From positions 26,515 through 90,514 of the forward strand of contig JACKFX010000004.1 of assembly GCA_020632255.1 (NCBI GenBank): a stretch of 64,000 nt of DNA, in the 5' to 3' direction. The notes under the pieces were generated by a model. It was given only the letters and a program-made list of their open reading frames with translations, was not told the origin of the DNA and ran no database searches. The position numbers were made by a program, and so were the translations under genes. This DNA comes from Pseudomonadales bacterium. Lineage in GTDB: Bacteria > Patescibacteriota > Microgenomatia > UBA1400 > PJMF01. This document shows, one piece after another, positions 1-64,000 of this stretch (position 1 is the stretch's first letter; each line of letters opens with the position of its first letter).

Positions 1-355
1 AAGGATGTTCTTTTTTTATTATAAAAATATCAACCTAGATTTGTTATCAGACTCTTAATACATATATTCGGCCTATTTGAGTTATATAGCCAAGAAAATG
101 AAATTTTACTAATATTGCTATAAGACTCTTGAGGAAGTTGCTACTTGCACATATACCTAATATATATTATTATGAGATTGTATCAAATACAACCGATACT
201 GGAACAGCGAATTGGCACTAGGTCTCCAATCGCTCCCAAGTAACAAACGGGCCAAGGTTTTCCCTCAGAGAAACCTCAAGCCCCAGAAACCAAGTAGAGC
301 AGAGTGGAACAAGAGGTGCCTTTTTTGTAACCTCACCCCACAGCTCACCAAAAAT

Positions 356-1501
356 ATGAGTACTAGTGAGACACTACTATATCAAAAAATCCATGAGATG
401 AAACAAGGACTGTTTAATGCAGACGGCACTCATCCTGATGGTAGAATCACACCTCAGCTAGAAGTTGGGAACGTTACATTAAATGCTGTAGCTGCATTTC
501 AAACTCCAGATGGAGAGGCAATAGTGATGTATGATCGCGGAAGCATGCAGGTACGGTATCAAAAGATACTCGATACACTGTATCAAGTTGATCCACGTAA
601 AGCAGATATTCTCGATAAAACTATGAACGGTGAGTTTCTTGAAGAAGATTTTCAGAACTTGTCTCGAGCAACAAGCTTTTTACTTTCTCAATTGGAGGCC
701 CACCATCGAGGTGAGTATGAGTATGATAGAGACTTTGTTCGAGATACATTGTATCAATATAAAGAACGATTTTTTCCAAATGCTATGCAGTTACTCTCAG
801 ATGCTGGCATGAGTGAGGCTGTCAGTGGTCAACATAAAAATAGAGATCCGTTACTTCATACCTGTGAGGCGATGGCTAACATTATTTTAGCTCATATAAA
901 AAATCCTACTCTTGATACTGAAACGATTGCATTAGAGATTGTCGCAATTACGCTCCATGACTTTGGTAAACTTCATAATCCTAAGGATGCTTCACATGCG
1001 AGTGGATCTGTTGTTTGGTCTCAAAAGTGGATAGATGGTATTGCTGCCAAGATGTCTGAAATACATTTGGTTACCAATGCGAATAGGTATATTAGACCTC
1101 CAAGATACACTGCAGAAGAAGCAAAGTTTGTGCTTAACTTTTTGATTCAGTATCATGACTTGGGAGGATTTATTGATTCAAAGAAGATAAGTAAAGAGCA
1201 AGCATTCGAGTTAATGCTGAGTGGAGAGTTTGTTCCAAATACCCAAACAATGCTTTCTCTTAAACGTGTCCAAGATGCTGATATGGCGGCAATTCCAGAC
1301 ATGGATCCGCGTTTCATTAAAGGAAATCGAGAGGCACTAGATGATTTGTTACAAAGATTGGTTATGTTACGTTTCGATAAAGGCTACCCAGAAGATCTTT
1401 TTTTAATCGAACAATTAGGAGAACTTTCTCAGGATGATATGGACAAGTTATTTGGAACAATCGCTCGGGCCGAAACTGCTGATTTTCCTTTGCACACATA
1501 G
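356..1501 (+). CDS. HD-domain-containing protein (hypothetical). The ORF opens at 212, but the likely start is the Met at 356 (MSTSETLL…).
   Basis: Carries an H…HD-type motif (…ILAHIKNP…ITLHDFGKLHNP…) like metal-dependent phosphohydrolases. No wider family was recognised. Confidence 0.4.
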   Translation: MSTSETLLYQKIHEMKQGLFNADGTHPDGRITPQLEVGNVTLNAVAAFQTPDGEAIVMYDRGSMQVRYQKILDTLYQVDPRKADILDKTMNGEFLEEDFQNLSRATSFLLSQLEAHHRGEYEYDRDFVRDTLYQYKERFFPNAMQLLSDAGMSEAVSGQHKNRDPLLHTCEAMANIILAHIKNPTLDTETIALEIVAITLHDFGKLHNPKDASHASGSVVWSQKWIDGIAAKMSEIHLVTNANRYIRPPRYTAEEAKFVLNFLIQYHDLGGFIDSKKISKEQAFELMLSGEFVPNTQTMLSLKRVQDADMAAIPDMDPRFIKGNREALDDLLQRLVMLRFDKGYPEDLFLIEQLGELSQDDMDKLFGTIARAETADFPLHT

Positions 1502-1632
1502 TTCAAAAAATGACAGTATGGTATACTTATTAACCAAATGACAAAACAACGTGTGGAGGCGGCACATGATTAAATCAGCCTTTCGATTCCAGACTCAGTT
1601 TTCAACGCTTTAAGCGGTTTTTCTAGTTTAGT

Positions 1633-1656
1633 GGCGCCTAATTAGGGCGTCTTTTT
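1633..1656 (+). terminator. Putative rho-independent terminator after the HD-domain ORF
   Basis: GGCGCC-taattag-GGCGTC hairpin with one G:U wobble, followed by TTTTT. Confidence 0.45.
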
Positions 1657-1711
1657 CGTAGTAACTTGTGTACAATAAGGTGGTAGCACAGCCACAAAAC
1701 GGAGGAAAAAA

Positions 1712-3037
1712 ATGCCAAAACAACAACGAGACGAAATTTTTTCACTTATAGAACAAGAAAAACAACGCCAGATCGAGATGATCGGGCTGATTCCTTCTGA
1801 AAATGCGGTTTCGCCAGAGGTTTCAGAAGTGTTGTCGTCCTGTTTATCAAACAAGTATTCGGAAGGATACTCAAACAAACGATATTACGAAGGTAACCAA
1901 ATAATCGATAAAATCGAGCAGCTGGCAGGGGAGAGAGTTAAGAAACTCTTTGGCGTTCCGTACGTAAATGTGCAGCCGTACTCTGGCTCGCCAGCTAATT
2001 TAGCAATTTATTTTGCCTTGATGCAGCCTGGTGATACGTTGCTTGGACTCAAGTTAGCCAACGGAGGACACTTAACCCACGGGCATCCAAAGGTGACTGG
2101 TTCTGGCACGTTCTACAACAGTGTTCAGTATGGTGTCAAAGACGATGCACGCATCGATTTTGACGAAGTTCGCGAGCTGGCTAAGAAGCACAGACCAAAA
2201 GTGATTGTGGCCGGAAACACGGCCTATCCGTTTGAACTAGACTTTAAGAAGTTCAGAGAGATCGCGGATGAAGTCGGCGCCTGGCTGGTGGCCGATATTT
2301 CTCATGTAACTGGCCTGGTAGTTGCGGGAGAACACCTTTCACCAATGCCATATGCCCATGTAGTCATGTCGACGACCCACAAGACTTTTAGAGGTCCTCG
2401 AGGCGCTATGATAATGGTTACCCATGAAGGTATGGCTCGCGATGAGAAGCTTGGTCGCAAGATCGATGCTGCCATTATTCCTGGGTTACAGGGAGGTCCA
2501 CACAATGCAACTACTGCAGCGATTGCGATTGCGGCTGCCGAGGCCATGCGTCCGGAGTTTACCGAGTACGCCAAGCGAGTGACTGCCAATGCGCAGGCGC
2601 TGGCTGAAGGTCTGTTATCTCGAGGGGTAAAGCTGGTTGGTGGTGGAACCGAAACTCATTTGATGGTGATAGATTTAACTTCAATTGGCGCAGGGCTTGG
2701 TACTCAAGTGGCATTTGCTCTTGATGTAGCCGGTATCTATGCTAATCGAAACACGGTTCCAGCTGAGACTGGCTCACCATTTTTCCCTAGTGGAATCCGC
2801 ATTGGTACGCCATTGGTAACCACTCGAGGAATGGGTCCTGAGGAGATGGACAAGATCGCGGCGTGGATTGCGCGCGTGATCGAGCATACCACCACCGAAC
2901 AATTGCCAAAGGGCAAGCAAGAGCGAAACGCGTTTTTGAAGACCTTCCGCGCACGCGCGCAAAAAGACAAAGTTTTGCTTTCTATTCGGGAAGAAGTCAA
3001 GGACATGGCAACCAAGTTTCCATTGTTCAAGTGGTAG
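1712..3037 (+). CDS. glyA: Serine hydroxymethyltransferase
   Basis: Full-length match to the SHMT fold. SENAVSPEV, YSEGYSNKRYYEG and the PLP-lysine region STTHKTFRGPRGAMI are all present. Confidence 0.93.
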   Translation: MPKQQRDEIFSLIEQEKQRQIEMIGLIPSENAVSPEVSEVLSSCLSNKYSEGYSNKRYYEGNQIIDKIEQLAGERVKKLFGVPYVNVQPYSGSPANLAIYFALMQPGDTLLGLKLANGGHLTHGHPKVTGSGTFYNSVQYGVKDDARIDFDEVRELAKKHRPKVIVAGNTAYPFELDFKKFREIADEVGAWLVADISHVTGLVVAGEHLSPMPYAHVVMSTTHKTFRGPRGAMIMVTHEGMARDEKLGRKIDAAIIPGLQGGPHNATTAAIAIAAAEAMRPEFTEYAKRVTANAQALAEGLLSRGVKLVGGGTETHLMVIDLTSIGAGLGTQVAFALDVAGIYANRNTVPAETGSPFFPSGIRIGTPLVTTRGMGPEEMDKIAAWIARVIEHTTTEQLPKGKQERNAFLKTFRARAQKDKVLLSIREEVKDMATKFPLFKW

Positions 3038-3072
3038 CTTTGACGAGGTAGCCACACAGGATTGAAAACAAA

Positions 3073-3534
3073 ATGTCTCGAGAAGTTTTGCACGAAGTTG
3101 AAGAACTCTTCACTGGTATTAACTACGACTATGACTCTGGCCCGCTCATTGAGCGGGTAGAGCATGTGTTTGAAGTTGGCATTAACTGCCAATTATTGGC
3201 ACATATCGTGCTAGAAGAATTGGGGTATGGTTTGCCAAAAGAGATGCGTTCCAAAGAACTGTATGAGGATGAGGTTTTCACCTTTCCCATAGATCCCACA
3301 GTGGATGGCTGGCGGCCGGGTGATATCTTGTTTAGTTACAATCAGCCAGATGATTTTGATCCAAAACAGCTGCACATGTCGGTGTGTGCTGCTGTAGAAG
3401 CGGGAGTGCCGCACTTTATTCATGCGGTTAAGTTTCGAGATGAAGAAAAAGAAACAGTGACGACTTGGAAATTAGATGATTTTGCTGCCAGCCGGGTGCA
3501 TAGGCACCTCATTGCCGCCAAGCGTGTACGCTAA
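3073..3534 (+). CDS. Hypothetical protein, possibly a permuted papain-like or NlpC-like fold
   Basis: 153 aa ORF lying between glyA and a convergent methyltransferase. Conserved Cys/His residues but no confident family. Confidence 0.35.
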   Translation: MSREVLHEVEELFTGINYDYDSGPLIERVEHVFEVGINCQLLAHIVLEELGYGLPKEMRSKELYEDEVFTFPIDPTVDGWRPGDILFSYNQPDDFDPKQLHMSVCAAVEAGVPHFIHAVKFRDEEKETVTTWKLDDFAASRVHRHLIAAKRVR

Positions 3535-4237
3535 TCAGGCCTTTAGATTGTTTGATGTTGAATTTTGTAAGTTCTTTGCCATCCTGGGCGTAGGATAGTG
3601 TGTAGCCCTGTTGTTTGAGTATTTCAGACAGATAGTAGAGGTTTTGTTGTTTGACCGAGTGATACTCCATGAGAATTTGGTCGATGAGGGGCAAGGCATC
3701 TTGGCTGGCCTCAAGCACTGCTTGTTCGGCGCCTTCGATATCTAGTTTCAGTACGTCGATTGGCTGGGTTACAAATTCAGAGAGTGGCCAAGTATCTACC
3801 TGAATTGCTTGGGATTCTTGCTGTTTGGTCCAGGCTCCTTTGATGAAGCTGCCTGTTGACCACCACTGGTTTTTGGTCGAGTCAACAAAGAATTCTGTGG
3901 TGCTGCGGGTATCGCTTAAAGCGCCTTGGATGGTGGTCACATTTTCGAGTTGGTTTTCCCAGATATTTTTTTCTAAGAGTTTGAAGAGATCTGGATTTGG
4001 TTCAAGGGCAATGATGGTGGCGTGAGGGTAGAGGGATTTAAAGTAGAGGGTAGTTAGACCAATGTGGGCGCCGGCGTCAATAATGACTGGGTTTGGATTG
4101 TCCGTCTCGAAGTAGTACTCGTCGTGAGAAAACACCTCGCGCTTGAGGTGGTGGTATTCTTCCGAGTTTTCGAAATAGACGGTAAAGTTTTTGAGTTTTG
4201 CGGATTGCATCTCTGGTAGTATAGCAGGAGAGACCAA
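3509..4237 (-). CDS. FkbM-family SAM-dependent methyltransferase
   Basis: IIDAGAHIGLTTLYF and LKLDIEGAE match the FkbM-family signature. Confidence 0.7.
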   Translation of the reverse strand: MVSPAILPEMQSAKLKNFTVYFENSEEYHHLKREVFSHDEYYFETDNPNPVIIDAGAHIGLTTLYFKSLYPHATIIALEPNPDLFKLLEKNIWENQLENVTTIQGALSDTRSTTEFFVDSTKNQWWSTGSFIKGAWTKQQESQAIQVDTWPLSEFVTQPIDVLKLDIEGAEQAVLEASQDALPLIDQILMEYHSVKQQNLYYLSEILKQQGYTLSYAQDGKELTKFNIKQSKGLISVHAWRQ

Positions 4238-4243
4238 GAAAAT

Positions 4244-5098
4244 GTGTTACTATTAGCACAGAAGGAGACGTTTATGCGATATATTGGTGCCCATGTTTCA
4301 GCAAGTGGCGGGCTAGAAAAGGCCGTAGAAAGAGCAAAGGCTATCGGGTGTAACAGCCTCCAGCTGTTCAGTGGCAGTCCAAGGGTTTGGAAGCGAAAAG
4401 ATTTGGATCAAGTTGAGACCAGCAAAATGTTTTCACTTCGCGATGAATATAATTTTGGACCAGTCTTTACTCATTCGCTCTACCTGGTAAATTTAGCTTC
4501 GCCCAACCCCGAACTTTTAGAGAAGTCCTTACGGGTTCTCAAATATGACATGGCGTTTGACAGCAAAATTAAGGGTTCGGGTATCGTGGTGCACCTTGGA
4601 AGTCACTTGGGAGCAGGGTGGGAGGCGGTTCGCGATGATGTGGCTGCGCACATCTCTGAAATCCTCAAAGATAGCCCCGATGATGCCACGTTTTTGATTG
4701 AAAACAGTGCTGGCCAAAAAGGTAAGCTGTGTAGCAACCTCGAAGAGATCAAGTGGTTGTTTGATCACATTTCTTCCCCCAAGTTGGGCTGGTGTTTTGA
4801 TACCTGTCATGCGCACGCGGCTGGCTACGACTTGCTGACAGTTGGTGATGAGATTTCTCGTCTAGGTTTGTGGAAGGACCTCAAGTGTATTCATGTTAAT
4901 GACAGCCGGGATGATTTTGACAGTGGCCGAGATCGCCATGAGAACCTTGGTAAAGGCAATATTGCCGAAGCTGACTTTAAACACTTTCTGAATTTGCCTG
5001 AAGTTGCTGAAATTCCAATGATTTTGGAAGTTCCAGGTTTGGACGGCAACGGTCCAGATGCGCCAAATATTGAGGTGTTGAAGTCGTATGTGGAGTAG
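4244..5098 (+). CDS. nfo: Endonuclease IV (apurinic/apyrimidinic endonuclease)
   Basis: MRYIGAHVSASGGLEKAVERAKAIGCNSLQLFSGSPRVW and the downstream TIM-barrel metal-ligand histidines are typical of Nfo. Confidence 0.88.
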   Translation: MLLLAQKETFMRYIGAHVSASGGLEKAVERAKAIGCNSLQLFSGSPRVWKRKDLDQVETSKMFSLRDEYNFGPVFTHSLYLVNLASPNPELLEKSLRVLKYDMAFDSKIKGSGIVVHLGSHLGAGWEAVRDDVAAHISEILKDSPDDATFLIENSAGQKGKLCSNLEEIKWLFDHISSPKLGWCFDTCHAHAAGYDLLTVGDEISRLGLWKDLKCIHVNDSRDDFDSGRDRHENLGKGNIAEADFKHFLNLPEVAEIPMILEVPGLDGNGPDAPNIEVLKSYVE

Positions 5099-5428
5099 GG
5101 TGGGGGTAAAAAGGTTTGAGACGCAAAAAGCCTGCTTCTTTATCGGGAAGCGAGCTTTAGTTAGGTCTACCAGAAGCTTGAGGTTGTTCAGATGCTCAAA
5201 TTGGCTTGACGGCGTGGTACAGAGCATGGACAAACTCAGGAACGGTTACAAACCATTCAGGATTTTTTCCACCACGTTGCTCTCTTACATAATTGATTGT
5301 TAACGAACAAAACCAAAGTGAACTCGAAAAAATCACCTCACAAATTGGGTACACGGAGTGCACCCAAAAACCACCCGCTTGTCAATAATTATAGGTCTAT
5401 GATTATTGTCTGCACGCTGATATAATGC

Positions 5429-6343
5429 GTGTTGATGACAATTTACAACGGAACTCAACGAGCGTTAGAACTAGAAGTAGCTCTCCGGCAGCAGGTGGTA
5501 GCTTTGGCTCAACGTGGTGTGTATCTCTCGATTGCTGCCATTTTGTTTGGAGAAGACAGTGGTAGTCGCTTGTACACTCGGTTGAAGGCAGAAACTGCTC
5601 AGCAAGTAGGTATTGAGTACCGCGTCTTTCGATTTTCTCTGCAAGATGACGTTTCCAAAATTCAAGCAAAAATTTCAGAATTGAATGCTGATTATACAGT
5701 CACTGGCATCATCATTCAAAAACCTTGGCGAAAAACCTGGCAAAACGCCACCAGAGCAGGGGAGAGTAGCAAAACTGCCTACGACCAGTGGTGGTTGGAG
5801 TTGGTTTCAACTCTGAGTGTCGCCAAAGACGTCGATGGGTTGCACCCCCAAACGCTCCAAGCAATCAAGGATGGTACCTGGAAAGAGCAGGGCAAGGTTT
5901 TGCCAGCAACTGCTTCCGCAGTGTTAACCATCATGGAAGACTTTGCAGCTTCTCAAAACAAACCGCTGACTGCCTATAACACCAGTATTATTGGTATTTC
6001 TGATTTGCTGGGTCGACCGCTGTTCTTCGAGTTGAAGAGTAGGGGAGTGGCGTGTGAGCTCTTGGGTCGTAAAGGATTACAAGAAAAAATGGCCAGTGGA
6101 GACGCGCTCACCAAAAGTGACATTATTGTCTCTGCAACCGGCGTTGAAGGCCTGATCACCGGTAGCTTGATAGGCAAGGGGAGTGCCCTCGTTGATGTAG
6201 GTGAGCCTCGTCCTGATGTTGATATTAATTCGGTGATTAAAGCCAATAAGGCCTCATTTATTACCCCGGTTCCTGGGGGCGTGGGGCCGTTGACCATTGT
6301 GAGTTTGCTGCAGAATGCAGTCGTCTTGGCAAATCACGCATAA
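5429..6343 (+). CDS. folD: Bifunctional methylene-THF dehydrogenase / methenyl-THF cyclohydrolase
   Basis: The N-terminal region aligns with FolD. The C-terminal Rossmann segment (…IVSATGVEGLITGSLIGKGSALVDVG… PVPGGVGPLTIVSLLQN) also fits. It lies beside glyA and nfo. Confidence 0.8.
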   Translation: MLMTIYNGTQRALELEVALRQQVVALAQRGVYLSIAAILFGEDSGSRLYTRLKAETAQQVGIEYRVFRFSLQDDVSKIQAKISELNADYTVTGIIIQKPWRKTWQNATRAGESSKTAYDQWWLELVSTLSVAKDVDGLHPQTLQAIKDGTWKEQGKVLPATASAVLTIMEDFAASQNKPLTAYNTSIIGISDLLGRPLFFELKSRGVACELLGRKGLQEKMASGDALTKSDIIVSATGVEGLITGSLIGKGSALVDVGEPRPDVDINSVIKANKASFITPVPGGVGPLTIVSLLQNAVVLANHA

Positions 6344-6475
6344 GGTGGTATACTTCACCTCTAGTAAAAATAACTGCTAGTGCCATAACAAGTACTAGAC
6401 CGCAGAATCGCGTAGGGTCCTGATATGTACTCGCGAATACCTGCAACCCTTAAGAAAGGGGAACAAAGGACAGAT

Positions 6476-7195
6476 ATGAATAAGAATTTCTCTGACCTAC
6501 CTAATAAAGCACCTGAGTACGATCTTCGCGATCTTCTCGAGGCTGGATGTCATTTTGGACATCAAAAAGCCAAGTGGAACCCTCACATGGCTGAGTGGAT
6601 CTACATGGAAAAAGATGGCGTGCACATCTTTGATTTAGCTAAAACTGCAGCTCAGTTGCAGATGGCCTACAACTATGCCTACGAACTCGGTTCAAAAGGC
6701 AAGACTGTGGTCATGGTTGGAACCAAACGTCAAGCTCGCGAGATTGTTGCTGACGCCGCTAAGAAAGCTGGTGTTAACTATGTGATCTCACGTTGGCTCG
6801 GTGGTTTCCTTACCAACTGGACTCAGGTTAAACAATCTATAAAGAAGATGAATGACATCGAAGCTGGCCTTAAATCTGGCAAGTACGATGGCTACACCAA
6901 GTACGAGCGCGTTCAGCTTGAAAAAGAGCAGAACAAACTTGAGCGTTTCTTCATTGGTGTCAAAGATCTGAAAGAAACTCCTGATTGCATTTTTGTGGTT
7001 GATCCTAAGCGTGAAGATAACGCTATTAAGGAAGCACGTGTTGAGAATGTGCCAGTTGTGGCTCTCATTGACTCAAATGCAGACCCAGATTTAGTAGACC
7101 TTCCAATTCCAGCTAATGACGACGCTGTGAAGTCAATTCGCTTCATTGTTGATCAATTTGCTGCTGGATACATGGCAGGAAAAGCTGCTAAATAA
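6476..7195 (+). CDS. rpsB: 30S ribosomal protein S2. The ORF opens at 6425, but the likely start is the Met at 6476, which has an AAAGGA ribosome-binding site.
   Basis: LRDLLEAGCHFGHQKAKWNPHM is the canonical S2 N-terminus. The rest of the S2 fold follows. Confidence 0.93.
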   Translation: MNKNFSDLPNKAPEYDLRDLLEAGCHFGHQKAKWNPHMAEWIYMEKDGVHIFDLAKTAAQLQMAYNYAYELGSKGKTVVMVGTKRQAREIVADAAKKAGVNYVISRWLGGFLTNWTQVKQSIKKMNDIEAGLKSGKYDGYTKYERVQLEKEQNKLERFFIGVKDLKETPDCIFVVDPKREDNAIKEARVENVPVVALIDSNADPDLVDLPIPANDDAVKSIRFIVDQFAAGYMAGKAAK

Positions 7196-7233
7196 GCTGC
7201 CCGTATAAACTATTTAGATACAGAAAGATTACT

Positions 7234-7695
7234 ATGGCATCATTTACCGCTGCAGATGTAAAGAAGCTCCGTGAAGAAACCGGCGCAGGCATGATGGACT
7301 GTAAAAAAGCCCTCGATTCAGCTGAAGGTGACTTCGAAGCTGCTAAAGAACTGGTTCGTCAAAAAGGACTTGCTCGTGCAGAAAAGAAAGCCGACCGCGA
7401 AACCAAAGAAGGCTACATCGCTAGTTATGTCCACTCAACTGGAAAGACAGCAGCTCTCGTAGAAGTTCTCTGTGAAACTGACTTTGTTGCTCGCAACGAT
7501 GAGTTTCAGGATATGGCAAAAGGCCTGGCTATGCAGGTTGTGGCTATGTCTCCAGAAACTGTTGAAGAACTGTTAGCTCAAGACTACATCAAGGATCCTT
7601 CTATGTCTGTTGAAGACGTTGTTAAAGGTCTCTCTGGTAAAATCGGAGAAAAATTTGTGGTTAGCCGCTTCGTTAAGTACGTTGTGGGTGAGTAA
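7234..7695 (+). CDS. tsf: Elongation factor Ts, short form
   Basis: The UBA-like N-terminus (LREETGAGMMDCKKAL) and the TDFVARN motif are present. It sits directly downstream of rpsB, as in the classic rpsB-tsf operon. Confidence 0.9.
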   Translation: MASFTAADVKKLREETGAGMMDCKKALDSAEGDFEAAKELVRQKGLARAEKKADRETKEGYIASYVHSTGKTAALVEVLCETDFVARNDEFQDMAKGLAMQVVAMSPETVEELLAQDYIKDPSMSVEDVVKGLSGKIGEKFVVSRFVKYVVGE

Positions 7696-7731
7696 ATCAC
7701 TTTTTTAGCTTTTCAAATAGAAACGAAAATG

Positions 7732-7758
7732 GCCGCGCTGGAAGCGCGGCCTTTTGGT
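7732..7758. terminator. Bidirectional rho-independent terminator between tsf and queA
   Basis: Perfect GGCCGCGC-tggaa-GCGCGGCC hairpin. It has a T-run on the plus strand and an A-run (T on the minus strand) on the other side. Confidence 0.7.
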
Positions 7759-7773
7759 TGTTAATCTTCATTT

Positions 7774-8871
7774 TTACAAAATAATCATCCCATCCCCAAA
7801 GGAATAGAATCGGTACTTATTCTTGATGGCATACTCGTATGCACGACCAATAAGTGATTCGCCAAAAGTGGTAAAAACTTCTTCGGCATTTGGGTGGGAC
7901 ACAAAAGCAGAGACGAGCATCAGTAAGGTAGATTTTGGTAAGTGGAAGTTGGTAATCAAGGCGTCTGCACATTTGTAGTGGTAGGGTGGGTAGATGTAGA
8001 TATCGGTATCAGCAATTTGCGGCTTGATCGTAAAGGTGCCATCTTCAGCCAGTGTTGAGCAGGTTTCCAAAACTCGATTTGACGTGGTCCCGACAGCAAT
8101 AATTTTACTGCCGTTGTCTTTGGCAGCTTGAATTACTTGGGCGGCATCTTCAGAAAGCTCGAACCACTCGCTGTGCATGTGATGATTGGTGATATCTTTA
8201 GTTTTAACAGGAAGGAAGGTCCCAAGGCCCACATGGAGGGTAACTTCAACAATTTTGATATCACGCTCAAGGAGTTTGGTATCGAGCTCTTTGGTAAAGT
8301 GAAGTCCAGCAGTTGGAGCAGCCGCAGAGCCATCAAATTTGGCATAGATAGTTTGGTATTGTTCGCGAAATTTGTTCTCATCTGTGTGAGCTTCAGCAAT
8401 GTAGGGAGGCAGGGGAGTGATACCCATGTTTGTAAGTTCTTCGATAAACTCCGGACCAGCCATGTTAAATTCGATAAAGCGGGTATAGTTGTCTTCAGAG
8501 AGGCCAGTGCAGGTGGCGGTGAGGTTGGGGCCAAAGTTTGCGGTTTGCCCAGGTTTAAGACCGGGTTTAGAAAGACACTCCCAAGTTTCGCTTATCGCTG
8601 TGTGAGAAAGTTTTTTGGTGAGCAGGAGTTCAAGTTTTCCGCCGGTGTCCTTTTTGCCGATAATCCGTGCAGGGATAACTTTAGTATTGTTGCGTACCAG
8701 AACATCCCCAGGTTGAAGATACTCTGCCAGGTTGTAATAGTGATCATCTTTGAGCTCGCCGGTTTGGCGGTTAATCACCAAGAGTTTGCTGGTGTCACGG
8801 GGTTCGGCAGGATACTTAGCGATGCGCTCGGGTGGGAGGTGGTAGTCGAATTGGTCGAGGGTGAGTTTCAT
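7774..8871 (-). CDS. queA: S-adenosylmethionine:tRNA ribosyltransferase-isomerase. The ORF extends to 8925; the likely start is MKLTLDQFDY at 8871.
   Basis: LDQFDYHLPPERIAKYPAEPRDTSKLLV… is the canonical QueA N-terminus. Confidence 0.88.
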   Translation of the reverse strand: MKLTLDQFDYHLPPERIAKYPAEPRDTSKLLVINRQTGELKDDHYYNLAEYLQPGDVLVRNNTKVIPARIIGKKDTGGKLELLLTKKLSHTAISETWECLSKPGLKPGQTANFGPNLTATCTGLSEDNYTRFIEFNMAGPEFIEELTNMGITPLPPYIAEAHTDENKFREQYQTIYAKFDGSAAAPTAGLHFTKELDTKLLERDIKIVEVTLHVGLGTFLPVKTKDITNHHMHSEWFELSEDAAQVIQAAKDNGSKIIAVGTTSNRVLETCSTLAEDGTFTIKPQIADTDIYIYPPYHYKCADALITNFHLPKSTLLMLVSAFVSHPNAEEVFTTFGESLIGRAYEYAIKNKYRFYSFGDGMIIL

Positions 8872-8903
8872 GTTGCTTATTATACCAGGCATCTTGAGGT
8901 ATA

Positions 8904-10106
8904 ATGTGGGCCATGCCAAAAGCAAAAAATGAATTTGAGTTCACACTCCAAAAAACCAAAGGCAAAATGCGCGCCGGAAAGATGACTACGCCGCATGGTG
9001 TGGTGGAGACGCCCATTTTTATGCCAGTCGGAACCGTGGGAAGTGTGAAGTCGCTTGATTCTGCCGATGTCCAGAATACACAAGCTCAAATTATTTTAGG
9101 AAATACCTATCATTTGTATTTGCGCCCGGGAATGGAAACCATGCAAAAAATGGGTGGCCTCCATAAGTTCATGCGGTGGAATAAACCGATTCTGACAGAC
9201 TCAGGTGGGTTTCAGGTGCTCTCACTTGGTGATGCTATCGCTCACAAACAAGAAGGGGGAGTGAAGCAAGAAAACCCAGGAGTGAAGATTACTGAAGATG
9301 GTGTCGAGTTCCGCTCACATTTAGATGGCTCAAAGCATACCTTTACTCCAGAAAAATCAATCCAGATTCAGCGAGAGATTGGTTCTGACATCATGATGGC
9401 TTTTGATGAAGCACTGCCAGATAGCAAGCCTCACAAATATGCTGCAGACTCGCTAGCAAAGACACACGATTGGGCTACTAAGTGTTACAACTATTGGGAA
9501 AAGCATGATCGCCGGAGTGTGTACGGTACCTACCAATCATTATTTGGTATTATTCAAGGTGGTTTATTTGAAGATTTACGACTTGAGTCAGTCAAACACA
9601 TCATGAGTTTAGATTTTGATGGCATCGCTTTAGGTGGTGAGACGGTTGGCTACAATTTAGAGGGTACGCGTCAGGTGATGGAGTGGGTTGAACCTTTGAT
9701 GCCCGCGAATAAACCTCGCTATGCCATGGGCATGGGGATGAATCCAATCGATTTAGTTGAAGGTGTGAAAATGGGTTTTGATATGTTTGACTGTGTGGCA
9801 CCTGCCAGACTAGCTCGAAATGGTTCCTTGTATGTTGGAGAGTTAGTTATCAAAGATGGTGAACCAGTTTTTGAATCTCAGTTCAAGAATGGTCGGATGT
9901 CGATCGGCGCGGCACAGTACACGACCGATGACAGCGTTATTCAAGAAGGGTGTGATTGTGAAACCTGTAAAGCTGGATACACCCGCGCCTATCTGCGTCA
10001 CTTGTATAAAACCAAAGAATTGGCTTATTACAGATTAGCAACTCAACACAACCTACGTTTCATGATTCGGCTGACAGAACAGCTGAGAAGCTTTATACTG
10101 GAGTAA
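8904..10106 (+). CDS. tgt: Queuine tRNA-ribosyltransferase
   Basis: VVETPIFMPVGTVGSVK, LTDSGGFQV and the zinc-site residues CDCETC are present. It is transcribed divergently from queA. Confidence 0.92.
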   Translation: MWAMPKAKNEFEFTLQKTKGKMRAGKMTTPHGVVETPIFMPVGTVGSVKSLDSADVQNTQAQIILGNTYHLYLRPGMETMQKMGGLHKFMRWNKPILTDSGGFQVLSLGDAIAHKQEGGVKQENPGVKITEDGVEFRSHLDGSKHTFTPEKSIQIQREIGSDIMMAFDEALPDSKPHKYAADSLAKTHDWATKCYNYWEKHDRRSVYGTYQSLFGIIQGGLFEDLRLESVKHIMSLDFDGIALGGETVGYNLEGTRQVMEWVEPLMPANKPRYAMGMGMNPIDLVEGVKMGFDMFDCVAPARLARNGSLYVGELVIKDGEPVFESQFKNGRMSIGAAQYTTDDSVIQEGCDCETCKAGYTRAYLRHLYKTKELAYYRLATQHNLRFMIRLTEQLRSFILE

Positions 10107-10159
10107 GCACAACCTCACACTGAGATAGTGTTTTTAGTAGTCAGATAGAAAGTACTTGC

Positions 10160-11395
10160 ATGGCACCTTCTGCCCGGAAGCCAGCACGAACAGCCTCTCG
10201 AGCAACTCGATTAAAACGAAAGAGCACTCAGGGTTCTGCAACGAGTTCTCGAAAGATCACAACTCATACTCGTTCCTCTGCAAAAGCAGTTCGTGGGCGT
10301 TCTCAGAGGGTTTCACAATCAACCGGGTCTTCAAGAGCCAGTTCTTCAAGAGCCAGTTCTGCGAGAGCAACTGCAAAAAAATCTACAAAAACTTCAGTTG
10401 CGGGGTCGCGATCTACTCGTCGAATGTCACGACAAAAACAAACACTATTTTCGCCACTGGTGAAGTTTATTTTCTCATTCTTTGGCATTCTTTTGGGTGG
10501 AGTTGGAGTCTTGTTTTTACTATGGTTTTTCATACTTCCTTCGGTACTTTTGCACAATTATCACAACCAAAATGTTTTACTCACATCTAATAATTTAGAC
10601 AGAATGGACGGTAAAATTGTGCTCGCACATTTTGGTAATGATCAGCGAGATTCACGAGTGTTTGTCATTAAGGGAGAGGAGCGGGTTGAGGTGCCTAACG
10701 GATATGGTGAATATGCGATTGGGGTGGTCCCGGCACTGCTTTCGGTTGACAACCAAAGTGATGAAACAATTCGTTCAGTTATGAGTCGAATTCTGGGAGT
10801 GCCGGTTGATGAGCTCGTGGTGACCGATCCGATTGTTTTAGATGAAGCACAGGAGGACTCAGATGCTGAAATTGAGAATTCAGTCTCATTCTTTTTTGCT
10901 TCGAACATTGCTTCAGTTTTACGGACGCTCTCTAGAGAAAATGTTATAAAAAATCCCAGCAAAGCTGTAATGTTGCTTCGAGTTAGTTATTTGGCAAGTA
11001 CACAAACCAGTCAGAGAGTTGAGCTCAGTTCTTACCAAGAAACATCTGCTTTTTTGTCTGGTGAGAAGATGATGGACCTTTCTCCTGCCGAACAGAAATG
11101 TTCGATTGCAGTTATCAACTCAACCGAAAGTACTGGATTAGCGCACGAAACAGCACAGATGCTAGAGTCAAATGGCGCGTATATTGTTCGTGAAGACAGC
11201 ATCTCCAACGTATCAGAAGCTACACACATTGAGATTGGAGATCAACCTCGGGCGGAATGTGAAAATCTGGCTCGTAAGTTGAAGGCGTTTTTCCCAGAGT
11301 CATTGGAAACTGGAGTGCAAACTGAGGACTCGAAGCGGTATCGTGCAGACATAGTATTACTGCTTGGCCTCGACGTAGTGACGGCTCACAAATAA
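10160..11395 (+). CDS. Membrane-anchored protein with a LytR_C-like C-terminal domain, possibly from the LCP family
   Basis: Basic Ser/Arg-rich N-terminus, one transmembrane helix, and a C-terminal segment resembling LytR_C (CSIAVINSTESTGLAHETAQMLESNGAYIV…). Confidence 0.45.
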   Translation: MAPSARKPARTASRATRLKRKSTQGSATSSRKITTHTRSSAKAVRGRSQRVSQSTGSSRASSSRASSARATAKKSTKTSVAGSRSTRRMSRQKQTLFSPLVKFIFSFFGILLGGVGVLFLLWFFILPSVLLHNYHNQNVLLTSNNLDRMDGKIVLAHFGNDQRDSRVFVIKGEERVEVPNGYGEYAIGVVPALLSVDNQSDETIRSVMSRILGVPVDELVVTDPIVLDEAQEDSDAEIENSVSFFFASNIASVLRTLSRENVIKNPSKAVMLLRVSYLASTQTSQRVELSSYQETSAFLSGEKMMDLSPAEQKCSIAVINSTESTGLAHETAQMLESNGAYIVREDSISNVSEATHIEIGDQPRAECENLARKLKAFFPESLETGVQTEDSKRYRADIVLLLGLDVVTAHK

Positions 11396-11420
11396 CTTGA
11401 GAAGCTACAAGAAAATGCCA

Positions 11421-12239
11421 TTAGTTTCCGACGACATCAGAGGTGCTTAACTCGTCAATGTGCCTTTCGGTGTCGGTATCTGTTTCAACAATTTCGACAG
11501 GAATATTTTCTTCAAGACTTAGTTCGTCATCAAAATCGGCATCGCTGTCATTCAGACTGTTGAGCGCGATTTTACTTGGTGGGAATGAGTGGGTGTGCGC
11601 ATTTGCTTTTGAGCGGGTTTCTTCACGCAGGTATACCTCACAGGTTTTGCTGCAGCACGAGCGAATAGCACATGAGTAGGTGTTGCCACTGTTGATGAGT
11701 TTGGTGAGTCTGAACGAAAGGTCTTCTGGAAGCGCGCCAACGTAGGTGTCATCAATCATCACAGAAATGTACCTGTTTTTGATGGCCAGTTCACAGTTTT
11801 TGCCAACGATGACTTTATTGAGCGTTGATTTGCCGGCTAAGCGTGTGAGTTCGACTGTTTTAGTCTTTCCAGGCTCTTCGATGAAGTGTTGTGAAACAAA
11901 GGCAGGAGTGACCGATTGCTTGTTTTTAATGCGTTCCAGTTGTTTTTTAGCAATCTTGTTATTTTTATCAAGTTCAAGCGCTTGTTTAAATTGTTGAGTG
12001 GCGAGGCGAGGCTTGCCAAGTTGAAGATAGGCAACACCAATGCGGTTATATGCACCTGTGTCTTTGGGGTCGATCTCAAGCATAGCTTGATTAGTCTCGA
12101 TAGCGGTTTCCCAGAGGCCATCTTTTGCATTTTTGATAGCCTGCTGTCGCAGGGAGGCTCGGTTGTTCATCTGAAACTTTCTTTTAAATGTAACAGGTTT
12201 TTCGGTTGTTGATTGTAGCAAAAAAAAGGTAAATGACAA
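11421..12239 (-). CDS. TPR-repeat protein with a Cys-containing C-terminal domain. An alternative start is the Met at 12170.
   Basis: Tetratricopeptide signature AYNRIGVAYLQLGKPRLATQQFKQALELD. No other family recognised. Confidence 0.5.
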   Translation of the reverse strand: MSFTFFLLQSTTEKPVTFKRKFQMNNRASLRQQAIKNAKDGLWETAIETNQAMLEIDPKDTGAYNRIGVAYLQLGKPRLATQQFKQALELDKNNKIAKKQLERIKNKQSVTPAFVSQHFIEEPGKTKTVELTRLAGKSTLNKVIVGKNCELAIKNRYISVMIDDTYVGALPEDLSFRLTKLINSGNTYSCAIRSCCSKTCEVYLREETRSKANAHTHSFPPSKIALNSLNDSDADFDDELSLEENIPVEIVETDTDTERHIDELSTSDVVGN

Positions 12240-12382
12240 ATGCCAATTTCTATATCATCCTCGAGTAGCATCTTCTGGATGATCTGATATGTTATTCGAC
12301 TACACTAAGAAGCACGCGCTGGGGTATAATGTGTCCACTATCGAATCGAAGTAGTTCACACACAAACATCTAGAAAGGCTGT

Positions 12383-12952
12383 ATGGCTGGACATAGTAAA
12401 TGGAACAATATCAAGAACCGAAAAGGGGCACAAGACGCAGCAAAAGGAAAAGTTTTTGGTGAAGTTGCCAAACTTATTCGCATTGCTGTGAAAGAAGGTG
12501 GTTCTGATGATCCAAAGTTTAATGCTGGTCTTCGTGTTGCTCTCGATAAAGCACGATCTGCCAATATGCCTAAAGAAAAAATCCAAAAAGCAATCGAACG
12601 TGGCATGGGCAAGTCATCCAGTGGTGCTTCAATTCAAGAAATTACCTATGAAGGTTTTGGCCCAGGGGGAGTAGCCATGATTGTAGTTGCTTTGACTGAC
12701 AACGTGAATCGAACTGCAGGAGATATGAAGTTCGCATTTTCTCGAAATAATGGCTCCATGGGTGGACCGGGAAGTGCAATGTATATGTTCCAACGCGCAC
12801 AAGATGGGGGTTATGAAGCTACCATGAAAATCGATGTAGAAGATAATGCAACTAAGTTGCAATTGCAAAAACTTGTCGATGCTATTCGTGAAATTGAAGA
12901 CGTCGAGGATGTGTACGTTGCCACAGATGGTATTGATGAAGACGAGAAGTAA
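12383..12952 (+). CDS. YebC/PmpR-family transcriptional regulator, short form
   Basis: MAGHSKWNNIKNRKGAQDAAKGKVF… is the hallmark YebC N-terminus. Confidence 0.85.
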   Translation: MAGHSKWNNIKNRKGAQDAAKGKVFGEVAKLIRIAVKEGGSDDPKFNAGLRVALDKARSANMPKEKIQKAIERGMGKSSSGASIQEITYEGFGPGGVAMIVVALTDNVNRTAGDMKFAFSRNNGSMGGPGSAMYMFQRAQDGGYEATMKIDVEDNATKLQLQKLVDAIREIEDVEDVYVATDGIDEDEK

Positions 12953-13003
12953 TTTTTTTGCACGCATAGCGCAGAAAAGTAGCCAGGGGAGTCGCATAAA
13001 AAT

Positions 13004-13771
13004 ATGAGAAGACGTGAGAAGTTTGTGATCGCAGCCATTTTACTCAGTTTAGGGCTTCTTGGCGTGCAGCTGACGGCTTTGGAGTACCGGTACTGGGCAG
13101 TTTTAGTGTTGAGTGTGGTGACCTTTATTGTCAGTTCATGGGCTTTAAATGATGATCTGCAGAAGCATGAGTGGCTCACCATTGTGCCGTTTCCAGCTTT
13201 GTACGCAGCGTCTGTAAGTTTGTTTTATTTCTTATTACCACCAAGTGTATTTTCTCGAATCTTGCTGTTAGTTCTTTTTGGGGTGGGTATGTATGCGTTG
13301 TACCTATCTGCTAATATTTTTTCGGTAGCAAAGGGAAGAACGATACAATTGGTGCACGCTGCGCAAGCTATTTCATTGATTTTGTCGCTGGTGACCTCAT
13401 TGCTGATAAGTAATACCATTTTTTCGTTAAAGTTTCCGTTTTTCTTGAATGGGTTGCTCATTGGATTGGTACATTTTCCATTGATTTTTACTAGTTTGTG
13501 GTCTGTAAACCTCGAGCAAAAGATTCAGAAAGAAACAGTCCAGTTGACGGTTGTTTTGAGTTTGGTTTTGGCACAAGTCAGTACAGTGGTTTCTTTTTTT
13601 CCACTGACCGTTTGGTATAACGCATTGTTTGTGATGTCAGTTATGTATATTGGTGTAGGAATTTTACAGTCTTCGCTGAAAGGTCGGCTGTTTTCTCGTA
13701 CACTAACCGAGTACAGCCTGGTAGCAATGTTTGTTGGTTTAGTCTTTTTACTTGTCGTTCCGCTTAAATAA
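13004..13771 (+). CDS. Polytopic membrane protein (hypothetical)
   Basis: About seven hydrophobic helices. No motif recognised. Confidence 0.45.
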   Translation: MRRREKFVIAAILLSLGLLGVQLTALEYRYWAVLVLSVVTFIVSSWALNDDLQKHEWLTIVPFPALYAASVSLFYFLLPPSVFSRILLLVLFGVGMYALYLSANIFSVAKGRTIQLVHAAQAISLILSLVTSLLISNTIFSLKFPFFLNGLLIGLVHFPLIFTSLWSVNLEQKIQKETVQLTVVLSLVLAQVSTVVSFFPLTVWYNALFVMSVMYIGVGILQSSLKGRLFSRTLTEYSLVAMFVGLVFLLVVPLK

Positions 13772-14045
13772 CTTCCTAGAGGGGAGTACACAGTGATTTT
13801 CTTACATTTTCATTTGCCTGGATTCCAGGCGGGAATTTTTGTTAGAGCAGAGGAGTTATCTAGAATTTCGGCCGGAGATAGAGGTGTGTTGAGGTCTTTG
13901 GGAGCATCAGCAAGTGGTGTGCTCGGGATTTGAGACAAATTTTTAGAAAAAAGTGTTGTTGGGAAAGAACGTACGATCAAAGCAAGAAAAGAAAAGGGAG
14001 AAGTGAGCAAAAAAATGTTTCAGTATGCCTGGTGGAACAGGGAAG

Positions 14046-14075
14046 TGATATAGTTTGATATAGTATGATATATAA
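14046..14075. repeat. Three tandem 10-bp iteron-like repeats: TGATATAGTT / TGATATAGTA / TGATATATAA
   Basis: Read directly from the sequence. The period is one helical turn. Confidence 0.6.
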
Positions 14076-14078
14076 ATA

Positions 14079-14141
14079 CGTGAAAACTGTGAAACTATAG
14101 GCCTAAATATGTGGAAAACTCAAAAACTATAGGACATATTC
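14079..14141. repeat. Two tandem imperfect direct repeats of about 31 bp. Consensus GTGRAAAACTnnRAAACTATAGGMC.
   Basis: …gtgaaaactgtgaaactataggcc… and …gtggaaaactcaaaaactataggac… lie side by side. Confidence 0.55.
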
Positions 14142-14154
14142 AGACATTTAATCA

Positions 14155-14172
14155 CCAGGCATATATGCCTGG
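14155..14172. repeat. Perfect 18-bp palindrome CCAGGCATATATGCCTGG
   Basis: Read directly. GC-rich arms with an AT-only centre. Candidate protein-binding or recombination site. Confidence 0.6.
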
Positions 14173-14223
14173 AGCATATTTTAATCATGCCTCAGAGCAG
14201 AACAAGTCTGTACAACGCGGAAA

Positions 14224-14664
14224 CTAAACGCTTAAACTTAGCCTGGACCACCTCTGGGGATGGAGGTGCCCGATGCAAGAATAAATAAAACCCGAAGCGG
14301 TGTTTTGGAGAGTGTCAAAATTGAGAGTCTTAGGGAGCCATCACTAGAGAGAGCGAGAGCGAGCTAAACGAGCTATTCATGATTATTTTCTATACTTTTT
14401 TTGTTAACTTTGTGACAGATGAGCGGCGGGAGAGAGAAAGCCCCCTCTTTTGCGAGGTGCCCATTCCCATAAATCTGTTATGTCGCACAATATAACTTTT
14501 ACGACATTAAACCAAGTAGTCACGAGACTGCTATTTCACACATCTATTTTTTATGGTTTTTATTTCTAGCCCCTAATCCTCTGATGTTTGTATGTTACTT
14601 TTTTTACTGCTTTTTTATCTTGTCTTGTCCCCCTATTTGTCCGACGCGGTTTTTAAGCGTTTAG
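14224..14664. repeat. 13-bp perfect inverted-repeat pair flanking about 415 bp. CTAAACGCTTAAA at 14224 and TTTAAGCGTTTAG at 14652, each preceded by ACGCGG.
   Basis: Read directly from the sequence. Confidence 0.55.
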
Positions 14665-14722
14665 TGAGATCGCTTCTTTTCTGAAGGCTGTATTGGTATG
14701 TGGGAAATATTGTGCGACATAA
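14477..14722. repeat. 16-bp perfect inverted-repeat pair flanking about 213 bp. TTATGTCGCACAATAT at 14477 and ATATTGTGCGACATAA at 14707.
   Basis: Read directly. The enclosed segment is strongly pyrimidine-rich on the plus strand. Confidence 0.6.
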
Positions 14723-15001
14723 AATTAGTTGTTTTTGGTTGATTGGAGTGGTGCAGTGGTTGTGCTGTCTGCGTGCGGCGGTAATACTGGGCCAACTGTG
14801 TGTGAATACGTTGCAAAAGAGGCTTCATACCAGGCTAAAAGCTATTTAAACGCCCAAAATCGGCTTTTTATTCTGCGACTGATTGATTGGTCATTGAAAG
14901 AGCGACACTTGTCACAATGTGAAGTCGAAATGAGCTACACGTATGCTTTTGTGTCGTAAAATATTGTAAAGTGCGAATGGGTACTGTATAGTGAATGTAC
15001 T

Positions 15002-15937
15002 ATGGCAATTCCCACACAACCGCAAGCATGTATGATTACCTTTTTGGAACATTTGGAAGTTGAACGAAATGTTTCTAAGTTAACGCTTCGTAACTATGGT
15101 CAGTATTTGCGTCGGTTGTCAGATTGGCTCAAAACCCATGACGTGAATGATATTCGTAAACTCAACCAGGATTTGGTGCGTGAGTACCGTGTGTACTTGT
15201 CTCGATATGAAGATGACTTAGGACGGACGCTTTCCAAGAAAACCCAGGGGTACTACATCATCGCTTTGCGTTCGATGCTCAAGTGGCTCGTCAAGAACGA
15301 TGTGCCAGTGTTGCATCCAGAAAAGATTGATTTACCCAAGGCGGAGTCGCAGCATATGAAGTTTTTAAACACAGAGAAGATCGAAAAACTCCTGGCGCAA
15401 CCGTTGTTATCCTCGAAAACGGGACTTCGAGACCGCGCTATACTCGAGGTGTTATTTTCAACTGGGTTACGTGTTAGTGAGTTGGTGTCACTCAATCGTG
15501 ACCAGATTGACATCAAGTCCCGTGAGTTTGGAGTGATTGGTAAAGGCCGCCGCCCTCGAGTAGTCTTTTTGAGTGATGGGGCAGCAGAGTGGTTGGATCG
15601 TTGGCTGGTTTCTCGAGATGATCAGTGGCGGCCTGTCTTTATTCGCTTTGCAGGCAAAAAGCCAGATATCACCGAGGATGGTGAGAACATGCGCCTAACT
15701 ACCAGAAGTGTGCAGAGAATTGTTGACAAGTATTGCCGCAAGGCTCACTTGCCTATCAAGATTAGTCCGCACGGCATTCGTCACAGCTTTGCAACTGATT
15801 TGCTTTCGAATGGAGCAGGGCTCCGAGATGTTCAGGAGATGTTGGGACATAAAAATATTTCGACCACGCAAATTTATACGCATGTGACTCGCCCACAGTT
15901 AAAAGAAACTCACAAGAAGCATCATACCGATTTATAG
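15002..15937 (+). CDS. Tyrosine site-specific recombinase, XerC/XerD family
   Basis: N-terminal SAM-like core-binding domain plus the catalytic R…K…HxxR…Y set (LFSTGLRVSEL…; HGIRHSFATDLL…GHKNISTTQIYTHV). Confidence 0.88.
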   Translation: MAIPTQPQACMITFLEHLEVERNVSKLTLRNYGQYLRRLSDWLKTHDVNDIRKLNQDLVREYRVYLSRYEDDLGRTLSKKTQGYYIIALRSMLKWLVKNDVPVLHPEKIDLPKAESQHMKFLNTEKIEKLLAQPLLSSKTGLRDRAILEVLFSTGLRVSELVSLNRDQIDIKSREFGVIGKGRRPRVVFLSDGAAEWLDRWLVSRDDQWRPVFIRFAGKKPDITEDGENMRLTTRSVQRIVDKYCRKAHLPIKISPHGIRHSFATDLLSNGAGLRDVQEMLGHKNISTTQIYTHVTRPQLKETHKKHHTDL

Positions 15938-16126
15938 TATTATTTGTATATTTTATTATATATTTCTTTATATATTGATATAGAAAAAGAGTTATCTTCC
16001 ATTTAGACTCCTCTTCTCCTCTGGTGATTGCCAATAATAAAGGTGCTATATGATTTTTTTCATGTGATGCTATTAATATCAATATATATCTTAGTATGTG
16101 AAAAGACTACAAAAATAGGATACTTT

Positions 16127-16507
16127 TTAGATGTCACCAAAGAGGCGGTCAAATTCGGTGGCCAAGTCTGCGTCAGTGATGTCAGGACCGACACCTTTGT
16201 CGGCCATATGCTTCAGTTGCTCCTCCATCTCTAACCAGAGCTTGATTTCCTCTGGTTGGTCACCGTTTTCAAGGCGGCGGCGGACAGTGCTTTCAACGCC
16301 GAGCTGAGCTATGAGCTCGGCCAGGCCGTAGTGTTCGACGAAGTTGTCGTAATCGACTGAAGCAACCACATCTACATAGTTGCTCAAAAAGCCAACTTCA
16401 TCCGCCGAGAATTCAGTGATTCCCGCATCTTCAAGCAAACCTGCCAATTCCTGTGGGGTCATTTGTTCTCCTGTTTGAAAGATGTTCATACCCTGGAGTT
16501 GCTTCAC
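16127..16507 (-). CDS. Hypothetical acidic protein
   Basis: 126 aa ORF rich in Asp/Glu. No family recognised. Confidence 0.4.
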   Translation of the reverse strand: MKQLQGMNIFQTGEQMTPQELAGLLEDAGITEFSADEVGFLSNYVDVVASVDYDNFVEHYGLAELIAQLGVESTVRRRLENGDQPEEIKLWLEMEEQLKHMADKGVGPDITDADLATEFDRLFGDI

Positions 16508-16582
16508 CAGTGAAGCACGCAGAGCATGAGTATATGTTGAGTATTATATACTATGGGATTTTATAATCAAGTATAGATGGCG

Positions 16583-17389
16583 TTATGGTTGTGTTGGAAA
16601 TTGAGCGACTTCTTCTTGGCGATGCTTCCAGAGTCGAGTAGCCAGTGCCCTCCCCTGCGGGGTGACGAAGTAAGAATCAAGATCGGTTTGAAGATTTTCG
16701 AGATAGGTTTGAGGGTTATTGATCCCTTTGCGATAGACGTCCTGCCAGAAGTTGAGTTGTGTAAATGACCACAAGTGATCAAGATCGACGAGGACCTGGA
16801 CCTCAAGCGGAACAGCTGTGCCCTCTTTGGCGACTTTTTCTGGTTGGTCATGATGGCGGATGGCCAGAAGAATCAGATCTTTCTGGGCCTCAGAAAGTGA
16901 AAAGCTCTTGCCGTAGGATTCGAGTAGTTCGGTTGCTAGTGCCACCCCTTCCACGGCATGTTTTTCTTTTGGACCGAGCGCGGTTGCGTTGAGTTTAAGA
17001 CCAGAAACGCCCAAGCTAGCGGCGACTTCTTTTTCGCTGAGTCGACTCCATCCACAGTCATGGAGAATCAGTGCCAGTGTGACCACTGTTTGGTCAATGG
17101 TACGGCCGGGATGAGCCGCTTCAACAGCGTAGCAGAGTGGTTGAATATATTGGCAACAATTGGCAGTGTGGACATCGGTTGTCCGCGCACTCAAATGTGG
17201 TAGTACCTTAGAAAAAAAAGTTTGAAATTTTTTGGGAACCAGCTGGAGAAATTTTTTTTGCCAAGGAATATACAGTAAAAAGTGGTGATCTTTTGCTGGT
17301 AACGAAGTCTCGGCTGGATACTCAAGAATGACAGATTGTGGGAGTGTGATTGAGGGATACTCAGTGAAGGTAAGAGTTTGAAATTGCAT
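16583..17389 (-). CDS. HD-domain phosphohydrolase. The tracked ORF (to 17680) runs through the tRNA, so the real start is MQFQTL at 17389.
   Basis: H…HD motifs (ILHDCGW, AIRHHDQPE). The upstream part of the tracked ORF simply translates the tRNA. Confidence 0.6.
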   Translation of the reverse strand: MQFQTLTFTEYPSITLPQSVILEYPAETSLPAKDHHFLLYIPWQKKFLQLVPKKFQTFFSKVLPHLSARTTDVHTANCCQYIQPLCYAVEAAHPGRTIDQTVVTLALILHDCGWSRLSEKEVAASLGVSGLKLNATALGPKEKHAVEGVALATELLESYGKSFSLSEAQKDLILLAIRHHDQPEKVAKEGTAVPLEVQVLVDLDHLWSFTQLNFWQDVYRKGINNPQTYLENLQTDLDSYFVTPQGRALATRLWKHRQEEVAQFPTQP

Positions 17390-17396
17390 GAGTATG

Positions 17397-17470
17397 TGGA
17401 CCTGAGGGGATTTGAACCCCTGACCTCCTGTATGCCATACAGGCGCGCTAGCCAACTGCGCCACAGGCCC
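17397..17470 (-). tRNA. tRNA-Ala (anticodon GGC)
   Basis: The reverse complement folds as a cloverleaf: GGGCCTGTGGCGCAGTTGGCTAGCGCGCCTGTATGGCATACAGGAGGTCAGGGGTTCAAATCCCCTCAGGTCCA. The G3:U70 alanine identity pair, the GGC anticodon in a 7-nt loop, and a TΨC arm GGTTCAAATCC are all present. Confidence 0.88.
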
Positions 17471-17774
17471 ATGTGTTTTTATTTTTAACATGACTATTAG
17501 TATACCATCCTTCTTGAAGAATTTATAGAGGTGTGTGGTTAAATAATGGTTATCGGACATTAGCAGACACTTTTTATGACTGCTAAAATTGGGTTGATGC
17601 TCTTTTTCTTGATACACCAGGTATAATTGCTGGTACTTACATGTGTAGCTGGTGTGTACACTGCACACGTGTTTCCTCAAGAAAAGTTATTTTCAGAGAA
17701 GCCATTGGCACAAGAGCACGTTTCATTTTTTTGGGGTAAAGGAACAAGAGAAAAGTGTGGAGGTAAAACAAGGA

Positions 17775-17805
17775 GGGGCGCGGCCGCAGGCCGCGCCCCT
17801 CCTCT
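17775..17805 (-). terminator. Rho-independent terminator downstream of gyrA
   Basis: GGGGCGCGGCC-gca-GGCCGCGCCCC hairpin. On the minus strand it is followed by TTGTTTTACC. Confidence 0.6.
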
Positions 17806-17825
17806 CCTTCATCTTTTACGAGGGA

Positions 17826-20591
17826 TTATTCCTCGTCTTCTCCTTCAACTTTTTTGAAGGTAAGTGCCACTGCGACGACTTCATCGGTCTTTTTGAGTCG
17901 CATGAGGATCACCCCTTGAGTTGGACGGGTTAGTACAGGAATTGATTTCTTGCTGAGCGGTAACTTAATGGTTTGCCCTTCTTTGGTGGTGATCACCACC
18001 TCTTTGTGCTCGGCAGAAATGACTTTGCGAGCACTTGCAACTTTACCGGTTTTGGTGGTAATTTCGGCAACTTTGACACCCATGCCAGAACGCTTTTGAA
18101 CTGGGTATTGGTCTAAGTTAGTACGCTTACCCATGCCGTTTTTGGTGATGAGCAGAAGTTGGCGCTCGGGAGCGTTCTTTTGAAGGTCTTCTGAGGCGCT
18201 GAGGACCTCAAAACCGACGACATAGTCTTCTTTCTTGAGTGTAATGCCTTTTACACCCTTGGTGTCACGGTTTGAGCTCTTAACTTCTGTTTCTGAGAAG
18301 CGGATTGACTTACCATCGTGAGTGATCAGCATAATCTCATCTTCACCCGCACTGAGGCGGCTTTGGACGAGACTGTCACCCTTGTTCAGTGTGATAGCGA
18401 TAATGCCATTCTGGCGAATGTTTTCATAGAGCTTAACGGCTGTTTTTTTAACCAGACCCTTTTGTGTAGCCAAACAGATGTATTTTTCAGCATCATTTTT
18501 TGGATCAACAACCAAAATTGATTGAACCACTTCATCGTGTTCAAGGTTAATAAGATTTACCATGGCGGTGCCTTTAGCCTGGCGGGAAGATTCTGGGATT
18601 TCGAAGCCACGGAGCTTGAAAACTTTGCCTTGGTTTGTGAAAACTAGTAAGTAGTCGTGAGTGTTAATCGTTAACAAGGTAGTGACCATGTCTTCTGCTT
18701 TCATCTTTACCCCCACGCTACCCTTGCCTCCGCGTGATTGGGTGCGGAAAGCAGCTGGGTTTAGGCGTTTGATGTAGCCAGATTCAGTCAGAGTGATAAC
18801 TGCTTCTTCATTTGGAACTAAGTCTTCTTCGCTGAACTCGCCGACCTTACCCTTGATGAGCTTGGTTTTACGCTCGTCTCCATAGAGGGTGATTAATTCG
18901 TCTGTTTCATCTTTAATAACCTTAAGAATGTTTGCAGGCTTTGAAAGCAAGGCAATGAGTTTTTCGAGAGTTTTCTTAACTTCGTCATATTCATCCTCAA
19001 TCTTTTTACGCTCAAGTGCAGCCAGGCGCTTAAGTTGCATATCCAAGATTGCAGTTGCCTGGACGTGTGAAAGGCCAAACTTGTTCATCAATGCTTCGCG
19101 GGCTGCATCGGTATCGGCTGAACGGCGAATGATCTCGATGACGTCATCGAGATTGCCAAGAGCAATGAGTAGGCCTTCTAAAATGTGAGCGCGATCTCGA
19201 GCTTGGATTAACTCTTGTTGGCTGCGGCGAACCACAATAAGTTGGCGGTGAGCGATGTACTCCATCAAGATTTGACGAATGTTTAAAAGTTGTGGGGTAC
19301 CCTCGCTAGTTAGTGCCACCATGTTCATTGAGAAGCTGGTTTGTAACTCCGAATACTTGAATAACTTGTTCAGGACAACTTTTGGTCGAGCATCGCGTTT
19401 GAGATCGATGGTGATTTGCATACCGTTACGGTCTGAGTCGTCATTAAGATCTCGAATGCCATTTACTTTTTTATCTCGAGCTAACTCAGCAATTTTTTGG
19501 AGTAAGCGAGCTTTGTTGACTTGGTATGGAATTTCGGTAACGACAATTTGGAAGCCACCTTTTTTCTTTTCTTCAATAGAAGCTTTTGAACGAATGATGA
19601 CTCGGCCCTTTCCAGTTTTATAGCCTTCTTTAATAGCGTTGAAATCATAAATTATACCGCCAGTTGGGAAGTCAGGCCCGTTGATGTACTCCATGATATC
19701 ATCGATGCTGCTGTCAGTTTGGAAGTTTCCGGCCATTACCCGAGGCTCGGTGGTCAAGAGTAGATCGATTTGTTGATGCATGGTCTTAATTTCATCGGCA
19801 GTGTTAGCGCCTTTTTTGCTTTGAGGTCGTTCTGGAAGTTCGAATGTTGCATCTGTTGGACGAGACGATGTCCCAGCGTCAATCATGGCGTTGATAGCAC
19901 TACAAACCTCTGTCAAGTTATGAGGAGGAATTTTGGTAGCCATACCCACCGCAATACCTTCGGCGCCCATCAGGAGTAAGTTTGGCAGTTTTGCAGGCAA
20001 AACGGCTGGCTCTTGGAGTGATCCATCAAAGTTATCAACGAATGGCACCGTGTTTTTATCGATGTCAGACAGCAATTCCTGAGAAATTTTCGCCATTCGA
20101 GCCTCGGTATAACGCATCGCAGCAGGGCTGTCGCCATCAACAGAACCAAAGTTACCCTGACCATCAATGAGTTCGTAGCGCATGCTAAAGTCTTGAGCCA
20201 AACGGACCAAGGCCATATACACAGAAGAATCACCATGTGGGTGGTACTTACCCAAGACGTCACCAACAATACGAGCAGACTTTTTATACGCACTTTTGTG
20301 GCTGATTCCACTCTTGTGCATCGAGTACAGAATGCGGCGGTGTACCGGCTTGAGTCCGTCACGGACGTCAGGTAGCGCACGAGAGACAATCACACTCATG
20401 GCGTAATCGAGATAACTCTTCTCCATCTCAGACTTAATTGAGATGTACTTGAGCTTTCCAAAGCGACTCTCTTCAATCGTTCCGATGAGAGATTCTGCTT
20501 CTGTCTTAAGAGTTTCTTCGGTAGCGGTCTCAGCAACACTGGTCACTGGTTCTTGCACTTCGTTTTCTGGGTTCTTGTTTTCTTCTGTCAT
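17826..20591 (-). CDS. gyrA: DNA gyrase subunit A
   Basis: The active-site Tyr region ([10 protein letters not shown]), the GyrA box and the C-terminal beta-pinwheel repeats are present. There is an apparent insertion of about 45 aa between …INAMIDAG and GPDFPTGG. Confidence 0.93.
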
Positions 20592-20627
20592 AGTCTTTTT
20601 CTAGTTGTTCTTCTCTCCCCTGTTTCT

Positions 20628-21575
20628 TTATGCGAGTGCCTTTTCGATTGCTGGAGCAATTTCCTTTTTACGAGACATTTTTGGACCGATGTCGAGGATG
20701 TTGTCCGTGACGGTGCCTCCAAAAGCGTCTTGGGCAACTTGTGCTTCGGCATTGCCAAGGATGAGGAGTTTGGTATTCACCTTGAGAATGTCGGTGATTG
20801 CCACGAACAAGAGCTCAACTCCAAGTTCAGCTTTGACACTCTGCATCGCAGCCAAGAGTGAGGCCTTCTTTTCTGTCAGAATCATGTCTTGCTCGACTGT
20901 TTCGAGCTGATCAATCATGGTTTTCTTGCCAAACTCAAAGACTTTGAAGTCATTTTTGACAATTTCTTCATCGCTGAGGGCGGAAACATCAGATTTTGCC
21001 TTAAAGATTTCGAGGGTAAACGCTTCGACATCAGAGATTTCTGCAATCTTTGCTAATTCTTCCCCATATTCTTTGTCTTTTGGAGTGGTGGTAGCGCTCT
21101 TGAAGCCAACTGTGTCTGAAAGAATGGCAGCCAGCATGAGGGCTGCAATCGTTTTTGAAGGAGTCACATTTTTTGTTTTCATCATGTGGTACATGATGGT
21201 CGACGTTGATCCCCAAGGTCGGAAGACCAAACAGATTGGTGCGTTAAAGTTAATGTTAGCTTTGTGATGGTCAACGATGTTGACGATCTGATCTGGATTA
21301 ATACCAGTCATGCGTTGGGACTCTTCGTTGTGGTCGACGAGGATGACTTTGTCTTCTGCTGTGATATCTGCAGCAGTGATTTGACGAGGTGCAGTCACGC
21401 CAAACTTCTCGAAAAGAAAGGTGGTTTCTGGATTAAGTGGATCAGCGATAACTGGCACTGAGTTTGCGTGGTCAGGCTGTGTAGGTGTGTTTTCGTGCAA
21501 CTCAGCCAGAGCCATAGCTGCGACGACTGCGTCTGTGTCTGGTTTTTGATGTCCGATGATGTAGGTGGTTGGCAT
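20628..21575 (-). CDS. ppaC: Manganese-dependent inorganic pyrophosphatase, family II (DHH-DHHA2)
   Basis: MPTTYIIGHQKPDTDAVVAAMALA is the N-terminus. The DHH motif (VDHNE) and the DHHA2 C-terminal domain are present. About 315 aa, typical for PpaC. Confidence 0.7.
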   Translation of the reverse strand: MPTTYIIGHQKPDTDAVVAAMALAELHENTPTQPDHANSVPVIADPLNPETTFLFEKFGVTAPRQITAADITAEDKVILVDHNEESQRMTGINPDQIVNIVDHHKANINFNAPICLVFRPWGSTSTIMYHMMKTKNVTPSKTIAALMLAAILSDTVGFKSATTTPKDKEYGEELAKIAEISDVEAFTLEIFKAKSDVSALSDEEIVKNDFKVFEFGKKTMIDQLETVEQDMILTEKKASLLAAMQSVKAELGVELLFVAITDILKVNTKLLILGNAEAQVAQDAFGGTVTDNILDIGPKMSRKKEIAPAIEKALA

Positions 21576-21592
21576 AGAGGTCCTTTATTTTG

Positions 21593-21961
21593 TTACGATT
21601 GGTCGTGTCGCTCTCGAGATTTTTCGAGATCTTTTTGCTTGAGTATTTGCCAAAGCTCTGCAAGTTCAGCATTTTTTTCTGGATTTGTTGCAATCTGCAT
21701 ATACAAGGCAGTTCGTTTTGCTTCTCTCTCGTCATCTGTAATGCTATTTGTCATTAGTTTTTCTTGAGCTACATTGATCTCTTCATACAGACTCTTTAGA
21801 TTCTCAGGAAGTTCAGCTATCCAAGCACTGAAATCATCTGGATATTTGGATTCAAGCTGGTTGATATGTGCAATAGTATCACTCACGTTATCAACCTTTC
21901 TTTCAAATTCTTGAAATCTTGCCGGAGTCTCTGTGACAATTCTGTATCTTTCTTCTGTCAT
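21593..21961 (-). CDS. Hypothetical protein
   Basis: 122 aa ORF between gyrB and ppaC. Charged and helical. Confidence 0.4.
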   Translation of the reverse strand: MTEERYRIVTETPARFQEFERKVDNVSDTIAHINQLESKYPDDFSAWIAELPENLKSLYEEINVAQEKLMTNSITDDEREAKRTALYMQIATNPEKNAELAELWQILKQKDLEKSRERHDQS

Positions 21962-21970
21962 GTTTTCCTT

Positions 21971-23989
21971 TTATATATCAATATTTGCTAACTTCGCATG
22001 CGTCTGAATAAACTTTTTGCGAGGGGCCACGTCGTCACCCATGAGGGTGCTGAAGGTGGCGTCAGCTTTGTCAGCGTCAGCGATGGTCACGCGTTTGAGC
22101 ATACGAGTTTCAGGGTTCATGGTGGTGTCCCAGAGTTGTTCTGGGTTCATTTCACCCAAACCTTTGTAGCGTTGGACACCGATGTTAACATTTTCACTTT
22201 CGAGGCGAATTTCTGCAACAAGTTTATCCTTTTCTTCTTCACTGTAGACATATTTCTCGTTTTTGCCCCATGCAACCTTAAAGAGTGGTGGCATAGCGAT
22301 GTAGAGGTAGCCTTGTTCAACAACATCTGGCAAATGTCTAAAGAAAAACGTCAGTCCTAAGGTAGTAATATGTTCTCCGTCGACGTCAGCGTCATTCATG
22401 AGAATAATGCGGTGATAGCGGAGTTTTTCTGGATCAAATGTTTCTCCAATACCTGCGCCGAGGGCAATAACTAAGTTCTTAACTTCTTCAGAGGCCACAA
22501 TTTTATCAAGGCGAGCGCGCTCGGTGTTTAAGATCTTACCACGAAGTGGGAAGATAGCTTGGAACTTACGGTCTCTACCCTGCTTGGCCGAACCACCTGC
22601 AGAGTCTCCCTCTACGATGTAGATTTCACTGTCGGCTGGGTTTTTGCTTTGGCAGTCCGCCAATTTTCCTGGCAGAGATGAGCCCTCAAAGACACCTTTA
22701 CGGATTACCGCGTCTTTGGCAGCGCGAGCAGCCATGCGAGCGCGGGCGGAGAGCATGATTTTTTCGATGATGGCTTTGCCCGCTTTTGGATGCTCTTCGA
22801 GGAAGGTTTCGAGACCATCTTTAAAGATTTGGTAGACAGCGGTTTGCGCTTCACTATTGTTGAGCTTTGTTTTGGTTTGAGACTCAAACTGGAGGTCATT
22901 TGAAGGCATCTTTACAAAGATGACGGCAGATAAACCTTCGCGCATATCCTCACTTGAGAAACTTTCTTTCTCTTTAAGTAGATTGTGGTCTTTTGCGTAC
23001 TTTCGGAGTACATTACCCAGTCCTAATGTGAAGCCATTTACATGAGCTCCACCATCTGGTGTGTGGATAACGTTTACATAGGATTCGACTCTTTCTTTAT
23101 ATGAATCGTTATATTGAAGTGCAACTTCAATCCCAATCTTTTTGCCAGTGGTGTCGTCGGTCCAGACACCTTCGGTGTACATGACTTTATGCAGTGGCTT
23201 TTTAGTCATGTTGATGTGCTCAACCAGACTGCGAATTCCACCTTCGAAGTAGTAGTGCTCTTCACTGTTTTCGATGGTGTCAATGAGTTGGAAGTAAATA
23301 CCTGCCATCAAGTAGGCGCGGTCTTTAATAATGCTGACTAAGTTTTTATGACTGAAAGAAGTGGTGGAAAAGATGGTGCTATCAGGAATAAACTGCAACA
23401 GAGTTCCGGTCTCGTAGGTCACAAATTGTTGTGATTCGAGTGGGAACATTTTCTTAACCTCAGCTTCCGTAATCTTCTTTACATCTGTGAGGGGTTTTCC
23501 TTGAGTGTAGTACTGATAGTGGTAGGCACCATCACGTTTGACCACAACTTGGACCAAATTTGAAAGTGCGTTAACGGCTGAAGAACCGACACCATGCAGT
23601 CCTCCACTTGCCTGGTAGGCAGTTTCTTCAAATTTACCTCCAGCATGGAGCTTGGTCATAACAACTTGTAATGCTGAAACACCAGAGGTGTGCATATCGA
23701 CAGGAATACCACGTCCGTTATCGACCACGGTGATGGCTTCTGTTTCTGTTAACTCAACTGCAGCGAGTTTGCGCTCACGGTCCCCTACTTCAGTGTGATA
23801 GAGCTGAATAGCTTTTCCATACCCTGCAATAGCTTCATCAACAGCATTGTCGAGAATTTCTTTTGCCAAGTGATGAAGACCTCGACCATCGGTAGATCCG
23901 ATGTACATACCTGGACGCTTGCGAACTGGTTCGAGTCCTTCAAGTACCTTAATTTCTGATGCTTGATAGTGAGAGTTAGTATTTGCCAT
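21971..23989 (-). CDS. gyrB: DNA gyrase subunit B
   Basis: GHKL ATPase N-terminus (LEGLEPVRKRPGMYIGS…), the Toprim domain (EGDSAGG) and the C-terminal tail are present. Confidence 0.93.
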   Translation of the reverse strand: MANTNSHYQASEIKVLEGLEPVRKRPGMYIGSTDGRGLHHLAKEILDNAVDEAIAGYGKAIQLYHTEVGDRERKLAAVELTETEAITVVDNGRGIPVDMHTSGVSALQVVMTKLHAGGKFEETAYQASGGLHGVGSSAVNALSNLVQVVVKRDGAYHYQYYTQGKPLTDVKKITEAEVKKMFPLESQQFVTYETGTLLQFIPDSTIFSTTSFSHKNLVSIIKDRAYLMAGIYFQLIDTIENSEEHYYFEGGIRSLVEHINMTKKPLHKVMYTEGVWTDDTTGKKIGIEVALQYNDSYKERVESYVNVIHTPDGGAHVNGFTLGLGNVLRKYAKDHNLLKEKESFSSEDMREGLSAVIFVKMPSNDLQFESQTKTKLNNSEAQTAVYQIFKDGLETFLEEHPKAGKAIIEKIMLSARARMAARAAKDAVIRKGVFEGSSLPGKLADCQSKNPADSEIYIVEGDSAGGSAKQGRDRKFQAIFPLRGKILNTERARLDKIVASEEVKNLVIALGAGIGETFDPEKLRYHRIILMNDADVDGEHITTLGLTFFFRHLPDVVEQGYLYIAMPPLFKVAWGKNEKYVYSEEEKDKLVAEIRLESENVNIGVQRYKGLGEMNPEQLWDTTMNPETRMLKRVTIADADKADATFSTLMGDDVAPRKKFIQTHAKLANIDI

Positions 23990-24317
23990 ATCCATTCTAA
24001 GAAGTAGTTTACCGGAGACACTTTTATAGCATATCTTTGAACAAATGACAAAGATCCACTTGATGGGCAGTCGAGTCGTGGAGTGTGTTTCTTTTGAACT
24101 ACGAGTTACTAGTACAAAATGATACTAACACAATTTGGGGCGCGATAATAGGTTCACTTTCCTCGAGAAGAGCCACTGAGCACTTCTATTTCCGGCTTTT
24201 TCTTTGTTTTGAGAGTCTATATATACTAAAATGTATCATACTATTAGGTAACATATATTACTATTTAGCAATAACTCAACAACGTCTTTGCACTCGAATG
24301 TTTTTTTCAAAGCTATT

Positions 24318-24974
24318 TCAAATAAGTTGTAAAAAAGCCTCCTCAACCACTAACTGCACATTGCAGTTGGCTTCGAGTTGCCTCTTGAGAGAAATGACCA
24401 CTTTGAGATCTTCTCGAAGTTTTTCTGAAGGTCGTTTTTCAAGTTGGGCATGGAGTTCAGTTAGTAGGGTGACAGTTAGAGTTAACGCTGCAGCCCTATC
24501 TGTGTAGTTCTCTGCTAGGTTTAAGGCCACTGGAATGTCTGTGCCTACAAGTTGGGAGTAGATTTCAGCGGCTTCAGTTGTTTCAGGAGCAGCGACTGTT
24601 TTAACAGAAAGTACACAGCGCGACTGAATGGTGGGTAAAATGGCTGAGAGCTCATGTCCAACCAGAAGTAGTTGAGTGTGGGCAGGTGGCTCTTCAACAA
24701 TTTTCAGGAGTGCATTCTGAGCAGGAATAGTGGCGGAATCGATGCCGATGATGATGACGTAGCGGGGGTGCTTGGCGGTTTGGGCGAAGCTTAGGTGTTC
24801 CTGCAGATTGCGGACAGTGGCTATTTTAAGCGCGCTCTCTTCCTCACCAAACCAAGCCAAGTGTGGATAGAAATCACTTTCAATACTCCATTTTTCTTGC
24901 AGATACTCTGTTGCTGCTGTTTTCATATTTCCAGAAGTAAGCAGCAGATGTGAGGTCAAAAAGGATGTTTCCAT
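24318..24974 (-). CDS. holB: DNA polymerase III delta-prime-like clamp-loader subunit, short form
   Basis: NALLKIVEEPPAHTQLLL…TIQSRC is the clamp-loader sensor motif. Confidence 0.6.
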   Translation of the reverse strand: METSFLTSHLLLTSGNMKTAATEYLQEKWSIESDFYPHLAWFGEEESALKIATVRNLQEHLSFAQTAKHPRYVIIIGIDSATIPAQNALLKIVEEPPAHTQLLLVGHELSAILPTIQSRCVLSVKTVAAPETTEAAEIYSQLVGTDIPVALNLAENYTDRAAALTLTVTLLTELHAQLEKRPSEKLREDLKVVISLKRQLEANCNVQLVVEEAFLQLI

Positions 24975-25087
24975 GAATATGTGATCTAATTTGTTCCGAG
25001 TGTTGTATAGAGACAGTCTATTGTTGTCAGGATTATTTTACAGTATAGTGGGTAGTAGAACACCGTTAAAATGCTCTAAACGTAGCT

Positions 25088-27427
25088 ATGCAAGATCCTG
25101 CCCAAGATCCAAAACCACTGCAAATTCCAGAAAACAAGCCCGTTGGTGTAACGAGTAATCCTGCTGGTGGAGTTGGTGCAAGTAATTTGGCAGTGACTCC
25201 AAGTGACGATAGCTCTGCAGTTTCTACTGCATCGGCAATTGATCAATCTCTTCAAGAAGAAAATGCAGTCGGCGCTGCAGATTTGTCTGCTGCAGCTGGT
25301 GCGGTTGATCAGCTGCTTGCCAGCGCAGATGCGGGTGTGGATGCCCCTGCAGTTTCGGCAGTTGCAGATACTGAGACACCATCCGAACCGCCAGAAAAAG
25401 TTCCAGTGGAAACTCCTTCTGAGCCTACTCCAACTGAAACAATCGAACCAATCGAGACAACTGAATTACCAGCTGAATCTACTTCTCCACCAACTCAAGC
25501 TGAGCCGGTTGCAGACACCCCTGTGCTTTCAGCATCCCCAGAAGAAACAAAAACAGAGGAAACAGTAGAACCACAGAAAGAATCGGCTACTGAGACTCCT
25601 CCATTGGCACCTGCTCCAGTGACTCCTGTAGTAGCTGAAACACCTCCAGTTTCTGAAACACAACCAGTTTCTGAAACACAACCAGTTTCTAATGGCAAGC
25701 CAAACTCAATGCTCGATATTTTGCTTAACAATGGCTCGATTACCAAGGAAGCTTACAACCAGATTAATGTAGAACAAATAAGTACTGGTACCCCAGTCGA
25801 GCAGATTTTATCCGAAAAAAACTACGCTAGCGAAGAAGCGATTACGCAAGCAAAGGCTGAGTTTAACGGCATTGAATTTTTGAAGATTGCTGATACGGGA
25901 ACTGACCCGCAGGCGCTCAACCAATTGCCAGAAAGTGTAGCACGCACTTATAAGATGCTGCCAATCAGTTTTAACAAAGCTGAGAATACCATGGTGGTTG
26001 CCATGATTAACCCACTTGATTTGGCAGCAATCGACTTTGCCGAGAAAAAATCAGGTGTTCGCATACAAGCTAAGTATGCTATGCCATCTGAGTTGGAACG
26101 TACGTTGGCCGAGCATTACTCACAATCACTCTCGAGTGAGGTGACCGAAGCACTGCAAGAAACCAGTCAGGTCGCGCAAGCAAAGCAACAAAAGCAAGAT
26201 TTTTCTCAACTTTCTGGAGAGACAATTCGGCAAGCTCCTATTACCAAGATCGTCCACACTATTGTTGAGTTCGCTATGAAGGCGTTGGCTTCAGATATTC
26301 ACATTGAGCCACAAGAAAACCGCACTCGTGTGCGCTATCGTATTGACGGTATTTTGCAAGAGAAGCTCATTTTGCCATCATCGGTGCATGATGCGGTGGT
26401 TTCTCGTATCAAAATTCTGTCTAACTTAAAGATTGACGAAAAGCGTGTGCCACAGGATGGTCGTTTTAACTTCCAAGCCAATGATCAAGAAGTGGACTTG
26501 CGTGTCTCTACGCTGCCGACAATTCACGGCGAAAAAATCGTGATGCGTCTTCTCAAAAAAGACCAATCTGTGCCAGACTTGCCTTCACTGGGCATGGAAG
26601 GCCTTGCCCTCAAGCATGTCAATGAAGCAATTGTAGTTCCACACGGAATTGTCTTGGTGACAGGTCCTACTGGATCTGGTAAAACCACGACGCTCTACTC
26701 TATTTTGCACAAGATTAACTCACCAAAAGTGAACATTATGACACTTGAGGATCCAGTGGAGTACCAGATGTCAGGTATTAACCAGGTGCAGATCAATCCT
26801 CAGGCAGGTTTGACTTTTGCTTCAGGACTCCGTTCGTTCTTGCGTCAGGACCCTAACATTATCATGGTGGGAGAAATTCGTGACTCAGAGACAGCGGAGC
26901 TGGCTGTGCAGGCCGCACTGACTGGTCACTTGGTCTTCTCCACGTTGCACACTTCCAGTGCGGCTGGAGCCCTCCCTCGTCTTTTGGATATGGGTGCAGA
27001 GCCGTTTCTTTTGGCTTCCTCTATCACTTTGGTGATGGCGCAGCGTGTGCTTCGTCGTATCAATGAACCATATAAAGAACAGTACAAGCCAGAGGCAGCA
27101 GTACTCAAGGATATTCAGGACGTCTTAGGGCCTCGATTCGACCAGTGGTGTAAGACCAATAACAAGAAGCCTGAAGATATCATGCTTTATCGATGCAAGA
27201 AAGAACGTCCACAGACAGAGCCAGAATATCGTGGTCGTGTGGCTATTTTTGAAGTCATGCCAATTAGTGAACCAATTTCTAAAATGATTTTGGAGCGTCG
27301 TCCAGCGTCAGATATGGAAAAGTATGCTATGACGGAAGGTATGTTGTTGATGAAACAAGATGGGTACATTAAAGCACTCAATGGAGTTACTACTATTGAA
27401 GAAGTTCTACGTGTGGCACAAATTTAA
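25088..27427 (+). CDS. pilB: Type IV pilus assembly ATPase PilB/GspE, with a roughly 220-aa low-complexity Pro/Thr/Glu-rich N-terminal extension
   Basis: GSPII-like N-domains are followed by the Walker A GPTGSGKTT, the Asp box, Walker B (MVGEIRD) and the His box. Confidence 0.9.
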   Translation: MQDPAQDPKPLQIPENKPVGVTSNPAGGVGASNLAVTPSDDSSAVSTASAIDQSLQEENAVGAADLSAAAGAVDQLLASADAGVDAPAVSAVADTETPSEPPEKVPVETPSEPTPTETIEPIETTELPAESTSPPTQAEPVADTPVLSASPEETKTEETVEPQKESATETPPLAPAPVTPVVAETPPVSETQPVSETQPVSNGKPNSMLDILLNNGSITKEAYNQINVEQISTGTPVEQILSEKNYASEEAITQAKAEFNGIEFLKIADTGTDPQALNQLPESVARTYKMLPISFNKAENTMVVAMINPLDLAAIDFAEKKSGVRIQAKYAMPSELERTLAEHYSQSLSSEVTEALQETSQVAQAKQQKQDFSQLSGETIRQAPITKIVHTIVEFAMKALASDIHIEPQENRTRVRYRIDGILQEKLILPSSVHDAVVSRIKILSNLKIDEKRVPQDGRFNFQANDQEVDLRVSTLPTIHGEKIVMRLLKKDQSVPDLPSLGMEGLALKHVNEAIVVPHGIVLVTGPTGSGKTTTLYSILHKINSPKVNIMTLEDPVEYQMSGINQVQINPQAGLTFASGLRSFLRQDPNIIMVGEIRDSETAELAVQAALTGHLVFSTLHTSSAAGALPRLLDMGAEPFLLASSITLVMAQRVLRRINEPYKEQYKPEAAVLKDIQDVLGPRFDQWCKTNNKKPEDIMLYRCKKERPQTEPEYRGRVAIFEVMPISEPISKMILERRPASDMEKYAMTEGMLLMKQDGYIKALNGVTTIEEVLRVAQI
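25637..25690 (+). repeat. Tandem 18-bp coding repeats (gaaacacaaccagtttct ×2 plus one variant), encoding ETPPVS/ETQPVS
   Basis: Read directly. They lie within the pilB N-terminal extension. Confidence 0.6.
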
Positions 27428-27463
27428 AAACCTACAAGAAGGAATCAAACCAAAGGGAGAAAT

Positions 27464-28531
27464 ATGAATATTCACGACATTATGCAGATCCTGGTAGAGC
27501 AGGAAGGATCAGACATCCACATTTCCGTTGGTTCCCCACCGATGACTCGTATCAATGGTGTACTTGCCCCGGTTCCGAATTCGCCAATTCTTGGTCCAAA
27601 AGAGTGTGAAGCGTTGATTCATCCAATTCTTACCCAAGAGCAAAAAGACTATGTTGGGGTGAATAAAGAGCTCGACTTTGGATACCAATTTAAGGAGTAT
27701 GGTCGTTTTCGTGTTAATGTCTACCATAGTAAAAATGCTATGACGGCAGCCCTGCGTTTGATTCCTAGTAAAGTTAAGTCGTTAGAAGATTTACATCTAC
27801 CAAATATTTTTGTTGAATTTACTGAGTATAAACAAGGTTTAGTGTTGATTACTGGCCCAACCGGTGAAGGTAAATCAACGTCACTGGCTGCAATGGTTCA
27901 GCGTATAAATGAAACCCGCGCCGAGCATATTATCACCATCGAAGATCCTATCGAGTTTATGTACACGCCTGCTAAAAGTGTGATCTCTCAGCGTGAAATT
28001 AACCAAGACACTCATGGCTGGGATATTGCGCTTAAGTCTGTTCTGCGTGAAGACCCAGATGTCGTGCTGATTGGTGAAATGCGTGACTACGAAACTATTG
28101 CTTCGGCAATTACGATTGCCGAAACTGGTCACTTGGTGTTTGCCACTTTGCATACTGCTAGTGCTGCTCAGACCATTGACCGCATCATTGATGTCTTCCC
28201 TGCCCATCAACAGGGACAGATCAGACAGCAGTTGGCCGCAACGCTGAAAGTTGTGGCTTCTCAGCGTTTGTTACCAAAGACTTCCGGTGGCCGTGTGGCA
28301 GCTTTTGAGATTATGGTTACTAATCCAGCTATTCGTAACTTGATTCGTGAAGCTAAGACTCACCAGATTGATAACGTCATGCAGACCTCTGCTGGAGAAG
28401 GAATGGTGCTGATTGAAACTCATCTGCAGCAACTCGTACAGCAAGGTGTGATTTCTGAGGCAAGCGCTCGTGAGTATGCATTCAGAAAGGAAGATGCTGA
28501 TCGTCTCCTTGGAAAGGGAAAGATCTCGTAG
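27464..28531 (+). CDS. pilT: Twitching-motility ATPase PilT
   Basis: MNIHDIMQILVEQEGSDIHISVGSPP… is followed by the Walker A GPTGEGKST and the PilT signature AIRNLIRE. Confidence 0.9.
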   Translation: MNIHDIMQILVEQEGSDIHISVGSPPMTRINGVLAPVPNSPILGPKECEALIHPILTQEQKDYVGVNKELDFGYQFKEYGRFRVNVYHSKNAMTAALRLIPSKVKSLEDLHLPNIFVEFTEYKQGLVLITGPTGEGKSTSLAAMVQRINETRAEHIITIEDPIEFMYTPAKSVISQREINQDTHGWDIALKSVLREDPDVVLIGEMRDYETIASAITIAETGHLVFATLHTASAAQTIDRIIDVFPAHQQGQIRQQLAATLKVVASQRLLPKTSGGRVAAFEIMVTNPAIRNLIREAKTHQIDNVMQTSAGEGMVLIETHLQQLVQQGVISEASAREYAFRKEDADRLLGKGKIS

Positions 28532-28562
28532 CTATTTGTTAGACTTGATGCGAGGATGAGAT

Positions 28563-29762
28563 ATGCCATTTTTTAAGTACGTCGCAAAAAACCAATTTAG
28601 TGAGAATGTCAACGGAAAAGTTGAAGCTCAAAGCATTGAGCAAGCAGCGGCTCTGTTGCAGAGTCGTGGCCTTTTAGTCATCAAGCTCAATCCTCTCACC
28701 GAGCAATCGTTTGCTGTTATCACCAACATGTTGTTTGGTGTTAAAGTTGACGACATTGTGACATTTACCCGCCAACTTTCAACCATGATCACTGCTGGTT
28801 TGCCATTGGCAAATGGCTTGTCCATTTTGGTGAGGCAAAGCAAAGCAGAAATGTCCCGTTTGGTGGCTACTATTCTTCAGGATGTTGAAGGAGGGAATAC
28901 TTTTGCGTCCTCACTCGAAAAAAATAAAGAGTTTAGCAAAGTCTATATCCAACTCGTTCGTGCTGGTGAGGCAGGTGGTGTGCTCGACGAGGTTCTTAAT
29001 CGTTTGGCCGAAAACATGGAGAAGCAGAAGGAGTTTCGTGCCAAAACAAAGGGTGCCATGATTTATCCAATTATTGTGACTATTGCCATGGTCGTTGTTG
29101 GATTTATTATGATGATTTTCGTGATTCCAAAGTTGACCGAAATGTATAAAGACTTTGGTGCGCAGCTGCCACTTCCCACACTCGTGTTGATTGGTATTTC
29201 TGACTTTATGGTTAACTTTTGGTACATTGTGCTTGGTGGTATGGCAGCGGCTTTTGCAGTTTTCTCCAGATGGAAAAAAACCCCAGTTGGCCATTTGCAG
29301 TGGGACTCATTTGTGTTGAAAGTGCCAATTTTTGGTATTTTGCGACAAAAAACTATTTTAACTGAGTTTACACGCACACTTTCACTGCTGTTAGGGTCTG
29401 GTATTTCGTTACTGCAAGCTCTCGAAATTGTGACCGATGGTGTTGAAAACTTGGTGTATCAAAATGCTTTAAAAGAAGCCACAAAGCAAGTGGAAAAAGG
29501 TGTGTCACTAAGTCAATCAATTTCTCGATACGAATCGTTTCCCCCCATCTTACAGCAGATGATTAGTGTGGGTGAAGAAACAGGAAAACTTGATGATGTC
29601 TTGTTTAAACTTTCTAAGTACTTCGAGCAAGAAGCCGAGCAAGCTGTTAAAAACTTAACTGCTGCAATGGAGCCGTTAATTATGGTAGTTCTCGGTGTAG
29701 GTGTAGGTGCAATGGTGATTGCGGTGATTATGCCTATCTACAACCTCACTAGTCAGTTCTAG
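28563..29762 (+). CDS. pilC: Type IV pilus inner-membrane platform protein PilC (GspF family)
   Basis: Two T2SSF repeats with transmembrane helices. The N-terminus is typical of PilC. Confidence 0.88.
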   Translation: MPFFKYVAKNQFSENVNGKVEAQSIEQAAALLQSRGLLVIKLNPLTEQSFAVITNMLFGVKVDDIVTFTRQLSTMITAGLPLANGLSILVRQSKAEMSRLVATILQDVEGGNTFASSLEKNKEFSKVYIQLVRAGEAGGVLDEVLNRLAENMEKQKEFRAKTKGAMIYPIIVTIAMVVVGFIMMIFVIPKLTEMYKDFGAQLPLPTLVLIGISDFMVNFWYIVLGGMAAAFAVFSRWKKTPVGHLQWDSFVLKVPIFGILRQKTILTEFTRTLSLLLGSGISLLQALEIVTDGVENLVYQNALKEATKQVEKGVSLSQSISRYESFPPILQQMISVGEETGKLDDVLFKLSKYFEQEAEQAVKNLTAAMEPLIMVVLGVGVGAMVIAVIMPIYNLTSQF

Positions 29763-30135
29763 TTGCTCTTATTACTTTTATTACTCATCTATAGTTTTCC
29801 TGATGAAGTTGATGAGCTATACCCGAAATAAATGCGAACAACGAAGTGTAAAGAATGGGTTGATTTAGCAGTTAAAATAATAACTCTTAGTTTTTAGCAG
29901 TCAAATATAAACTTTGCTAATGTCCAATAGTAGTATTTTGGATGTATGTAAAGAGTATAGAGTGATTCATAATGTAGTCACTGTTAGGATGGTTTTTTTC
30001 AATCTGTTTAGCAAAGAGTTATTTTGCAACTCGAATAGTACTTGTCAAGCGCTGTCTAATTAGTGTAAAGTAGATTTGCGTATTAGTTTTGGAAATATAA
30101 TTATAAAGCAAAGAAAGTAGTAAGAGGTAACACAT

Positions 30136-30828
30136 ATGAAACTGTCCAAAAGACTCAATTCATTTTTGGCCTCGGCAAAAAGTGCCGCAGGTTTCACCAT
30201 GATCGAACTTCTGATCGTGATTTCAATTCTTGGTATCCTGGCCGTTGCGGTTCTTTCAGCCATTAACCCGGTTGAGCAGATTAATCGTGGTCGTGACACG
30301 GGGTCTCGCTCTGATGCAGAGCAGCTTCTGAGTGCTATCGATCGGTTTAATGCGTTCCAGGGATACTTCCCATGGGTATACAGACCAACAGACGATCACA
30401 CTTTAGAGAATACATCAAATCCAGATGAACCTCCATTTGTGACAGTTGATAATTCTTGGTATGCATACGATGATGGCACTGTTACAGATTGTCCAGTTTT
30501 AACGAGACTTGGTTCAGGTGATACAACCACCGTTGATACGTGTACTGGCGCGCTTGAAGTTAAAGAATCATTTACAACTCGTATTTCTGATGAAAATTCA
30601 ACCCCTTTGTACATTTACAATAGCGGTGATCAAGGAGCAAGTACTTACGTCTGTTTTACTCCTCAATCTGCTGCTTTTGTGCAGGAAGCTGAAGCTCGCT
30701 GTGGTGATGCTGCTGGAACTGGTAACGGAGTTGGTCCAGGACTTCCAGATGATATGGCTGACATTGCTGCCCAAGTCTGTGGAGGATACGGTACAGAACC
30801 AACTCAAATGATGGTCTGTCTCCCATAA
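30136..30828 (+). CDS. Type IV pilin (prepilin with N-terminal cleavage/methylation motif); likely the major pilin
   Basis: G^FTMIELLIVISILGILAVAV class III signal peptide. A long AT-rich promoter region precedes it. Confidence 0.85.
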   Translation: MKLSKRLNSFLASAKSAAGFTMIELLIVISILGILAVAVLSAINPVEQINRGRDTGSRSDAEQLLSAIDRFNAFQGYFPWVYRPTDDHTLENTSNPDEPPFVTVDNSWYAYDDGTVTDCPVLTRLGSGDTTTVDTCTGALEVKESFTTRISDENSTPLYIYNSGDQGASTYVCFTPQSAAFVQEAEARCGDAAGTGNGVGPGLPDDMADIAAQVCGGYGTEPTQMMVCLP

Positions 30829-30946
30829 CAGATTGATCGCTTACGTTTGAAAAAGTTGGCCGCGCTCTGCGAGCGCGGCCATTTTCGTCACCAAGCTCGG
30901 TCTGGTTTTCTTTTTTTTCACATCCAGTGCTATACTGATCCCTGCA

Positions 30947-31765
30947 ATGGCAATCCTTCCGTTTTTGATTCCAGCTCTATTTTTCTTTATTGTCGGGTTG
31001 GTAATTGGCAGTTTTTTAAATGTCGTTATTCTCCGTTCAATTCGTGATGAATCCTGGGTGACTGGTCGATCGCATTGTGATGTTTGCGGAGCCCAGATAG
31101 CTTGGTATGATAACGTTCCCCTCCTCTCTTACCTGATTTTGCGAGGTAGATGTCGGCACTGCAAAAAAGCCATTTCTATTTCGCATCCGGTCGTGGAGGG
31201 ACTGACGGGTGTGTTATTTGTATGGTGGTATGCAGGTTTGTTTTTGTTTTTCAAACTGACCCAAGAGCCATTTGTTGTGTTACAACCTCTCTTTTGGCTC
31301 GCAGTTGCGGCCATTTTGATGGTTATTTTTGTGACTGATGTGTTGGTCTACGTTATTCCTGATAAAGCGGTTGTGGCGCTCTCAGCTTTGGTGGTGGTGT
31401 ATCAGTTAGCTCTGATGTACTCGGGGATCATGCAACCACGGGATTTTATGTGGGCACTGATGGGTATGGCTGTAGCAGTTTTATTTTTCTTTAGCTTATG
31501 GTTTATAACTCGTGGCAGAGGGTTAGGTCTTGGTGATGTTAAACTTATTGCTCCGCTCACTCTTCTCATGGGATGGCCATCGGCAGTGGTGGGTATTTTT
31601 TCCGCTTTTATTATTGGGGCAGTGATTGGAGTTGTCTCAGTAGTGGCTGGCAAGAAGAAGATGAAGCAACCAATTCCGTTTGGACCATTTTTAATTATAG
31701 GCACAGTCATTAGTCTCATTTGGGGCCATGATATTGTCTCTTGGTACCTGAATTTTCTGTATTAA
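30947..31765 (+). CDS. pilD: Prepilin peptidase (A24 family)
   Basis: Zinc-binding CDVCG…CRHC motif and a multi-pass membrane domain. Confidence 0.88.
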   Translation: MAILPFLIPALFFFIVGLVIGSFLNVVILRSIRDESWVTGRSHCDVCGAQIAWYDNVPLLSYLILRGRCRHCKKAISISHPVVEGLTGVLFVWWYAGLFLFFKLTQEPFVVLQPLFWLAVAAILMVIFVTDVLVYVIPDKAVVALSALVVVYQLALMYSGIMQPRDFMWALMGMAVAVLFFFSLWFITRGRGLGLGDVKLIAPLTLLMGWPSAVVGIFSAFIIGAVIGVVSVVAGKKKMKQPIPFGPFLIIGTVISLIWGHDIVSWYLNFLY

Positions 31766-31848
31766 ACAGGGGTTGTCCTATGAATTTTAGTATTTACTCT
31801 GGAGTTCAGAGGGTGACAAGAGGTACTCATATTTAGTAGTATAGTAGT

Positions 31849-32805
31849 ATGCGCATAGTACGATTTTTCGCGAAGTTTACGATAATTCTGTTGATTGTGG
31901 TTGTGGGAGCATTTCTTGTCTCTCGTGAAATTTTGCTGATGATTGGGACGCACAAAGTCGCCACTTCTCTCTCAGATCTCGTGTTAATGTCACACAAAGG
32001 CAGTTATGCATCTAGTTGTAGAGCCAAGGGCGTGTCAGAGTTTTCCTCTCCCGAGGGTCCAGAACTTAGATTGCGATTCATTAGTGATACAGAGTATGTG
32101 CTCGAGGTGAACTGTGTTGAGAACTCGCTTGAGCCGGTTTTGATTTCTCAAGAGGTGTTACCTCCCTTTGTAACCAAAAAACAAGGTGGGTCCGGCTTTA
32201 CCCTTCGTGATGTGCAGAGCGCTGTTGAACTTGAGGTATATCGTGATGTCGAAGTTTTTGTAAGTGAGTGGCTTTTCTTTGAACCAACGTTCATTACTCG
32301 TACCAAGACTATAGCAGCATCGGCTGGAACGGTTGTTGACTCTGCTTCGATCTATGACTTTGAAAATGGTCCAATTACCTCGTGCTCAGGATATGGGTAT
32401 TTTTGTTGTGATGGCATTTCAGAAAAAGGAGTTGGTGACACGATTACAGGTCTAACAGGTTGTGAGAAGAGTTGTTTTTCCCAATGTGTGAGTCGTCCAG
32501 TGGTGCTTTCGTTTACCACTAGTCCGTTTTATGAATACTCGACTAGAACAGTTACCATCAACAAAGGGGATACAGTTGAGTTTAATTATGTGACAGATCC
32601 TGGAAAAGGTAATACTGTCACGGCAACGCTGGCATTCGGAGATGGTGAAACTGAGACAATCCAGCTCGATTCAGCTCAAGCAATGCATCGCTACTCATGT
32701 AATCAAGCTAAATGCAGTTACACTGCAACACTGAGTTTGCTAGATAATTGGGGTGTTGAGTCTGTGCTAACAGATATTAGTAAAGTAATCATTATAGTTG
32801 AGTAA
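31849..32805 (+). CDS. Cys-rich secreted or membrane-anchored hypothetical protein associated with the pilus locus
   Basis: N-terminal transmembrane anchor and about 14 Cys residues (…CSGYGYFCCDG…CEKSCFSQC…). Confidence 0.45.
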   Translation: MRIVRFFAKFTIILLIVVVGAFLVSREILLMIGTHKVATSLSDLVLMSHKGSYASSCRAKGVSEFSSPEGPELRLRFISDTEYVLEVNCVENSLEPVLISQEVLPPFVTKKQGGSGFTLRDVQSAVELEVYRDVEVFVSEWLFFEPTFITRTKTIAASAGTVVDSASIYDFENGPITSCSGYGYFCCDGISEKGVGDTITGLTGCEKSCFSQCVSRPVVLSFTTSPFYEYSTRTVTINKGDTVEFNYVTDPGKGNTVTATLAFGDGETETIQLDSAQAMHRYSCNQAKCSYTATLSLLDNWGVESVLTDISKVIIIVE

Positions 32806-32860
32806 CCAGTTGCTTTTTGAGGCAAACTCTGCCTAGAATGACAACAAGAAAAGGAACAGT

Positions 32861-33295
32861 ATGAAACAAAGTACACAAGCCAAGTCGCTCGGATTTACCC
32901 TTCTCGAGCTGTTGGTTGTTATTTCAGTTATTGGTATCTTGATTGCCATTAGTGCGGCAGCATTCACCACTGCCCAGCAGAAAGCACGTAATGCTAAGCG
33001 TCAAGGAGACATTAACGCAATTGCTAAATCATTCGAACAATATAACGCGACTAATAACGGAAATTATGATTCAAACTGTAGTAACATGTATACTTTTTTA
33101 CCTGGAAGAGCTGCTCCAACTGATCCAAAAGATGGAAGTGATTATCCATGTGGTTTATATGGTAGCACCGCAAATACGTATTGTGTCTGTGCTCACCTAG
33201 AACCAGATAGTAACACCAATGGAAATGCTGCTAACGGCAGTTGTGGAAACTTAGGTCAGCCAGGTTCGTATTTCTGTATGGTTAACCAGCAATAA
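32861..33295 (+). CDS. Type IV pilin / pseudopilin
   Basis: G^FTLLELLVVISVIGILIAI prepilin motif. C-terminal Cys pair. Confidence 0.85.
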   Translation: MKQSTQAKSLGFTLLELLVVISVIGILIAISAAAFTTAQQKARNAKRQGDINAIAKSFEQYNATNNGNYDSNCSNMYTFLPGRAAPTDPKDGSDYPCGLYGSTANTYCVCAHLEPDSNTNGNAANGSCGNLGQPGSYFCMVNQQ

Positions 33296-33304
33296 AGGAT
33301 TTCA

Positions 33305-33727
33305 ATGAGAAACAAAAATAAACAAGCTGGATTTAGTTTAATTGAGCTTTTGGTCGTGTCTACAATCATTATCGTCTTGACGACTATTGGGCTGATGAGT
33401 TTTTCGGCGGCAAGCAAAAACTCACGTGATGCTAAGCGCAAGGCAGATATGGAAACTGTGCGGCAAGGTCTCGTGTTATATCGAGCTGATAAGGGAATGT
33501 ATCCAAGTGGTACTGTATATGGCACGATGGCGCAGGTCTTAGTAGGCGGTGATTACATGACCGATCCATATCCTACTGATCCTAAGAATGTATCTCCCAA
33601 TATCTATTCGTACAGTTCAGATGGGAGTGATTTTTGTGTTTGCGCCAATATGGAAAATAGTAGCAACGCTAGTTCTCCTACGGAATGTCCACAGGGAACT
33701 ACTACGTACTGTGTCGAGAATCCATAA
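33305..33727 (+). CDS. Type IV pilin / pseudopilin
   Basis: G^FSLIELLVVSTIIIVLTTI prepilin motif. Confidence 0.85.
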   Translation: MRNKNKQAGFSLIELLVVSTIIIVLTTIGLMSFSAASKNSRDAKRKADMETVRQGLVLYRADKGMYPSGTVYGTMAQVLVGGDYMTDPYPTDPKNVSPNIYSYSSDGSDFCVCANMENSSNASSPTECPQGTTTYCVENP

Positions 33728-33757
33728 ACACTTGCAAGAAAGAAAAAGCTGCCCATC

Positions 33758-34303
33758 ATGTTAATACTCAAACGCTCAGCCAGAAGGTATTCTGCACAGA
33801 GTTTGCAATCAGGTATTACCCTGATTGAGATGATTATTACTGTGGCTCTGATGTTGATTGTTTTCACTGCTTCGATTGCGGGCTTTTTCCGGTTTAATGA
33901 TCGCCAAACAGTGCAAAACACTGCGAATGAGGTTAAGCAGTTTTTGAGTAGCGCGCGCACGCGCGCGCGCGTCCGCGATAATCCTGATCCCACTGTATGT
34001 TCCGCCCTTCAAGGATATAAAGTTGAGACAAACGGCCAAACCCTTGAGCAAAAGGCTGTATGTGGGTTAGGTAAATTCTCTATATCACAGGAAATAGTGC
34101 GCGATACCTACGACATTCCGACCGGATTGACGGTCACAGACTTTGAAGTCACATATTTTACTCTTCAAGGATTAGCGAACGTTGTGAATAATGACGTGTA
34201 TATTAGCAGAAACAGTAACATTTTTTATTTTCAAGTTCGCTCCTCTGGTGAAGTCACTGAGGGCTGCTATGTCTCTAGTGTAGGAAGCACAACTTGTTTA
34301 TAG
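33758..34303 (+). CDS. Minor pilin / pseudopilin
   Basis: G^ITLIEMIITVALMLIVF prepilin motif. Contains the (GC)n tract. Confidence 0.75.
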   Translation: MLILKRSARRYSAQSLQSGITLIEMIITVALMLIVFTASIAGFFRFNDRQTVQNTANEVKQFLSSARTRARVRDNPDPTVCSALQGYKVETNGQTLEQKAVCGLGKFSISQEIVRDTYDIPTGLTVTDFEVTYFTLQGLANVVNNDVYISRNSNIFYFQVRSSGEVTEGCYVSSVGSTTCL

Positions 34304-34311
34304 TGGAAGAT

Positions 34312-34803
34312 ATGAAACGCACTGCCCGCCTTTTTGCCTTTAGCTCAAAACAAGGTTCAACCCTGATAGAACTTTTGATTGCCACCATGATTGTTGGCAC
34401 TATTGTCACTGCTGTGGCTATTGGTGTCTCAAGCTCTGTTAAAAATAACTCCGAAGCCCGCTACCGTGAGATTGCTACAGTTCTTGCACAGGGAGGCATG
34501 GAGGTGTTGCGCACTGAGCGCGGAAATCTAGGTTGGGCGACCTTCCACAACGATATCACCGAAGGCGATGGTCTGTGTATGCCAGCAGGTATAGACGAGA
34601 TTTCCGATCTCTCTAGCTCACCTGATGATTGCATTATCACCGAGGCGAATATGGATTTTAATCGCTCGGTGGATATTACCAAGGACAGCGGCATCCTTAC
34701 TCAGGATGTGACTGCAGAAATTACTGTTAGCTGGGAGCGCAAATCAGGCTTGACCAGTGAAGTTAAGGTTACACAAATCTTTAAAGATTACAGTAATAAT
34801 TAG
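34312..34803 (+). CDS. Minor pilin / pseudopilin. The ORF opens at 34294; the likely start is MKRTARL at 34312.
   Basis: G^STLIELLIATMIVGTIV prepilin motif. Confidence 0.75.
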   Translation: MKRTARLFAFSSKQGSTLIELLIATMIVGTIVTAVAIGVSSSVKNNSEARYREIATVLAQGGMEVLRTERGNLGWATFHNDITEGDGLCMPAGIDEISDLSSSPDDCIITEANMDFNRSVDITKDSGILTQDVTAEITVSWERKSGLTSEVKVTQIFKDYSNN

Positions 34804-34809
34804 TGTGAA

Positions 34810-35364
34810 TTAATTTCTGAGAGAAACCACTGTTGTAAAATGTTGGGTAGATTCTTCATTGGTAGTGTTGTTAACTGATGGCACAACCTTACTCAGGTCG
34901 AAGTCAATCTGAACAGAACGAGTTCCACTATATGCCTCTGTACAGTCAAACTGCAACGAACCAGGAACAACTGTGACGGCATCAGAAGTCAAGAATACAT
35001 CACTATTTGAAGCTATTTTGGAAACAGAATCATCAATTGCTTCTATGAACTCTGTCACCCCCCCATCTAACGATTCGAGAGCAATACTAGACATGTTACT
35101 CTGACACACCTGTGCAGACGAGTTAGTTGTTAACTGATATGAATTTCGAAGCATAAACTCCATTTGAGACAGCGCATTTGAACCCTCAACCTTGAGAGTA
35201 TTCTTGGTATTGGTTCGTGCGTTAGTAATCAGAAACGTCATAAACATCGACGAAACCGTCAAACTGAGAATTACCATCAGCGACGTCACAATCATCAGCT
35301 CGATGAGCGTAAACCCACTTTGTCTGTTGTTTTTATGTGGACTACCTTCGCTTCTCTGCTGCAT
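34810..35364 (-). CDS. Minor pilin / pseudopilin, in opposite orientation to the rest of the locus
   Basis: G^FTLIELMIVTSLMVILSL prepilin motif. Confidence 0.75.
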   Translation of the reverse strand: MQQRSEGSPHKNNRQSGFTLIELMIVTSLMVILSLTVSSMFMTFLITNARTNTKNTLKVEGSNALSQMEFMLRNSYQLTTNSSAQVCQSNMSSIALESLDGGVTEFIEAIDDSVSKIASNSDVFLTSDAVTVVPGSLQFDCTEAYSGTRSVQIDFDLSKVVPSVNNTTNEESTQHFTTVVSLRN

Positions 35365-35408
35365 ATCCCCACCGGGCCTTCACACTTTTTCTGTAAGTGG
35401 GATTTATT

Positions 35409-36056
35409 TTACTCTATTTGAGTATCATTATCTATGGCTGTGTCTATTAACTCTCTAATAACTTCAGATTTTCCAACCTTTTTTTCTATGGATTTTTTTT
35501 CTAAATATGAGTATTGTTCTCCAGTTATAAATAGATTGAATCTAGTAGTTACATCCTTTTTTGCTTGTTCGAGCGACTCTGAGAGAATAACGTCAATATC
35601 TTTCATTGAATATTCCCAGATTTGTAGTTTTGATTTTTCGATTCCTTCTGCAAAAGCTGGCAAACGGTTTCTAAGATGCAGTAAAATAATTGGCTTGTTG
35701 TTTTGAAGTGCTACATTTAGAAGGTATCCCATTGTTAGACTATGAGTAGACACTTCAAGAATTACAATATCTGCTAATTGAGTATGTCTCATTGCATTTT
35801 TATATCGAAGTTTTTTTTCTTCAAATGAGTCTGAGTAAACTTTTTCTTGATTCATGTCATTTCTGAAATCATCGAGATGTGTATGCCCAAGCTCTAAAAT
35901 GGAATTAAAGATGTGTAATGAGTTTGTAAAAACCTCATCATTACCTCTGGCGGAAGTGGTATAATATATTTTCATTTGAGACATTTTACCATGTGTGTAA
36001 ATACCACACGTCTTATATACGATCTTAGTGGTATAATACCGGGAATGAATACTGCT
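35409..36056 (-). CDS. Nucleoside 2-deoxyribosyltransferase-like Rossmann domain fused to a C-terminal ribbon-helix-helix-like tail. Paralog of the 37111..37674 gene. The start is either MKIYY at 36056 or the Met at 36065.
   Basis: MKIYYTTSARGNDE… and …ADIVILEVSTHSLTMGYLLNVAL…KPIILL match the NDT/DNPH1-like pattern. The C-terminus RFNLFITGEQYSYLEK…GKSEVIRELIDTAI is RHH-like. The canonical Glu next to the G-Y motif is absent. About 33% GC. Confidence 0.55.
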   Translation of the reverse strand, partial: SSIHSRYYTTKIVYKTCGIYTHGKMSQMKIYYTTSARGNDEVFTNSLHIFNSILELGHTHLDDFRNDMNQEKVYSDSFEEKKLRYKNAMRHTQLADIVILEVSTHSLTMGYLLNVALQNNKPIILLHLRNRLPAFAEGIEKSKLQIWEYSMKDIDVILSESLEQAKKDVTTRFNLFITGEQYSYLEKKSIEKKVGKSEVIRELIDTAIDNDTQIE

Positions 36057-37100
36057 GAAAAACAAATATTAGCCAGAAGAAGAGAAAAACCTTTTATTGT
36101 TTCTGATCTTCATATGCATAGTATGGGAGAATCAGTATTTCAGTATATTGAAATAAAAATGCATCAATTGCTCAGGGATGAAAATGCGGAAAAATACGAC
36201 GAAATTTTAGTTATAGGTAGCTATGATAGAAGTGTAATTGTTTCTGAACATGAAAAAGATGGTAAGTTAACAAATTGGCAACGTCCTACTGCTGAGGTAT
36301 TTGAAAATAAATTGATCCTTAAGTGTTTTCCTGGCAAAGATTATGTGCGCCACTATGCATCTCTTGTGGCTTCTTACTTTGCTTTGCAGGGTAAACGTAG
36401 TGACCATGTCTCATATATTTTGCCTACAGAAAAAGAATGCTGGACCGCCGTTGATAGTCTTGCCCTAGAAACGGTAGAAGTTACTGATGCAGTTGTTTTG
36501 GGAGTAGAGCTGTTTAATTTTACTGATGAGAATACCATATGGCAGGGAGATGACGAAATATTTTGGGCAACAGAAAGACTAGAATCTGGCAAACAAGTGA
36601 CATATTTGATTGTGCAATTTAGTTTTTGGGCAGATATTTTATACAGAATTGTTCATAAAATCGCAAAACTAGGACATAAAAAAGTAATTTTTACGGCAAA
36701 ACTTGGTGGAATTGCTGAGGATATAATTCCCAATGCAACTCTAGCCACTGGGAACACAGGTTATATTAATGGCCAATTTATTAAATGGAAGAATGTTTTT
36801 GAGAAGAGTAAGTCTGATTTATTAATGAAGGGGTCACATATCAATTCTCCATCTGTATTATTTGAAGTTTCTGAATGGGTGAACTACTTTCACAAGTTTA
36901 CTTTTGTTGATTCTGAGGTTGGATATTTTGCCCTAGCTGCAAAAGAAGCAAATCTCGATTTTGGTTATATGCATTTTGTTTCAAATAATTTAACAAAAAT
37001 TCATGATGAAGACTTATCGAATGAGAGATCAATTGAGGTTCTAGAGAAAAGAAAAAAACTTAACGCTGAAATTCAAAGATTAATAAAGGAAGTTATTTAG
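36045..37100 (+). CDS. PNP/UDP-1 superfamily protein (purine nucleoside phosphorylase or MTA-nucleosidase-like) with a roughly 200-aa N-terminal extension
   Basis: The C-terminal half aligns by eye to the Pfs/PNP pattern: …KVIFTAKLGGIAEDIIPNATLATGN… resembles the SAGG loop, and …FVDSEVGYFALAAKEANLDFGYMHFVSNNL resembles the DMES…SD C-terminus. The tracked ORF opens at a TTG at 35976; the first ATG in frame with good context is at 36045. Confidence 0.55.
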   Translation: MNTAEKQILARRREKPFIVSDLHMHSMGESVFQYIEIKMHQLLRDENAEKYDEILVIGSYDRSVIVSEHEKDGKLTNWQRPTAEVFENKLILKCFPGKDYVRHYASLVASYFALQGKRSDHVSYILPTEKECWTAVDSLALETVEVTDAVVLGVELFNFTDENTIWQGDDEIFWATERLESGKQVTYLIVQFSFWADILYRIVHKIAKLGHKKVIFTAKLGGIAEDIIPNATLATGNTGYINGQFIKWKNVFEKSKSDLLMKGSHINSPSVLFEVSEWVNYFHKFTFVDSEVGYFALAAKEANLDFGYMHFVSNNLTKIHDEDLSNERSIEVLEKRKKLNAEIQRLIKEVI

Positions 37101-37110
37101 GAGAAAACTT

Positions 37111-37674
37111 ATGAAAGTTCATTTTGCAGCTGCCGTAGATGGTAGTAAAGAAGACTACAAAAATATTTGTAACTTAATTGAAAAAATTGGGCACACAGTT
37201 GTTACTGATCATTACTTAAATAGAACAATTTCGGATATTGAAAAGGAAACACCTGCAGAAGCAGAGTTATACGCAAAAAGATCAATGAGATGGATAAAAA
37301 ATGCCGATGTTGTTGTATTCGAAACATCAAAGCCTGATGTTAGTGTGGGTTATGAACTCGCAGTAGCTGTAAATCTTCTTAAACCAGTTGTTGTTATGTA
37401 CAACAATGAGAAAGCACAGGTCCCAAACAGTATTAAGGGGGTTGAATCAGATAAGCTTCAAATTATTGGATATAGTGAACACACTCTTGAGGAAATACTC
37501 GATATTTCGTTAGAAAATGCACACGATTCTCAAGACGTCCGCTTCAACTTCTTCATCTCCCCTGCAATCGGTAACTACCTTGACTGGATTTCTAAGAACA
37601 AGAAAATTCCACGCTCAGTGTACCTTCGCAACCTTATCCAAAAGGATATGGAAGAAAACGAAGAATATCGCTAA
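37111..37674 (+). CDS. Nucleoside 2-deoxyribosyltransferase-like Rossmann domain fused to a C-terminal ribbon-helix-helix-like tail. Paralog of the 35409..36056 gene.
   Basis: MKVHFAAAVDGSKE…IKNADVVVFETSKPDVSVGYELAVAV…KPVVVM fits the NDT pattern, with Glu retained after G-Y. The C-terminus RFNFFISPAIGNYLDWISKNKKIPRSVYLRNLIQ is RHH-like. Confidence 0.55.
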   Translation: MKVHFAAAVDGSKEDYKNICNLIEKIGHTVVTDHYLNRTISDIEKETPAEAELYAKRSMRWIKNADVVVFETSKPDVSVGYELAVAVNLLKPVVVMYNNEKAQVPNSIKGVESDKLQIIGYSEHTLEEILDISLENAHDSQDVRFNFFISPAIGNYLDWISKNKKIPRSVYLRNLIQKDMEENEEYR

Positions 37675-37919
37675 ACCCTAGCATTTTTCTTCTTCACTTC
37701 CCTCCCCCCAAATGTAGGCACTACCATCCTCAAGGGTGTTTTTGAGGTTTGTGTTGGTCTTGGTCGGAACGTCACCACTAGGCTAAAAGGCGTCAAATCA
37801 TTGGAAAGTTCCGAGCAGAAGCGAACTGTTGGTGAGCGTCCAACGCAAACCCCATAAACCCCTTGCCTATTACTCTGAAAGTACGGTATGATGAAACATA
37901 GTAGCAATGCGCACGTACT

Positions 37920-38699
37920 ATGCTTAAAAAAAATCCTTTATACCAGTCAGGACAAGTGGCCGTTGTGGTGCTGCTTATCATGGTCGTTTTATTGACCATT
38001 GGTTTGTCTTTGGCAACTCGAACTACTCAAGAATTATTCCTTTCTGACCAACAGGCAGACAGTGTTCGTGTTTTTAATGCAGCAGAATCTGGAATCGAAG
38101 AAGCTTTGAGTCAGGTTACCGAAGGACAGCAAACTCTTACTGTCGATGGTGTTGACGTCACCTTCGATGTCCAAGGTAGCAGTCGTCTCGAGGCACGCGT
38201 TGCTGAAGGAGCCAGTTTGCATCTCGATTTATCTGGGTATGACAACGATATTACGTTTAATTGGGCTTCTGAGGGCGATTGTACCAACCGCGCATCGTTA
38301 GTCGCCCATATCTTCTATGACGACTCTGGCACAACTCGATCAATTGCTATTCCATTTGGACCAAGTTGTGATGGTCATACCGATAACTTTATCGATGCAA
38401 ACACAATTGGGGGTGACCCTTATTATCATCGCTATGTACTTCAAGCAACACAAATTCCTTCTGGTGCGCTTTTCATGCGCGTGCGTCCTGTATATGCTGA
38501 TACCGATATTCTCGTAGAAGGAAATATTGGCTTCCCAACTCAGTATTACATCATTTCTTCTTCGGCTACCTACACAGAAGGTGACGAAGAGCGTAACATT
38601 GAAGTTTCTCGAACCTTGCCTGCTGGTCCAGCATATATGGATTACGCATTATATTCAGGAGGAGCTATAAATTCAGGAGTAGCTATCACGCAACTATAA
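37920..38699 (+). CDS. PilX-like pilus-associated protein with an N-terminal transmembrane segment
   Basis: GQVAVVVLLIMVVLLTIGLSLATRT resembles the PilX N-terminal domain. It sits directly upstream of pilMNO. Confidence 0.5.
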   Translation: MLKKNPLYQSGQVAVVVLLIMVVLLTIGLSLATRTTQELFLSDQQADSVRVFNAAESGIEEALSQVTEGQQTLTVDGVDVTFDVQGSSRLEARVAEGASLHLDLSGYDNDITFNWASEGDCTNRASLVAHIFYDDSGTTRSIAIPFGPSCDGHTDNFIDANTIGGDPYYHRYVLQATQIPSGALFMRVRPVYADTDILVEGNIGFPTQYYIISSSATYTEGDEERNIEVSRTLPAGPAYMDYALYSGGAINSGVAITQL

Positions 38700-38728
38700 G
38701 CGAATAACAATAGAAGAAAGCCTGCCCT

Positions 38729-39736
38729 ATGTCTACACTCGTTCTCGATATTGGTACCTACAGTATAAAGGCCATCGCTGGTAAGGCTGGTCCTAAACCC
38801 AAAATTGAGCGTATTGCAGAGGTTTTTAATACCACAGGTATTGCGGTTCCAACCGATGATGTGAATCAAGATAAACTCATTAATTTGATCGAGTCTGTGA
38901 TTGTCGACAACGACCTACCACGCACAGATGTTCGTCTTTCATTGCCCGAGTCAGTTATTTCCAGTAAAGTTATCGAAATTCCTCCTCTTAGTGACGCAGA
39001 GCTTGCATCTGCTATTGGTTGGCAAGCCGAGCAACACATCCCTATTCCTCCAGAAGAGTTGGCTCTTGAGTATCAAGTGCTGTATCGTCCGCCAAAAAGT
39101 GAAAAGCGACCAATGAGAATCATGTTGATTGGTGCTCGCAAGCAGGTGGTCGATCGGTACGTTGATATGTTCCACGCCCTCGGTATTGAGCCGTCACTCG
39201 TAGAAACACATATGCTTTCTCTGGTTCGCTCCCTGATGTTCACTGCCGAAGATCCGAATACCATGGTCGTCCACATTGGTGCCTCAAGTATGAATATGGC
39301 TGTTGTTCGTCAAGGTGAGATTGCGTTTGTGACGTCGCACATGAATGGGGGGCAGTTGTTAACCAAAGCCCTCGAAAAGTCTGTTGGCCTTGATCAAGAT
39401 CAGGCAGAAAAATACAAACGCACATATGGATTGGATGAGACTCAGTTCCAAGGAAAAGTTGCCCAGGCAATACTGCCGGGGATACAAGTCCTCTCGAATG
39501 AGATTAAGAAGTCAGTACAGTTTTTCGGTACCCAATTTCCCAATGAATCAGTTCAGCGTGTAGTTCTCTCTGGGGGGACTGCATCGATGCCAAACTTAGT
39601 GCAGTTTATTGCTCAAGAACTCGGTACAGAAGTATTAGTTGCAGCTCCATTTACTGGTGTTGAAGGTACCGTTCCAGAAACGATCAATCCTCCTGCTATG
39701 GGAGTGTGTATGGGATTACTCTTGAGAGAATTGTAG
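38729..39736 (+). CDS. pilM: Type IV pilus assembly protein PilM (actin-like ATPase fold)
   Basis: MSTLVLDIGTYSIKAIAGK… matches the FtsA/PilM family N-terminus. Confidence 0.85.
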   Translation: MSTLVLDIGTYSIKAIAGKAGPKPKIERIAEVFNTTGIAVPTDDVNQDKLINLIESVIVDNDLPRTDVRLSLPESVISSKVIEIPPLSDAELASAIGWQAEQHIPIPPEELALEYQVLYRPPKSEKRPMRIMLIGARKQVVDRYVDMFHALGIEPSLVETHMLSLVRSLMFTAEDPNTMVVHIGASSMNMAVVRQGEIAFVTSHMNGGQLLTKALEKSVGLDQDQAEKYKRTYGLDETQFQGKVAQAILPGIQVLSNEIKKSVQFFGTQFPNESVQRVVLSGGTASMPNLVQFIAQELGTEVLVAAPFTGVEGTVPETINPPAMGVCMGLLLREL

Positions 39737-39737
39737 T

Positions 39738-40355
39738 ATGGCAAGGTTAATTAACTTTGTAGCCAACCGCAGAAAACGTCTCACTCAGCAACAATTGCAG
39801 GATGAGAAGTGGTTTCGATATGCCATTATTGGGGTAATGGTTATCTTTGTGTTTTTTTTGATTGTGGTTAGTGTTCGCTTTTTCTTGGTCTATCGATTCA
39901 ATCGCCTTGAAGAGGATCAGGCGAACACACGTAAAGCAATTTCAGCTCAAGAAAATATCGAGAAGGATTACAACATTTTTGCTCATAAGTTGCGTGCGCT
40001 TTCCGATTTGTTTGGAAAACGCCAAGATAAGCAAGAAGCCATGGTGTACTTTTCACAAGCGTTCGGTCCCCATGTGATTATTAGTGGAATCGACTACTCG
40101 GAAGATGACAACAACATCGTCTCATTCACTTTGACTGCTCCAAGTGTTTTTGATCTAGAAAATGTGTTCAAAGTACTTGAGTCAGATGAAGTCAAGCAAA
40201 AGTATGCCAAAGTTGATCGTAGCGATTTGGGTCGTGGAGAAAATGGTGCCTACACGATCAAGCTTACTATCATCTTGGGTGTGTCGGATTACCTAGATGA
40301 GGTTGCAACTGCAGCGAGTGAAACGGCAGTAGACATAGGGGTATTGGAAGAATAA
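39738..40355 (+). CDS. pilN: PilN-like pilus assembly protein
   Basis: Single transmembrane helix, then a coiled-coil and periplasmic domain. Positioned after pilM. Confidence 0.6.
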   Translation: MARLINFVANRRKRLTQQQLQDEKWFRYAIIGVMVIFVFFLIVVSVRFFLVYRFNRLEEDQANTRKAISAQENIEKDYNIFAHKLRALSDLFGKRQDKQEAMVYFSQAFGPHVIISGIDYSEDDNNIVSFTLTAPSVFDLENVFKVLESDEVKQKYAKVDRSDLGRGENGAYTIKLTIILGVSDYLDEVATAASETAVDIGVLEE

Positions 40356-40359
40356 GATT

Positions 40360-41244
40360 ATGCCGGCAAAGAAACAACAATTTAATTACAAGTTGCTTTG
40401 GGTTACACGACGTAAGTTAGTGTACACTGTTGGTTTGGTTGTGCTTGGCTTAGGTTTGGTAGCGTTTGCAATCTATCCTCAAATTCGGGAAAGTTTAGCT
40501 CTTAACACTAAATATTCTAAACAGGCGCCGACTTTAACAAAACTAAAATCAAAGTTAGTTGAACTACAATCAATAGATTCTACAGAGGAGTATTCACAAG
40601 CTTCTATCGTTAACTCTGCCCTTCCCTCAAGAAAACCATTACTTGAGTTTTTGACAAGCTTAAACACAATCGCAGTGAAAAACAATATTTCTGTCACTAA
40701 TTTTGAGTTGACACCTGGAAATATTTCAACAGATAGTGCTGATACTACTACCTCTAAATCAAAAGTGAATACTGATGTTGATTCAATGGAATTAGATCTT
40801 GAGATTGAAGGCAGTTTCGATGAGCTGCAGCAATTTTTGCTTGATATTGAAAGAATTTCACCGTTTACTACCATTACTCAGCTTTCACTCGGACAAGGCG
40901 CCTCTGCTGCTGATCGTGGCACTAACAAAGCTATCAGGGCTAAGCTGAGTACCAGTACGTATTTCTTTACCCAGTCTATCAAGGCACCCGTTGATGCTCC
41001 ACTTCCTGAGTTGACCGCGCTAGATAGAAATGTCTTGACTGCTTTGTCACAATTCCAGGACCATGGTCTTCCAGAACAAACAGAGATTGTTGGTGGCGGT
41101 GTTGAAGACCCTTTTGGAATCTCAAAATTGCAGATATTAGATGAGTTAGGCGGACAACTCCCGACTAATGATCTGGGAGCGCTTCAGGAAGAGTTAGAAG
41201 TAACACAAGCTCAAGATAAAGCAGTCTTTGACGCTCAGGATTAA
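40360..41244 (+). CDS. pilO: PilO-like pilus assembly protein
   Basis: N-terminal transmembrane helix and a periplasmic domain. Positioned after pilN. Confidence 0.55.
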   Translation: MPAKKQQFNYKLLWVTRRKLVYTVGLVVLGLGLVAFAIYPQIRESLALNTKYSKQAPTLTKLKSKLVELQSIDSTEEYSQASIVNSALPSRKPLLEFLTSLNTIAVKNNISVTNFELTPGNISTDSADTTTSKSKVNTDVDSMELDLEIEGSFDELQQFLLDIERISPFTTITQLSLGQGASAADRGTNKAIRAKLSTSTYFFTQSIKAPVDAPLPELTALDRNVLTALSQFQDHGLPEQTEIVGGGVEDPFGISKLQILDELGGQLPTNDLGALQEELEVTQAQDKAVFDAQD

Positions 41245-41375
41245 GTTGAACAACCTGTTGTTGGTGAAGTTACGGATGATGGTGCTGGATCAGTGACAAA
41301 CGAATAGTTTACAGCACTACCAAATGGGCCAGGCTTTCAGCCTGGCCCATTTTAGTTTCATTCAATTAAGAAAAT

Positions 41376-41621
41376 TTATTCTTCGTCCTCGTCTTCTGCT
41401 AAATTTATGTAGGCATGAATGCCTTCTTTGACAGCACGGATTTTTCCGATGTTACGGATAGATTGGATGACTGAGCCACCTTTTCCGATGACACGACCAA
41501 TATCGTCTTTATGGACGTGAATGGTATACACGGCACCGCGATCATCTTCTGATTCGACAACTTTGACTTCCTCAGGGTGTTCAACTAAGTGGATCAAGAT
41601 ATATTCGATTAAATTTTTCAT
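41376..41621 (-). CDS. KH-domain RNA-binding protein (YlqC/UPF0109 family)
   Basis: The GxxG loop (VIGKGGSVIQSIRNI) is present. It lies immediately downstream of rpsP, as in many bacteria. Confidence 0.8.
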   Translation of the reverse strand: MKNLIEYILIHLVEHPEEVKVVESEDDRGAVYTIHVHKDDIGRVIGKGGSVIQSIRNIGKIRAVKEGIHAYINLAEDEDEE

Positions 41622-41668
41622 GCAGACTACTTTCTAGTTCTTGGTTGTTAGGAGAACTGCAAGATGAA

Positions 41669-42091
41669 CTATTCTGCAGCTTTCTCTGATGTTTCAGGTT
41701 TAGTGTCCTCTGCGGCTGGGGTTTCTTCAACAGCAACTTCAGCTGGAGCTTCTTTCTTTGGAGCTTTTGCAGCAGCTTTGGACTGCTCAGCAGCTTCTTG
41801 TGCCTTAGCTTTTGCCTTTTTTGAGGGGACAGCTTTTTTGGCTGGGAATGGATTTCCAGATTCATAACGAGCAGCGAGGTGTGCAACGGTTTCAGTTGGC
41901 TGGGCACCTTTTGCGAGCCATTCTTTGTAGAGTTCCATGTTCATTTCGAGAATTTTTGGAGTTTGAGTTGGTGCATAGTGACCAATAAGATCGATGTAAG
42001 CTCCATCACGCTTTGAGCGTGCTTCGTTTACAATAATACGATAGTGTGGCTGATTTCTTTTACCAAATCGAGCGAGTTTGATTTTAAGCAT
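41669..42091 (-). CDS. rpsP: 30S ribosomal protein S16 with an Ala/Lys/Glu-rich C-terminal extension
   Basis: MLKIKLARFGKRNQPHYRIIVNEARSKRDGAYIDLIGHYAP is the S16 core. Confidence 0.9.
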   Translation of the reverse strand: MLKIKLARFGKRNQPHYRIIVNEARSKRDGAYIDLIGHYAPTQTPKILEMNMELYKEWLAKGAQPTETVAHLAARYESGNPFPAKKAVPSKKAKAKAQEAAEQSKAAAKAPKKEAPAEVAVEETPAAEDTKPETSEKAAE

Positions 42092-42239
42092 ACTTTGTGT
42101 ATCTTTATTTAGCTTTTTTTTTATACTAGTGTTCTGTTAGAGCATTCTGTGATCAGTGTTCTGTCTGACTACAGAAACCAAATTATACTCTACATCTGGA
42201 TTATTATCAAGTTGTTTTGTAATTCTGATCTATAGAGAA

Positions 42240-42911
42240 TTACTCTGTCATATCAGGGTACTTTTCCAATGCTTTTTGAGCAGCATCCTGTTGAGCTCGT
42301 TGTTTGCTGGTTCCAATTCCGGTGGCAACTTTCTTTCCATCGACAATCACTTGGATAGTAAATTCCTTGTCGTGGTCAGGTCCTTTTTCGGTGATTACTT
42401 GGTATTCAGGAGTTTCATGGCCAAGTGCTTGGACCACTTCCTGGAGATGGCTCTTTGGATCCTTATACAGCTTATTTTTGAGGATCAGGTCAATTTCGGT
42501 GAAAAGCTCCGTGTGCAGGAATTCACTGACATTTTGAAGGCCCTGATCGAGGTACAGAGCCCCAATCACTGCTTCCATAGTGTCTGCGAGTAGACCTTCG
42601 TTAGTGCGACCACCTGTGGCTTCCTCTCCCTTACTCATGTATAAAGCCTCACCAAGGCCTAATTTTGTTGCAACTTTGGCTAAGGTGGTAGTTTTAACCA
42701 AGGCGCTCCGGTAAGCAGTTAAGATTCCCTCAGGTTTATTCGGAAATTTGTTGTATAAAAATTCGGTGGTAATTAACTCCAACACGGCATCACCCAAGAA
42801 TTCAAGACGTTCATTAGAGATGTCTGCAGATTCGTTGTTTTCGTTGAGTGCGCTGCGGTGTGTGAGGGCGTTTGTAAGTAATGCTTCGTTTTTGAAAGCG
42901 GGTATCTTCAT
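42240..42911 (-). CDS. rnc: Ribonuclease III
   Basis: The signature NERLEFLGDAVLEL and a C-terminal dsRBD are present. Confidence 0.92.
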   Translation of the reverse strand: MKIPAFKNEALLTNALTHRSALNENNESADISNERLEFLGDAVLELITTEFLYNKFPNKPEGILTAYRSALVKTTTLAKVATKLGLGEALYMSKGEEATGGRTNEGLLADTMEAVIGALYLDQGLQNVSEFLHTELFTEIDLILKNKLYKDPKSHLQEVVQALGHETPEYQVITEKGPDHDKEFTIQVIVDGKKVATGIGTSKQRAQQDAAQKALEKYPDMTE

Positions 42912-42916
42912 AGGCT

Positions 42917-43186
42917 TTATCCCAGTTCTATCTCTTCGGTGACAACAGCAGCCAATTCTCTGACTGTGGTGACACTCTCCTCTTCCTCGATAGCGACTGG
43001 GTCAAGTTGAATATTGAAGTGGCCGTTGAGAACTTTAATGAGACGGGTCAAATCCTCCTCTGCGACTTCAAGTTCATCTTCCAAGTGCATATCTGGTAAG
43101 ATTTCTTCTACTTCGTTTCCTGTTTCTGCCGAAATAATTTCGCGAACAGTCATGAGTGTTTTAGTATAGAGTTCTTCATTAATCAT
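42917..43186 (-). CDS. Acyl-carrier-protein-like small acidic protein that lacks the canonical DSL phosphopantetheine serine
   Basis: Size, acidity and a four-helix pattern fit an ACP. It sits directly upstream of rnc, as acpP does in Bacillus. The …PDMHLEDELEV… region has no Ser in the attachment position. Confidence 0.35.
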   Translation of the reverse strand: MINEELYTKTLMTVREIISAETGNEVEEILPDMHLEDELEVAEEDLTRLIKVLNGHFNIQLDPVAIEEEESVTTVRELAAVVTEEIELG

Positions 43187-43652
43187 CGTAATCCTCTTCA
43201 AAGTCGTTATACTCAGAGTCTGCTTCTTCCGGCTCCTCTGTTTCTTTTACTAGCTCTTTTACATGTTCCTCTTCTGGAGGAAGACCACCTTCTGGAATGA
43301 GTAAAGTAGCGAGTACGCCATTCACAAACCGTGATGACGATTCACTGCCAAACTCTTTCGCCATCTCGACAGCTTCATTTATGAGCACCTTAATGGGAGT
43401 CTCTTTATGATCTGACTCAAAGACAATGGTACGCATGATGGCCAAGTCAACTTGGTTGATTTCGGACAATGGACGCTCTGGAGCAACTTTTTGCAGCCGG
43501 GCATCGATGTCATCAATAACTTGAAGCAGCCGGTGTACTGTAGATTCAGGATCTTTCTCTTCAAGACATCGTGCTTTATTGTCATCACTAAATGTGCACG
43601 CAAAAAGATCTTGCATGATTTTGATGCGTTTCTGGTGTCTATGGTCAGACAT
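43179..43652 (-). CDS. nusB: Transcription antitermination factor NusB, with an acidic C-terminal extension
   Basis: RHQKRIKIMQDLFA…INQVDLAIMRTIVFE… and the NusB fold are present. Confidence 0.8.
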   Translation of the reverse strand: MSDHRHQKRIKIMQDLFACTFSDDNKARCLEEKDPESTVHRLLQVIDDIDARLQKVAPERPLSEINQVDLAIMRTIVFESDHKETPIKVLINEAVEMAKEFGSESSSRFVNGVLATLLIPEGGLPPEEEHVKELVKETEEPEEADSEYNDFEEDYDD

Positions 43653-43690
43653 GCTGTCCTTTTCTTGTAGTTACTTCCGCAAAACGGATG

Positions 43691-43852
43691 TTATTTTTTG
43701 ATACCAACTTTTTTAAGGATATCATTAACAAGTGACTGTTTGTGAAGAGGAACTGCAGCTTTGTTGGAGTCCTTAGTAATAGTTGGACGGTTTCCGCGGC
43801 GACGCTTGCCTCTTTCAACGCTAGTAATTTTGTTTTTTGGTAATGCTCCCAT
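43691..43852 (-). CDS. rpmF: Possible 50S ribosomal protein L32 without a zinc ribbon. A 53-aa ORF below the ORF-track size cutoff.
   Basis: Its translation MGALPKNKITSVERGKRRRGNRPTITKDSNKAAVPLHKQSLVNDILKKVGIKK resembles the L32 N-terminus (M-A-V-Q-Q-N-K-P-T-R-S-K-R-G-M-R-R-S-H). Confidence 0.35.
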   Translation of the reverse strand: MGALPKNKITSVERGKRRRGNRPTITKDSNKAAVPLHKQSLVNDILKKVGIKK

Positions 43853-44002
43853 GGGTGCCTTTCCTACTCGAAGCGGTTGCTTCGCTGTGTTTCTTCTGAT
43901 ATGTCACGTCAGGTGACGATTTTAGTATACCATTTTGAAGCAAAATGACACGAGGGTGTGATAGTACCACTCGTTGAGGAAAAAGACAATATGGGTTCTT
44001 CT

Positions 44003-46003
44003 CTAGTTTGCTAGAGGAATTTCTGTAGTTGTTTTTCTATCTGTGGCAAACAATGGTTCCCAATCATTTGGCAGTTCTTCATAGGTTTTTTGTGCTCTAC
44101 CAATCAGTTCAAGGTTTGCCCAGTCGGCGAACTGCAAGTCGCTGAAGCCATGTTGCATAGTGCCAAATAAATTTCCAGAACCCCGATTTTTGAGGTCAAG
44201 CTCTGCAAGTTTGAGGCCATTGTTTTCTTTACTGAAGGCTTCCAGGCGTTCTTTGCTGCTCATGCCGTTGGCGTTGCTAAACAGCAGACAGTAGCCTTGT
44301 TGGTTTGCGCGGCCGACGCGGCCGCGCAACTGGTGCAAACTGGCCATGCCAAAGCGCTCGGCAGCCTCAATAACTATGATGCTGGCGCGTTTGAGGTCCA
44401 GTCCAACCTCAACCATTGGGGTGGTCACCAGGATGTCGATTTCCCCTGCATAGAGATCTTTGATCACACTACTCTGCTCTGTTTTCTTTTGGCGGCCGTG
44501 CAGCAGGCCAAGGCGAAGCCCTGGATGTTGCTGCCTCATGAAGGCGCTCATGGCCTCAAAGGTTTCTGTGGCTGAGACCACATTTTCAAAAGCCAGGTGT
44601 TCGGAAGGATCAATAAACGGACAAACCACAATTGCTTGGGCGTGGTTTTTGGTTAGGTTTTTGGCCATCCAGTTGTATGAGTCTTCGCGTTTTGAGTCAG
44701 GAACGAGCCAGGTCTTTGTTGGCAAGCGGCCTGCCGGCATTTCATCAATCACGCTGAGTTGTAAGTGGGAGAAAATCGTCAACATTAAGCTGCGTGGAAT
44801 TGGAGTGGCCGACATGGTCAAAATATGTGGCATGTACGAGAGTCCCAGGGCGGCACTGCGTTGCCCTACACCAAAGCGGTGCTGTTCGTCATAGATGACA
44901 AGCGCAGGTTTGATGTTTTCAAGTCGGTTAATCACGGCATGCGTACCCACAAACAACGTAGGTTCTTTAGGAACTTCCAGTGGTTTGCGGCCACCAGTTA
45001 CCAACTCAACGTTTAGATCCGGAAAAAGTTTTACTAAACTCTCGGCATGTTGAGTGGCTAGGATTTTGGTTGGAGCAATAATGGCACTATTTTTGTTTTG
45101 CTCAGCAATAAGGTTACAGGCAATGCCTGCAACTACAGTTTTACCCGATCCCACGTCTCCAATCAGCAGACGGTTCATTGGTTCACTCTGGGAAATGTCT
45201 TTCAAAATTTCGGTCACACTCTTCTGTTGGGCATTCGTGAGGGAAAATGGAATACTGGCCGGAATGGCAGCGGTCGGTTTGGCAGGGATTTCAAATGCTG
45301 GCGCGGTGTGCAGTTCTTTCCACTCCTGTTTGATGGCGCGCGAGCGCCGAATCAAGGCCAGTAATTCTTCAAGTGCCAGGCGCTCGCGCGCCAAAACCAC
45401 ATGGTCCACTGTCGTGGGAAAATGTATTTCATCAAAGGATTCCACCAACCTCATATGTTGTAGTTCTAAATCATTGGGAATTCGCAAATTATTTAAAATT
45501 TCCTTCAATACTCGCCGTTGAGTCCCCTGCTTTAACGGGATCATGGTGCTATATAAAGGCACCAATCGACCTGTGTGAATGTTTTCTTTTGCATCTCCGT
45601 GACTATCAAAAACACGCTCGATGGTTGGCTGGGCAATACTCTTATATTTTGGGTTATATGTGCCACTGACGTAGTACTCTTCTCCATCTTTAATGTTAGA
45701 AATCACGTGAGGATTATTAAACCACTGCAGTTTTACGGTTCCAGTTTCATCAGAAACTTTGGCAGACTGCATACTTCTGCGTCCTTTATAGAAGTTGCGA
45801 GCACTGCTCATTTTTCCACGCACTGTAATCAAATTTCCTGACTGTAATTCAGCAATCTGAGTGGTGTGCGATCGATCTTCATAGCGTAGCGGCACGGCCA
45901 GAACCAAGTCCTTAACAGTGCTATAGCCACGTTTTTCCAGTTTGGCATACAAGGCATCACCAATGCCTTTGACCTCATCTAGACGTGTTGATAAAAAGTA
46001 CAT
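44003..46003 (-). CDS. recG: ATP-dependent DNA helicase RecG
   Basis: Wedge domain plus helicase motifs (GDVGSGKT, DEQHRFG, TATPIPRSL, LHGRQKK…QLRGRVGR). Confidence 0.92.
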   Translation of the reverse strand: MYFLSTRLDEVKGIGDALYAKLEKRGYSTVKDLVLAVPLRYEDRSHTTQIAELQSGNLITVRGKMSSARNFYKGRRSMQSAKVSDETGTVKLQWFNNPHVISNIKDGEEYYVSGTYNPKYKSIAQPTIERVFDSHGDAKENIHTGRLVPLYSTMIPLKQGTQRRVLKEILNNLRIPNDLELQHMRLVESFDEIHFPTTVDHVVLARERLALEELLALIRRSRAIKQEWKELHTAPAFEIPAKPTAAIPASIPFSLTNAQQKSVTEILKDISQSEPMNRLLIGDVGSGKTVVAGIACNLIAEQNKNSAIIAPTKILATQHAESLVKLFPDLNVELVTGGRKPLEVPKEPTLFVGTHAVINRLENIKPALVIYDEQHRFGVGQRSAALGLSYMPHILTMSATPIPRSLMLTIFSHLQLSVIDEMPAGRLPTKTWLVPDSKREDSYNWMAKNLTKNHAQAIVVCPFIDPSEHLAFENVVSATETFEAMSAFMRQQHPGLRLGLLHGRQKKTEQSSVIKDLYAGEIDILVTTPMVEVGLDLKRASIIVIEAAERFGMASLHQLRGRVGRANQQGYCLLFSNANGMSSKERLEAFSKENNGLKLAELDLKNRGSGNLFGTMQHGFSDLQFADWANLELIGRAQKTYEELPNDWEPLFATDRKTTTEIPLAN

Positions 46004-46008
46004 AGGAG

Positions 46009-46114
46009 TTTACAACAAGTACAGCAAGCCCCCAGCCACTGTACTGACCACCATGCCAATAATGGCTACGATCGCAAAAATTTGTACAATTCGTTGTCGC
46101 GTTTTCTTTTTCAT
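46009..46114 (-). CDS. Possible 34-aa small membrane protein (MKKKTRQRIVQIFAIVAIIGMVVSTVAGGLLYLL)
   Basis: An unlisted small ORF between tyrS and recG. A basic N-terminus is followed by one hydrophobic helix. Confidence 0.25.
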
Positions 46115-46129
46115 GCGTAACTTTCTATC

Positions 46130-47338
46130 TTATTCTAAAACAACTTTAAAGAATCGGCGCTTTCCCACGCGGATAATCTCTAGTGGTTTGCCATTCATCT
46201 CAGTTTCGAGAGTTGCGAACGGATTGTCTGGTTTTTCAGAGTCTTGACCATAAAAGAATTCGACTGCATTTTGATTGATTAACCGACGAATATTACTGGT
46301 ACTCTCTTCCGGTACACAGAGTTTGACCGCATCAAGTACGGAGTTGGCTTCTTCGATGTTTATTTCCTGCATGTCATCCGGCAGTTCCTTATTTTGAACA
46401 GTCCTCTGGAAATGATCTTCAGCAGTTTCCGCATCGGCAGTGGTGTGGTACATCTCAGTCACCGTGAAGGCTAAACGTTTTTTGTACTCCATTGGGTTTT
46501 CGCCCCCGGCAATGGCATGTGCCATTTCGGAAATTTCGTCGTCAGCAACATCAGTCAGAACGGTAAAGTACTCGATAATCATTTCGTCAGCCACTGACAT
46601 GAGCTTGCCATACATGTCATTTGGTTCTTCTGTCAGAGCAATAAAGTTGCCATATGACTTACTCATTTTGCGACCATCAGTTCCGTTAATGATTGGTGTG
46701 GTGAGGACCCACTTTTCTTTATTGTTGTACTGTTTCTGAAGGCTGCGTCCCATCATCATGTTGAAGGTTTGGTCGGTGCCGCCAATCTCGAGATCGACAT
46801 CCATGGCTACTGAGTCGTAACCTTGCAACAGTGGGTACATAATTTCATGGCCATGTATGGGGCGACCAGCTTTGAGGCGATCCTGGAACATGTCACGCTC
46901 CATGAGTTGCTGCACCGTGGTTTTGGCCATTAACTTCACCATATCGCTGTAGGTGAGTTCATCGAGCCAATCTCCATTGTGTTTGATCTCGATTTTTTCG
47001 AAATCGAGGATCTTGCTGGCCTGTTGTTTCCAGGTTTTGAAGTTAGCTTCTATTTCTTTGTCAGTCAGCTCTGGGCGTGTGCTGTCTTTTCCGGTTGGAT
47101 CACCAATCTTAACTGTGCCATTTCCGATTAAGAGGATTACTTCATGGCCAAGATCGGCAAACTGCTGGAGCTTTCGAAGCACCACGCTATGTCCGAGGGT
47201 CAACAGTGAACCAGTTGGGTCAATTCCGAGGTAGACACGGACTTTTCTCTTTTCCATGAGTTCTTTGAGTGTTTTTTTGTCCGGTAGTACCTCGGCCACT
47301 CCCCTTTTGAGGACAGTGTCTATATCTGGTTTTTTCAT
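46130..47338 (-). CDS. tyrS: Tyrosyl-tRNA synthetase. The ORF extends to 47401; the likely start is MKKPDIDTVL at 47338.
   Basis: Class I HIGH-like motif (LTLGHSV), the KMSKS motif (KMSKSYGN) and a C-terminal S4-like domain. Confidence 0.88.
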   Translation of the reverse strand: MKKPDIDTVLKRGVAEVLPDKKTLKELMEKRKVRVYLGIDPTGSLLTLGHSVVLRKLQQFADLGHEVILLIGNGTVKIGDPTGKDSTRPELTDKEIEANFKTWKQQASKILDFEKIEIKHNGDWLDELTYSDMVKLMAKTTVQQLMERDMFQDRLKAGRPIHGHEIMYPLLQGYDSVAMDVDLEIGGTDQTFNMMMGRSLQKQYNNKEKWVLTTPIINGTDGRKMSKSYGNFIALTEEPNDMYGKLMSVADEMIIEYFTVLTDVADDEISEMAHAIAGGENPMEYKKRLAFTVTEMYHTTADAETAEDHFQRTVQNKELPDDMQEINIEEANSVLDAVKLCVPEESTSNIRRLINQNAVEFFYGQDSEKPDNPFATLETEMNGKPLEIIRVGKRRFFKVVLE

Positions 47339-47378
47339 ATGTTTTGTATGCTTTCTAAAATATTGTATCAAAGTGTGA

Positions 47379-47651
47379 TTATTTTTGGACGTCTCGGGCA
47401 CCTTTTATAATAGCGCGGAAGACGTCCTCGATATACTCTGGATCGACACCATACAACGTAGCATCATTTCGAACTTGAGTAAGCATCAAGTGTTCGCGCT
47501 CTGGGTCTCGGATTTCAATCTGTTCTTGTTTTTTTAGCTCACCAATTTGTTTAACTATAGCAGTGCGTTTGGCGATTCTTTGTACAATTTCGGTGTTGAG
47601 TGCATCGATTTCGGTTCGCTTTTCTTCAATTTTTGTAGTTATTTCTGACAT
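47379..47651 (-). CDS. Chorismate mutase, AroQ class (monofunctional, 90 aa)
   Basis: RTEIDALNTEIVQRIAKRTAIVKQIGELK…DPEREHLML fits the CM_2 helical-bundle pattern. An AGGAG ribosome-binding site lies 6 nt upstream of the ATG. Confidence 0.6.
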   Translation of the reverse strand: MSEITTKIEEKRTEIDALNTEIVQRIAKRTAIVKQIGELKKQEQIEIRDPEREHLMLTQVRNDATLYGVDPEYIEDVFRAIIKGARDVQK

Positions 47652-47683
47652 ATTCTCCTTTTTTTGCTTTTTTTACGAAAAAA

Positions 47684-47698
47684 GCCCCTCTTTGGGGC
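47684..47698 (-). terminator. Hairpin GCCCC-tcttt-GGGGC followed on the minus strand by TTTTTTCG. It lies immediately upstream of the chorismate mutase ribosome-binding site.
   Basis: Read directly. Could be a second terminator for the upstream membrane-protein gene, or the 3' end of a small RNA. Confidence 0.4.
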
Positions 47699-47796
47699 CG
47701 CTTTCACAAACACAACGTGCCCCTCTTATTTGAGTGGGTATGCATAATAGTTGGCACAGATAGCTGTGTGTGTCATATAGAGGTATTGTAGCAAAA

Positions 47797-47819
47797 GCCC
47801 CCTGGGTTTTCCAGGGGGC
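47797..47819 (-). terminator. Rho-independent terminator for the 47955..49445 gene
   Basis: GCCCCCTGG-gttttc-CCAGGGGGC hairpin, followed on the minus strand by CTTTTGCT. Confidence 0.5.
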
Positions 47820-47954
47820 TATGGTGGTTAGTGTAGGTCTCTAGCTCTCAGTGAGCATGGACCTTAGACTAAGACACATATATGTTGAATATTATTCTGC
47901 GAAAAAAATGTCAAAAAATCTAATACGGCAAATATGATGACAAATCAATTAAAA

Positions 47955-49445
47955 CTACTGAAAAACACTGCGATTGGAGAATAACTTTTCCACATCAATA
48001 GTGGCACTTTGTGTAGCAGTATATATGTAGGTAACATACTCATTAAGCGTAAAGGTATCTGTAAGTTCAAGATTTTCAATTTCGTATGGAGAAATCACCG
48101 TTGCCCCCTGCTCTACAGAAAAATGAGTGGGAGTAGTAACAACAGTTGCAGTTTTGCACAAGTAATCGAGTGAGTGTGCCCCCCAATTGCGGGTGTGAAC
48201 GTGATATATCAAATTAGTATTTGGTCGGCAGTAGTTCGCACTATCTCCCGTCCAGCCAGCGTAGGTATACAGTGGCTCAGGACTGGCAGTTTCAGCCTTC
48301 AACCGAGAAATGCTTGTAGCGAGTGCACCAAGGATGACAATGCTTCCAAGCACAGCTCCAGCCACGCGGAGCCAAGGCTTCATTTTTGTCGGAGCAAACT
48401 TTTGGCAAAGTATTCCAACCATGAAGGCAGTCAATATAATAAACGGAAAGCTTAAGCCCACAAATCTAGAGGGAATGTGAGGCACGATAAAGTAATGGGA
48501 CTCACTAAACAGTAAACCTGCTAAGTACAGTGCCCCGCTTCCGAAAGTAAGCATGGCAGTAACCTTGTGGAAGGCGGTTGTTTTTATCTTGCTGCCAAGA
48601 CCAAGTAAAAAAGCGGCTACAGTAGCTAGTCCTGCCCCAAACATAATTTCTTGCGCGTATCTTACTGCAATTTCTGAAGCACTGCGAAGTTGTGCATCTC
48701 TCAACGGGAAAAAGGAACCAATCAATACTTTAGTGCGGAACAGGTACAGCCCAATGGGGACCCACACGGTTGCTAGTATAAGTAGTACTAACCAAGGTGA
48801 GTAAGTTGGTTTTTTTGCTTTCTTGAGATCAAGCAGTAGTTTTAAGAAGATCCAGCCAGAAAACCACAGCGTTACCAGTGCTCCAAGCCAGCGGCTCATG
48901 GGTAGGAGTGCGGCTACAATCAGCCACAAAACTAACCATTTTTCTTGAGATGTTTTCCAAAATTGTACCGTTGCATATAGTGTCGCCAGCCAAAGAAGGA
49001 GTGTCAGTGGTTCAGAAATATACGACTGTAGTACCAACGTTAGTGGTCCAGTAATACAGAGTGTCACGAGTGCAAGTGCTTGGCCTTTTTTAATTCCCAT
49101 TTGATGCACAAAAAGTGTTGCCAACAGTATGTACACACTTAGTGTTGCGCTCACCCACAGTGAGGCAAGTAAAAATGGAGAAATCGGTAGATGGTTGGCA
49201 ACGTTATACAAAAGTGCAAAAAGTGGGGGCCATAAGCCATCATGTTGAATAAATGTTGTGAGTGGACTGCCCATAGAACCAAACTGCATGTATGTAACGG
49301 TATCTCCCAAGAAGTACACACCTAAGAAAGAGATCGTGATAAGACTCAAAATGAAAGCTAGAGCGCTAAAAGTGAAAACTTTCGAAAGGTACTGTGAGAC
49401 TTTTTGCATATTTTTCATTTTACCACTCCTCTCCTTCAGAAACAT
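47955..49445 (-). CDS. Polytopic membrane protein, possibly a GT-C-type glycosyltransferase (ArnT/PMT-like)
   Basis: About 11 to 13 transmembrane helices, followed by a C-terminal soluble domain of about 110 aa. No motif confirmed. Confidence 0.4.
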   Translation of the reverse strand: MFLKERSGKMKNMQKVSQYLSKVFTFSALAFILSLITISFLGVYFLGDTVTYMQFGSMGSPLTTFIQHDGLWPPLFALLYNVANHLPISPFLLASLWVSATLSVYILLATLFVHQMGIKKGQALALVTLCITGPLTLVLQSYISEPLTLLLWLATLYATVQFWKTSQEKWLVLWLIVAALLPMSRWLGALVTLWFSGWIFLKLLLDLKKAKKPTYSPWLVLLILATVWVPIGLYLFRTKVLIGSFFPLRDAQLRSASEIAVRYAQEIMFGAGLATVAAFLLGLGSKIKTTAFHKVTAMLTFGSGALYLAGLLFSESHYFIVPHIPSRFVGLSFPFIILTAFMVGILCQKFAPTKMKPWLRVAGAVLGSIVILGALATSISRLKAETASPEPLYTYAGWTGDSANYCRPNTNLIYHVHTRNWGAHSLDYLCKTATVVTTPTHFSVEQGATVISPYEIENLELTDTFTLNEYVTYIYTATQSATIDVEKLFSNRSVFQ

Positions 49446-49520
49446 GACATTTCCTAATCCGACTTTCTAAGTATCGGAGAATTTTTTTGACTACACTCAG
49501 AAAATGCTCAGAGATGTAGT

Positions 49521-51305
49521 ATGCTATCTACAACCATGAAAAAACTTTTCTTCGCTCTTGCGGTATTTATTTTGGGAATGTTTAGGATAGTGTTGCCTGT
49601 TCAAGCTCAAACTCAACTCACCGAAGAAATTCCTTCATTCAACTCTGACATTACCATTAACCAAGATACTTCAATTAAGATCCGAGAAGAAATCCAGTAC
49701 ACCACGACCCTCAGTAAGCACGGTATCTATCGTTACATTCCGGTTAGTTACAACAAGGATGGCGTCAAAGAGACGCTGCGAATCTCGAAAATTTCAGTGC
49801 AAGACAAGCAGGGCCGCTCTATCCAGTACACCCGTTTTATGGATGGTCCCTATCTGACGCTCAAAATTGGTGACCCGGATGTCACTTTTACGGGCGACAA
49901 AACCTACGTGATTACCTACACTGTCGAACGCGCAATTAATCAACTTGAGGACCACGTCGAACTGTACTGGGATATCACTGGAGAGGGTTGGAAGATACCA
50001 ATCTCCTCAACAACTGCCACTATTCACTCTGAGTTTGCCCCTATTACCGAGGTAGCTTGTTTTAGTGGGCAGTATGGCACTGATGATGGACTTTGTGAAA
50101 CTTCGTATCAAGAAAACACCGCTACTTTTTCCTATTCGGAAACAATCAACTATGGTGACAACCTTACCTTGGCTATCAAGTTTCCTTTAGAAAGTAGTTT
50201 GCAGTTCCCCACTCAGTCTGATCTTATGATGCTCTGGCTCAAGCATAACTGGCCACTCTTGTTGATTCCTCTCCCTTTGTTGGGAATTATCTTGATGTGG
50301 AACAAAAAAGGTCGAGATATTCAGTTTGTTTCTCCAAATGTCTACGACATGAACGTGGATCAGCCAACGCAAAAACGACCGATTTCTCTTAAAGCCCGAG
50401 AACCATTCGTCTACGAGCCACTCAAGGACCTAACTCCTGGAGAAGCCGGGGCACTGATTGATGAGCGCGTAGATACGCAAGATATTATTGCCGAGATTCT
50501 AGAACTGGTTCACAAAAAATATGCTAAGGTTGAAGTGATTGAAAAGAAAAACTTCCTATTTGGTAAGACACGTGATTATCAATTCACGAAACTCAAACCA
50601 GCTGATGCTCAGTTGCCAGAAGTGCAGAAGTACTTGCATGGTGAGTTGTTTAAAAAGAATCCGGTAGTAAAGATATCTGAACTTAAAGGAACGTTCTATC
50701 GTTCTATCTCGGCAGCTCAAGCTCTGATGGAAAAATCACTCACTGCCAAAAAGGTGTATGTCCAAAGCCCTGGTAGGGCACGCGCAATGGGAATTCTCGC
50801 GTATGTTGGCATGGTGGGCATTGCTGTTTTCGCTATCGTGACAGTCTTTTTTCCACTCAATATCATTTGGCCTTTGCCTGTGCTTCTTATTCAAGTTCCA
50901 TTCGGCATGATGATTGCTTACAACATGACACAGAAGTCAGCTGTTGGCACAAATCTGTGGCTACAAGCGAGAGGTCTTCGAAAAACTATCACCTACGGCA
51001 AGTGGCGTGAGGAAATTAAAGAAAAACAGCTCTTTATTGAAGAAGTGCTCCCCTTTGCGGTGGCACTTGGTGTGGTTGACCGTCTTGCCAAAGATATGGA
51101 TGAGCTTGGTTTAGAGCCACCAGATTATTTGAACTCAGCTGCCCTTACAACTTGGAATACTTCTCAATTTGTTCGTGGTTTTAGCCAAGAAATGGGTTCA
51201 AGTTTGTCATACAATCCGTCTTCTAGTTCGAGCAGTGGATCTGGTTTTAGTGGCGGTGGGTCTTCTGGCGGCGGCGGTGGTGGAGGAGGAGGTGGCAGCT
51301 GGTAA
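49521..51305 (+). CDS. DUF2207-family membrane protein with a Gly-rich C-terminal tail
   Basis: The signal peptide, extracellular domain, transmembrane segments and a terminal …SGSGFSGGGSSGGGGGGGGGGSW tail are characteristic of DUF2207 proteins. Confidence 0.6.
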   Translation: MLSTTMKKLFFALAVFILGMFRIVLPVQAQTQLTEEIPSFNSDITINQDTSIKIREEIQYTTTLSKHGIYRYIPVSYNKDGVKETLRISKISVQDKQGRSIQYTRFMDGPYLTLKIGDPDVTFTGDKTYVITYTVERAINQLEDHVELYWDITGEGWKIPISSTTATIHSEFAPITEVACFSGQYGTDDGLCETSYQENTATFSYSETINYGDNLTLAIKFPLESSLQFPTQSDLMMLWLKHNWPLLLIPLPLLGIILMWNKKGRDIQFVSPNVYDMNVDQPTQKRPISLKAREPFVYEPLKDLTPGEAGALIDERVDTQDIIAEILELVHKKYAKVEVIEKKNFLFGKTRDYQFTKLKPADAQLPEVQKYLHGELFKKNPVVKISELKGTFYRSISAAQALMEKSLTAKKVYVQSPGRARAMGILAYVGMVGIAVFAIVTVFFPLNIIWPLPVLLIQVPFGMMIAYNMTQKSAVGTNLWLQARGLRKTITYGKWREEIKEKQLFIEEVLPFAVALGVVDRLAKDMDELGLEPPDYLNSAALTTWNTSQFVRGFSQEMGSSLSYNPSSSSSSGSGFSGGGSSGGGGGGGGGGSW

Positions 51306-51382
51306 CTTTTTCCGTTTCAATTTTTCAGTAGTTTGACATCCCTGTTTAGTATGCATATTTGTGTTATACTCCATCCATCAAA

Positions 51383-52807
51383 ATGCCACTATCCAAAGAG
51401 CAAATTACCACTATTCGAAAACAAGAATACGAACCATTTAGACAAAAACTCGATGTTGTCGAAAATATCATCACTGCCGATCATGAGAGTTGGTGGTTTC
51501 GTACGATGCTCTTTTTACGACGCTTGCAGCGATCATTAGAGCAACATCCAGAGGAGTATACAGAGGGTATTCATCAGTACGCAACACAGTTGGTTGCACA
51601 AATTATTGCCGAACTAGCAACTGAAGTGGATAAAGAAGGTGATTCTGTATTGAGAGCACATGAAGCAATTCTTCGGATTTCAGAGGGAGTTCCGGTTGGT
51701 CAACAGATTGAAATTCCACGTGTTCGTGTCCGATCAATGTCGTTATCTACGTTGGCACAAAAATCTGACAAGGTTTCAATTATTACTATGGAAACCAAAA
51801 CAGGAGAGCGCAGAGGCCTTCGTATTCTTGACTCCGAAGGACAACCACATGACTTTCCACTTCCCGAAATTGATGGTATCTACCATAAAGGGGGTATTAG
51901 CCGTGTGATAGTGAAGCTGATTGCAGATGTTGATTCAGCTTTACTAGATGCCGAGTTGCCTCCAAATGACTTTGATATTATTGCTGACTCTGCCCTTCCA
52001 ACTCACCTTATCGAGACTGAGGCTGCAGCAATGCAGGTTGACCCTGATGGGATTGAGTATGTTTCCTCTCTGAATTTTGAACGTCTCTTTGTTGAGCGGG
52101 ATCTCAACATTAACATGGTGTTTGTGGGTGCAGATACAGTGTACTTTGCAGAGGAGGCAATAGAAGCTGCCCGTACAGGGTTACTGCAAGTGATGTCTGC
52201 TCACCGCGGCATTTATGGTACCGAAGTCTTTGTGTATGATGATCAAGTTTTGCTTAAAAATCGTGGCTTGATGAGACTCTTTAAAACTGTTGCCGAAGGT
52301 AAAGCGACGCATTTCGAATTTACCAAGTTAAATGAGAATATTTCATTTGGGATTTATTGGTTAGTGCTTTTTAGAAAATTTGCTACTAAGGATAATGCAG
52401 CGCTCTATCTTGATAGACTTTTTGAGCTTGCCAAGCAAACGAACATGCTACCAGAAGGCACGAGCAATATCATTGAAGTCCTTGATGCTTCTCATGCTAA
52501 GTATCCCTTTTTTGACTTCGATGCTAGTGGTCTTGACAAAGTCGGTGTGGTGAGGTGGCTGGGAAATAAACTGCTACGACAGGTTGATGCCTCGTATCGA
52601 CATAACAACCGCATTCCGAATGAGTTGGTCATAGATCGTACTAAAGGTGATGATGTTCCTTACAGAGTTGATCTTGATAACTACGTTGCCGACCCCCAAA
52701 AACTTGCCTGGATTTCCTCAGAAATCCCTCGCTTCTATGAACGCAGTCGTCAGCGAACCCGCGCCTATAAGGAAGCGAGTAACGATGCGGTGTTTGACGA
52801 GGACTAG
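51383..52807 (+). CDS. Hypothetical protein. The ORF opens at 51359; the likely start is the Met at 51383.
   Basis: 474 aa, soluble. No family recognised. Confidence 0.45.
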   Translation: MPLSKEQITTIRKQEYEPFRQKLDVVENIITADHESWWFRTMLFLRRLQRSLEQHPEEYTEGIHQYATQLVAQIIAELATEVDKEGDSVLRAHEAILRISEGVPVGQQIEIPRVRVRSMSLSTLAQKSDKVSIITMETKTGERRGLRILDSEGQPHDFPLPEIDGIYHKGGISRVIVKLIADVDSALLDAELPPNDFDIIADSALPTHLIETEAAAMQVDPDGIEYVSSLNFERLFVERDLNINMVFVGADTVYFAEEAIEAARTGLLQVMSAHRGIYGTEVFVYDDQVLLKNRGLMRLFKTVAEGKATHFEFTKLNENISFGIYWLVLFRKFATKDNAALYLDRLFELAKQTNMLPEGTSNIIEVLDASHAKYPFFDFDASGLDKVGVVRWLGNKLLRQVDASYRHNNRIPNELVIDRTKGDDVPYRVDLDNYVADPQKLAWISSEIPRFYERSRQRTRAYKEASNDAVFDED

Positions 52808-52852
52808 CATTTTGTCTGTCACGACATTCCCAAAATGATACAATGCTAGAAT

Positions 52853-55675
52853 ATGAACACTACCGACATAATGGATCGAGTTCGTCAGCTGGCTCAACCA
52901 GTTATAGGTAAACTCACAGAGATCCACACCAAAGTAGTAACACGCTATCCAAAAGTAGCCGAGTATGAACAGCTGCTTTCAGAAAAAGCCAAAGTAGTGT
53001 TTAATGAGGCCACTATGCGACTCCGACGACGTTCACGCCGTGCCCATTCCAGATTGGGCAACGGCAGAACCCCAGAACAAAAGAAACTTTTATACTTCAA
53101 GTTAATGCGCTATGGTGCAGTTGCAACTGTGATTGGTGTGTTTGTGATGATTATTGGTTTTTTTGCCGCTGTAGCATGGTTCAGCCGTGAGTTGCCAAAG
53201 CCTGGCGAGGTTGTTCGACGTGAAGGTTTTAGCACCAAGATTTATGATCGAAATGGTGAGCTTTTGTACGATCTTTTTGATGACGAACGTCGTAACCCAG
53301 TCACAACAGAAGAACTTCCTGAGCATCTTAAACAGGCGGTGGTAGCGATTGAGGATAAGGATTTCTACAAACACGGAGGTTTTGACTTCATGACGGTGCT
53401 ACGTATTCCTTACAACGTGATTTTCCGTCAACGTGTAGTTGGTGGTTCGACCCTTACTCAGCAGTTAGTTAAGAATGCTCTGCTGACCAACGAACGAAGT
53501 ATTTCCCGTAAGTTTAAAGAGCTGGTGCTCTCACTTCAGCTTGAGCGTATTTTTACCAAAGATGAAATTCTGACAATGTACCTTAATGAGGCTCCCTATG
53601 GAGGAACTGCTTGGGGTGTAGGCACTGCTGCCGAAGTGTATTTCAACAAGGACGTTAAGGATTTGACGCTGGTGGAGTCTGCCATTTTGGCTGGACTACC
53701 ACAGCGACCGAGTGCGTATTCGCCATATTTTGGAAAAACCGATGATGATGGCGAACCACTTTGGAAAATTCGTACCCGTGGAGTGCTGATTCGTATGAAA
53801 GAAGACGGTTACATCTCTGATTTAGCTTATGAAGAGGCCGTGGGTCAGATTGACTCTGTTGAGTTCGAACGCGCTGCCCTAGATATAAAAGCACCTCACT
53901 TTGTTTTCTATGTGCAAGATCAACTGGAAGAAATGTTTGGTGAAGAAGTAGTGCAATCCGGGGGTTTTACTGTGACCACATCTCTCGATTGGGAACTCCA
54001 GGAGCAAGCCCAACAGATTGTGAAGGAAGAGGTAGAAGAGGTGGAAGACTTGAATATTACCAATGGTGCCGCCTTGGTGATCCATCCACAAACCGGCGAG
54101 ATCATTGCCTTGGTTGGTAGTCGGGATTATAGCAATAGTGATATAGGTGGTCAGTTTAATGTGGTGGTGGATGGTCTGCGTCAACCAGGTTCATCGATTA
54201 AGCCACTTACCTACTTAACGCTCTTTAAGCAAGGGTATAGTCCTTCAAGCATTTTGGTTGATGTGCCTACGACCTTCCAACAGAATGATAACATCGATCC
54301 GTATGAGCCAAAAAACTACGATGGCAAGTTTAGAGGTCCTGTTTCTGTTCGAAACAGCTTAGGCAGTTCGCTCAATATCCCTGCTGTTAAGGCTCTGGCA
54401 ATTGTGGGAGTAGATAACTTCCTCCAGCAAGCGTACGACATGGGCTTGGTAACACTTGAGCCAACGGAAGAAAACCTCAAGCGCTTTGGTTTAGCTGCCA
54501 CATTGGGTGGTGCCGACGTGCACATGATCGAGCTGGTGTCAGCCTACAGTGCTTTTGCTAATGGGGGAATGCGGGTGGATCCTGTTTCAATTTTGAAAGT
54601 TGAAGATGCCAATGGAAATGTAGTGTATGAACATCGTCAAGCAAAAGGCCAACAGGTTATGACGGAGCAAGAAGCTTTCCTGATTAACAATATTCTTTCT
54701 GATAACACAGCTCGCTATATTGCTTTTGGTGGAAACTCGCTGCTTAATGTCAATGCAGGCGTGGCTGTCAAAACAGGTACTACCAATGATCAGCGTGATA
54801 ACTGGGCCATTGGGTGGTCACGAGACATAATAGTGGGAACTTGGGTTGGAAATAACGACAACAGCAAGATGAAGTCTGTGGCATCAGGTGTGTCTGGTGC
54901 GTCTCCAATTTGGCGTCGTATCATTATGGCCGCTCTCGAAAAAGAAGAGTATGAATCTCCTGTGTGGGAGATGCCAGCAGGTGTTGAAAAAATTGCGGTT
55001 GATCAGATTTCAGGCTATCCAGCGCACGACGAATTTCCACAGAAAGAAGACTATTTTATTACCGGCACGGTTCCTACGATTCCGGATCCAATTCATCGCT
55101 ATGTTGAACTCTGTAAGGGTGAGCGCAAACTTGCTACAGACGCGCGCATCCGTAAAGGGGACTACGACAAAGAAGAGTTTATTGTTTTACAAGTTGAAGA
55201 TCCATACAGCGAAGACGGCAAGAATCGTTGGCAAGAAGGCATCAATGCTTGGATAGAAGGCCAAGAGGATAGCCGTTATAAGGTGCCAACCGAGTACTGC
55301 GGTGATAACTCTGAGGTGTACTTAAATCTTCAGGATCCAGATAATGAAACGACCTACCAAGAGACAAAGATTCCCCTTAAATTTGAGTCAGAATCAGGTG
55401 ATGGTATCGAAAAAGTTGAGATCTACGTAAACGGTGAACTCCGTGAAACTATCACTGAGCGTCGCTATGAAGGCGACCTCAACTTACCAGCTGGCCGCTA
55501 TGAAATTCAGGCAAAAGCCTACAGCAACTCTGGTCAAAAAACTGAGTCTGGGAAGCATCGTATAGGTACTGGAGGTGTAGATTGGGATGAGCCAGAACCC
55601 TCGCCCTCTCCGAGCCCGTCCCCTTCTCCTTCACCAAGTCCGAGTCCGTCACCTTTGGTGATTGAGGTGCCGTAA
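52853..55675 (+). CDS. Class A penicillin-binding protein (glycosyltransferase GT51 plus transpeptidase) with a long C-terminal extension and a (PS)n linker
   Basis: N-terminal transmembrane helix, then the GT51 motifs (AIEDKDFYKHGG, GGSTLTQQLVKN), then the transpeptidase SxxK/SxN/KTG motifs (…VKTGTTND…). Confidence 0.88.
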   Translation: MNTTDIMDRVRQLAQPVIGKLTEIHTKVVTRYPKVAEYEQLLSEKAKVVFNEATMRLRRRSRRAHSRLGNGRTPEQKKLLYFKLMRYGAVATVIGVFVMIIGFFAAVAWFSRELPKPGEVVRREGFSTKIYDRNGELLYDLFDDERRNPVTTEELPEHLKQAVVAIEDKDFYKHGGFDFMTVLRIPYNVIFRQRVVGGSTLTQQLVKNALLTNERSISRKFKELVLSLQLERIFTKDEILTMYLNEAPYGGTAWGVGTAAEVYFNKDVKDLTLVESAILAGLPQRPSAYSPYFGKTDDDGEPLWKIRTRGVLIRMKEDGYISDLAYEEAVGQIDSVEFERAALDIKAPHFVFYVQDQLEEMFGEEVVQSGGFTVTTSLDWELQEQAQQIVKEEVEEVEDLNITNGAALVIHPQTGEIIALVGSRDYSNSDIGGQFNVVVDGLRQPGSSIKPLTYLTLFKQGYSPSSILVDVPTTFQQNDNIDPYEPKNYDGKFRGPVSVRNSLGSSLNIPAVKALAIVGVDNFLQQAYDMGLVTLEPTEENLKRFGLAATLGGADVHMIELVSAYSAFANGGMRVDPVSILKVEDANGNVVYEHRQAKGQQVMTEQEAFLINNILSDNTARYIAFGGNSLLNVNAGVAVKTGTTNDQRDNWAIGWSRDIIVGTWVGNNDNSKMKSVASGVSGASPIWRRIIMAALEKEEYESPVWEMPAGVEKIAVDQISGYPAHDEFPQKEDYFITGTVPTIPDPIHRYVELCKGERKLATDARIRKGDYDKEEFIVLQVEDPYSEDGKNRWQEGINAWIEGQEDSRYKVPTEYCGDNSEVYLNLQDPDNETTYQETKIPLKFESESGDGIEKVEIYVNGELRETITERRYEGDLNLPAGRYEIQAKAYSNSGQKTESGKHRIGTGGVDWDEPEPSPSPSPSPSPSPSPSPSPLVIEVP

Positions 55676-55697
55676 AAATAGTTCAGAGAAGTAAAAA

Positions 55698-55725
55698 GCC
55701 CGGCGATTAGATCGTCGGGCTTTTC
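55698..55725 (+). terminator. Rho-independent terminator after the PBP gene
   Basis: GCCCGGCGA-ttagat-CGTCGGGC hairpin followed by TTTTC. Confidence 0.65.
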
Positions 55726-55864
55726 ATGCTCAGATGGCAATGAGCCGTCTTATACGTAGACCAGGAGCACTAGGTCAGGGTGAGCCTCATACGTGATGTA
55801 GCAAATACCAGCGGCAGCCACTTATGCAGGTAAAAGGAAATAATGAAATCTGCGTGCAATATAT

Positions 55865-57094
55865 TTACTCTTGATTGTGGATTACATAAAACAGCAGCAA
55901 CACCATGCCACTTTGGATAGTGAGTACATAGTGGTCTAAAAAGACAATTGGTAGTAGAGGTACCAGAGCAAAGTAGTCTGTGTGCGTAGTGAGTTTCTTT
56001 ATCAAAATAAACCCAAGTATCAGCCCAAGCAGTCCTGTTTCTGCCAGTAGAAGTATGAGTGCATTGTGCGCTGGTTGGACAAATCTTACGACTTCTTTGG
56101 TTGGTGAGTATTTTTCAACTTGGGAAGTGAAGTTTTGTACACCGACGCCAAAAAAAGGATGATCAATACTCATGCGAATGGCGGATTGATTGAGGTACTG
56201 ACGTCGTGAGATAGAAAGTGAATCTCCAGGTAGTGGGAGCCAGACACTCAAGAGGAAAACAACAAAAATACCACCAACTACGAATCGTGAAGGAAGTTTG
56301 ATGAGTAATGGTTTCCAAAAAATCAAAGTAAGTCCAAGTCCGAGAGCAAACCAGGCACTCATCGATTGAGTGAGTATCAACGCGAGTAGACCAATTCCCA
56401 TGCACAATCCAATTGCAACTTTTACAAATGGGTCTTTTCTAGTTTTGCAAAATGGCAATAAAAGCAATAGCGAGAGACTCAAAAATCCCCCTAAAACATT
56501 TGGATGTGCGGTAGTGCCATATGGTAGCACCTGCTCTATCCCGCCCCATGATGTTTTAGCCAGGCCAGCAAAGTCTGAGAGATTAGTTTCTCCCAGAAAA
56601 AGATATCCCCCGAGAGATTGTTGGGTGAAACATTGCCAGAGCGCTACTAACGATTGAAACAAGACTGTGACTGCAAGCACTTTGAAAGTGATAGCTTGAT
56701 CCACTAGCTGGCGTTTTTGGTAGAGCACAGCGGCAAGAAGGCCAAATTTTACCCATGAAAGCAACGTCCATAGTGCTATGAGAGCATGTTCTGCCATGAA
56801 TTGTCGGACGACGAATAACGTTAGCAAAATGCTGGTTAGAGCGAGCAATTCCTTTGGTTGACGGGTTAGCGATTTTTTCCACTTTTTGAGCGTTTTAAAA
56901 CGGTTGTGCTTTTCTTCAACAAACCACAGTACAATCAGTGCCCAAATGACCACATCAATGGCCCAAAATTTTGGCAGGAGGTAGTCGACTCGCAGCCCAT
57001 GTACGTGAGCTCCGCTTTCGGTCAACACATAAAACAAGTTGCTGGGGATTAGAAAAATGAAGGCACAAATGAGTGTCTGGTAGAGTCGTTTCAC
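55865..57094 (-). CDS. Polytopic membrane protein, O-antigen ligase / polymerase-like (Wzy_C-like)
   Basis: About 10 to 12 transmembrane helices with a periplasmic loop. Assigned by size and architecture only. Confidence 0.4.
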   Translation of the reverse strand: MKRLYQTLICAFIFLIPSNLFYVLTESGAHVHGLRVDYLLPKFWAIDVVIWALIVLWFVEEKHNRFKTLKKWKKSLTRQPKELLALTSILLTLFVVRQFMAEHALIALWTLLSWVKFGLLAAVLYQKRQLVDQAITFKVLAVTVLFQSLVALWQCFTQQSLGGYLFLGETNLSDFAGLAKTSWGGIEQVLPYGTTAHPNVLGGFLSLSLLLLLPFCKTRKDPFVKVAIGLCMGIGLLALILTQSMSAWFALGLGLTLIFWKPLLIKLPSRFVVGGIFVVFLLSVWLPLPGDSLSISRRQYLNQSAIRMSIDHPFFGVGVQNFTSQVEKYSPTKEVVRFVQPAHNALILLLAETGLLGLILGFILIKKLTTHTDYFALVPLLPIVFLDHYVLTIQSGMVLLLFYVIHNQE

Positions 57095-57116
57095 ACTCTC
57101 AGTCTACAACACAAGG

Positions 57117-59102
57117 CTAGATTTCACCAACTAATTGGGCTGAATACTGAGCCTCGGCGGCTTCAACTAGAGCTTTGCGAGCTGGTTCAACATCGGCAGA
57201 AGACAAGTTTTCCTCTGGCTGCCAGTAGGTAATCGCAAAGGTGTAGTTCTGGTGATACACATCTTTAAGTTCTATCGAAGTTATTAATTCATGGCTAGAT
57301 TGAAGGGTTTTGATCACCTCACCAACTAAGGTTTTTTCTGGAAGTGTTAAGGTGATGTCTTCTCTGACCTCAGCAGTTTTTGGAATGCTATGGTAAGTCG
57401 GATGTTTTTGGGCAACTTTCATGAGTTGTGAAATTTGGAGTTCAGCCGCTGTATGTCCAGTTGGCAAGACCATGATACTCCCGAGCAGGTTGTTACCCAC
57501 CCACACTTCTCCACATTGTACCGAGTTACAAAGGTGGGACCCATCAATTGGTTTGACCTTTACATTTTCGACGAAAAACTGGCACATCACTGCTTCGAGT
57601 GCTCCCTTAACGGTAGTGTACTGATCGGTGCTGACCATGGTGAGCATCAGTTCCTGGCTTGGCAGTTGATGCGCCAGAGGGTGATAGACATTAGCAATTT
57701 CAAAGACACTTAAGTGTTCTTCACGGGCATTTTGGGCAATGATTTCCTCGAGTGATGGGACGAGCGAGCGGCGCATGTAGATGCGATCGTCAGTGAGTGG
57801 GTTTTGCAAGGCTAAGTGGCCGTCAAGTGCATATCCTGATTGCTTGGCAATTGCTTCACTGACCATAGAGTAGCTGTAGATTTCTTGCCAGCCTATGTTT
57901 GCTAAGAAATGTTTGATTCGATTTTCTAACACAAAATCAACGTCACTTGGTTTAGTAGTTGGAATTGGAGTGTCCATCAGTGTACTTGGCAAGTTATGGT
58001 AGCCGTAAATACGTGCAATTTCTTCAATGACATCAGCTGGGATAGCAATGTCAGGTCTGAAGGTTGGTGGAGTCACAGTCAGTACTTCATCAGAAACAGT
58101 TGTTGTACAACCCAACGTTTCTAAAATAGAAACAATTCGATCTGTCTCAATCGTTAATCCTAAGTAGTCGGTAATTCGATGCAACGGTACAATAACTGGG
58201 GTTGGTTCTACTTTTCCTGGGAAATCATCGTAGATTGGGCTAGCGATTTTGGCCTCGCACAACTCTCGGTAGAGTTCGACTCCACGTAGCAGGACTGTTT
58301 TGGCCAGTTCTGGGTCAACGTGTTTTTCCATGAGTTGAGCTGCAGTAGTTCGAATAGCATGGGTCATGCTGGCAAAGCGAACTTTTTCAGCAGTAATAGA
58401 CTCAAGTAAGAGCAAGACATTTTGGGTGCTATCATCAATTGAAGTGTTGACAGTTCCTTTGATTGAAGGCAAGTCGATGATTTCCCCTTCTCCATTCTTA
58501 AAGACAACTTCGCCACCAACAGTAGTGAACTCATTGCCATCTAGGGTGGTAAAGGTTTCGTTACTTTTGGCTTCAACAATGTTAATTTCGCCACCGGTAT
58601 TCATGAGTTTGTCATAGTCGAAGGCATGGCAGGGATGCCCAAGTTCATGTGTGACATAGTTGGTAATGTCGATGACGGCGTCATGGACATTTTGTTCGGT
58701 TTGGAGTAAGCGTTTAGCCATCCATTCGGGGGTTGGATTGCGCTTAACGCCTTGCAGGACGACACAGATGACTCGTTTTGAGAGCTCTGGATCGTTGATG
58801 ATCTTTGGTAGTGGCAGGGGTTCAACTTCTGGCTGAAGGTCCTCAAGCAAAGTCAGCGGCTTGAGTTCAGCTTTAATATCAAATTGCTTCAGAATAACCG
58901 CAGTTTCGCGAGCGATGCCCCGAACAGACATGCTATCGACACGGTTGGTGGTGACTTCAATGTCATAAACGTTGTCGCCTTCGATGTCGTAAATACGCTC
59001 AACTGATGGTCCACAGAGGGAGACATTTTTTTGAATAGTTTTTGGATCAGCTTCAGTTTCAAGGTGTTCTTTGAGCCAGGTGTGTGGGATTAAGATGTTC
59101 AT
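57117..59102 (-). CDS. pheT: Phenylalanyl-tRNA synthetase beta subunit, short form
   Basis: B3/B4 and B5 domains and a class II-like catalytic-like domain. It lies downstream of pheS. Confidence 0.88.
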   Translation of the reverse strand: MNILIPHTWLKEHLETEADPKTIQKNVSLCGPSVERIYDIEGDNVYDIEVTTNRVDSMSVRGIARETAVILKQFDIKAELKPLTLLEDLQPEVEPLPLPKIINDPELSKRVICVVLQGVKRNPTPEWMAKRLLQTEQNVHDAVIDITNYVTHELGHPCHAFDYDKLMNTGGEINIVEAKSNETFTTLDGNEFTTVGGEVVFKNGEGEIIDLPSIKGTVNTSIDDSTQNVLLLLESITAEKVRFASMTHAIRTTAAQLMEKHVDPELAKTVLLRGVELYRELCEAKIASPIYDDFPGKVEPTPVIVPLHRITDYLGLTIETDRIVSILETLGCTTTVSDEVLTVTPPTFRPDIAIPADVIEEIARIYGYHNLPSTLMDTPIPTTKPSDVDFVLENRIKHFLANIGWQEIYSYSMVSEAIAKQSGYALDGHLALQNPLTDDRIYMRRSLVPSLEEIIAQNAREEHLSVFEIANVYHPLAHQLPSQELMLTMVSTDQYTTVKGALEAVMCQFFVENVKVKPIDGSHLCNSVQCGEVWVGNNLLGSIMVLPTGHTAAELQISQLMKVAQKHPTYHSIPKTAEVREDITLTLPEKTLVGEVIKTLQSSHELITSIELKDVYHQNYTFAITYWQPEENLSSADVEPARKALVEAAEAQYSAQLVGEI

Positions 59103-59135
59103 AGGTATTCTTTCGTGATTTCTCTTTGTCGTTTT

Positions 59136-60197
59136 CTAGAATTGGTGTAAGAATCTGAGGTCGCCACTATAAAGCAACCTGATGTCATCCAAGTTAAGAC
59201 CTTCTTTAAGGGTATAGGTTCTCTCAATACCCCAGCCGAATGCAAAGCCTGTGTACTCGTCTGGATCGATGCCCCCCGCTTTGAGGACGTTTGGATGGAC
59301 CATGCCTGCACCGCCAACTTCGTGCCAGCCAGATTTACAGAAGCGGCACTTTTGTGTTTCTGCATCGTCTAGGTATCCTGTGCCGTGACAGATTTGGCAC
59401 GAGAAGTCGACTTCAAATGAAGGCTCTGTAAATTGGAAATGGAACGGACGGATACGAGACTTGGTCCCAGGTCCATAAAATTGTTCTGCAAAGTAATCGA
59501 GGGTGCCCTTAAGGTGCTGAATGGTGATGCCTTTGTCGACTACCAGGCCTTCAAACTGATGGAACATTTGGGTATGAGTAGCATCTTGCTGACGGCGGTA
59601 GCAACGAGCGATGTTAATCATCCGAATTGGTGGCTGTGAGTTGAGTCGCTCCATCTCTCGCACTTGGCCATTTGAAGTGTGGGTGGTTAATACCATCTTA
59701 CCCATTTGATTATCTACAGGTGCATCAACAAAGAAGGTTTCCCACTCGTCACGAGCTGGATGGCTTTTTGGCATATTCAGAGCCTCAAAGACGTAGTGGT
59801 CCCAGTCAACTTCTGGATAGCGCACACGGGTGAAGCCGATTTGTTCAAAAATATGGGTGATTTCTTCCATTGCTTGAGAGACTGGGTGCGTGTGGCCGAC
59901 TTCCGGTTTTTTTCCTGGCATGGTTAAGTCGATCCAGGCTAGTTTTTTAGCGGCAGTGGTACGAGCAGTTGCCAACATGTCTTCGAGGGTTTGTTTGGTA
60001 GTATTGAGGAGTTGGCCAGCTTCTTTTTTGTCATCAACGTCTTTGATTTGTTTGCTGAGGAGGGTGAAGCTGCCTTTTTTGCCGAGGTACTCTGTTTTGA
60101 GTGCTTCAACGGTTTCTGATGAGGTTGCTGACTGGAGTGCTGTTTTCAGCTCGGTTACTACTGTGTCTAGTTTTTGCGAATACTCTGCTGTTGTCAT
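59136..60197 (-). CDS. pheS: Phenylalanyl-tRNA synthetase alpha subunit
   Basis: Class II motifs (…HPARDEWETFF…, GFAFGWGIERT). Confidence 0.92.
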   Translation of the reverse strand: MTTAEYSQKLDTVVTELKTALQSATSSETVEALKTEYLGKKGSFTLLSKQIKDVDDKKEAGQLLNTTKQTLEDMLATARTTAAKKLAWIDLTMPGKKPEVGHTHPVSQAMEEITHIFEQIGFTRVRYPEVDWDHYVFEALNMPKSHPARDEWETFFVDAPVDNQMGKMVLTTHTSNGQVREMERLNSQPPIRMINIARCYRRQQDATHTQMFHQFEGLVVDKGITIQHLKGTLDYFAEQFYGPGTKSRIRPFHFQFTEPSFEVDFSCQICHGTGYLDDAETQKCRFCKSGWHEVGGAGMVHPNVLKAGGIDPDEYTGFAFGWGIERTYTLKEGLNLDDIRLLYSGDLRFLHQF

Positions 60198-60432
60198 AGT
60201 TCTTTCTAGTAGATTTGCCGTAAGATAAAATATATTTCTTTTCGCCTATTTGGTAATTTTATGTGCTGTAAGCCTCCTCAAGCAACTACTGCTACTATTG
60301 TCATTTACATCTTTTAAAATTCTCCAAATATGCTTCAAACTAATCATATTTATCTTGCGCCAATTCTACTCTATTCTATCTTATTTTTTATTTTTCTGGG
60401 GACCTGGTTGTCAGGTCATCTTCTTAAACTAA

Positions 60433-60460
60433 AAGAGCCCCGTTGGTACGGGGCTCTTTA
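60433..60460. terminator. Rho-independent terminator downstream of rplT (bidirectional in form)
   Basis: AGAGCCCCG-ttggta-CGGGGCTCT hairpin, flanked by T-runs on both strands. Confidence 0.65.
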
Positions 60461-60483
60461 GGTTTTGATATTGTTATGAATCG

Positions 60484-60837
60484 TTACCCACGCACCTTAG
60501 AAACTAAGTTTTTAAAGGCGGTAAAGTCAGCGATAGCAAGTTCAGATAACATCTTTCGATTGATCTCGATGTTGGCCTTCTTGAGGCCGTTCATGAACCG
60601 TGAGTAGTTCATTGTTTCATCAGCTTCTTTTACTGCTGCACTGATACGGGTAATCCAAAGTTTACGCATGTCTCGTTTGCGAAGGCGACGACCAATATAA
60701 GCATATTGACCTGAGTGAAGAAGAGCTTCTTTAGCTCTTTTGTATAATCTACTATTCGCACCTCTGAAACCTTTGGTAAGGCCGAGTACTTTTTTATGTC
60801 GTCTGCGGCGGGTTACGCCTGTTTTAACTCTTGGCAT
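60484..60837 (-). CDS. rplT: 50S ribosomal protein L20
   Basis: [26 protein letters not shown]… is canonical L20. Confidence 0.93.
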
Positions 60838-60862
60838 GATCTCTTATTCCTCTTCTCTATTC

Positions 60863-61078
60863 TTATGCTAAACCAAGCATTTGCTTGATTTTCTTTGCCC
60901 ACTTTCCAGTTACTTCAACTGGTTTTCGGTAGGCACGGATAGCCTTTTTACTCTTAATGCGGCGTCTGTGTCGCATGTTTTGTGAACGTCGAAGAACTTT
61001 ACCAGTAGCGGTAATCTTAAAACGCTTGGCTACACCAGAGCGAGTCTTCTGCTTCATTTTTGGCTTCATTTTTTGCAT
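60863..61078 (-). CDS. rpmI: 50S ribosomal protein L35. The ORF extends to 61165; the likely start is MQKMKPKMKQK at 61078, which has an AAGGAGAGG ribosome-binding site.
   Basis: …KQKTRSGVAKRFKITATGK… matches L35. The position infC-rpmI-rplT matches the classic operon. Confidence 0.85.
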   Translation of the reverse strand: MQKMKPKMKQKTRSGVAKRFKITATGKVLRRSQNMRHRRRIKSKKAIRAYRKPVEVTGKWAKKIKQMLGLA

Positions 61079-61091
61079 GATTGACCTCTCC

Positions 61092-61643
61092 TTATTTTTT
61101 CGATGGCATAAGTTGCGCCATGAGCTTTTTGCCCAACATCTTTGGTTCGACTTCGACTGCAGCAATATCTGAAGTTTCAGAAATCACGCGATCGAATAAT
61201 TCATATCCAAATTCTTTTTTAGTGATTGCACGTCCTTTAAACATGAGTGAAAGTCTAACCTTGTCTCCTTTTTCGAGGAATTTTTTCACTTTGTTTAATC
61301 GTGCGATGAAGTCGCCCTCTCCCATGAATGGTGAAAAGCGAACTTCTTTTAAGTCCTGTGACTTAGCTGTTTTACGGTTCTTTGCTTCGCGTTGTTGTTC
61401 TTGATACTTGAATTTAGCAAGATCAATAATTTTCACGATTGGAGGCTGTGCTTTTTCGTTGACGAGGACTAAGTCCTTTTCGACTGCACGGGCTTTGGCT
61501 AAGGCTTCTTCCTTAGACATGATGCCAATCATTTCGCGTTGCTCTGTTAACACTCTAACCTCGGAAGCACGAATTCGCTCGTTAGCGACGATACGTGTAT
61601 TTTTCGAGTATTTATTGTTATTGTTTTTCACTAGTGTGTCCAT
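61092..61643 (-). CDS. infC: Translation initiation factor IF-3
   Basis: NERIRASEVRVLTE…IVKIIDLAKFKYQ… is followed by the IF3 C-domain. The exact start codon is uncertain, as IF3 often uses an atypical start. Confidence 0.9.
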   Translation of the reverse strand: MDTLVKNNNNKYSKNTRIVANERIRASEVRVLTEQREMIGIMSKEEALAKARAVEKDLVLVNEKAQPPIVKIIDLAKFKYQEQQREAKNRKTAKSQDLKEVRFSPFMGEGDFIARLNKVKKFLEKGDKVRLSLMFKGRAITKKEFGYELFDRVISETSDIAAVEVEPKMLGKKLMAQLMPSKK

Positions 61644-62087
61644 TAACTTGTATTAATAAATGAGCTCTTGTATATCTACCATCTATTTGGCATTTTTATT
61701 TGTTAGTCTCATGCTCAAGTAGCTCTGGCTACTATCGCATGATACTGCCTCTAAAAATACTCAAATATATGCTACATATATCAAGTACTATTTATTAATT
61801 CAAGTTATTAACTTTCTTGAGTCCGTATCTTAAACAGACTCGTATTTTATCGTAATTCCACGAAAAAACCAAACGATGTTTTCGTGTGAGGTGCAATTAT
61901 AGCACCATTCTTGAGGTAGTGGAAGTGTGTATCTCGAGTAGTTCTGAAATCGTCTGGAAACGTTGCAAACTGATATCTGACAGCAAAAAATTTGATAATA
62001 CATTTTCTCTGTAACGGGGCTATACTACTATCGGTACGCACCCCATGGGTAGTGTTCTATCATACAAATGTGTCAATTTTTTAGTAA

Positions 62088-63401
<1,314 letters not shown>

Positions 63402-63416
63402 TAGTTGAATTCGTAA

Positions 63417-63448
63417 CCTGAGCTGTGCTAGTGCATAGCTCAGGTTTT
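63417..63448 (+). terminator. Rho-independent terminator after eno
   Basis: CCTGAGCT-gtgctagtgcat-AGCTCAGG hairpin followed by TTTT. Confidence 0.65.
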
Positions 63449-63463
63449 AAAAAAAGGAGACCT

Positions 63464-64000
63464 ATGAATCCCAGCAAAGTTATGTTGATTATTTTAGATG
63501 GTTGGGGTCTGAACAAAAAATATCCTGGTAATGCCATCGAGTTAGCACACACTCCTTATTTTGATAAACTCTGGAAAGAGCGTCCTGCGGCTACGCTTGA
63601 AGCTTCGGGAGAATCGGTTGGTTTGCCTGAAGGTCAAATGGGAACATCAGAAGTTAATCACTTTACGATTGGTGCTGGTCGAGTGATGTTTCAGGATTTA
63701 GTCCGAGTCAATCACAGTATTGATGATGAGTCTTTTTTTAAAAATGCTGCCTTACTTGGTGCCTTTGATCATGTTAAGAAGAACAACTCAAAACTGCATC
63801 TTTTTGGTTTGATTAGTGACGGTGGCGTGCATTCTCACCTCGATCATTTTAAAGCCATTCTTAAGGCAGCAAAGAAAGCCAATGTGCAAGAGGTTTATCT
63901 GCATGCATTTACCGATGGGCGTGATACTGCCCCTCGAGGAGGACGCAAATACATGGCCGAACTTGAAGCTACGATGCGCGAGCTTGGAGTGGGTAAGGTC
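63464..64000 (+). CDS. gpmI: 2,3-bisphosphoglycerate-independent phosphoglycerate mutase, 5' partial (runs off the end of the window)
   Basis: Reading-frame translation gives MNPSKVMLIILDGWGL…HTPYFDKL…GLISDGGVHSH…, the iPGM N-terminus. GGAGA ribosome-binding site at 63456. Confidence 0.85.
   Translation, partial: MNPSKVMLIILDGWGLNKKYPGNAIELAHTPYFDKLWKERPAATLEASGESVGLPEGQMGTSEVNHFTIGAGRVMFQDLVRVNHSIDDESFFKNAALLGAFDHVKKNNSKLHLFGLISDGGVHSHLDHFKAILKAAKKANVQEVYLHAFTDGRDTAPRGGRKYMAELEATMRELGVGKV

Follow-up and report, generated by a model that had tools for sequence, protein, structure and literature searches.

The intergenic region upstream of a gene for an Xer-family tyrosine recombinase (xer) in this member of the Patescibacteriota raises the question of what a dense cluster of repeats is doing there. 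Three tandem 10-bp units, two tandem units of about 31 bp and a perfect 18-bp palindrome lie within about 130 bp (14040–14180), and the initial annotation took them for a candidate dif-like dimer-resolution site, an att site or an origin-like element, possibly left over from an integrated replicon. In the window (the whole 64-kb stretch of DNA analysed here) all of these elements were found again where they had been placed (Table 1), with Tandem Repeats Finder reporting a period-10 array of 2.7 copies (score 47) and a period-32 array of 1.9 copies (score 87); the composite occurs only once, and is thus unique rather than dispersed. The region is also as devoid of genes as claimed, since none of the six frames of its 1230 bp (13772–15001) is free of stops with either code 11 or code 4, which likewise speaks against a gene hidden by an alternative genetic code, and the palindrome does end 830 bp before the xer start codon at 15002. 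The longest open reading frame of the region (14729–14959, 76 aa) was rejected as a gene, its homologs containing stops and sharing a conserved nucleotide block only; it has a lipobox-like N-terminus and appears in public assemblies as an annotated gene of 67 aa.

By themselves, the flagged elements are weak evidence. The palindrome is unremarkable on its own, as 22 of 100 windows simulated with a first-order Markov model contain one that is perfect and 18 bp or longer, and gyrA itself contains one of 22 bp. That the array is more than chance is settled by comparison with related loci. We compared about 85 of these, searching for the dif-like core described below in 80 related genome loci and counting motifs in 62, and motif enrichment was assessed in the 600 bp upstream of the core relative to 475 kb of flanks.

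Table 1. Features of the intergenic region and the adjacent recombinase gene (window coordinates)
Feature	Sequence	Position	Strand	Remark
Hairpin followed by T run	TTTGCCTGGATTCCAGGCGGG	13813–13833	+	Terminator-like site; CCWGG positions
Purine-rich blocks (AGGGAAGAG family)	GGGAGAAGTG; CAGGGAAG	13996–14005; 14038–14045	+	Alignment blocks
Block flanked by the purine-rich blocks	TATGCCTGGTG	14024–14034	+	Alignment block
Three tandem 10-bp units	TGATATAGTT / TGATATAGTA / TGATATATAA	14046–14075	+	
Two operator-like units, 31 bp apart	CGTGAAAACTGTGAAACTATAGG; TGTGGAAAACTCAAAAACTATAGG	14079–14101; 14110–14133	+	
Perfect 18-bp palindrome	CCAGGCATATATGCCTGG	14155–14172	.	
Extra GCCTGG half-site	CTTAGCCTGGAC	14236–14247	-	Reverse complement of CCAGGCTAA family
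Oriented conserved blocks	TGCAAGAAT; AAAACCCGAA	14274–14282; 14287–14296	+	
dif-like Xer core, 11+6+11 = 28 bp	ATGTCGCACAA-TATAAC-TTTTACGACAT	14480–14507	+	Conserved arms
Inverted extra copy of core left arm and part of spacer	ATATTGTGCGACAT	14705–14723	-	Without second arm
Conserved element of ~75 nt	TACCAGGCTAAAAGC...GCCCAAAATCGGCTTTTTATT...TGATTGATTGGTCATTGAAA	14828–14900	+	Small hairpin and T run
Degenerate inverted Xer-type site	GTGTCGTAAAA-TATTGT(A)-AAGTGCGAATG	14951–14979	+	Feature spans 14951–14992
xer, 311-aa Xer-family tyrosine recombinase		15002–15937	+	Pfam Phage_integrase, 1.6e-41

The flagged elements are part of a non-coding module of ~450 bp that keeps a fixed order and orientation across Pacebacteria/Microgenomates, bounded by a gene for a DUF5656 membrane protein and by the dif-like core, with the flagged 130 bp as its 5' end. 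The module motifs are 10–70-fold more frequent than in the 475-kb flanks, and in the Pacebacteria they occupy fixed distances from the core (TGATATAGTTTGATA at about -416, TGTGGAWAA at -364/-388, TTATAGGAC at -368, TGCAAGAAT at -285 and AAAACCCGAA at -193). Several are strongly oriented within the 600 bp upstream of the core in the 62 loci: TGATATAGTTTGATA occurs 71 times on the forward strand and never on the reverse, a ~70-fold excess over flanks, the purine-rich AGGGAAGAG family 55 times on the forward and 7 on the reverse strand, and AAACCCGAA 44 times on the forward strand and never on the reverse, with no forward copy in the 475 kb of flanks. In 57 of 67 sequences the AAAACCCGAA block is located 160–217 bp from the core, a range kept also by distant lineages without the other blocks; its distance to the core displays no helical phasing (n*R^2 < 3), and no conserved hairpin was found at it (mean z -0.45). 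A possible resemblance of this block to RNase P or tmRNA was dropped because it found no support from Rfam or ARAGORN.

The comparison also located a better candidate for the recombination site. A dif site consists of two inverted arms of about 11 bp around a centre of 6–8 bp, whereas the flagged 10-bp and 31-bp units are direct repeats and the palindrome is a 9+9 structure without spacer. This architecture is found instead at 14480–14507, with the flagged elements about 300–430 bp upstream; we regard this as a dif-like Xer site by its sequence, and propose it as the actual site of recombination in our best explanation of the locus. The expectation of a dif-like site upstream of a single Xer recombinase was thus partly right for the locus as a whole and wrong for the elements to which it had been attached, the core lying ~300 bp further on. 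It was found once per locus in 65 of the 80 related genome loci, its arms conserved (and symmetric at 9 of 11 positions) while the central 6 bp vary (TATAAC, TATTAC, TAATAC, TATACA or TGTATC). There is one full site per ~10-kb locus, and in the 64-kb window the core is unique at up to seven mismatches; additional half-sites are present in the loci, in many relatives near the xer start codon. In the 65 loci the core lies about 360–3900 bp upstream of xer, mostly ~500–1200 bp, and so stands next to its recombinase gene as in a single-recombinase module of the XerS/difSL kind. It matches what we take to be the dif sequences of E. coli and B. subtilis at 15–17 of 28 positions. For archaeal dif the reported identity to bacterial dif is similar, at 14–18 of 28 positions (PMC2958812).

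The recombinase has E. coli XerD (1a0p, 4.6e-38) as its best solved relative, aligned over residues 11–304 including the C-terminal catalytic domain; it scores 241 bits against the NCBIfam XerC model and 240 bits against XerD, both under the cut-offs, and its identity across the 80 genomes is 57–89%. Between core and gene, the inverted copy of the left arm (14705–14723) forms a perfect 16-nt inverted repeat with 14478–14493. The ~75-nt element is not protein-coding, and is found in the forward orientation in the window and in six relatives (L006, L007, L030, L035, L039 and L044) and reversed in 16 loci. The degenerate Xer-type site overlaps a promoter-like site of xer (TTGTAA at 14964–14969, then 17 nt, then TATAGT at 14987–14992), suggesting that Xer may bind there and regulate its own gene.

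One recombinase (here equally near to XerC and XerD) and a near-palindromic core with conserved arms and variable centre, in the intergenic region beside the recombinase gene, are also characteristic of XerS/difSL in Streptococcus and Lactococcus and of XerH/difH in Helicobacter and Campylobacter. However, those systems are located at the replication terminus, as described for the XerS module (PMC2958812), whereas here no skew switch is seen in 44–45 of 45 genomes. The present core also has the 28 bp (11+6+11) of a classical dif rather than the 31 bp of difSL, and differs from both systems in its ~450 bp of conserved one-sided flank.

GC skew had been put forward as a means of placing a terminus or an origin at the locus, and it places neither there. 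Skew does not turn negative anywhere in the window, its replication component being +0.16 to the left and +0.064 to the right of the locus, and GC3 skew is positive on both sides in 44–45 of 45 related genomes; as the sign is unchanged across the locus, it is neither origin nor terminus by skew, and the core lacks the sign change expected of a dif site at the terminus. The strand biases of k-mers on the two sides of the locus are correlated (r = 0.45–0.65). A KOPS-like polarity switch was rejected, since the small number of k-mers that flip (AGGGGA, GGGGAG) resemble ribosome-binding-site sequences and gene orientation switches at the same place. The suggestion of an origin-like element fares no better: where oriC would display a cluster of DnaA boxes and a skew minimum with dnaA or dnaN nearby, the intergenic region contains a single TTWTNCACA box and no skew minimum, the whole window holds 8 such boxes against 8.6 expected, and neither dnaA nor dnaN is among the annotated ORFs in the 64 kb, from -14 to +50 kb of the locus.

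The best explanation of the flagged 130 bp, to which we would give a little less than an even chance, is a promoter/operator array that is regulated and directs transcription towards the Xer core; its promoter activity, the identity of its binding proteins and the purpose of its transcript are what we infer from motif content and placement. The 10-bp units would be tandem copies of an extended -10 promoter (TGATATAGT) aimed at the core and xer. The first two constitute the conserved block TGATATAGTTTGATA and the third is lineage-specific; all fit the genome's extended -10 consensus TGnTATAGT, and TGATATAGT agrees with the -10 boxes directly upstream of folD, rpsB, yebC, xer and other genes in the window. 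The same 15-mer recurs at most 80 nt before the xer start codon in four relatives (L035, L038, L042, L043). A generic sigma-70 scan missed the 10-bp units because no -35 element was found before them on the forward strand; it returned two promoter-like sites on the reverse strand (14093->14065 and 14123->14094). Further copies of the 15-mer occur inside the supposed transcript in several lineages, and no conserved intrinsic terminator was found just before the core (9 of 65 loci, against a background of 6%), so that no defined transcript can be drawn.

Just downstream of this putative promoter, the two 31-bp units would be operator-type sites three helical turns apart, a spacing that may serve cooperative binding of a multimeric protein. 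Each unit consists of a GTG box (CGTGAAAA at 14079, TGTGGAAA at 14110, the latter reading TTTTCCACA on the reverse strand) and an (A)CTATAGG box, and both kinds of box are 15–22-fold enriched upstream of the core. The two GTG boxes of the window are 31 bp apart, and among related loci the spacings between consecutive boxes are multiples of ~10.5 bp in 29 of 34 cases (9–12 bp, n=20; 21–22 bp, n=6; 31–32 bp, n=3). The TATAGG motif occurs on both strands in relatives (39 forward, 26 reverse), as does GCCTGG (34 forward, 36 reverse), which fits DNA-binding sites and not RNA motifs; the GTG boxes, of which there are 0–3 per related region, switch strand in distant lineages.

The GTG box TGTGGAWAA is equally like a DnaA box and a MraZ box, and it is not possible to distinguish by box sequence which of the two proteins would be its reader. 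MraZ binds its own promoter at consecutive direct repeats, which in Mollicutes take the form AAAGTG[T/G] (PMC8475190). The present array resembles the MraZ operator of the dcw cluster (Pmra) in having GTG direct repeats with a ~10-bp period directly downstream of a (predicted) promoter, and the 11-mer TGTGGAWAACT is identical to the start-codon-proximal box of tandem arrays, spaced by ~10 bp, upstream of mraZ in 17 metagenomic contigs, the taxonomy of which may differ from that of the host lineage. While sequence and phasing fit, a MraZ operator has at least three direct GTG repeats, whereas here there are 1–3 boxes per locus, each paired with a TATAGG box, and no mraZ or dcw genes are nearby.

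The palindrome is built of two half-sites of the GCCTGG family and, like several other GCCTGG/CCAGGC half-site pairs, would be bound by another dimeric protein. The block at 14024–14034 can also pair with the left half of the palindrome, giving a perfect 11-nt inverted repeat (14024–14034 / 14153–14163), and the hairpin at 13813–13833, likely the terminator of the upstream DUF5656 gene, is at the same time the first such half-site pair. In relatives the half-site family CCAGGCTAA is found 34 times on the forward and 36 times on the reverse strand; the palindrome is not kept in position in L006 and L007, and comparable palindromes are present in L011, L013, L030 and L032. Genome-wide clustering of CCWGG methylation sites was rejected as an explanation, the window containing 88 against 85 expected with only the intergenic region enriched. 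Taken together, the array would control transcription entering the Xer core region. The AAAACCCGAA and TGCAAGAAT blocks are not accounted for by the promoter/operator model.

The main rival, which we regard as unlikely, is that the one-sided flank of ~450 bp acts as accessory DNA similar to that of cer (ColE1) and psi (pSC101), binding host proteins that wrap the DNA; such wrapping would act as a topological filter, allowing a single Xer to resolve dimers without FtsK and leaving the site free of the terminus. A conserved and strictly oriented flank, confined to a single side of the core, is a trait of the cer/psi type, here with a putative accessory function, and helically phased boxes for a (putative) multimeric protein and a placement independent of the terminus would be shared as well. 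The core lies inside a replichore in 44–45 of 45 genomes, which is hard to reconcile with FtsK/KOPS-guided resolution, and the AAAACCCGAA block keeps its distance to the core even where other blocks are missing. There is also a precedent in archaeal dif, which has conserved flanks and at which XerA works without partners (PMC2958812). The archaeal system is further comparable in its single Xer and near-perfect inverted-repeat 11+6+11 site, and in Crenarchaeota dif is close to xerA (PMC2958812); however, the host here is bacterial, the recombinase is nearer to XerD/XerC (~241 bits) than to XerA (199), and the flank is much longer and has more motifs. Weighing against accessory DNA, the AAAACCCGAA block is not helically phased with the core, and a gene stands between core and xer in some lineages. 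In addition, cer and psi use ~180 bp of accessory DNA, whereas the flank here is ~450 bp long and its flagged boxes lie 350–430 bp from the core, twice that span; no PepA, ArgR or ArcA sites are recognisable, the module is chromosomal and conserved across a whole class, and we know of no accessory protein for these organisms. Rather more doubtful is a regulatory RNA, in which the blocks would be parts of a ~400-nt unstructured RNA or of a long xer 5' leader. This would explain why several blocks are strictly confined to the forward strand (71:0, 44:0, 19:1), with a promoter-like element at the upstream end and a length of ~360–480 nt from promoter block to core in the Pacebacteria. However, Rfam gave one spurious match and otherwise no family, either at the gathering threshold or with E values of up to 10, and ARAGORN found only a tRNA-Ala. 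Folding is no better than that of shuffled sequences (z-scores -0.37, -0.16 and +0.76, ~0 on both strands), and the RNAalifold consensus is weak (-25 and -10 kcal/mol over ~450 columns in two subclades, with a covariation term of -1.4 at most). The module thus lacks the marks of a structured non-coding RNA, is without a hairpin at AAAACCCGAA or a conserved terminator, and contains boxes that occur on both strands or change strand between lineages. An active invertible switch was also considered, as the recombinase gene lies beside a (predicted) promoter-bearing segment bracketed by inverted repeats (14024–14034 / 14153–14163 and 14705–14723 / 14946–14966), as in fimS-type promoters, and the orientation of the downstream ~75-nt element varies between lineages. 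Such a switch was rejected: the flagged promoter block is never inverted (71:0), three independent assemblies of the exact window sequence (L001, L002, L003) have a single orientation where a fimS-type element would display both within a population, inversion is seen only between lineages and only for 14828–14900, and the recombinase is Xer-like (~241 bits) rather than FimB/E-like (~45 bits).

The initial idea in its literal form, that the flagged repeats or palindrome are themselves a dif or att site or the relic of a plasmid or phage, can claim the nearby tyrosine recombinase gene and the dyad symmetry of the palindrome, but is very improbable and in our view largely refuted. The 11+6+11 site is far better and is conserved in 65 loci, unlike the palindrome; the neighbours are DUF5656 and xer with no rep gene, no similarity to plasmids or phages was found in PLSDB or a phage collection, and the core pattern has no match in IMG/VR. 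The flanking housekeeping genes keep the same order clade-wide, and the ORFs inserted between core and xer in relatives are ordinary genes of the AP_endonuc_2, LytR_C, PMT and GNAT families and not those of mobile elements, which also disposes of Xer-exploiting mobile insertions there. An origin, or a junction of origin and terminus, is nearly as improbable: the DNA would unwind at the AT-rich 10-bp repeats, DnaA would bind the TGTGGAWAA boxes beside dif, and a single fork would fire towards the core and xer, circle the chromosome and terminate beside its own start, so that dimers would be resolved close to the origin. Such a scheme would agree with the unidirectional replication that has been suggested for some Microgenomates. 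Cumulative GC skew is reported to be monotonic in Ch65, Collierbacteria and Beckwithbacteria, for which adjacent origin and terminus and, in genomes of order UBA1400, unidirectional theta replication have been proposed (Kadnikov et al. 2020, PMC7143001). The equal skew sign found on both sides is exactly what would be expected if origin and terminus adjoin, and as in known clusters of DnaA boxes (oriC, datA and DARS in E. coli, B. subtilis) there are phased boxes at a fixed place (31 loci have a perfect DnaA box, TGTGGATAA, and 25 a box with one mismatch, TGTGGAAAA) adjoined by AT-rich tandem repeats. However, the boxes are too few for such a cluster (0–3 per related region and one TTWTNCACA in the intergenic region here) and fit presumed MraZ operators equally well, there is no skew minimum and no dnaA or dnaN between -14 and +50 kb, and the window skew is 0.078 compared to ~0.33 for Ch65, as computed from its reported strand G and C contents. 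The junction, improbable for the lineages with monotonic skew, is contradicted for CP011212 (L039), which harbours the whole module and is reported to have a typical two-extreme skew (PMC7143001), yet has GC3 skews of +0.175 and +0.385 on either side, placing the module inside a replichore.

Our full-text searches turned up no description of a dif site, an Xer target or its control in Patescibacteria/CPR, and the locus supplies a testable 28-bp candidate with a clade-wide consensus. Lying inside a replichore beside ~450 bp of oriented, motif-dense DNA, this candidate departs from the textbook dif site at the terminus guided by FtsK/KOPS. The TGATATAGTTTGATA block and the core can serve as good markers by which to annotate promoters and Xer sites in these genomes, for which annotation is poor. 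The module is also a natural first candidate for an origin/terminus junction in Microgenomates with monotonic skew and, should that improbable reading be true, would be the missing locus behind this skew and the proposed unidirectional theta replication. If the flank is instead an accessory or regulatory array, possibly read by the division regulator MraZ or by DnaA, it would show a coupling of dimer resolution to the cell cycle in ultra-small bacteria.

The gene-free region between the upstream membrane-protein gene DUF5656 and xer holds stops in all frames under genetic codes 11 and 4, and its longest ORF (76 aa) shows no conservation at the protein level in the relatives compared. The 10-bp units, 31-bp units and palindrome listed by the initial annotation, which we refer to as the flagged array, all lie exactly where it placed them, and both tandem arrays are called by Tandem Repeats Finder (scores 47 and 87). 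The palindrome by itself is unremarkable: when the window was simulated with a Markov model, 22 of 100 runs contained a perfect palindrome of at least 18 bp, and gyrA has one of 22 bp. The functional case therefore depends on comparison with relatives.

Positions of features in the window, of conserved blocks relative to the dif-like core, and of the xer locus in long contigs
Feature	Position	Strand, occurrence or remark
YebC/TACO1-family ORF	12383-12952	+
Gene-free region	13772-15001	
Three tandem 10-bp units	14046-14075	
Two ~31-32-bp units	14079-14101 and 14110-14133	
Perfect palindrome CCAGGCATATATGCCTGG	14155-14172	
Dif-like core ATGTCGCACAA-TATAAC-TTTTACGACAT	14480-14507	
19-bp imperfect inverted repeat	14705-14723 / 14946-14966	
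Inverted left-arm copy	14709-14720	
~75-nt element	14828-14900	
Degenerate inverted Xer-type site	14951-14979	overlaps xer promoter-like site 14964-14992
xer	15002-15937	+
365-aa ORF	16583-17680	-
tRNA-Ala(GGC)	17396-17470	-
gyrA	17826-20591	-
22-bp perfect palindrome ATCTCGATGACGTCATCGAGAT	19132-19153	in gyrA coding sequence
Block TGATATAGTTTGATA	median -416 from core	55 loci
Blocks TGTGGATAA / TGTGGAAAA	median -364 / -388 from core	56 loci
Block TTATAGGAC	median -368 from core	39 on +, 26 on -
Block TGCAAGAAT	median -285 from core	19 on +, 1 on -
Block AAAACCCGAA	median -193 from core	44 loci
xer locus, L039 (CP011212)	735-746 kb of 853 kb	
xer locus, L012 (BOKR01000001)	145-156 kb of 1174 kb	
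xer locus, L013 (JACKFW010000001)	925-936 kb of 1082 kb	

The xer product is a 311-aa Xer-family tyrosine recombinase (Pfam Phage_integrase, 1.6e-41) scoring 241 bits against NCBIfam XerC and 240 bits against XerD, each under its cut-off; among solved structures it is closest to E. coli XerD (4.6e-38), the alignment spanning residues 11-304 and taking in the C-terminal catalytic domain. Homologues 57-89% identical occur in 80 genomes of Candidatus Pacebacteria and other Microgenomates (Patescibacteria/CPR), and the order DUF5656, long gene-free region, xer is repeated across the clade, with a gap of ~0.9-2.7 kb in loci that have DUF5656 as the closest ORF upstream. The intergenic region is identical in three public assemblies. 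The window is ordinary core chromosome (rpsB, tsf, tgt, yebC, gyrA, gyrB, holB, pilus genes, recG, aminoacyl-tRNA synthetases, PBP, enolase); dnaA, dnaN, ftsK and rep genes are absent from its 64 kb, and nothing was found pointing to the integrated replicon that had been suggested. Among its genes, the YebC/TACO1-family ORF encodes just 189 aa, with the second Pfam domain covering profile positions 2-55 of 160; since the identical call is made in three independent assemblies, the short length reflects truncation or splitting of the protein, not a sequencing error. GyrA (921 aa) matches the DNA_topoisoIV domain in two separate parts and may thus contain an insertion.

BLAST comparison of the intergenic region with 80 loci revealed an island of ~30 bp (14478-14507) at 87-100% identity. 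This contains the core, a candidate Xer site with 11-bp inverted arms, symmetric at 9 of 11 positions, around a 6-bp centre. It occurs once in the window and once per locus in 65 of the 80 loci, those lacking it mostly having short flanks upstream. Across loci the arms are near-invariant while the centres differ (TATAAC, TATTAC, TAATAC, TATACA, TGTATC), and conserved inverted arms with a variable centre are the defining anatomy of dif (PMC2958812). The core shares 15-17 of 28 positions with the dif sites of E. coli and B. subtilis, comparable to the range of 14-18 of 28 given for dif sites of archaea (PMC2958812). Its orientation relative to xer is flipped in five loci (L048, L050, L051, L052, L055). 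The earlier proposal is partly supported: a dif-like site does lie beside the single Xer gene, but it is the core and not the flagged array.

The array instead forms the 5' end of a conserved non-coding module of ~450 bp lying upstream of the core. In 65 loci anchored on the core, conserved blocks lie at fixed distances from it; strand counts were made in 62 loci over the 600 bp upstream of the core, with 475 kb of flanking sequence as the comparison. The first two 10-bp units are the most conserved block of the module: TGATATAGTTTGATA was counted 71 times on the + strand and never on the - strand, an enrichment of ~70-fold. Each copy of the 31-bp unit is a GTG box (TGTGGAWAA) followed by a TATAGG box; GTG boxes were found 73 times on + and 10 on -, CCAGGCTAA 34 and 36 times, and AAACCCGAA 44 times on + and never on -, the + strand of the flanks having no copy. 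The palindrome, on sequence comparison, is a pair of GCCTGG-family half-sites joined in a lineage-specific way; it is missing from the corresponding place in L006 and L007, and analogous palindromes occur in L011, L013, L030 and L032. The intergenic region (1.23 kb) has 7 copies of CCWGG, all in the GCCTGG/CCAGGC form, a density of 5.7 per kb compared to 1.4 per kb window-wide, which equals chance expectation.

We tentatively favour the prediction that the flagged array is a conserved promoter/operator-type DNA array, a reading to which we give somewhat less than an even chance. Three observations are evidence for protein-binding DNA: two module motifs are present on both strands, the strand of the GTG boxes changes in distant lineages, and the distance from one GTG box to the next is 9-12, 21-22 or 31-32 bp in 29 of 34 cases, corresponding to one, two or three helical turns (31 bp for the window's pair). 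TGATATAGT is an extended -10 form (TGnTATAaT/TATAGT) found directly upstream of many window genes including xer, and in four lineages the 15-mer of the TGATATAGTTTGATA block lies at most 80 nt ahead of the ATG of xer, while in many others it is on the opposite strand, 520-1350 bp past the core and directed back at it. Because of this match and these positions, we infer that the 10-bp units may be tandem -10 elements of a putative promoter firing towards the core. No -35 element precedes them, and a generic promoter scan there gave promoter-like sites on the - strand only.

That the array instead serves the Xer site as a cer/psi-like accessory region, a reading that would also take the module as protein-binding DNA next to the core, we consider unlikely. 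Action at the RNA level is less probable again. Although some blocks are confined to one strand, a structured RNA is argued against by several results: no Rfam family matched, folding energies were no better than those of shuffles on either strand, RNAalifold on ~450 columns gave consensus energies of -25 and -10 kcal/mol and hardly any covariation, no conserved hairpin was found at the AAAACCCGAA block, and a terminator ahead of the core is not conserved among loci.

As to what might bind a promoter/operator-type array, TGTGGATAA is the DnaA-box consensus; TTWTNCACA has a single match in the window's intergenic region, and its window-wide count is at expectation. Scanning a metagenome collection for the pattern of the 31-bp unit gave 120 matches, 24 of which are further copies of the module, followed by the core after 280-480 bp. 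Unexpectedly, another 17 are the 5' ends of mraZ genes, in as many metagenomic contigs (L091, L096, L097, L100, L101, L103, L108, L109, L111, L153, L156, L166, L175, L178, L188, L190, L204). Here the identical 11-mer, TGTGGAWAACT, adjoins the start codon, with tandem GTGG(A/G)nAA boxes upstream of it at ~10-bp spacing. These boxes resemble perfect DnaA boxes (e.g. GTGGGGAAATGTGGATAAAGGTG...CTGTGGATAACT), the final one adjoining the ATG of MFIGEY..., and the arrays are presumably MraZ operators with a consensus that mimics the DnaA box. In its own promoter MraZ is known to bind directly repeated sites arranged in series, which in Mollicutes read AAAGTG[T/G] (PMC8475190), and the GTG boxes of the module would therefore be equally MraZ-like and DnaA-box-like.

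Between the core and xer, relatives carry additional half-sites, often less than 100 bp from the ATG. In the window, Xer may bind the degenerate site overlapping the xer promoter-like site and so repress its own gene. The ~75-nt element, a small hairpin with a T run, is conserved 200-440 bp past the core, seven lineages carrying it forward and sixteen in reverse. Its segment is bracketed by the 19-bp inverted repeat, which is Xer-arm-like, and in the window's subclade it runs opposite to its orientation in most relatives (L010-L054 compared). In this subclade the extra half-site is inverted and placed before the element, as expected had the segment inverted during evolution; the same orientation in three assemblies of the exact window sequence gives no sign of active switching. 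Downstream of xer, tRNA-Ala is on the - strand relative to xer in L006, L007 and L021 and on the + strand in 11 of the other scanned loci, indicating another local inversion. In the window it lies inside the mechanically called 365-aa ORF, the sole Pfam match of which is an HD domain at residues 194-303, and the start of this ORF is thus probably over-called.

By skew, the locus is neither origin nor terminus. The initial annotation had left both open and looked to GC skew to locate them; skew is positive throughout the window, and with gene orientation separated out the replication component has the same sign on the two sides (GC skew +0.16 and +0.064, GC3 skew +0.28 and +0.14), so that neither is supported here. 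Referred to the xer strand in 45 related genomes, mean GC3 skew is +0.237 upstream (positive in all 45) and +0.218 downstream (44 of 45), even though almost every downstream gene lies on the opposite strand. K-mer strand biases on the two sides of the locus are correlated (r = 0.45-0.65). A few k-mers change bias (AGGGGA, GGGGAG); these look like ribosome-binding-site sequences, and gene orientation switches there too. Cumulative skew is monotonic in three Microgenomates genomes of the order UBA1400 (Kadnikov et al. 2020, PMC7143001), for which an origin adjoining the terminus, or unidirectional replication, was proposed; under either, no sign change would be expected anywhere. However, CP011212, with skew described as typical (PMC7143001), has the entire module and same-sign skew on either side. 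We regard an origin or origin-terminus junction as very improbable. Very strong same-sign GC3 skew (0.35-0.70) flanks the xer locus in L056, L065, L064, L045 and L078, recalling the extreme strand G/C disparity of Ch65, Collierbacteria and Beckwithbacteria (PMC7143001).

The three longest contigs, each at least 850 kb, have the xer locus at ~13-14% of their length from one end; if these records begin at dnaA, the module would be ~110-160 kb from it. Full-text literature searching found no description of a dif site or Xer control region in Patescibacteria, and what is new here is a candidate Xer/dif module with a long conserved flank, sited away from a skew switch.

Follow-up and report, generated by a model that had tools for sequence, protein, structure and literature searches.

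In the 64-kb stretch of DNA analyzed here (the window), a noncoding gap of 1230 bp (positions 13772-15001), by far the largest of the window, separates a gene for a DUF5656 membrane protein from the gene for a 311-aa tyrosine recombinase. The gap holds two interleaved pairs of perfect inverted repeats (IR-A and IR-B), which raises the question of whether the recombinase flips the enclosed DNA and thereby switches a gene, as a preliminary description of the locus had proposed in terms of an inverton or shufflon, or whether the repeats have another meaning. Direct inspection of the sequence verified both pairs. IR-A had been described as 13 bp long from position 14224; it is perfect, but actually comprises 14 bp from 14223. 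Its left arm, ACTAAACGCTTAAA (14223-14236), and its right arm, the reverse complement TTTAAGCGTTTAGT (14652-14665), neither of which has an assigned strand, are separated by 415 nt. IR-B, TTATGTCGCACAATAT, has the 16 bp and the perfect match reported for it, but starts at 14478 instead of 14477 (14478-14493; reverse complement at 14707-14722), and its arms are separated by 213 nt. The order of the arms (A left, B left, A right, B right), the enclosed lengths of ~415 and ~213 bp, the motif ACGCGG ahead of each IR-A arm (2 nt from both, at 14215-14220 and 14644-14649), and the distance of ~280 bp from the end of the block to the recombinase gene (280 bp to the ATG at 15002) agreed with the preliminary description. 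The segment within IR-B (14494-14706), which had been called strongly pyrimidine-rich, does contain local T runs, but with 63% pyrimidine and 44% T this wording was somewhat overstated.

Neither IR-A nor IR-B is expected by chance. When the 1230-bp gap was simulated with a first-order Markov model (n = 3000), a perfect inverted repeat of at least 14 bp arose in 9 simulations (p ~0.003 for IR-A), and one of at least 16 bp arose in 0. In the whole 64-kb window, no long-range perfect inverted repeat other than IR-A and IR-B reaches 14 bp, and the sequence of either pair occurs only at its two sites, even if 1 to 2 mismatches are allowed. The repeats are thus not multicopy in the window, contrary to the idea that they might be the ends of a miniature transposable element (MITE). 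A MITE or other multicopy element was also rejected because no target-site duplication was found and because the DNA between the arms has its orthologous counterpart in sister species. Scans of the gap for tRNA and tmRNA genes found nothing, and its coding potential was limited to short unconserved open reading frames (ORFs). One 76-aa ORF (14729-14959) was rejected as a gene, since it had no family match and aligned to two sister species (L012 and L013) only with several indels.

The recombinase gene (15002-15937, plus strand) encodes a protein with a Pfam Phage_integrase domain and a SAM-like N-terminal domain. Among NCBIfam models, XerC (241 bits) and XerD (240 bits) both scored below their equivalog cutoffs, so that the protein is Xer-type, but not assignable to XerC or XerD. 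It reached 199 bits with the XerA model, 117 bits with the XerS model (cutoff, 267 bits), and 45 to 46 bits with models of tyrosine-type (Fim-type) DNA invertases (cutoffs, ~221 bits). The best PDB match was E. coli XerD; the XerH PDB chain scored 52 bits. Orthologues with 57 to 89% identity were found in Microgenomates of the Candidate Phyla Radiation (CPR), among them "Candidatus Pacebacteria" (80 genome bins in total). This wide orthology in Microgenomates, together with the XerC/XerD scores and the poor scores with invertase models, identified the protein as a conserved Xer-type housekeeping enzyme and led us to reject both an integrase of a mobile element and a dedicated invertase. No second xer gene was found within the 64-kb window, and no ftsK was present among the window genes examined.

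BLAST comparison of the gap with the 80 loci revealed a short segment, 14478-14507, that is conserved nearly everywhere. It contains a 28-bp site (14480-14507, plus strand) with the structure ATGTCGCACAA-TATAAC-TTTTACGACAT, in which the left arm occupies 14480-14490, the center 14491-14496, and the right arm 14497-14507. The left arm of IR-B (14478-14493) spans the left arm of this core and half of its center. A pattern search found the core site exactly once in 68 of the 80 loci, 0.4 to 2.4 kb upstream of xer; at least 8 of the 12 loci without the site have too little upstream sequence. The loci carrying it belong to Pacebacteria, Woese-, Gottesman-, Shapiro-, and Beckwithbacteria, among others. 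There is one copy in the 64-kb window and one per ~13-kb related locus, and in alignments the site appeared as an invariant island. Its arms, 11 bp each, mirror one another as imperfect inverted repeats and are near-invariant over the 68 loci, and the 6-bp center varies by lineage (TATAAC, TATTAC, TAATAC, TATACA, TGTATC, and others). Near-invariant arms around a variable center are the anatomy of a tyrosine recombinase core site, and specifically of dif, for which both the layout (two 11-bp imperfect inverted arms and a 6-bp center) and a Xer-family recombinase as likely partner, the adjacent 311-aa protein, are found here.

FtsK-orienting motifs (KOPS) and, likewise, the archaeal ASPS converge at dif. 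When oligomers were screened for a strand bias that reverses at the core site, AGGGGAG emerged, which was directed toward the site 201 times and away from it 21 times in the window and 70 related loci. The flip was sharp, with counts of +38/-3 in the bin from -500 to 0 bp and +3/-18 in the bin from 0 to 500 bp. In the window alone, the ratio of plus- to minus-strand copies was 8:0 left of the site and 4:12 right of it; the nearest left copy (13780-13786, plus strand; a further copy lies at 12985-12991) and the nearest right copy (16650-16656, minus strand) both point at the site. Left of the site, the counts were +89/-6 in plus-strand genes and +13/-3 in minus-strand genes, and right of it they were +14/-51 and +18/-88, respectively. 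Since the bias held in genes of either strand, it reflects neither ribosome-binding sites nor a coding-strand effect; a Shine-Dalgarno origin was also discarded because the copies in the window are mostly intragenic. AGGGGAG behaves like a KOPS/ASPS motif in this analysis and is a candidate KOPS-like heptamer. The genes of the window converge on the site region, in line with dif. Points against dif are that the mean GC skew only fell across the site, from 0.137 to 0.046 (larger on the left than on the right in 51 of 54 loci), without changing sign, and that in three large contigs the locus lies ~13% from the contig end. A replication origin in the gap was rejected, as there is one DnaA-box-like 9-mer and no DnaA-box cluster, the genes are convergent, and the polarity of AGGGGAG is of the terminus type.

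The classic elements that exploit Xer (IMEX) are filamentous phages that lack an integrase and carry a dif-like site. When viral contigs of IMG/VR were scanned with the pattern GTCGCACAAT-N4-CTTTTRCGAC, the full core site was found in 33 contigs, about half of which are only 4 to 7 kb long. A Zot-like ATPase, which serves inovirus morphogenesis (PF05707, phrog_197), is encoded by at least 20 of these 33, and a tyrosine-recombinase-like match was present in one (a weak match with 25% identity, on a 40-kb contig). The site-bearing Zot contigs carry the signature of elements that integrate through the host Xer and are candidate Xer-exploiting inoviruses. They resemble IMEX such as CTXphi, XacF1, and others in that they are small, Zot-encoding, inovirus-like, and recombinase-free and have a full host-type site; they differ in being uncultured and known from contig sequence, with a CPR host assigned by the site sequence alone. 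Integration through the host Xer has been described for filamentous phages in general (PMC7307601) and for XacF1 (PMC5666396). Judged from its sequence, the core is a dif-type Xer site, as indicated independently by the 11-6-11 layout beside xer, the viral carriers without Xer, and the convergence of AGGGGAG.

With XerCD/dif of E. coli and B. subtilis, the locus shares the 28-bp site with two 11-bp inverted arms and a 6-bp center, the A-rich and T-rich inner ends of the arms (compare GGTGCGCATAA-TGTATA-TTATGTTAAAT), an XerC/D-like recombinase, converging G-rich polar motifs, and a copy of the site in integrase-less filamentous phages. It differs in the position of xer 0.5 kb from the site, the single xer in 64 kb, the arm sequences, the extra lone half-sites described below, and a GC skew that keeps its sign at the site. 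A dif site beside the recombinase gene is a published pattern for XerS/difSL and XerH/difH, and for difSL-xerS, autoregulation by binding near the promoter has been proposed (PMC1914069, PMC5357621). The conserved site-recombinase module of these systems, known from streptococci and lactococci (XerS/difSL) and from Helicobacter and Campylobacter (XerH/difH), has its counterpart here in the linkage of site and xer in 68 of the 80 loci. However, those recombinases are of a ~355-aa type, whereas the XerC/D-like protein of the window has 311 aa and low scores for XerS and XerH (117 and 52 bits); their sites are immediately adjacent to the gene instead of ~0.5 kb upstream (0.4 to 2.4 kb in relatives), and difSL has a center of 11 bp instead of 6 bp. 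Archaeal XerA/dif consists of a single Xer and an 11-6-11 site that is sometimes located beside its gene, with ASPS skewed toward dif and dif not always opposite the origin (PMC5357621, PMC2958812). The single Xer, the 11-6-11 site near its gene, and short polar motifs directed at the site recur in the window, but the lineage is bacterial (CPR), and the XerC/D models (241/240 bits) outscored XerA (199 bits).

IR-B arises from the fact that the left arm of the core is repeated once more, on its own and in inverted orientation, 213 bp to the right. This lone half-site (the right arm of IR-B; 14705-14722, minus strand; AAATATTGTGCGACATAA on the plus strand) consists of the left-arm copy followed by TAT(TT). 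It matches the core center at 4 of 6 positions, and no right arm was recognizable after it. In five species (that of the window and the sister species L012, L013, L014, and L134), the half-site forms an invariant island of 16 to 18 nt within flanks that are ~70% identical, and the spacing between the two arms of IR-B is near-constant (213 to 218 nt), which together indicated purifying selection. The link between repeats and neighboring recombinase made in the preliminary description is retained for IR-B, whose unit is the predicted binding arm of that Xer. At least one extra half-site was present between core and xer in 33 of 70 related loci, and lone left-arm half-sites were 57-fold more frequent in this interval (0.47 per kb) than elsewhere in the loci (0.008 per kb). 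Their orientation was direct in 34 of 37 cases and inverted in 3 of 37, with the inverted form found in the clade of the window only; inverted geometry is therefore not the conserved feature. A metagenome scan for the 18-mer uncovered ~20 more distant CPR loci with a half-site at most ~60 bp upstream of xer, in several of them beside a TATAAT-like element. The window contains one more arm-like sequence, the third, GTGTCGTAAAA (14951-14961, plus strand), which forms a conserved island in the alignment with L012 and L013 and borders on the predicted promoter of xer (-35 TTGTAA at 14964-14969, a 17-nt spacer, and -10 TATAGT at 14987-14992). The lone half-sites are most likely extra Xer-binding sites for autoregulation and/or architecture.

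We consider it probable (about 0.8) that the gap upstream of xer contains the dif-type site of the chromosome together with lone half-sites that likely bind extra Xer, and that it does not serve inversion. In the predicted reaction, each 11-bp arm of the core is bound by one monomer of the neighboring Xer, and strands are exchanged across the 6-bp center between sister copies, by which chromosome dimers would be resolved; integrase-less filamentous phages would borrow the same dif-type site. The lone half-sites may bind extra Xer monomers, by which xer would regulate its own expression and/or the DNA around the core would be looped. IR-A, which is not conserved in the sister species, would be a lineage-specific repeat. 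A perfect inverted repeat beside a recombinase can accordingly represent a core site plus an accessory half-site and need not be a switch. In the literature searched, neither dif sites nor segregation-polarity motifs nor Xer-exploiting phages were described for CPR bacteria. The 28-bp site, the candidate KOPS-like AGGGGAG, and the set of integrase-less inovirus-like contigs with the site could be used to locate in CPR bins the position at which chromosome polarity converges, to check assemblies, and to link filamentous phages to CPR hosts.

In a more elaborate arrangement, the role of the housekeeping Xer in this Pacebacteria clade would go beyond dimer resolution: the core, the inverted half-site 225 bp away, and the promoter-proximal arm would form a looped Xer complex, which would either gate recombination without FtsK, similar to cer/psi, or permit rare inversion of the T-rich segment. 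The cer/psi plasmid resolution sites are comparable in that a Xer core lies amid a few hundred base pairs of conserved noncoding DNA, which could build a higher-order complex; in those plasmids, however, the accessory sites are for ArgR, PepA, and ArcA, whereas here the conserved additional sequences include half-sites of the Xer arm type, and the locus is chromosomal. We regard this arrangement as unlikely. If rare Xer-driven inversion of the T-rich segment did occur, the dif region of the chromosome would itself be a regulatory switch.

Alternatively, the right arm of IR-B could be a hybrid att scar, the now functionless trace of an IMEX that once integrated, excised, or was rearranged. Inovirus-like elements that bear the site do exist, half-sites of this kind are frequent between core and xer, and a good left arm followed by the first bases of the center and then by unrelated sequence is what integration by single-strand exchange would leave behind. 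However, an 18-mer that is invariant in five species within ~70% identical flanks, at a near-constant distance from the core, is hard to reconcile with a functionless residue. Moreover, integration yields direct and not inverted repeats, and phage genes are absent from the gap. A scar is thus a quite improbable origin of this half-site.

The invertible switch of the preliminary description would require that Xer recombines the core with the IR-B half-site and/or that an enzyme acts on IR-A, so that the enclosed segment flips and alters how xer or the membrane-protein gene upstream is expressed. In favor of this, both repeat pairs are perfect, interleaved, and not expected by chance, and they are located beside a tyrosine recombinase gene. 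Invertons (fimS with FimB/FimE; Bacteroides invertible promoters) and the Xer-like phase-variation inversions of Mycoplasma and Ureaplasma likewise have short perfect inverted repeats near such a gene, and for Ureaplasma, Xer-like recombinases have been implicated in phase variation by inversion (PMC3599477). The right arm of IR-B has also been kept inverted at a fixed spacing in 5 species. Further, a conserved module, block g (14815-14905, plus strand; core CAAAATCGGCTTTTTAT), is found in either orientation depending on the species, i.e., its orientation has changed during the evolution of Pacebacteria; between oppositely oriented species, only the 50- to 75-nt module itself aligns. Against a switch, only one orientation of the block was observed at the level of assemblies: five independent metagenome assemblies from different runs span it and are 100% identical to the window, and the four sister species have the same orientation. 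Right of the core, the T-rich tract (14508-14704, plus strand) lies on the same strand in 27 of 27 aligned Pacebacteria, including those without the right arm of IR-B. That half-site lacks a second arm and differs from the core center at 2 of 6 positions, one of the two partners being only a half-site, and extra half-sites in other loci are mostly direct (34 of 37). Consensus scans for promoters, which had been suggested for the enclosed segments, found no promoter-like site within 14494-14706 and one weak minus-strand match (9/12) in the IR-A segment, and IR-A is not conserved. Two contigs terminate within IR arms, as might be expected from branching of an assembly graph at an inversion, but their ends do not lie where an inversion branch would put them. 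The recombinase is a housekeeping Xer orthologue and, at 45 to 46 bits, no dedicated invertase, and variable surface-protein genes are missing. A shufflon (Rci/sfx) has several copies of one repeat that alternate in orientation and separate coding segments of a pilus-tip gene, with which the two unrelated repeat pairs and the lack of a conserved ORF in the gap do not agree. Given the single orientation and the IR-B segment without promoter, both the inverton and the shufflon model fail their defining tests, and we hold switching of a gene by inversion to be very unlikely.

A large structured noncoding RNA transcribed from the conserved block around the site, in which the repeats would form helices and the interleaved arms a pseudoknot, is extremely improbable. 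Such an RNA would agree with the alignment of ~620 bp (13997-14616) between species at ~70% identity, with conserved islands in fixed order and at variable spacing, with G-U pairs on the plus strand in some hairpins, and with IR-A of L012, which still pairs at 10 of 14 positions with 3 double changes (counted by hand). However, Rfam gave no match, neither at the gathering threshold nor with E values up to 10, and the RNAalifold consensus was weak (-39 kcal/mol over 801 columns), with an unfavorable covariation term and without IR-A. Over five clade members, IR-A pairing amounted to 69% of cells, which is no better than in shuffles, and IR-B is invariant and so provides no covariation. The core arm positions 7/22 took all combinations over the 68 loci, many of them C-A; half-sites are direct in most lineages, the full site is also present in phage genomes, and the upstream 70 nt folded without clear strand asymmetry (plus strand more stable in 41 of 70 loci). 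A large RNA with a closing helix was suggested by a 22-nt inverted repeat (82%) that bounds the block in L012, but was rejected, as neither the window nor most relatives yielded this repeat. At the left end of the ~620 bp, ~340 to 480 bp left of the core, lies conserved block b (13997-14145, plus strand), which carries TGATATAGTTTGATA, the DnaA-box-like TGTGGAAAAC, and two copies of AACTATAGG.

Across all compared loci (L012 to L091) and the window, the heptamer AGGGGAG was strongly polar toward the 28-bp dif-type site (14480-14507, plus strand), with 201 copies pointing in versus 21 pointing out. Its orientation flipped in the interval from 500 bp left to 500 bp right of the site; the strand of the surrounding genes had no effect on this polarity. 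In the window, copies on the plus strand at 12985-12991 and 13780-13786 and one on the minus strand at 16650-16656 all pointed toward the site. AGGGGAG is a candidate FtsK-orienting, KOPS-like motif of CPR bacteria. Plus-strand GC skew was positive throughout the window (1-64000) and fell only by half right of the site. The locus lay ∼13% from a contig end in three contigs of 0.85 to 1.17 Mb (L018, L019, and L045).

Conserved blocks were found on both sides of the site. Block b (13997-14145), ∼340 to 480 bp to the left, was conserved across Pacebacteria, within which it contained an invariant TGATATAGTTTGATA. It also comprised two AACTATAGGAC units and a DnaA-box-like TGTGGA(A/T)AAC, the versions of which in sister species L012 and L013 were a perfect TGTGGATAA. 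A separate conserved island, consisting of AACCCGAA and a hairpin, was located ∼190 bp to the left of the site. On the other side, block g (14815-14905; also L030:5321-5367 and L016:5357-5398) formed a module of ∼75 nt with the core CAAAAWCGGCTTTTTAT, a small hairpin, and a T run; in most Pacebacteria it was situated 130 to 410 bp right of the site. Its strand was lineage dependent (plus in some Pacebacteria lineages, minus in others), and this module was the only part that was inverted or alignable between species.

Two contigs ended inside the inverted repeats of the gap: L011 stopped at a position equivalent to 14657, within the right arm of IR-A (14652-14665), and L005 began at 14718, within the right arm of IR-B (14707-14722). 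Since the end points of these independent metagenome contigs did not match those of the expected inversion branch, they may reflect coincidence or low coverage.

The site itself varied in layout. In five Microgenomates loci (L054, L056, L057, L058, and L061) it was inverted as a whole relative to xer. Some CPR metagenome loci (L148 and L154) had the usual left and right arms around a center of 11 to 12 bp instead of 6 bp, a spacing resembling the long center of difSL.

Full copies of the site were also present, without a xer gene, in 33 IMG/VR viral contigs (L161 to L193; e.g., L163:3481-3504 and L173:272-295). About half of these were 4 to 7 kb long, and 20 encoded a Zot-like inovirus ATPase. 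These contigs may represent filamentous phages that infect CPR hosts and exploit Xer.

The 1.23-kb gap upstream of xer (13772-15001) contained 7 copies of CCWGG, most of them GCCTGG or CCAGGC; the density over the window was 1.4 per kb. Several copies formed either short hairpins or complementary pairs over long distances, and their flanking bases covaried between the window and L012. Just 3′ of xer, an AT-rich perfect 13-bp inverted repeat, TATATATTGATAT, was found (15969-15981 and 16076-16088; arms 94 nt apart). Farther downstream, a mechanically called 365-amino-acid open reading frame with an HD domain (16583-17680, minus strand) overlapped the tRNA-Ala(GGC) gene (17396-17470, minus strand); because of this overlap, its true start has to be downstream of that tRNA gene.

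What the first reader, a model, noticed from the sequence alone, without database searches (positions are those of the whole stretch)
35365..37700. AT-rich three-gene cassette inside the pilus locus: two NDT-like/RHH paralogs flanking an extended PNP/nucleosidase-like protein
Seen in sequence. GC drops from about 45–47% in the neighbouring pilin and pilM genes to about 33% across 35.4–37.7 kb. It then rises abruptly again right after the stop at 37674. The cassette interrupts an otherwise contiguous type IV pilus superlocus, and its first gene abuts a pseudopilin that is inverted relative to the others.

The three proteins form an unusual set:
- Two paralogs (35409–36056 on the minus strand, and 37111–37674 on the plus strand) share a nucleoside 2-deoxyribosyltransferase / DNPH1-like Rossmann pattern: MK(I/V)(Y/H)…; …AD(I/V)V(I/V)…S…(T/V)(M/V)GY(L/E)L…; KP(I/V)(I/V).
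- Each of the two ends in a ribbon-helix-helix-like segment: RFN(L/F)F(I/T)… followed by helix-turn-helix-like residues.
- One paralog retains a Glu next to the GY motif. The other has Leu there, which suggests one catalytic and one sensor or regulatory copy.
- The middle gene (36045–37100) has a C-terminal half that reads as PNP/UDP-1 superfamily (an MTA/SAH-nucleosidase-like SAGG loop and a DxE…SD tail). Its roughly 200-aa N-terminal extension has no recognisable identity.
- The divergent 5' ends of the first two genes overlap by about 12–20 nt.

From established knowledge: in comparative-genomic surveys, NDT/SLOG/TIR-like Rossmann domains and PNP-family nucleosidases recur together in nucleotide-signal-based conflict and immunity systems. 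PNP-family domains are known effectors in several anti-phage systems. I do not know of any described fusion of an RHH domain to an NDT-like domain.

Inference: this is a horizontally acquired, nucleotide-centred accessory module. It could be a defence or conflict system (NAD or nucleoside depletion, or signal generation). Alternatively it could be a nucleoside-scavenging module whose expression is self-regulated through the RHH tails. Either would be new.
Basis: partly seen in the sequence, partly recalled or inferred. Interest (0 to 1): 0.8.

Follow-up and report, generated by a model that had tools for sequence, protein, structure and literature searches.

The report
Nucleotide-handling gene trio in pilus locus
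Three AT-rich genes inside the pilus locus of an ultra-small (CPR, Woesebacteria-like) bacterium are not a recent foreign insert or a defence island; they are an old, conserved trio: two DNPH1-like nucleotide-binding proteins, each probably ending in a DNA-binding tail, and a new kind of nucleosidase-fold enzyme, placed next to the machinery thought to import DNA.

Summary
Three ORFs (A 35409-35984 minus; B 36045-37100; C 37111-37674) are the three lowest-GC genes in the window. A and C are paralogs (32% identity).

- **A and C:** the N-terminal domain is a DNPH1/Rcl homolog (profile E=6e-21; Foldseek TM about 0.8). The C-terminal 45 residues fit a ribbon-helix-helix pattern, but every sequence score for it is below threshold. 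C keeps the nucleophile Glu; A has Leu.

Recent transfer and defence are not supported:
- The trio sits at the same place, with the same low GC, in relatives down to 42-61% identity.
- There are no PADLOC, phage or viral-contig hits, and no flanking repeats.

DNPH1-RHH genes form an unannotated, expanded family in Microgenomates. In 24 of 27 pilus-bearing loci one lies directly upstream of pilX-like-pilMNO. B-family members elsewhere are fused or adjacent to NUDIX, CYTH and thymidine/thymidylate-kinase genes, and to 7-deazapurine genes in Streptomyces.

Best reading (about 0.45): a vertically inherited nucleotide salvage and sensing module coupled to the DNA-uptake pilus, with PutA/NikR-like enzyme or sensor regulators. 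No operator was found.

The parts
34810..35364 (-). Inverted prepilin-type gene (184 aa), co-directional with and 44 nt downstream of gene A
   Evidence: N_methyl PF07963 scores 30.2 bits against a gathering score of 21.2. The same inverted pilin lies downstream of the A-position gene in relatives.
35409..35984 (-). Gene A: DNPH1-like domain without the nucleophile Glu (Leu in GYLL), plus a diverged RHH-like tail; 191 aa
   Evidence: Paralog of C, E=1e-26. The deposited protein MCA9368881.1 starts MSQMKIYY. It has no Pfam hit of its own.
35430..35552 (-). RHH-like tail of A (TTRFNLFITGEQYSYLEKKSIEKKVGKSEVIRELI)
   Evidence: Aligns with the tail of C. Weak RHH_1 hit, E=0.11. Other paralogs carry the same RFN...SK(A/S)xFIRxLI pattern.
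35985..36044 (.). 60-nt divergent intergenic region between A and B holding both putative promoters
   Evidence: Sequence read. A minus-strand promoter-like site TTTTCA-17-TATTAT lies at 36061-36033.
35993..36009 (.). Inverted repeat GTGTG-N7-CACAC; candidate operator (weak)
   Evidence: Read from the sequence. A similar TGTG-N7-CACA lies in the same intergenic region of L001. It is not conserved in L004, L008 or L013.
36029..36037 (+). Extended -10 box TGGTATAAT, 7 nt before the B start codon (B mRNA probably leaderless)
   Evidence: The same box precedes B in L001, L008 and L013. TGnTATAA is enriched upstream of family genes, 27/42 against 113/428.
36045..37100 (+). Gene B: 351-aa NP-I (PNP/UP/MTAN) fold protein with about 110-145 extra, strongly conserved N-terminal residues
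37111..37674 (+). Gene C: DNPH1-like domain with nucleophile Glu82, plus canonical RHH-like tail; 187 aa; its Shine-Dalgarno site overlaps the B stop codon
   Evidence: PDB profile search E=6e-21 to Rcl/DNPH1. Foldseek E=6e-9, 27% identity. Pfam PF05014 34 bits, above the gathering score.
37531..37656 (+). RHH-like tail of C (DVRFNFFISPAIGNYLDWISKNKKIPRSVYLRNLIQKDM)
   Evidence: 16 of the 20 invariant columns of alignment A1 fall here. In the AF2 model residues 141-150 are extended, followed by helices 151-163 and 168-182. RHH_3 E=0.02-0.03. In-register hhalign to CopG, E=0.021.
37728..37747 (+). Terminator-like hairpin plus T-run after C
37731..37866 (+). Long hairpin filling the unusually long C-to-pilX spacer; specific to this genome
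   Evidence: Nested inverted repeats. MFE -53.2 kcal/mol, z=-3.76. Single copy in the window. No Rfam family. The spacer is 37-148 nt in the B-carrying relatives, though two more distant loci (L023, L081) have spacers as long or longer.
37863..37892 (+). Own promoter of the pilX-like-pilMNO operon (TTGCCT-18-TATGAT, preceded by a C-rich tract)
   Evidence: The composite motif is found upstream of the pilX-like gene in 15 of 27 loci, which is half of its 30 occurrences in 1.09 Mb.
37920..38699 (+). PilX-like minor-pilin-type gene (259 aa); the invariable downstream neighbour of a DNPH1-RHH gene
   Evidence: PilX_N 23.3 bits against a gathering score of 25.5. Synteny.
38729..41244 (+). pilM, pilN-like and pilO-like genes
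   Evidence: PilM_2 E=4e-45; PilO and T2SSM_b are above their gathering scores.

Best explanation
A vertically inherited, lineage-specific nucleotide-handling module sits at the centre of the type IV pilus locus in a Woesebacteria/Pacebacteria clade of Microgenomates (CPR).

Shown:
- Two ancient paralogs of the DNPH1/NDT superfamily each carry a C-terminal tail with a ribbon-helix-helix pattern.
- The two paralogs lie on opposite strands on either side of B. A is followed by the inverted pilin. B and C are translationally coupled and followed by a terminator-like hairpin.
- B is an NP-I-fold protein.
- pilX-like-pilMNO follows with its own conserved promoter.

Inferred:
- B and C process nucleosides or nucleotides derived from scavenged DNA or RNA, cleaving or exchanging the N-glycosidic bond.
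- A has lost the nucleophile. The whole family has lost the DNPH1 general-acid Asp. The DNPH1-like domains therefore act at least partly as ligand sensors.
- Through their RHH dimers these proteins repress or activate the divergent A|B promoters, and possibly the adjacent pilX-pilMNO promoter.
- Salvage and DNA-uptake pilus expression would then track nucleotide pools, following the logic of PutA (enzyme plus RHH repressor) or NikR and MetJ (ligand-controlled RHH).
For: Protein identities:
- DNPH1 homology of A and C.
- RHH-like tail, in register with CopG and NikR, with an extended stretch plus two helices in the AF2 model and R-F-N and (P/S)(R/K)(S/A) motifs kept in all paralogs.
- Catalytic-site decay with pocket conservation over 128 family members: Asp80 equivalent never Asp; Glu104 equivalent is Glu in 70 and hydrophobic or other in 58; Ser98 equivalent is Ser in 110; Glu93 equivalent is Glu in 127 (residue roles from PMC10483697).
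- NP-I fold of B.

B acts in nucleotide chemistry:
- Fused to NUDIX and, below Pfam's cut-off, CYTH.
- Adjacent to NUDIX, thymidine kinase and His-phosphatase genes in Uabimicrobium, and to genes read by eye as CYTH-like (not scanned) in L095 and L096.
- Lies between FolE-QueD-QueE and a thymidylate kinase-like gene plus NUDIX on three Streptomyces plasmids.

Vertical inheritance and link to the pilus:
- Same slot in L001, L004, L008 and L013 (inverted in L007) and in L093.
- Same low GC in relatives.
- A DNPH1-RHH gene directly upstream of pilX-like-pilM in 24 of 27 loci.

Operon anatomy.

Background: CPR bacteria are expected to scavenge DNA for nucleotides, and pili and competence genes are enriched in them (PMC6744442).
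Against: - No shared operator was found upstream of family genes. Only the extended -10 box is enriched.
- The RHH assignment never reaches a curated threshold.
- No DNA binding, ligand binding or catalysis has been tested.
- The loci were collected by searching for the DNPH1-RHH family. The pilus association is therefore measured in one direction only.
- Many family members lie in non-pilus contexts (RecR-radical SAM-PfkB, RmlC-aminopeptidase).
- pilX-pilMNO has its own promoter, and a terminator-like hairpin separates it from C. Co-regulation is therefore not implied by the transcription units.
- Persistently low GC and GC3 in all relatives is not explained by this model.
Confidence: 0.45

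Rival explanations
1. A purely metabolic salvage or sanitation cassette. C is an active (deoxy)nucleoside or dNMP N-glycosidase or transferase. B is a nucleosidase or phosphorylase. A is an inactive structural partner. The C-terminal tails serve only for dimerisation or for tethering to DNA, not for gene regulation. The battery of paralogs clears or rebalances canonical and modified nucleotides released from imported DNA, as human DNPH1 clears hmdUMP.
For: - C keeps Glu82 and passes PF05014.
- B and C are translationally coupled in all B-carrying CPR loci.
- Partners encoded next to nucleotide enzymes (B, deaminase) keep the Glu.
- B-family neighbours are nucleotide enzymes.
- DNPH1 is a homodimer with a shared active site (PMC10483697), so a dimerising tail fits.
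- No operator was found.
Against: - The general-acid Asp is absent from all 128 members, and the nucleophile from 45% of them.
- In C, Asp replaces two phosphate-site residues.
- The tail has the features of DNA-binding RHH domains, and its R-F-N strand is the most conserved motif. That is hard to explain by dimerisation alone.
Confidence: 0.27
2. Part of a pathway that makes or handles non-canonical nucleotides (for example 7-deazapurine or other modified (d)NMPs). B would form or exchange the N-glycosidic bond. DNPH1-like proteins would recycle or proof-read intermediates. In other lineages methyltransferases, deaminases or GTP cyclohydrolase II would provide alternative chemistry.
For: - B homologs at 35-38% identity lie inside QueD-QueE-FolE ... 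thymidylate kinase-like, SAM methyltransferase and NUDIX clusters on three Streptomyces plasmids.
- The slot held by B carries methyltransferase- or deaminase-like genes in other Microgenomates.
- GTP cyclohydrolase II and radical-SAM genes occur next to other family members.
Against: - No deazapurine genes are seen near the cassette (the ORFs from 33 to 40 kb are listed), nor in the CPR loci examined.
- The deaminase looks like an ordinary TadA/CDA-type enzyme.
- The Streptomyces context may reflect a different sub-function of a broad family (539 representatives).
Confidence: 0.1
3. A horizontally acquired anti-phage or conflict system that depletes nucleotides or NAD or produces a signal.
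For: - Low GC and GC3.
- PNP-fold and NDT/TIR-like domains do occur in conflict systems (established knowledge), and a weak TIR hit appears.
- One NUDIX-B fusion (L006) lies near DNA methyltransferases, a PIF1 helicase and a T5orf172 gene.
- The middle slot varies among lineages.
Against: - No PADLOC hit for any of the three proteins.
- Conserved position and composition in all relatives examined.
- No mobility genes or flanking repeats.
- Neither family was found in phage records or IMG/VR contigs.
- The neighbours are core pilus and housekeeping genes.
Confidence: 0.05

Closest known systems
DNPH1 / Rcl (2'-deoxynucleoside 5'-phosphate N-hydrolase 1)
   Same: Same fold and clear sequence homology over about 130 residues (E=6e-21; 27% identity; TMt about 0.8). 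The ADVVVxE(V/T)SxPSxGVGYE motif is shared. The nucleophile Glu is kept in C and in 55% of the family. The Tyr is kept or conservatively replaced.
   Different: The general-acid Asp80 equivalent is never Asp. 45% of members, including A, lack the nucleophile. In C, His replaces Tyr24, and Asp replaces both Arg30 and Ser98 at the phosphate site. An extra 45-residue RHH-like tail is present. The family is bacterial, multi-copy and linked to the pilus locus.
Nucleoside 2-deoxyribosyltransferase (Pfam PF05014)
   Same: C passes the Pfam gathering score and keeps the Glu nucleophile. An Asp at the DNPH1 Ser98 position in C recalls the 5'-OH-binding Asp of NDTs. That comparison rests on my recollection of the NDT literature and was not tested here.
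   Different: The profile match to solved NDTs is weak (E=0.03-0.16). The catalytic Asp equivalent is absent. A does not match the Pfam model. The RHH tail is extra.
Ligand- or enzyme-coupled RHH regulators: PutA, NikR, MetJ (and CopG/Arc/Mnt as minimal RHH)
   Same: The predicted logic is the same: an RHH DNA-binding module joined to an enzyme or small-molecule-binding domain. The genes sit beside divergent promoters. The tail aligns in register with CopG (strand RFNFFIS against RLTITLS; turn IPRS against LSKS) and with NikR.
   Different: The RHH is C-terminal rather than N-terminal. The sensor domain is unrelated to those of PutA, NikR or MetJ. No operator or DNA binding has been shown. All sequence scores are below curated thresholds.
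NP-I superfamily nucleoside phosphorylases and nucleosidases (MTAN, uridine phosphorylase, hexameric PNP, AMP nucleosidase)
   Different: Identity is only 10-18%, and Pfam is below threshold. In the only sequence alignments obtained, the three phosphate-binding Arg of uridine phosphorylase have no counterpart, and Thr94 aligns with a nearly invariant Lys219. The about 110-145 extra residues carry family-specific invariant motifs (Y34, K38, N77, R80-P81, Y100, H103). The substrate is unknown.
Tubercidin/toyocamycin-type 7-deazapurine nucleoside clusters
   Same: B homologs on Streptomyces plasmids sit beside FolE, QueD, QueE and NUDIX genes. Tubercidin biosynthesis starts from 7-carboxy-7-deazaguanine (CDG) and ends with a Nudix hydrolase; the paper (PMC6112128) was seen only as a title and abstract opening, and these details are from my recollection of it.
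   Different: The CPR cassette has no deazapurine genes. Those Streptomyces clusters lack the PRPP-dependent transferase described for tubercidin and carry B instead.

Membership tests
DNPH1 (2'-deoxynucleoside 5'-phosphate N-hydrolase) | Rossmann-like DNPH1/NDT fold with significant sequence homology | tested here: met
   Profile against PDB E=6e-21. Foldseek E=6e-9, TMt about 0.8, 27% identity.
DNPH1 (2'-deoxynucleoside 5'-phosphate N-hydrolase) | Nucleophile Glu104 (human numbering) | tested here: inconclusive
   Present in C (Glu82) and absent in A (Leu). Family-wide it is Glu in 70 of 128 members.
DNPH1 (2'-deoxynucleoside 5'-phosphate N-hydrolase) | General acid/base Asp80 | tested here: not met
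   The equivalent is Ser in C and Ala in A, and it is never Asp in 128 members. Its role is taken from PMC10483697.
DNPH1 (2'-deoxynucleoside 5'-phosphate N-hydrolase) | Tyr24 paired with the nucleophile | tested here: inconclusive
   His in C and Tyr in A. Family-wide: Y 71, F 27, H 19.
DNPH1 (2'-deoxynucleoside 5'-phosphate N-hydrolase) | 5'-phosphate site (Ser98 side chain, Arg30/Gly31 loop, Ser128' of the partner subunit) | tested here: not met
   C has Asp at both the Ser98 and Arg30 positions. A has Ser and Arg. The Ser128' position is Pro in 119 of 128 members, although the alignment is uncertain in that loop.
DNPH1 (2'-deoxynucleoside 5'-phosphate N-hydrolase) | dNMP N-glycosidase activity | not testable with these tools
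   Needs an enzyme assay.
Nucleoside 2-deoxyribosyltransferase (PF05014) | Pfam gathering score | tested here: inconclusive
   C scores 34.0 bits against 28.8 and passes. A has no hit.
Ribbon-helix-helix DNA-binding domain | Strand-helix-turn-helix pattern with alternating strand residues and a G/P-x-S/T/K turn before helix 2 | tested here: met
   The motif is RFNFFIS - helix - IPRS - helix. In the AF2 model residues 141-150 are extended, with helices 151-163 and 168-182. The pattern is kept in all paralogs.
Ribbon-helix-helix DNA-binding domain | Significant match to a curated RHH model or a solved RHH structure | tested here: not met
   RHH_3 scores about 15 bits against 21.6. RHH_9 and RHH_1 are weaker. 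The PDB profile search found no RHH. hhalign gave E=0.021 to CopG, 0.061 to NikR and 0.41 to Arc.
Ribbon-helix-helix DNA-binding domain | Dimer with a two-stranded sheet that binds operator DNA | not testable with these tools
   No multimer prediction or binding assay was available. No shared operator was found.
NP-I nucleoside phosphorylase/nucleosidase superfamily (PNP_UDP_1) | NP-I alpha/beta fold | tested here: met
NP-I nucleoside phosphorylase/nucleosidase superfamily (PNP_UDP_1) | Pfam gathering score | tested here: not met
   16.4 bits against 25.1. One distant family member passes (P0209, 30.5 bits).
NP-I nucleoside phosphorylase/nucleosidase superfamily (PNP_UDP_1) | Phosphate-binding Arg set of the phosphorylases | tested here: inconclusive
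   There is no counterpart in the weak sequence alignments to uridine phosphorylase (E about 0.6-1.5). Other invariant basic residues exist (K38, R80, K219, R336). A structural superposition is needed.
NP-I nucleoside phosphorylase/nucleosidase superfamily (PNP_UDP_1) | Catalytic Asp of the S-D motif | tested here: inconclusive
   SNN in this clade and SDN in the wider family consensus. Equivalence to the catalytic Asp is inferred from position only.
Known anti-phage defence systems | Match to a defence-protein model | tested here: not met
   No PADLOC hit at E<=1 for A, B or C.
Known anti-phage defence systems | Patchy distribution, defence-island or mobile-element context | tested here: not met
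   The slot is conserved within the pilus locus in all relatives examined. The neighbours are pilus and housekeeping genes.
Recently acquired genomic island | Atypical composition | tested here: met
   The three lowest-GC genes of the 49 in the window.
Recently acquired genomic island | Absent from relatives; flanked by repeats, tRNA or mobility genes | tested here: not met
   The trio is present, with the same low GC, in relatives at 42-70% identity. No bracketing direct repeats were found. The only tRNA is 18 kb away. Phage DNA and viral contigs gave no match; the only mobile-element matches are distant B homologs on six plasmids.

The most novel reading that the evidence does not exclude
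The DNPH1-RHH proteins are a previously unrecognised family of one-component, nucleotide-sensing transcription factors. They would have been built from a decaying N-glycosidase (pseudo-enzyme sensor) and an RHH domain, and expanded to as many as five copies in a single Microgenomates locus. The copy wired next to pilX-pilMNO would gate expression of the DNA-uptake pilus, and of the salvage enzymes encoded beside it, according to the cell's (deoxy)nucleotide pools. That would be a direct molecular link between competence-type pili and nucleotide auxotrophy in CPR bacteria.
Probability: 0.3. Interest if true: 0.75.

Novelty: new variant of a known kind. Interest (0 to 1): 0.55.

Why it matters
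CPR/Patescibacteria generally cannot make nucleotides. They are assumed to live off imported DNA, using their abundant type IV pili and competence genes (PMC6744442). No genetic link between the pilus and nucleotide processing came up in my literature searches.

In this locus, proteins of the DNPH1 and nucleoside-phosphorylase superfamilies are fixed at the centre of the pilus locus across a whole CPR lineage. Two of them probably carry DNA-binding tails. That gives concrete proteins and DNA fragments with which to test whether pilus expression and salvage respond to nucleotide supply.

The work also defines two unannotated families:
- A DNPH1-RHH fusion family, with more than 400 database clusters, all labelled hypothetical or generic.
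- An extended NP-I family, with 539 representatives. Its links to NUDIX, CYTH, thymidine/thymidylate kinases and 7-deazapurine clusters point to unexplored N-glycosidic-bond chemistry at the nucleotide level.

Tried and rejected
1. Defence system: PADLOC gave no hits.
2. Phage or mobile origin:
   - No DNA or protein match in 50,697 phage records.
   - No relatives of B or of the DNPH1-RHH family in IMG/VR.
   - No direct repeats bracket the cassette.
3. Shared operator for the RHH tails:
   - k-mer counts on 130 upstream regions.
   - Inverted- and direct-repeat enumeration against 511 control regions.
   - Mismatch-tolerant 7/8-mers on 42 true intergenic regions.
   - Only the extended -10 promoter box emerged. 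Local palindromes exist in each locus but differ in sequence.
4. Stand-alone or differently fused copies of the RHH tail: the profile search returned only C-terminal fragments of the same architecture.
5. Significant RHH match: not obtained from Pfam, the PDB profile search or hhalign.
6. Known RNA in the long C-to-pilX spacer: none in Rfam.
7. Searches that could not be run as planned:
   - The wider B alignment (A3) on metagenome contigs had no conserved stretch to search with.
   - The afdb50 fold library was unavailable.
8. The A-position paralog keeps the Glu in L001 and lacks it in the window, L004, L008 and L013.
9. The literature search found no description of an NDT/DNPH1-RHH fusion or of these genes in CPR.

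Full report
**Observation**

- A: 35409-35984 on the minus strand, 191 aa. The longest ORF runs to 36065.
- B: 36045-37100, 351 aa.
- C: 37111-37674, 187 aa.

Sliding GC falls to 0.31-0.38 across 35.4-37.4 kb and returns to 0.42-0.46 on both sides. A (0.320), B (0.340) and C (0.369) are the three lowest-GC genes of the 49 in the window (mean 0.440, sd 0.032). Third-position GC is low too: 0.26, 0.245 and 0.32 against a mean of 0.414. The low GC therefore reflects codon choice as well as amino-acid composition.

A and C are paralogs, with 32% identity over 179 residues and E=1e-26. One sub-claim fails. The deposited start of A is MSQMKIYY (MCA9368881.1), and homologs starting MKIY agree. The divergent genes are therefore separated by 60 nt (35985-36044) and do not overlap.

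nr assigns the proteins to a Candidatus Woesebacteria bacterium. All three are annotated 'hypothetical'.

**A and C**

A profile built from 33 relatives of C matches rat and human DNPH1/Rcl at E=6e-21 to 1e-16 over residues 3-133. True nucleoside 2-deoxyribosyltransferases match only at E=0.03-0.16. The AF2 model of C (pLDDT 89) superposes on DNPH1 structures with TMt about 0.8 and 27% identity. C also passes Pfam PF05014; A does not.

I mapped the residues that define DNPH1 catalysis (PMC10483697) onto 128 non-redundant family members:

| Human DNPH1 residue | C | A | Family (128 members) |
|---|---|---|---|
| Glu104, nucleophile | Glu82 | Leu | Glu in 70 |
| Asp80, general acid | Ser | Ala | never Asp |
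| Tyr24 | His | Tyr | Y 71, F 27, H 19 |
| Ser98, phosphate site | Asp | Ser | Ser in 110 |
| Arg30, phosphate loop | Asp | Arg | Arg in 43 |
| Glu93 | Glu | Glu | Glu in 127 |

These proteins are homologs of DNPH1 but cannot be filed as DNPH1 orthologs. The pocket is conserved while the catalytic apparatus has partly decayed.

**The C-terminal tail**

The last 45 residues of C read DVRFNFFISPAIGNYLDWISKNKKIPRSVYLRNLIQKDM. They hold 16 of the 20 invariant columns of the alignment.
- In the monomer model, residues 141-150 are extended and are followed by two helices.
- Pfam gives repeated sub-threshold hits to RHH_3, RHH_9 and RHH_1.
- hhalign places the tail in register with CopG (E=0.021) and NikR (E=0.061), but not with Arc.
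- More distant paralogs, including A, keep the pattern RFN-h-h-h-S/T ... SK(A/S)xFIRxLI.
- A profile search with the tail alone found only fragments of the same architecture.

I rate the RHH assignment as likely, at about 0.8-0.85. No test reached a curated threshold.

**B**

With 11 homologs as the alignment, AF2 gives a confident single-body model (pLDDT 90.7, pTM 0.90).
- Foldseek agrees (E=1e-10, probability 1.00, 220-245 aligned columns).
- Sequence similarity is marginal. Pfam PNP_UDP_1 scores 16.4 bits against 25.1, and PDB profile searches give E about 0.6-1.5.
- In those weak alignments the phosphate-binding arginines of uridine phosphorylase have no counterpart.
- The putative S-D catalytic motif reads S-N in this clade, but S-D in the wider family.

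The remaining 110-145 residues, mostly N-terminal, carry the strongest family-specific motifs (Y34, K38, N77, R80-P81, Y100, H103). They match nothing known.

An exhaustive profile search finds 539 cluster representatives, 162 of them at E<1e-30. Fusions in these include NUDIX (both orders), CYTH (20.0 bits, below Pfam's cut-off of 23.2), an aldo-keto reductase and ankyrin repeats. Gene neighbours elsewhere:
- NUDIX, thymidine kinase and a His-phosphatase in Candidatus Uabimicrobium.
- Genes that I read by eye as CYTH-like (from their N-terminal EXEXK-type motif; not scanned) in two metagenome loci.
- On three Streptomyces plasmids, a conserved cluster of QueD-QueE-FolE-hypothetical-B-thymidylate kinase-like-DUF2797-SAM methyltransferase-NUDIX.

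B therefore belongs to an uncharacterised NP-I branch that works among nucleotide-level enzymes.

**Comparative genomics**

The B-carrying relatives keep the trio in the pilus locus:

| Locus (equivalent records) | Identity of B to the window's B | Arrangement |
|---|---|---|
| L001 (= L002, L003, L011) | 61% | same slot |
| L004 (= L012) | 52% | same slot |
| L008 (= L009, L045) | not measured; its C is 73% identical | same slot |
| L013 | not measured; its C is 64% identical | same slot |
| L007 | 42% | inverted |
| L093 | 41% | B diverges from a single C-type gene, with no second paralog called |

Sources. In each of the five B-carrying relatives tabulated for composition (L001, L004, L007, L008, L013) the three genes are again 6-13 GC points below their pilus neighbours. 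The low GC is old and persistent. It is not a mark of recent arrival.

A genome-wide scan for the DNPH1-RHH family returned 80 loci. Most records with an informative taxon label are Microgenomates (Pace-, Woese-, Collier-, Beckwith- and Chisholmbacteria) or unclassified Patescibacteria; many carry a 'Pseudomonadales' or other non-CPR label (see item 9 of the passing observations). Many loci hold two to five paralogs.

Twenty-seven non-redundant loci also contain the pilX-like-pilM genes. In 24 of them a DNPH1-RHH gene is the immediate, co-directional upstream neighbour of the pilX-like gene. The general layout is:

inverted pilin < (sometimes three large genes) < DNPH1-RHH < | > variable gene > DNPH1-RHH > pilX-like > pilM-N-O

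B fills the variable slot only in the clade of the window. Elsewhere the slot holds a Methyltransf_23-like gene (10 loci), a dCMP/cytidine-deaminase-family gene (4) or an unknown 325-aa protein (2).

Other family members lie in non-pilus contexts: RecR-radical SAM-PfkB kinase, RmlC-aminopeptidase, GTP cyclohydrolase II and a P-loop kinase.

Because the loci were collected through the DNPH1-RHH family, the association is established only in that direction.

**Tests of transfer and defence**

- No PADLOC model matches any of the three proteins.
- No phage record matches at the DNA or protein level.
- No IMG/VR contig encodes either family.
- No direct repeats bracket the cassette.
- The only tRNA is 18 kb away.

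The one residual point in favour of exchange is that the middle slot differs among lineages.

**Regulatory anatomy**

- B is preceded by an extended -10 box, TGGTATAAT (36029-36037), 7 nt before its ATG. The same box precedes B in relatives.
- A minus-strand promoter-like site overlaps it.
- Between the two genes lies an inverted repeat, GTGTG-N7-CACAC (35993-36009). L001 has a similar one, but L004, L008 and L013 do not.
- The Shine-Dalgarno site of C overlaps the stop codon of B.
- A terminator-like hairpin follows C at 37728-37747.
- pilX-like-pilMNO has its own promoter, TTGCCT-18-TATGAT at 37863-37892, preceded by a C-rich tract. This composite element occurs upstream of the pilX-like gene in 15 of 27 loci. 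Those 15 are half of its 30 occurrences in 1.09 Mb.

Three searches for a shared operator upstream of family genes found only the extended -10 box.

**Mechanism**

*Shown:*
- The domain identities.
- The paralogy of A and C.
- The conserved slot and composition.
- The B-C coupling.
- The separate promoter of the pilus operon.
- The nucleotide-enzyme company kept by B.

*Inferred:*
- B and C cleave or exchange N-glycosidic bonds on nucleosides or nucleotides from scavenged nucleic acid.
- The DNPH1-like domains act as ligand sensors, wholly in A and partly in C.
- The RHH tails make these proteins regulators of the flanking promoters. This follows the logic of PutA, NikR or MetJ.
- CPR bacteria are expected to scavenge DNA for nucleotides through pili and competence proteins (PMC6744442). 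That makes the placement sensible.

I give this composite model 0.45. Within it, 'conserved nucleotide module, not a defence or transfer island' stands at about 0.8, and the regulatory coupling at about 0.35. The rivals are:
- A purely enzymatic salvage or sanitation battery, with tails used for dimerisation: 0.27.
- A non-canonical-nucleotide pathway, suggested by the Streptomyces context: 0.10.
- A conflict system: 0.05.

**Comparison and novelty**

Both families are new branches or architectures of well-known superfamilies, so I class the finding as a new variant of a known kind. No paper in the searchable library describes a DNPH1/NDT-RHH fusion or these genes in CPR.

The interest lies in three things: a lineage-wide physical link between the pilus locus and nucleotide-processing or sensing proteins, a likely pseudo-enzyme-plus-RHH regulator family, and an NP-I family tied to NUDIX, kinase and deazapurine genes. 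None of this is yet functional evidence, and the persistent low GC remains unexplained.

Noticed in passing
window 37855-37892; also L001, L004, L008, L010, L031, L032, L034, L038, L040, L041, L046, L065, L077, L078 upstream of the pilX-like gene: A conserved promoter-like element precedes pilX-like-pilMNO across Microgenomates that differ widely in sequence. It is a C-rich tract followed by TTGC(A/C), about 20 nt, then TAT(T/G)AT. It occurs there in 15 of 27 loci, and those 15 are half of all its occurrences in 1.09 Mb.
   Followed up: partly
window 37731-37866: A 136-nt hairpin (-53 kcal/mol, z=-3.76) fills the 245-nt spacer between C and the pilX-like gene. The B-carrying relatives have spacers of only 37-148 nt, though two more distant loci (L023, L081) have spacers as long or longer. 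The hairpin is single-copy in the window and matches no Rfam family. It may be a small inserted element, a structured 3' UTR or a small RNA.
   Followed up: partly
window 37894-37903 / 37916-37925: The palindrome AAACATAGTA / TACTATGCTT spans the start codon of the pilX-like gene, just downstream of its -10 box. L008 has the same arrangement. It could be a 5' stem-loop or an operator.
   Followed up: no
window 35955-35966 and 36027-36038: An exact 12-nt direct repeat, AGTGGTATAATA, occurs twice, 72 nt apart. One copy is the extended -10 box of B. The other lies inside the first codons of A, in antisense orientation.
   Followed up: no
L103 5935-6990, L104 5935-6990, L106 6971-8026 (Streptomyces plasmids NZ_CP107821, NZ_CP108712, NZ_CP020040): B homologs (35-38% identity, annotated 'hypothetical') lie inside a conserved cluster: QueD-QueE-FolE-hypothetical-B-thymidylate kinase-like-DUF2797-SAM methyltransferase-NUDIX. 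This looks like an uncharacterised 7-deazapurine nucleoside or nucleotide pathway that has no obvious PRPP transferase.
   Followed up: partly
L034 5211-9109: Five DNPH1-RHH paralogs are clustered around one unknown 325-aa gene, directly upstream of pilX-like-pilMNO. Only one of the five keeps the nucleophile Glu.
   Followed up: no
L004 1056-7243, and the equivalent stretches of L013, L032, L044 and L050: In several relatives three large genes (about 1160-1390, about 190-240 and about 560-710 aa, with no Pfam domains) sit between the A-position DNPH1-RHH gene and the inverted pilin. They form a leftward operon that is missing from the window.
   Followed up: no
L040 3310-3897, L062 2454-3008, L065 2619-3179, L046 8634-10808: A different small protein family ends in another RHH-like tail (...FSFVLSLNTFLYFEKASRENHSTKAGFLRRLIENH). 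It is encoded next to DNPH1-RHH genes and has no Pfam hit.
   Followed up: no
window 36045-37674 (protein records MCA9368881-3 / MCB9801162-4): The same proteins are labelled 'Pseudomonadales bacterium' in one NCBI record and 'Candidatus Woesebacteria bacterium' in nr. Many related MAGs also carry a 'Pseudomonadales' label although their gene content is CPR-like.
   Followed up: no
L006 7318-8751: A NUDIX-B fusion protein (477 aa) lies among a PIF1-type helicase, two DNA methyltransferases and a T5orf172 gene. This is the only B-family context seen that resembles a mobile element or defence island.
   Followed up: no
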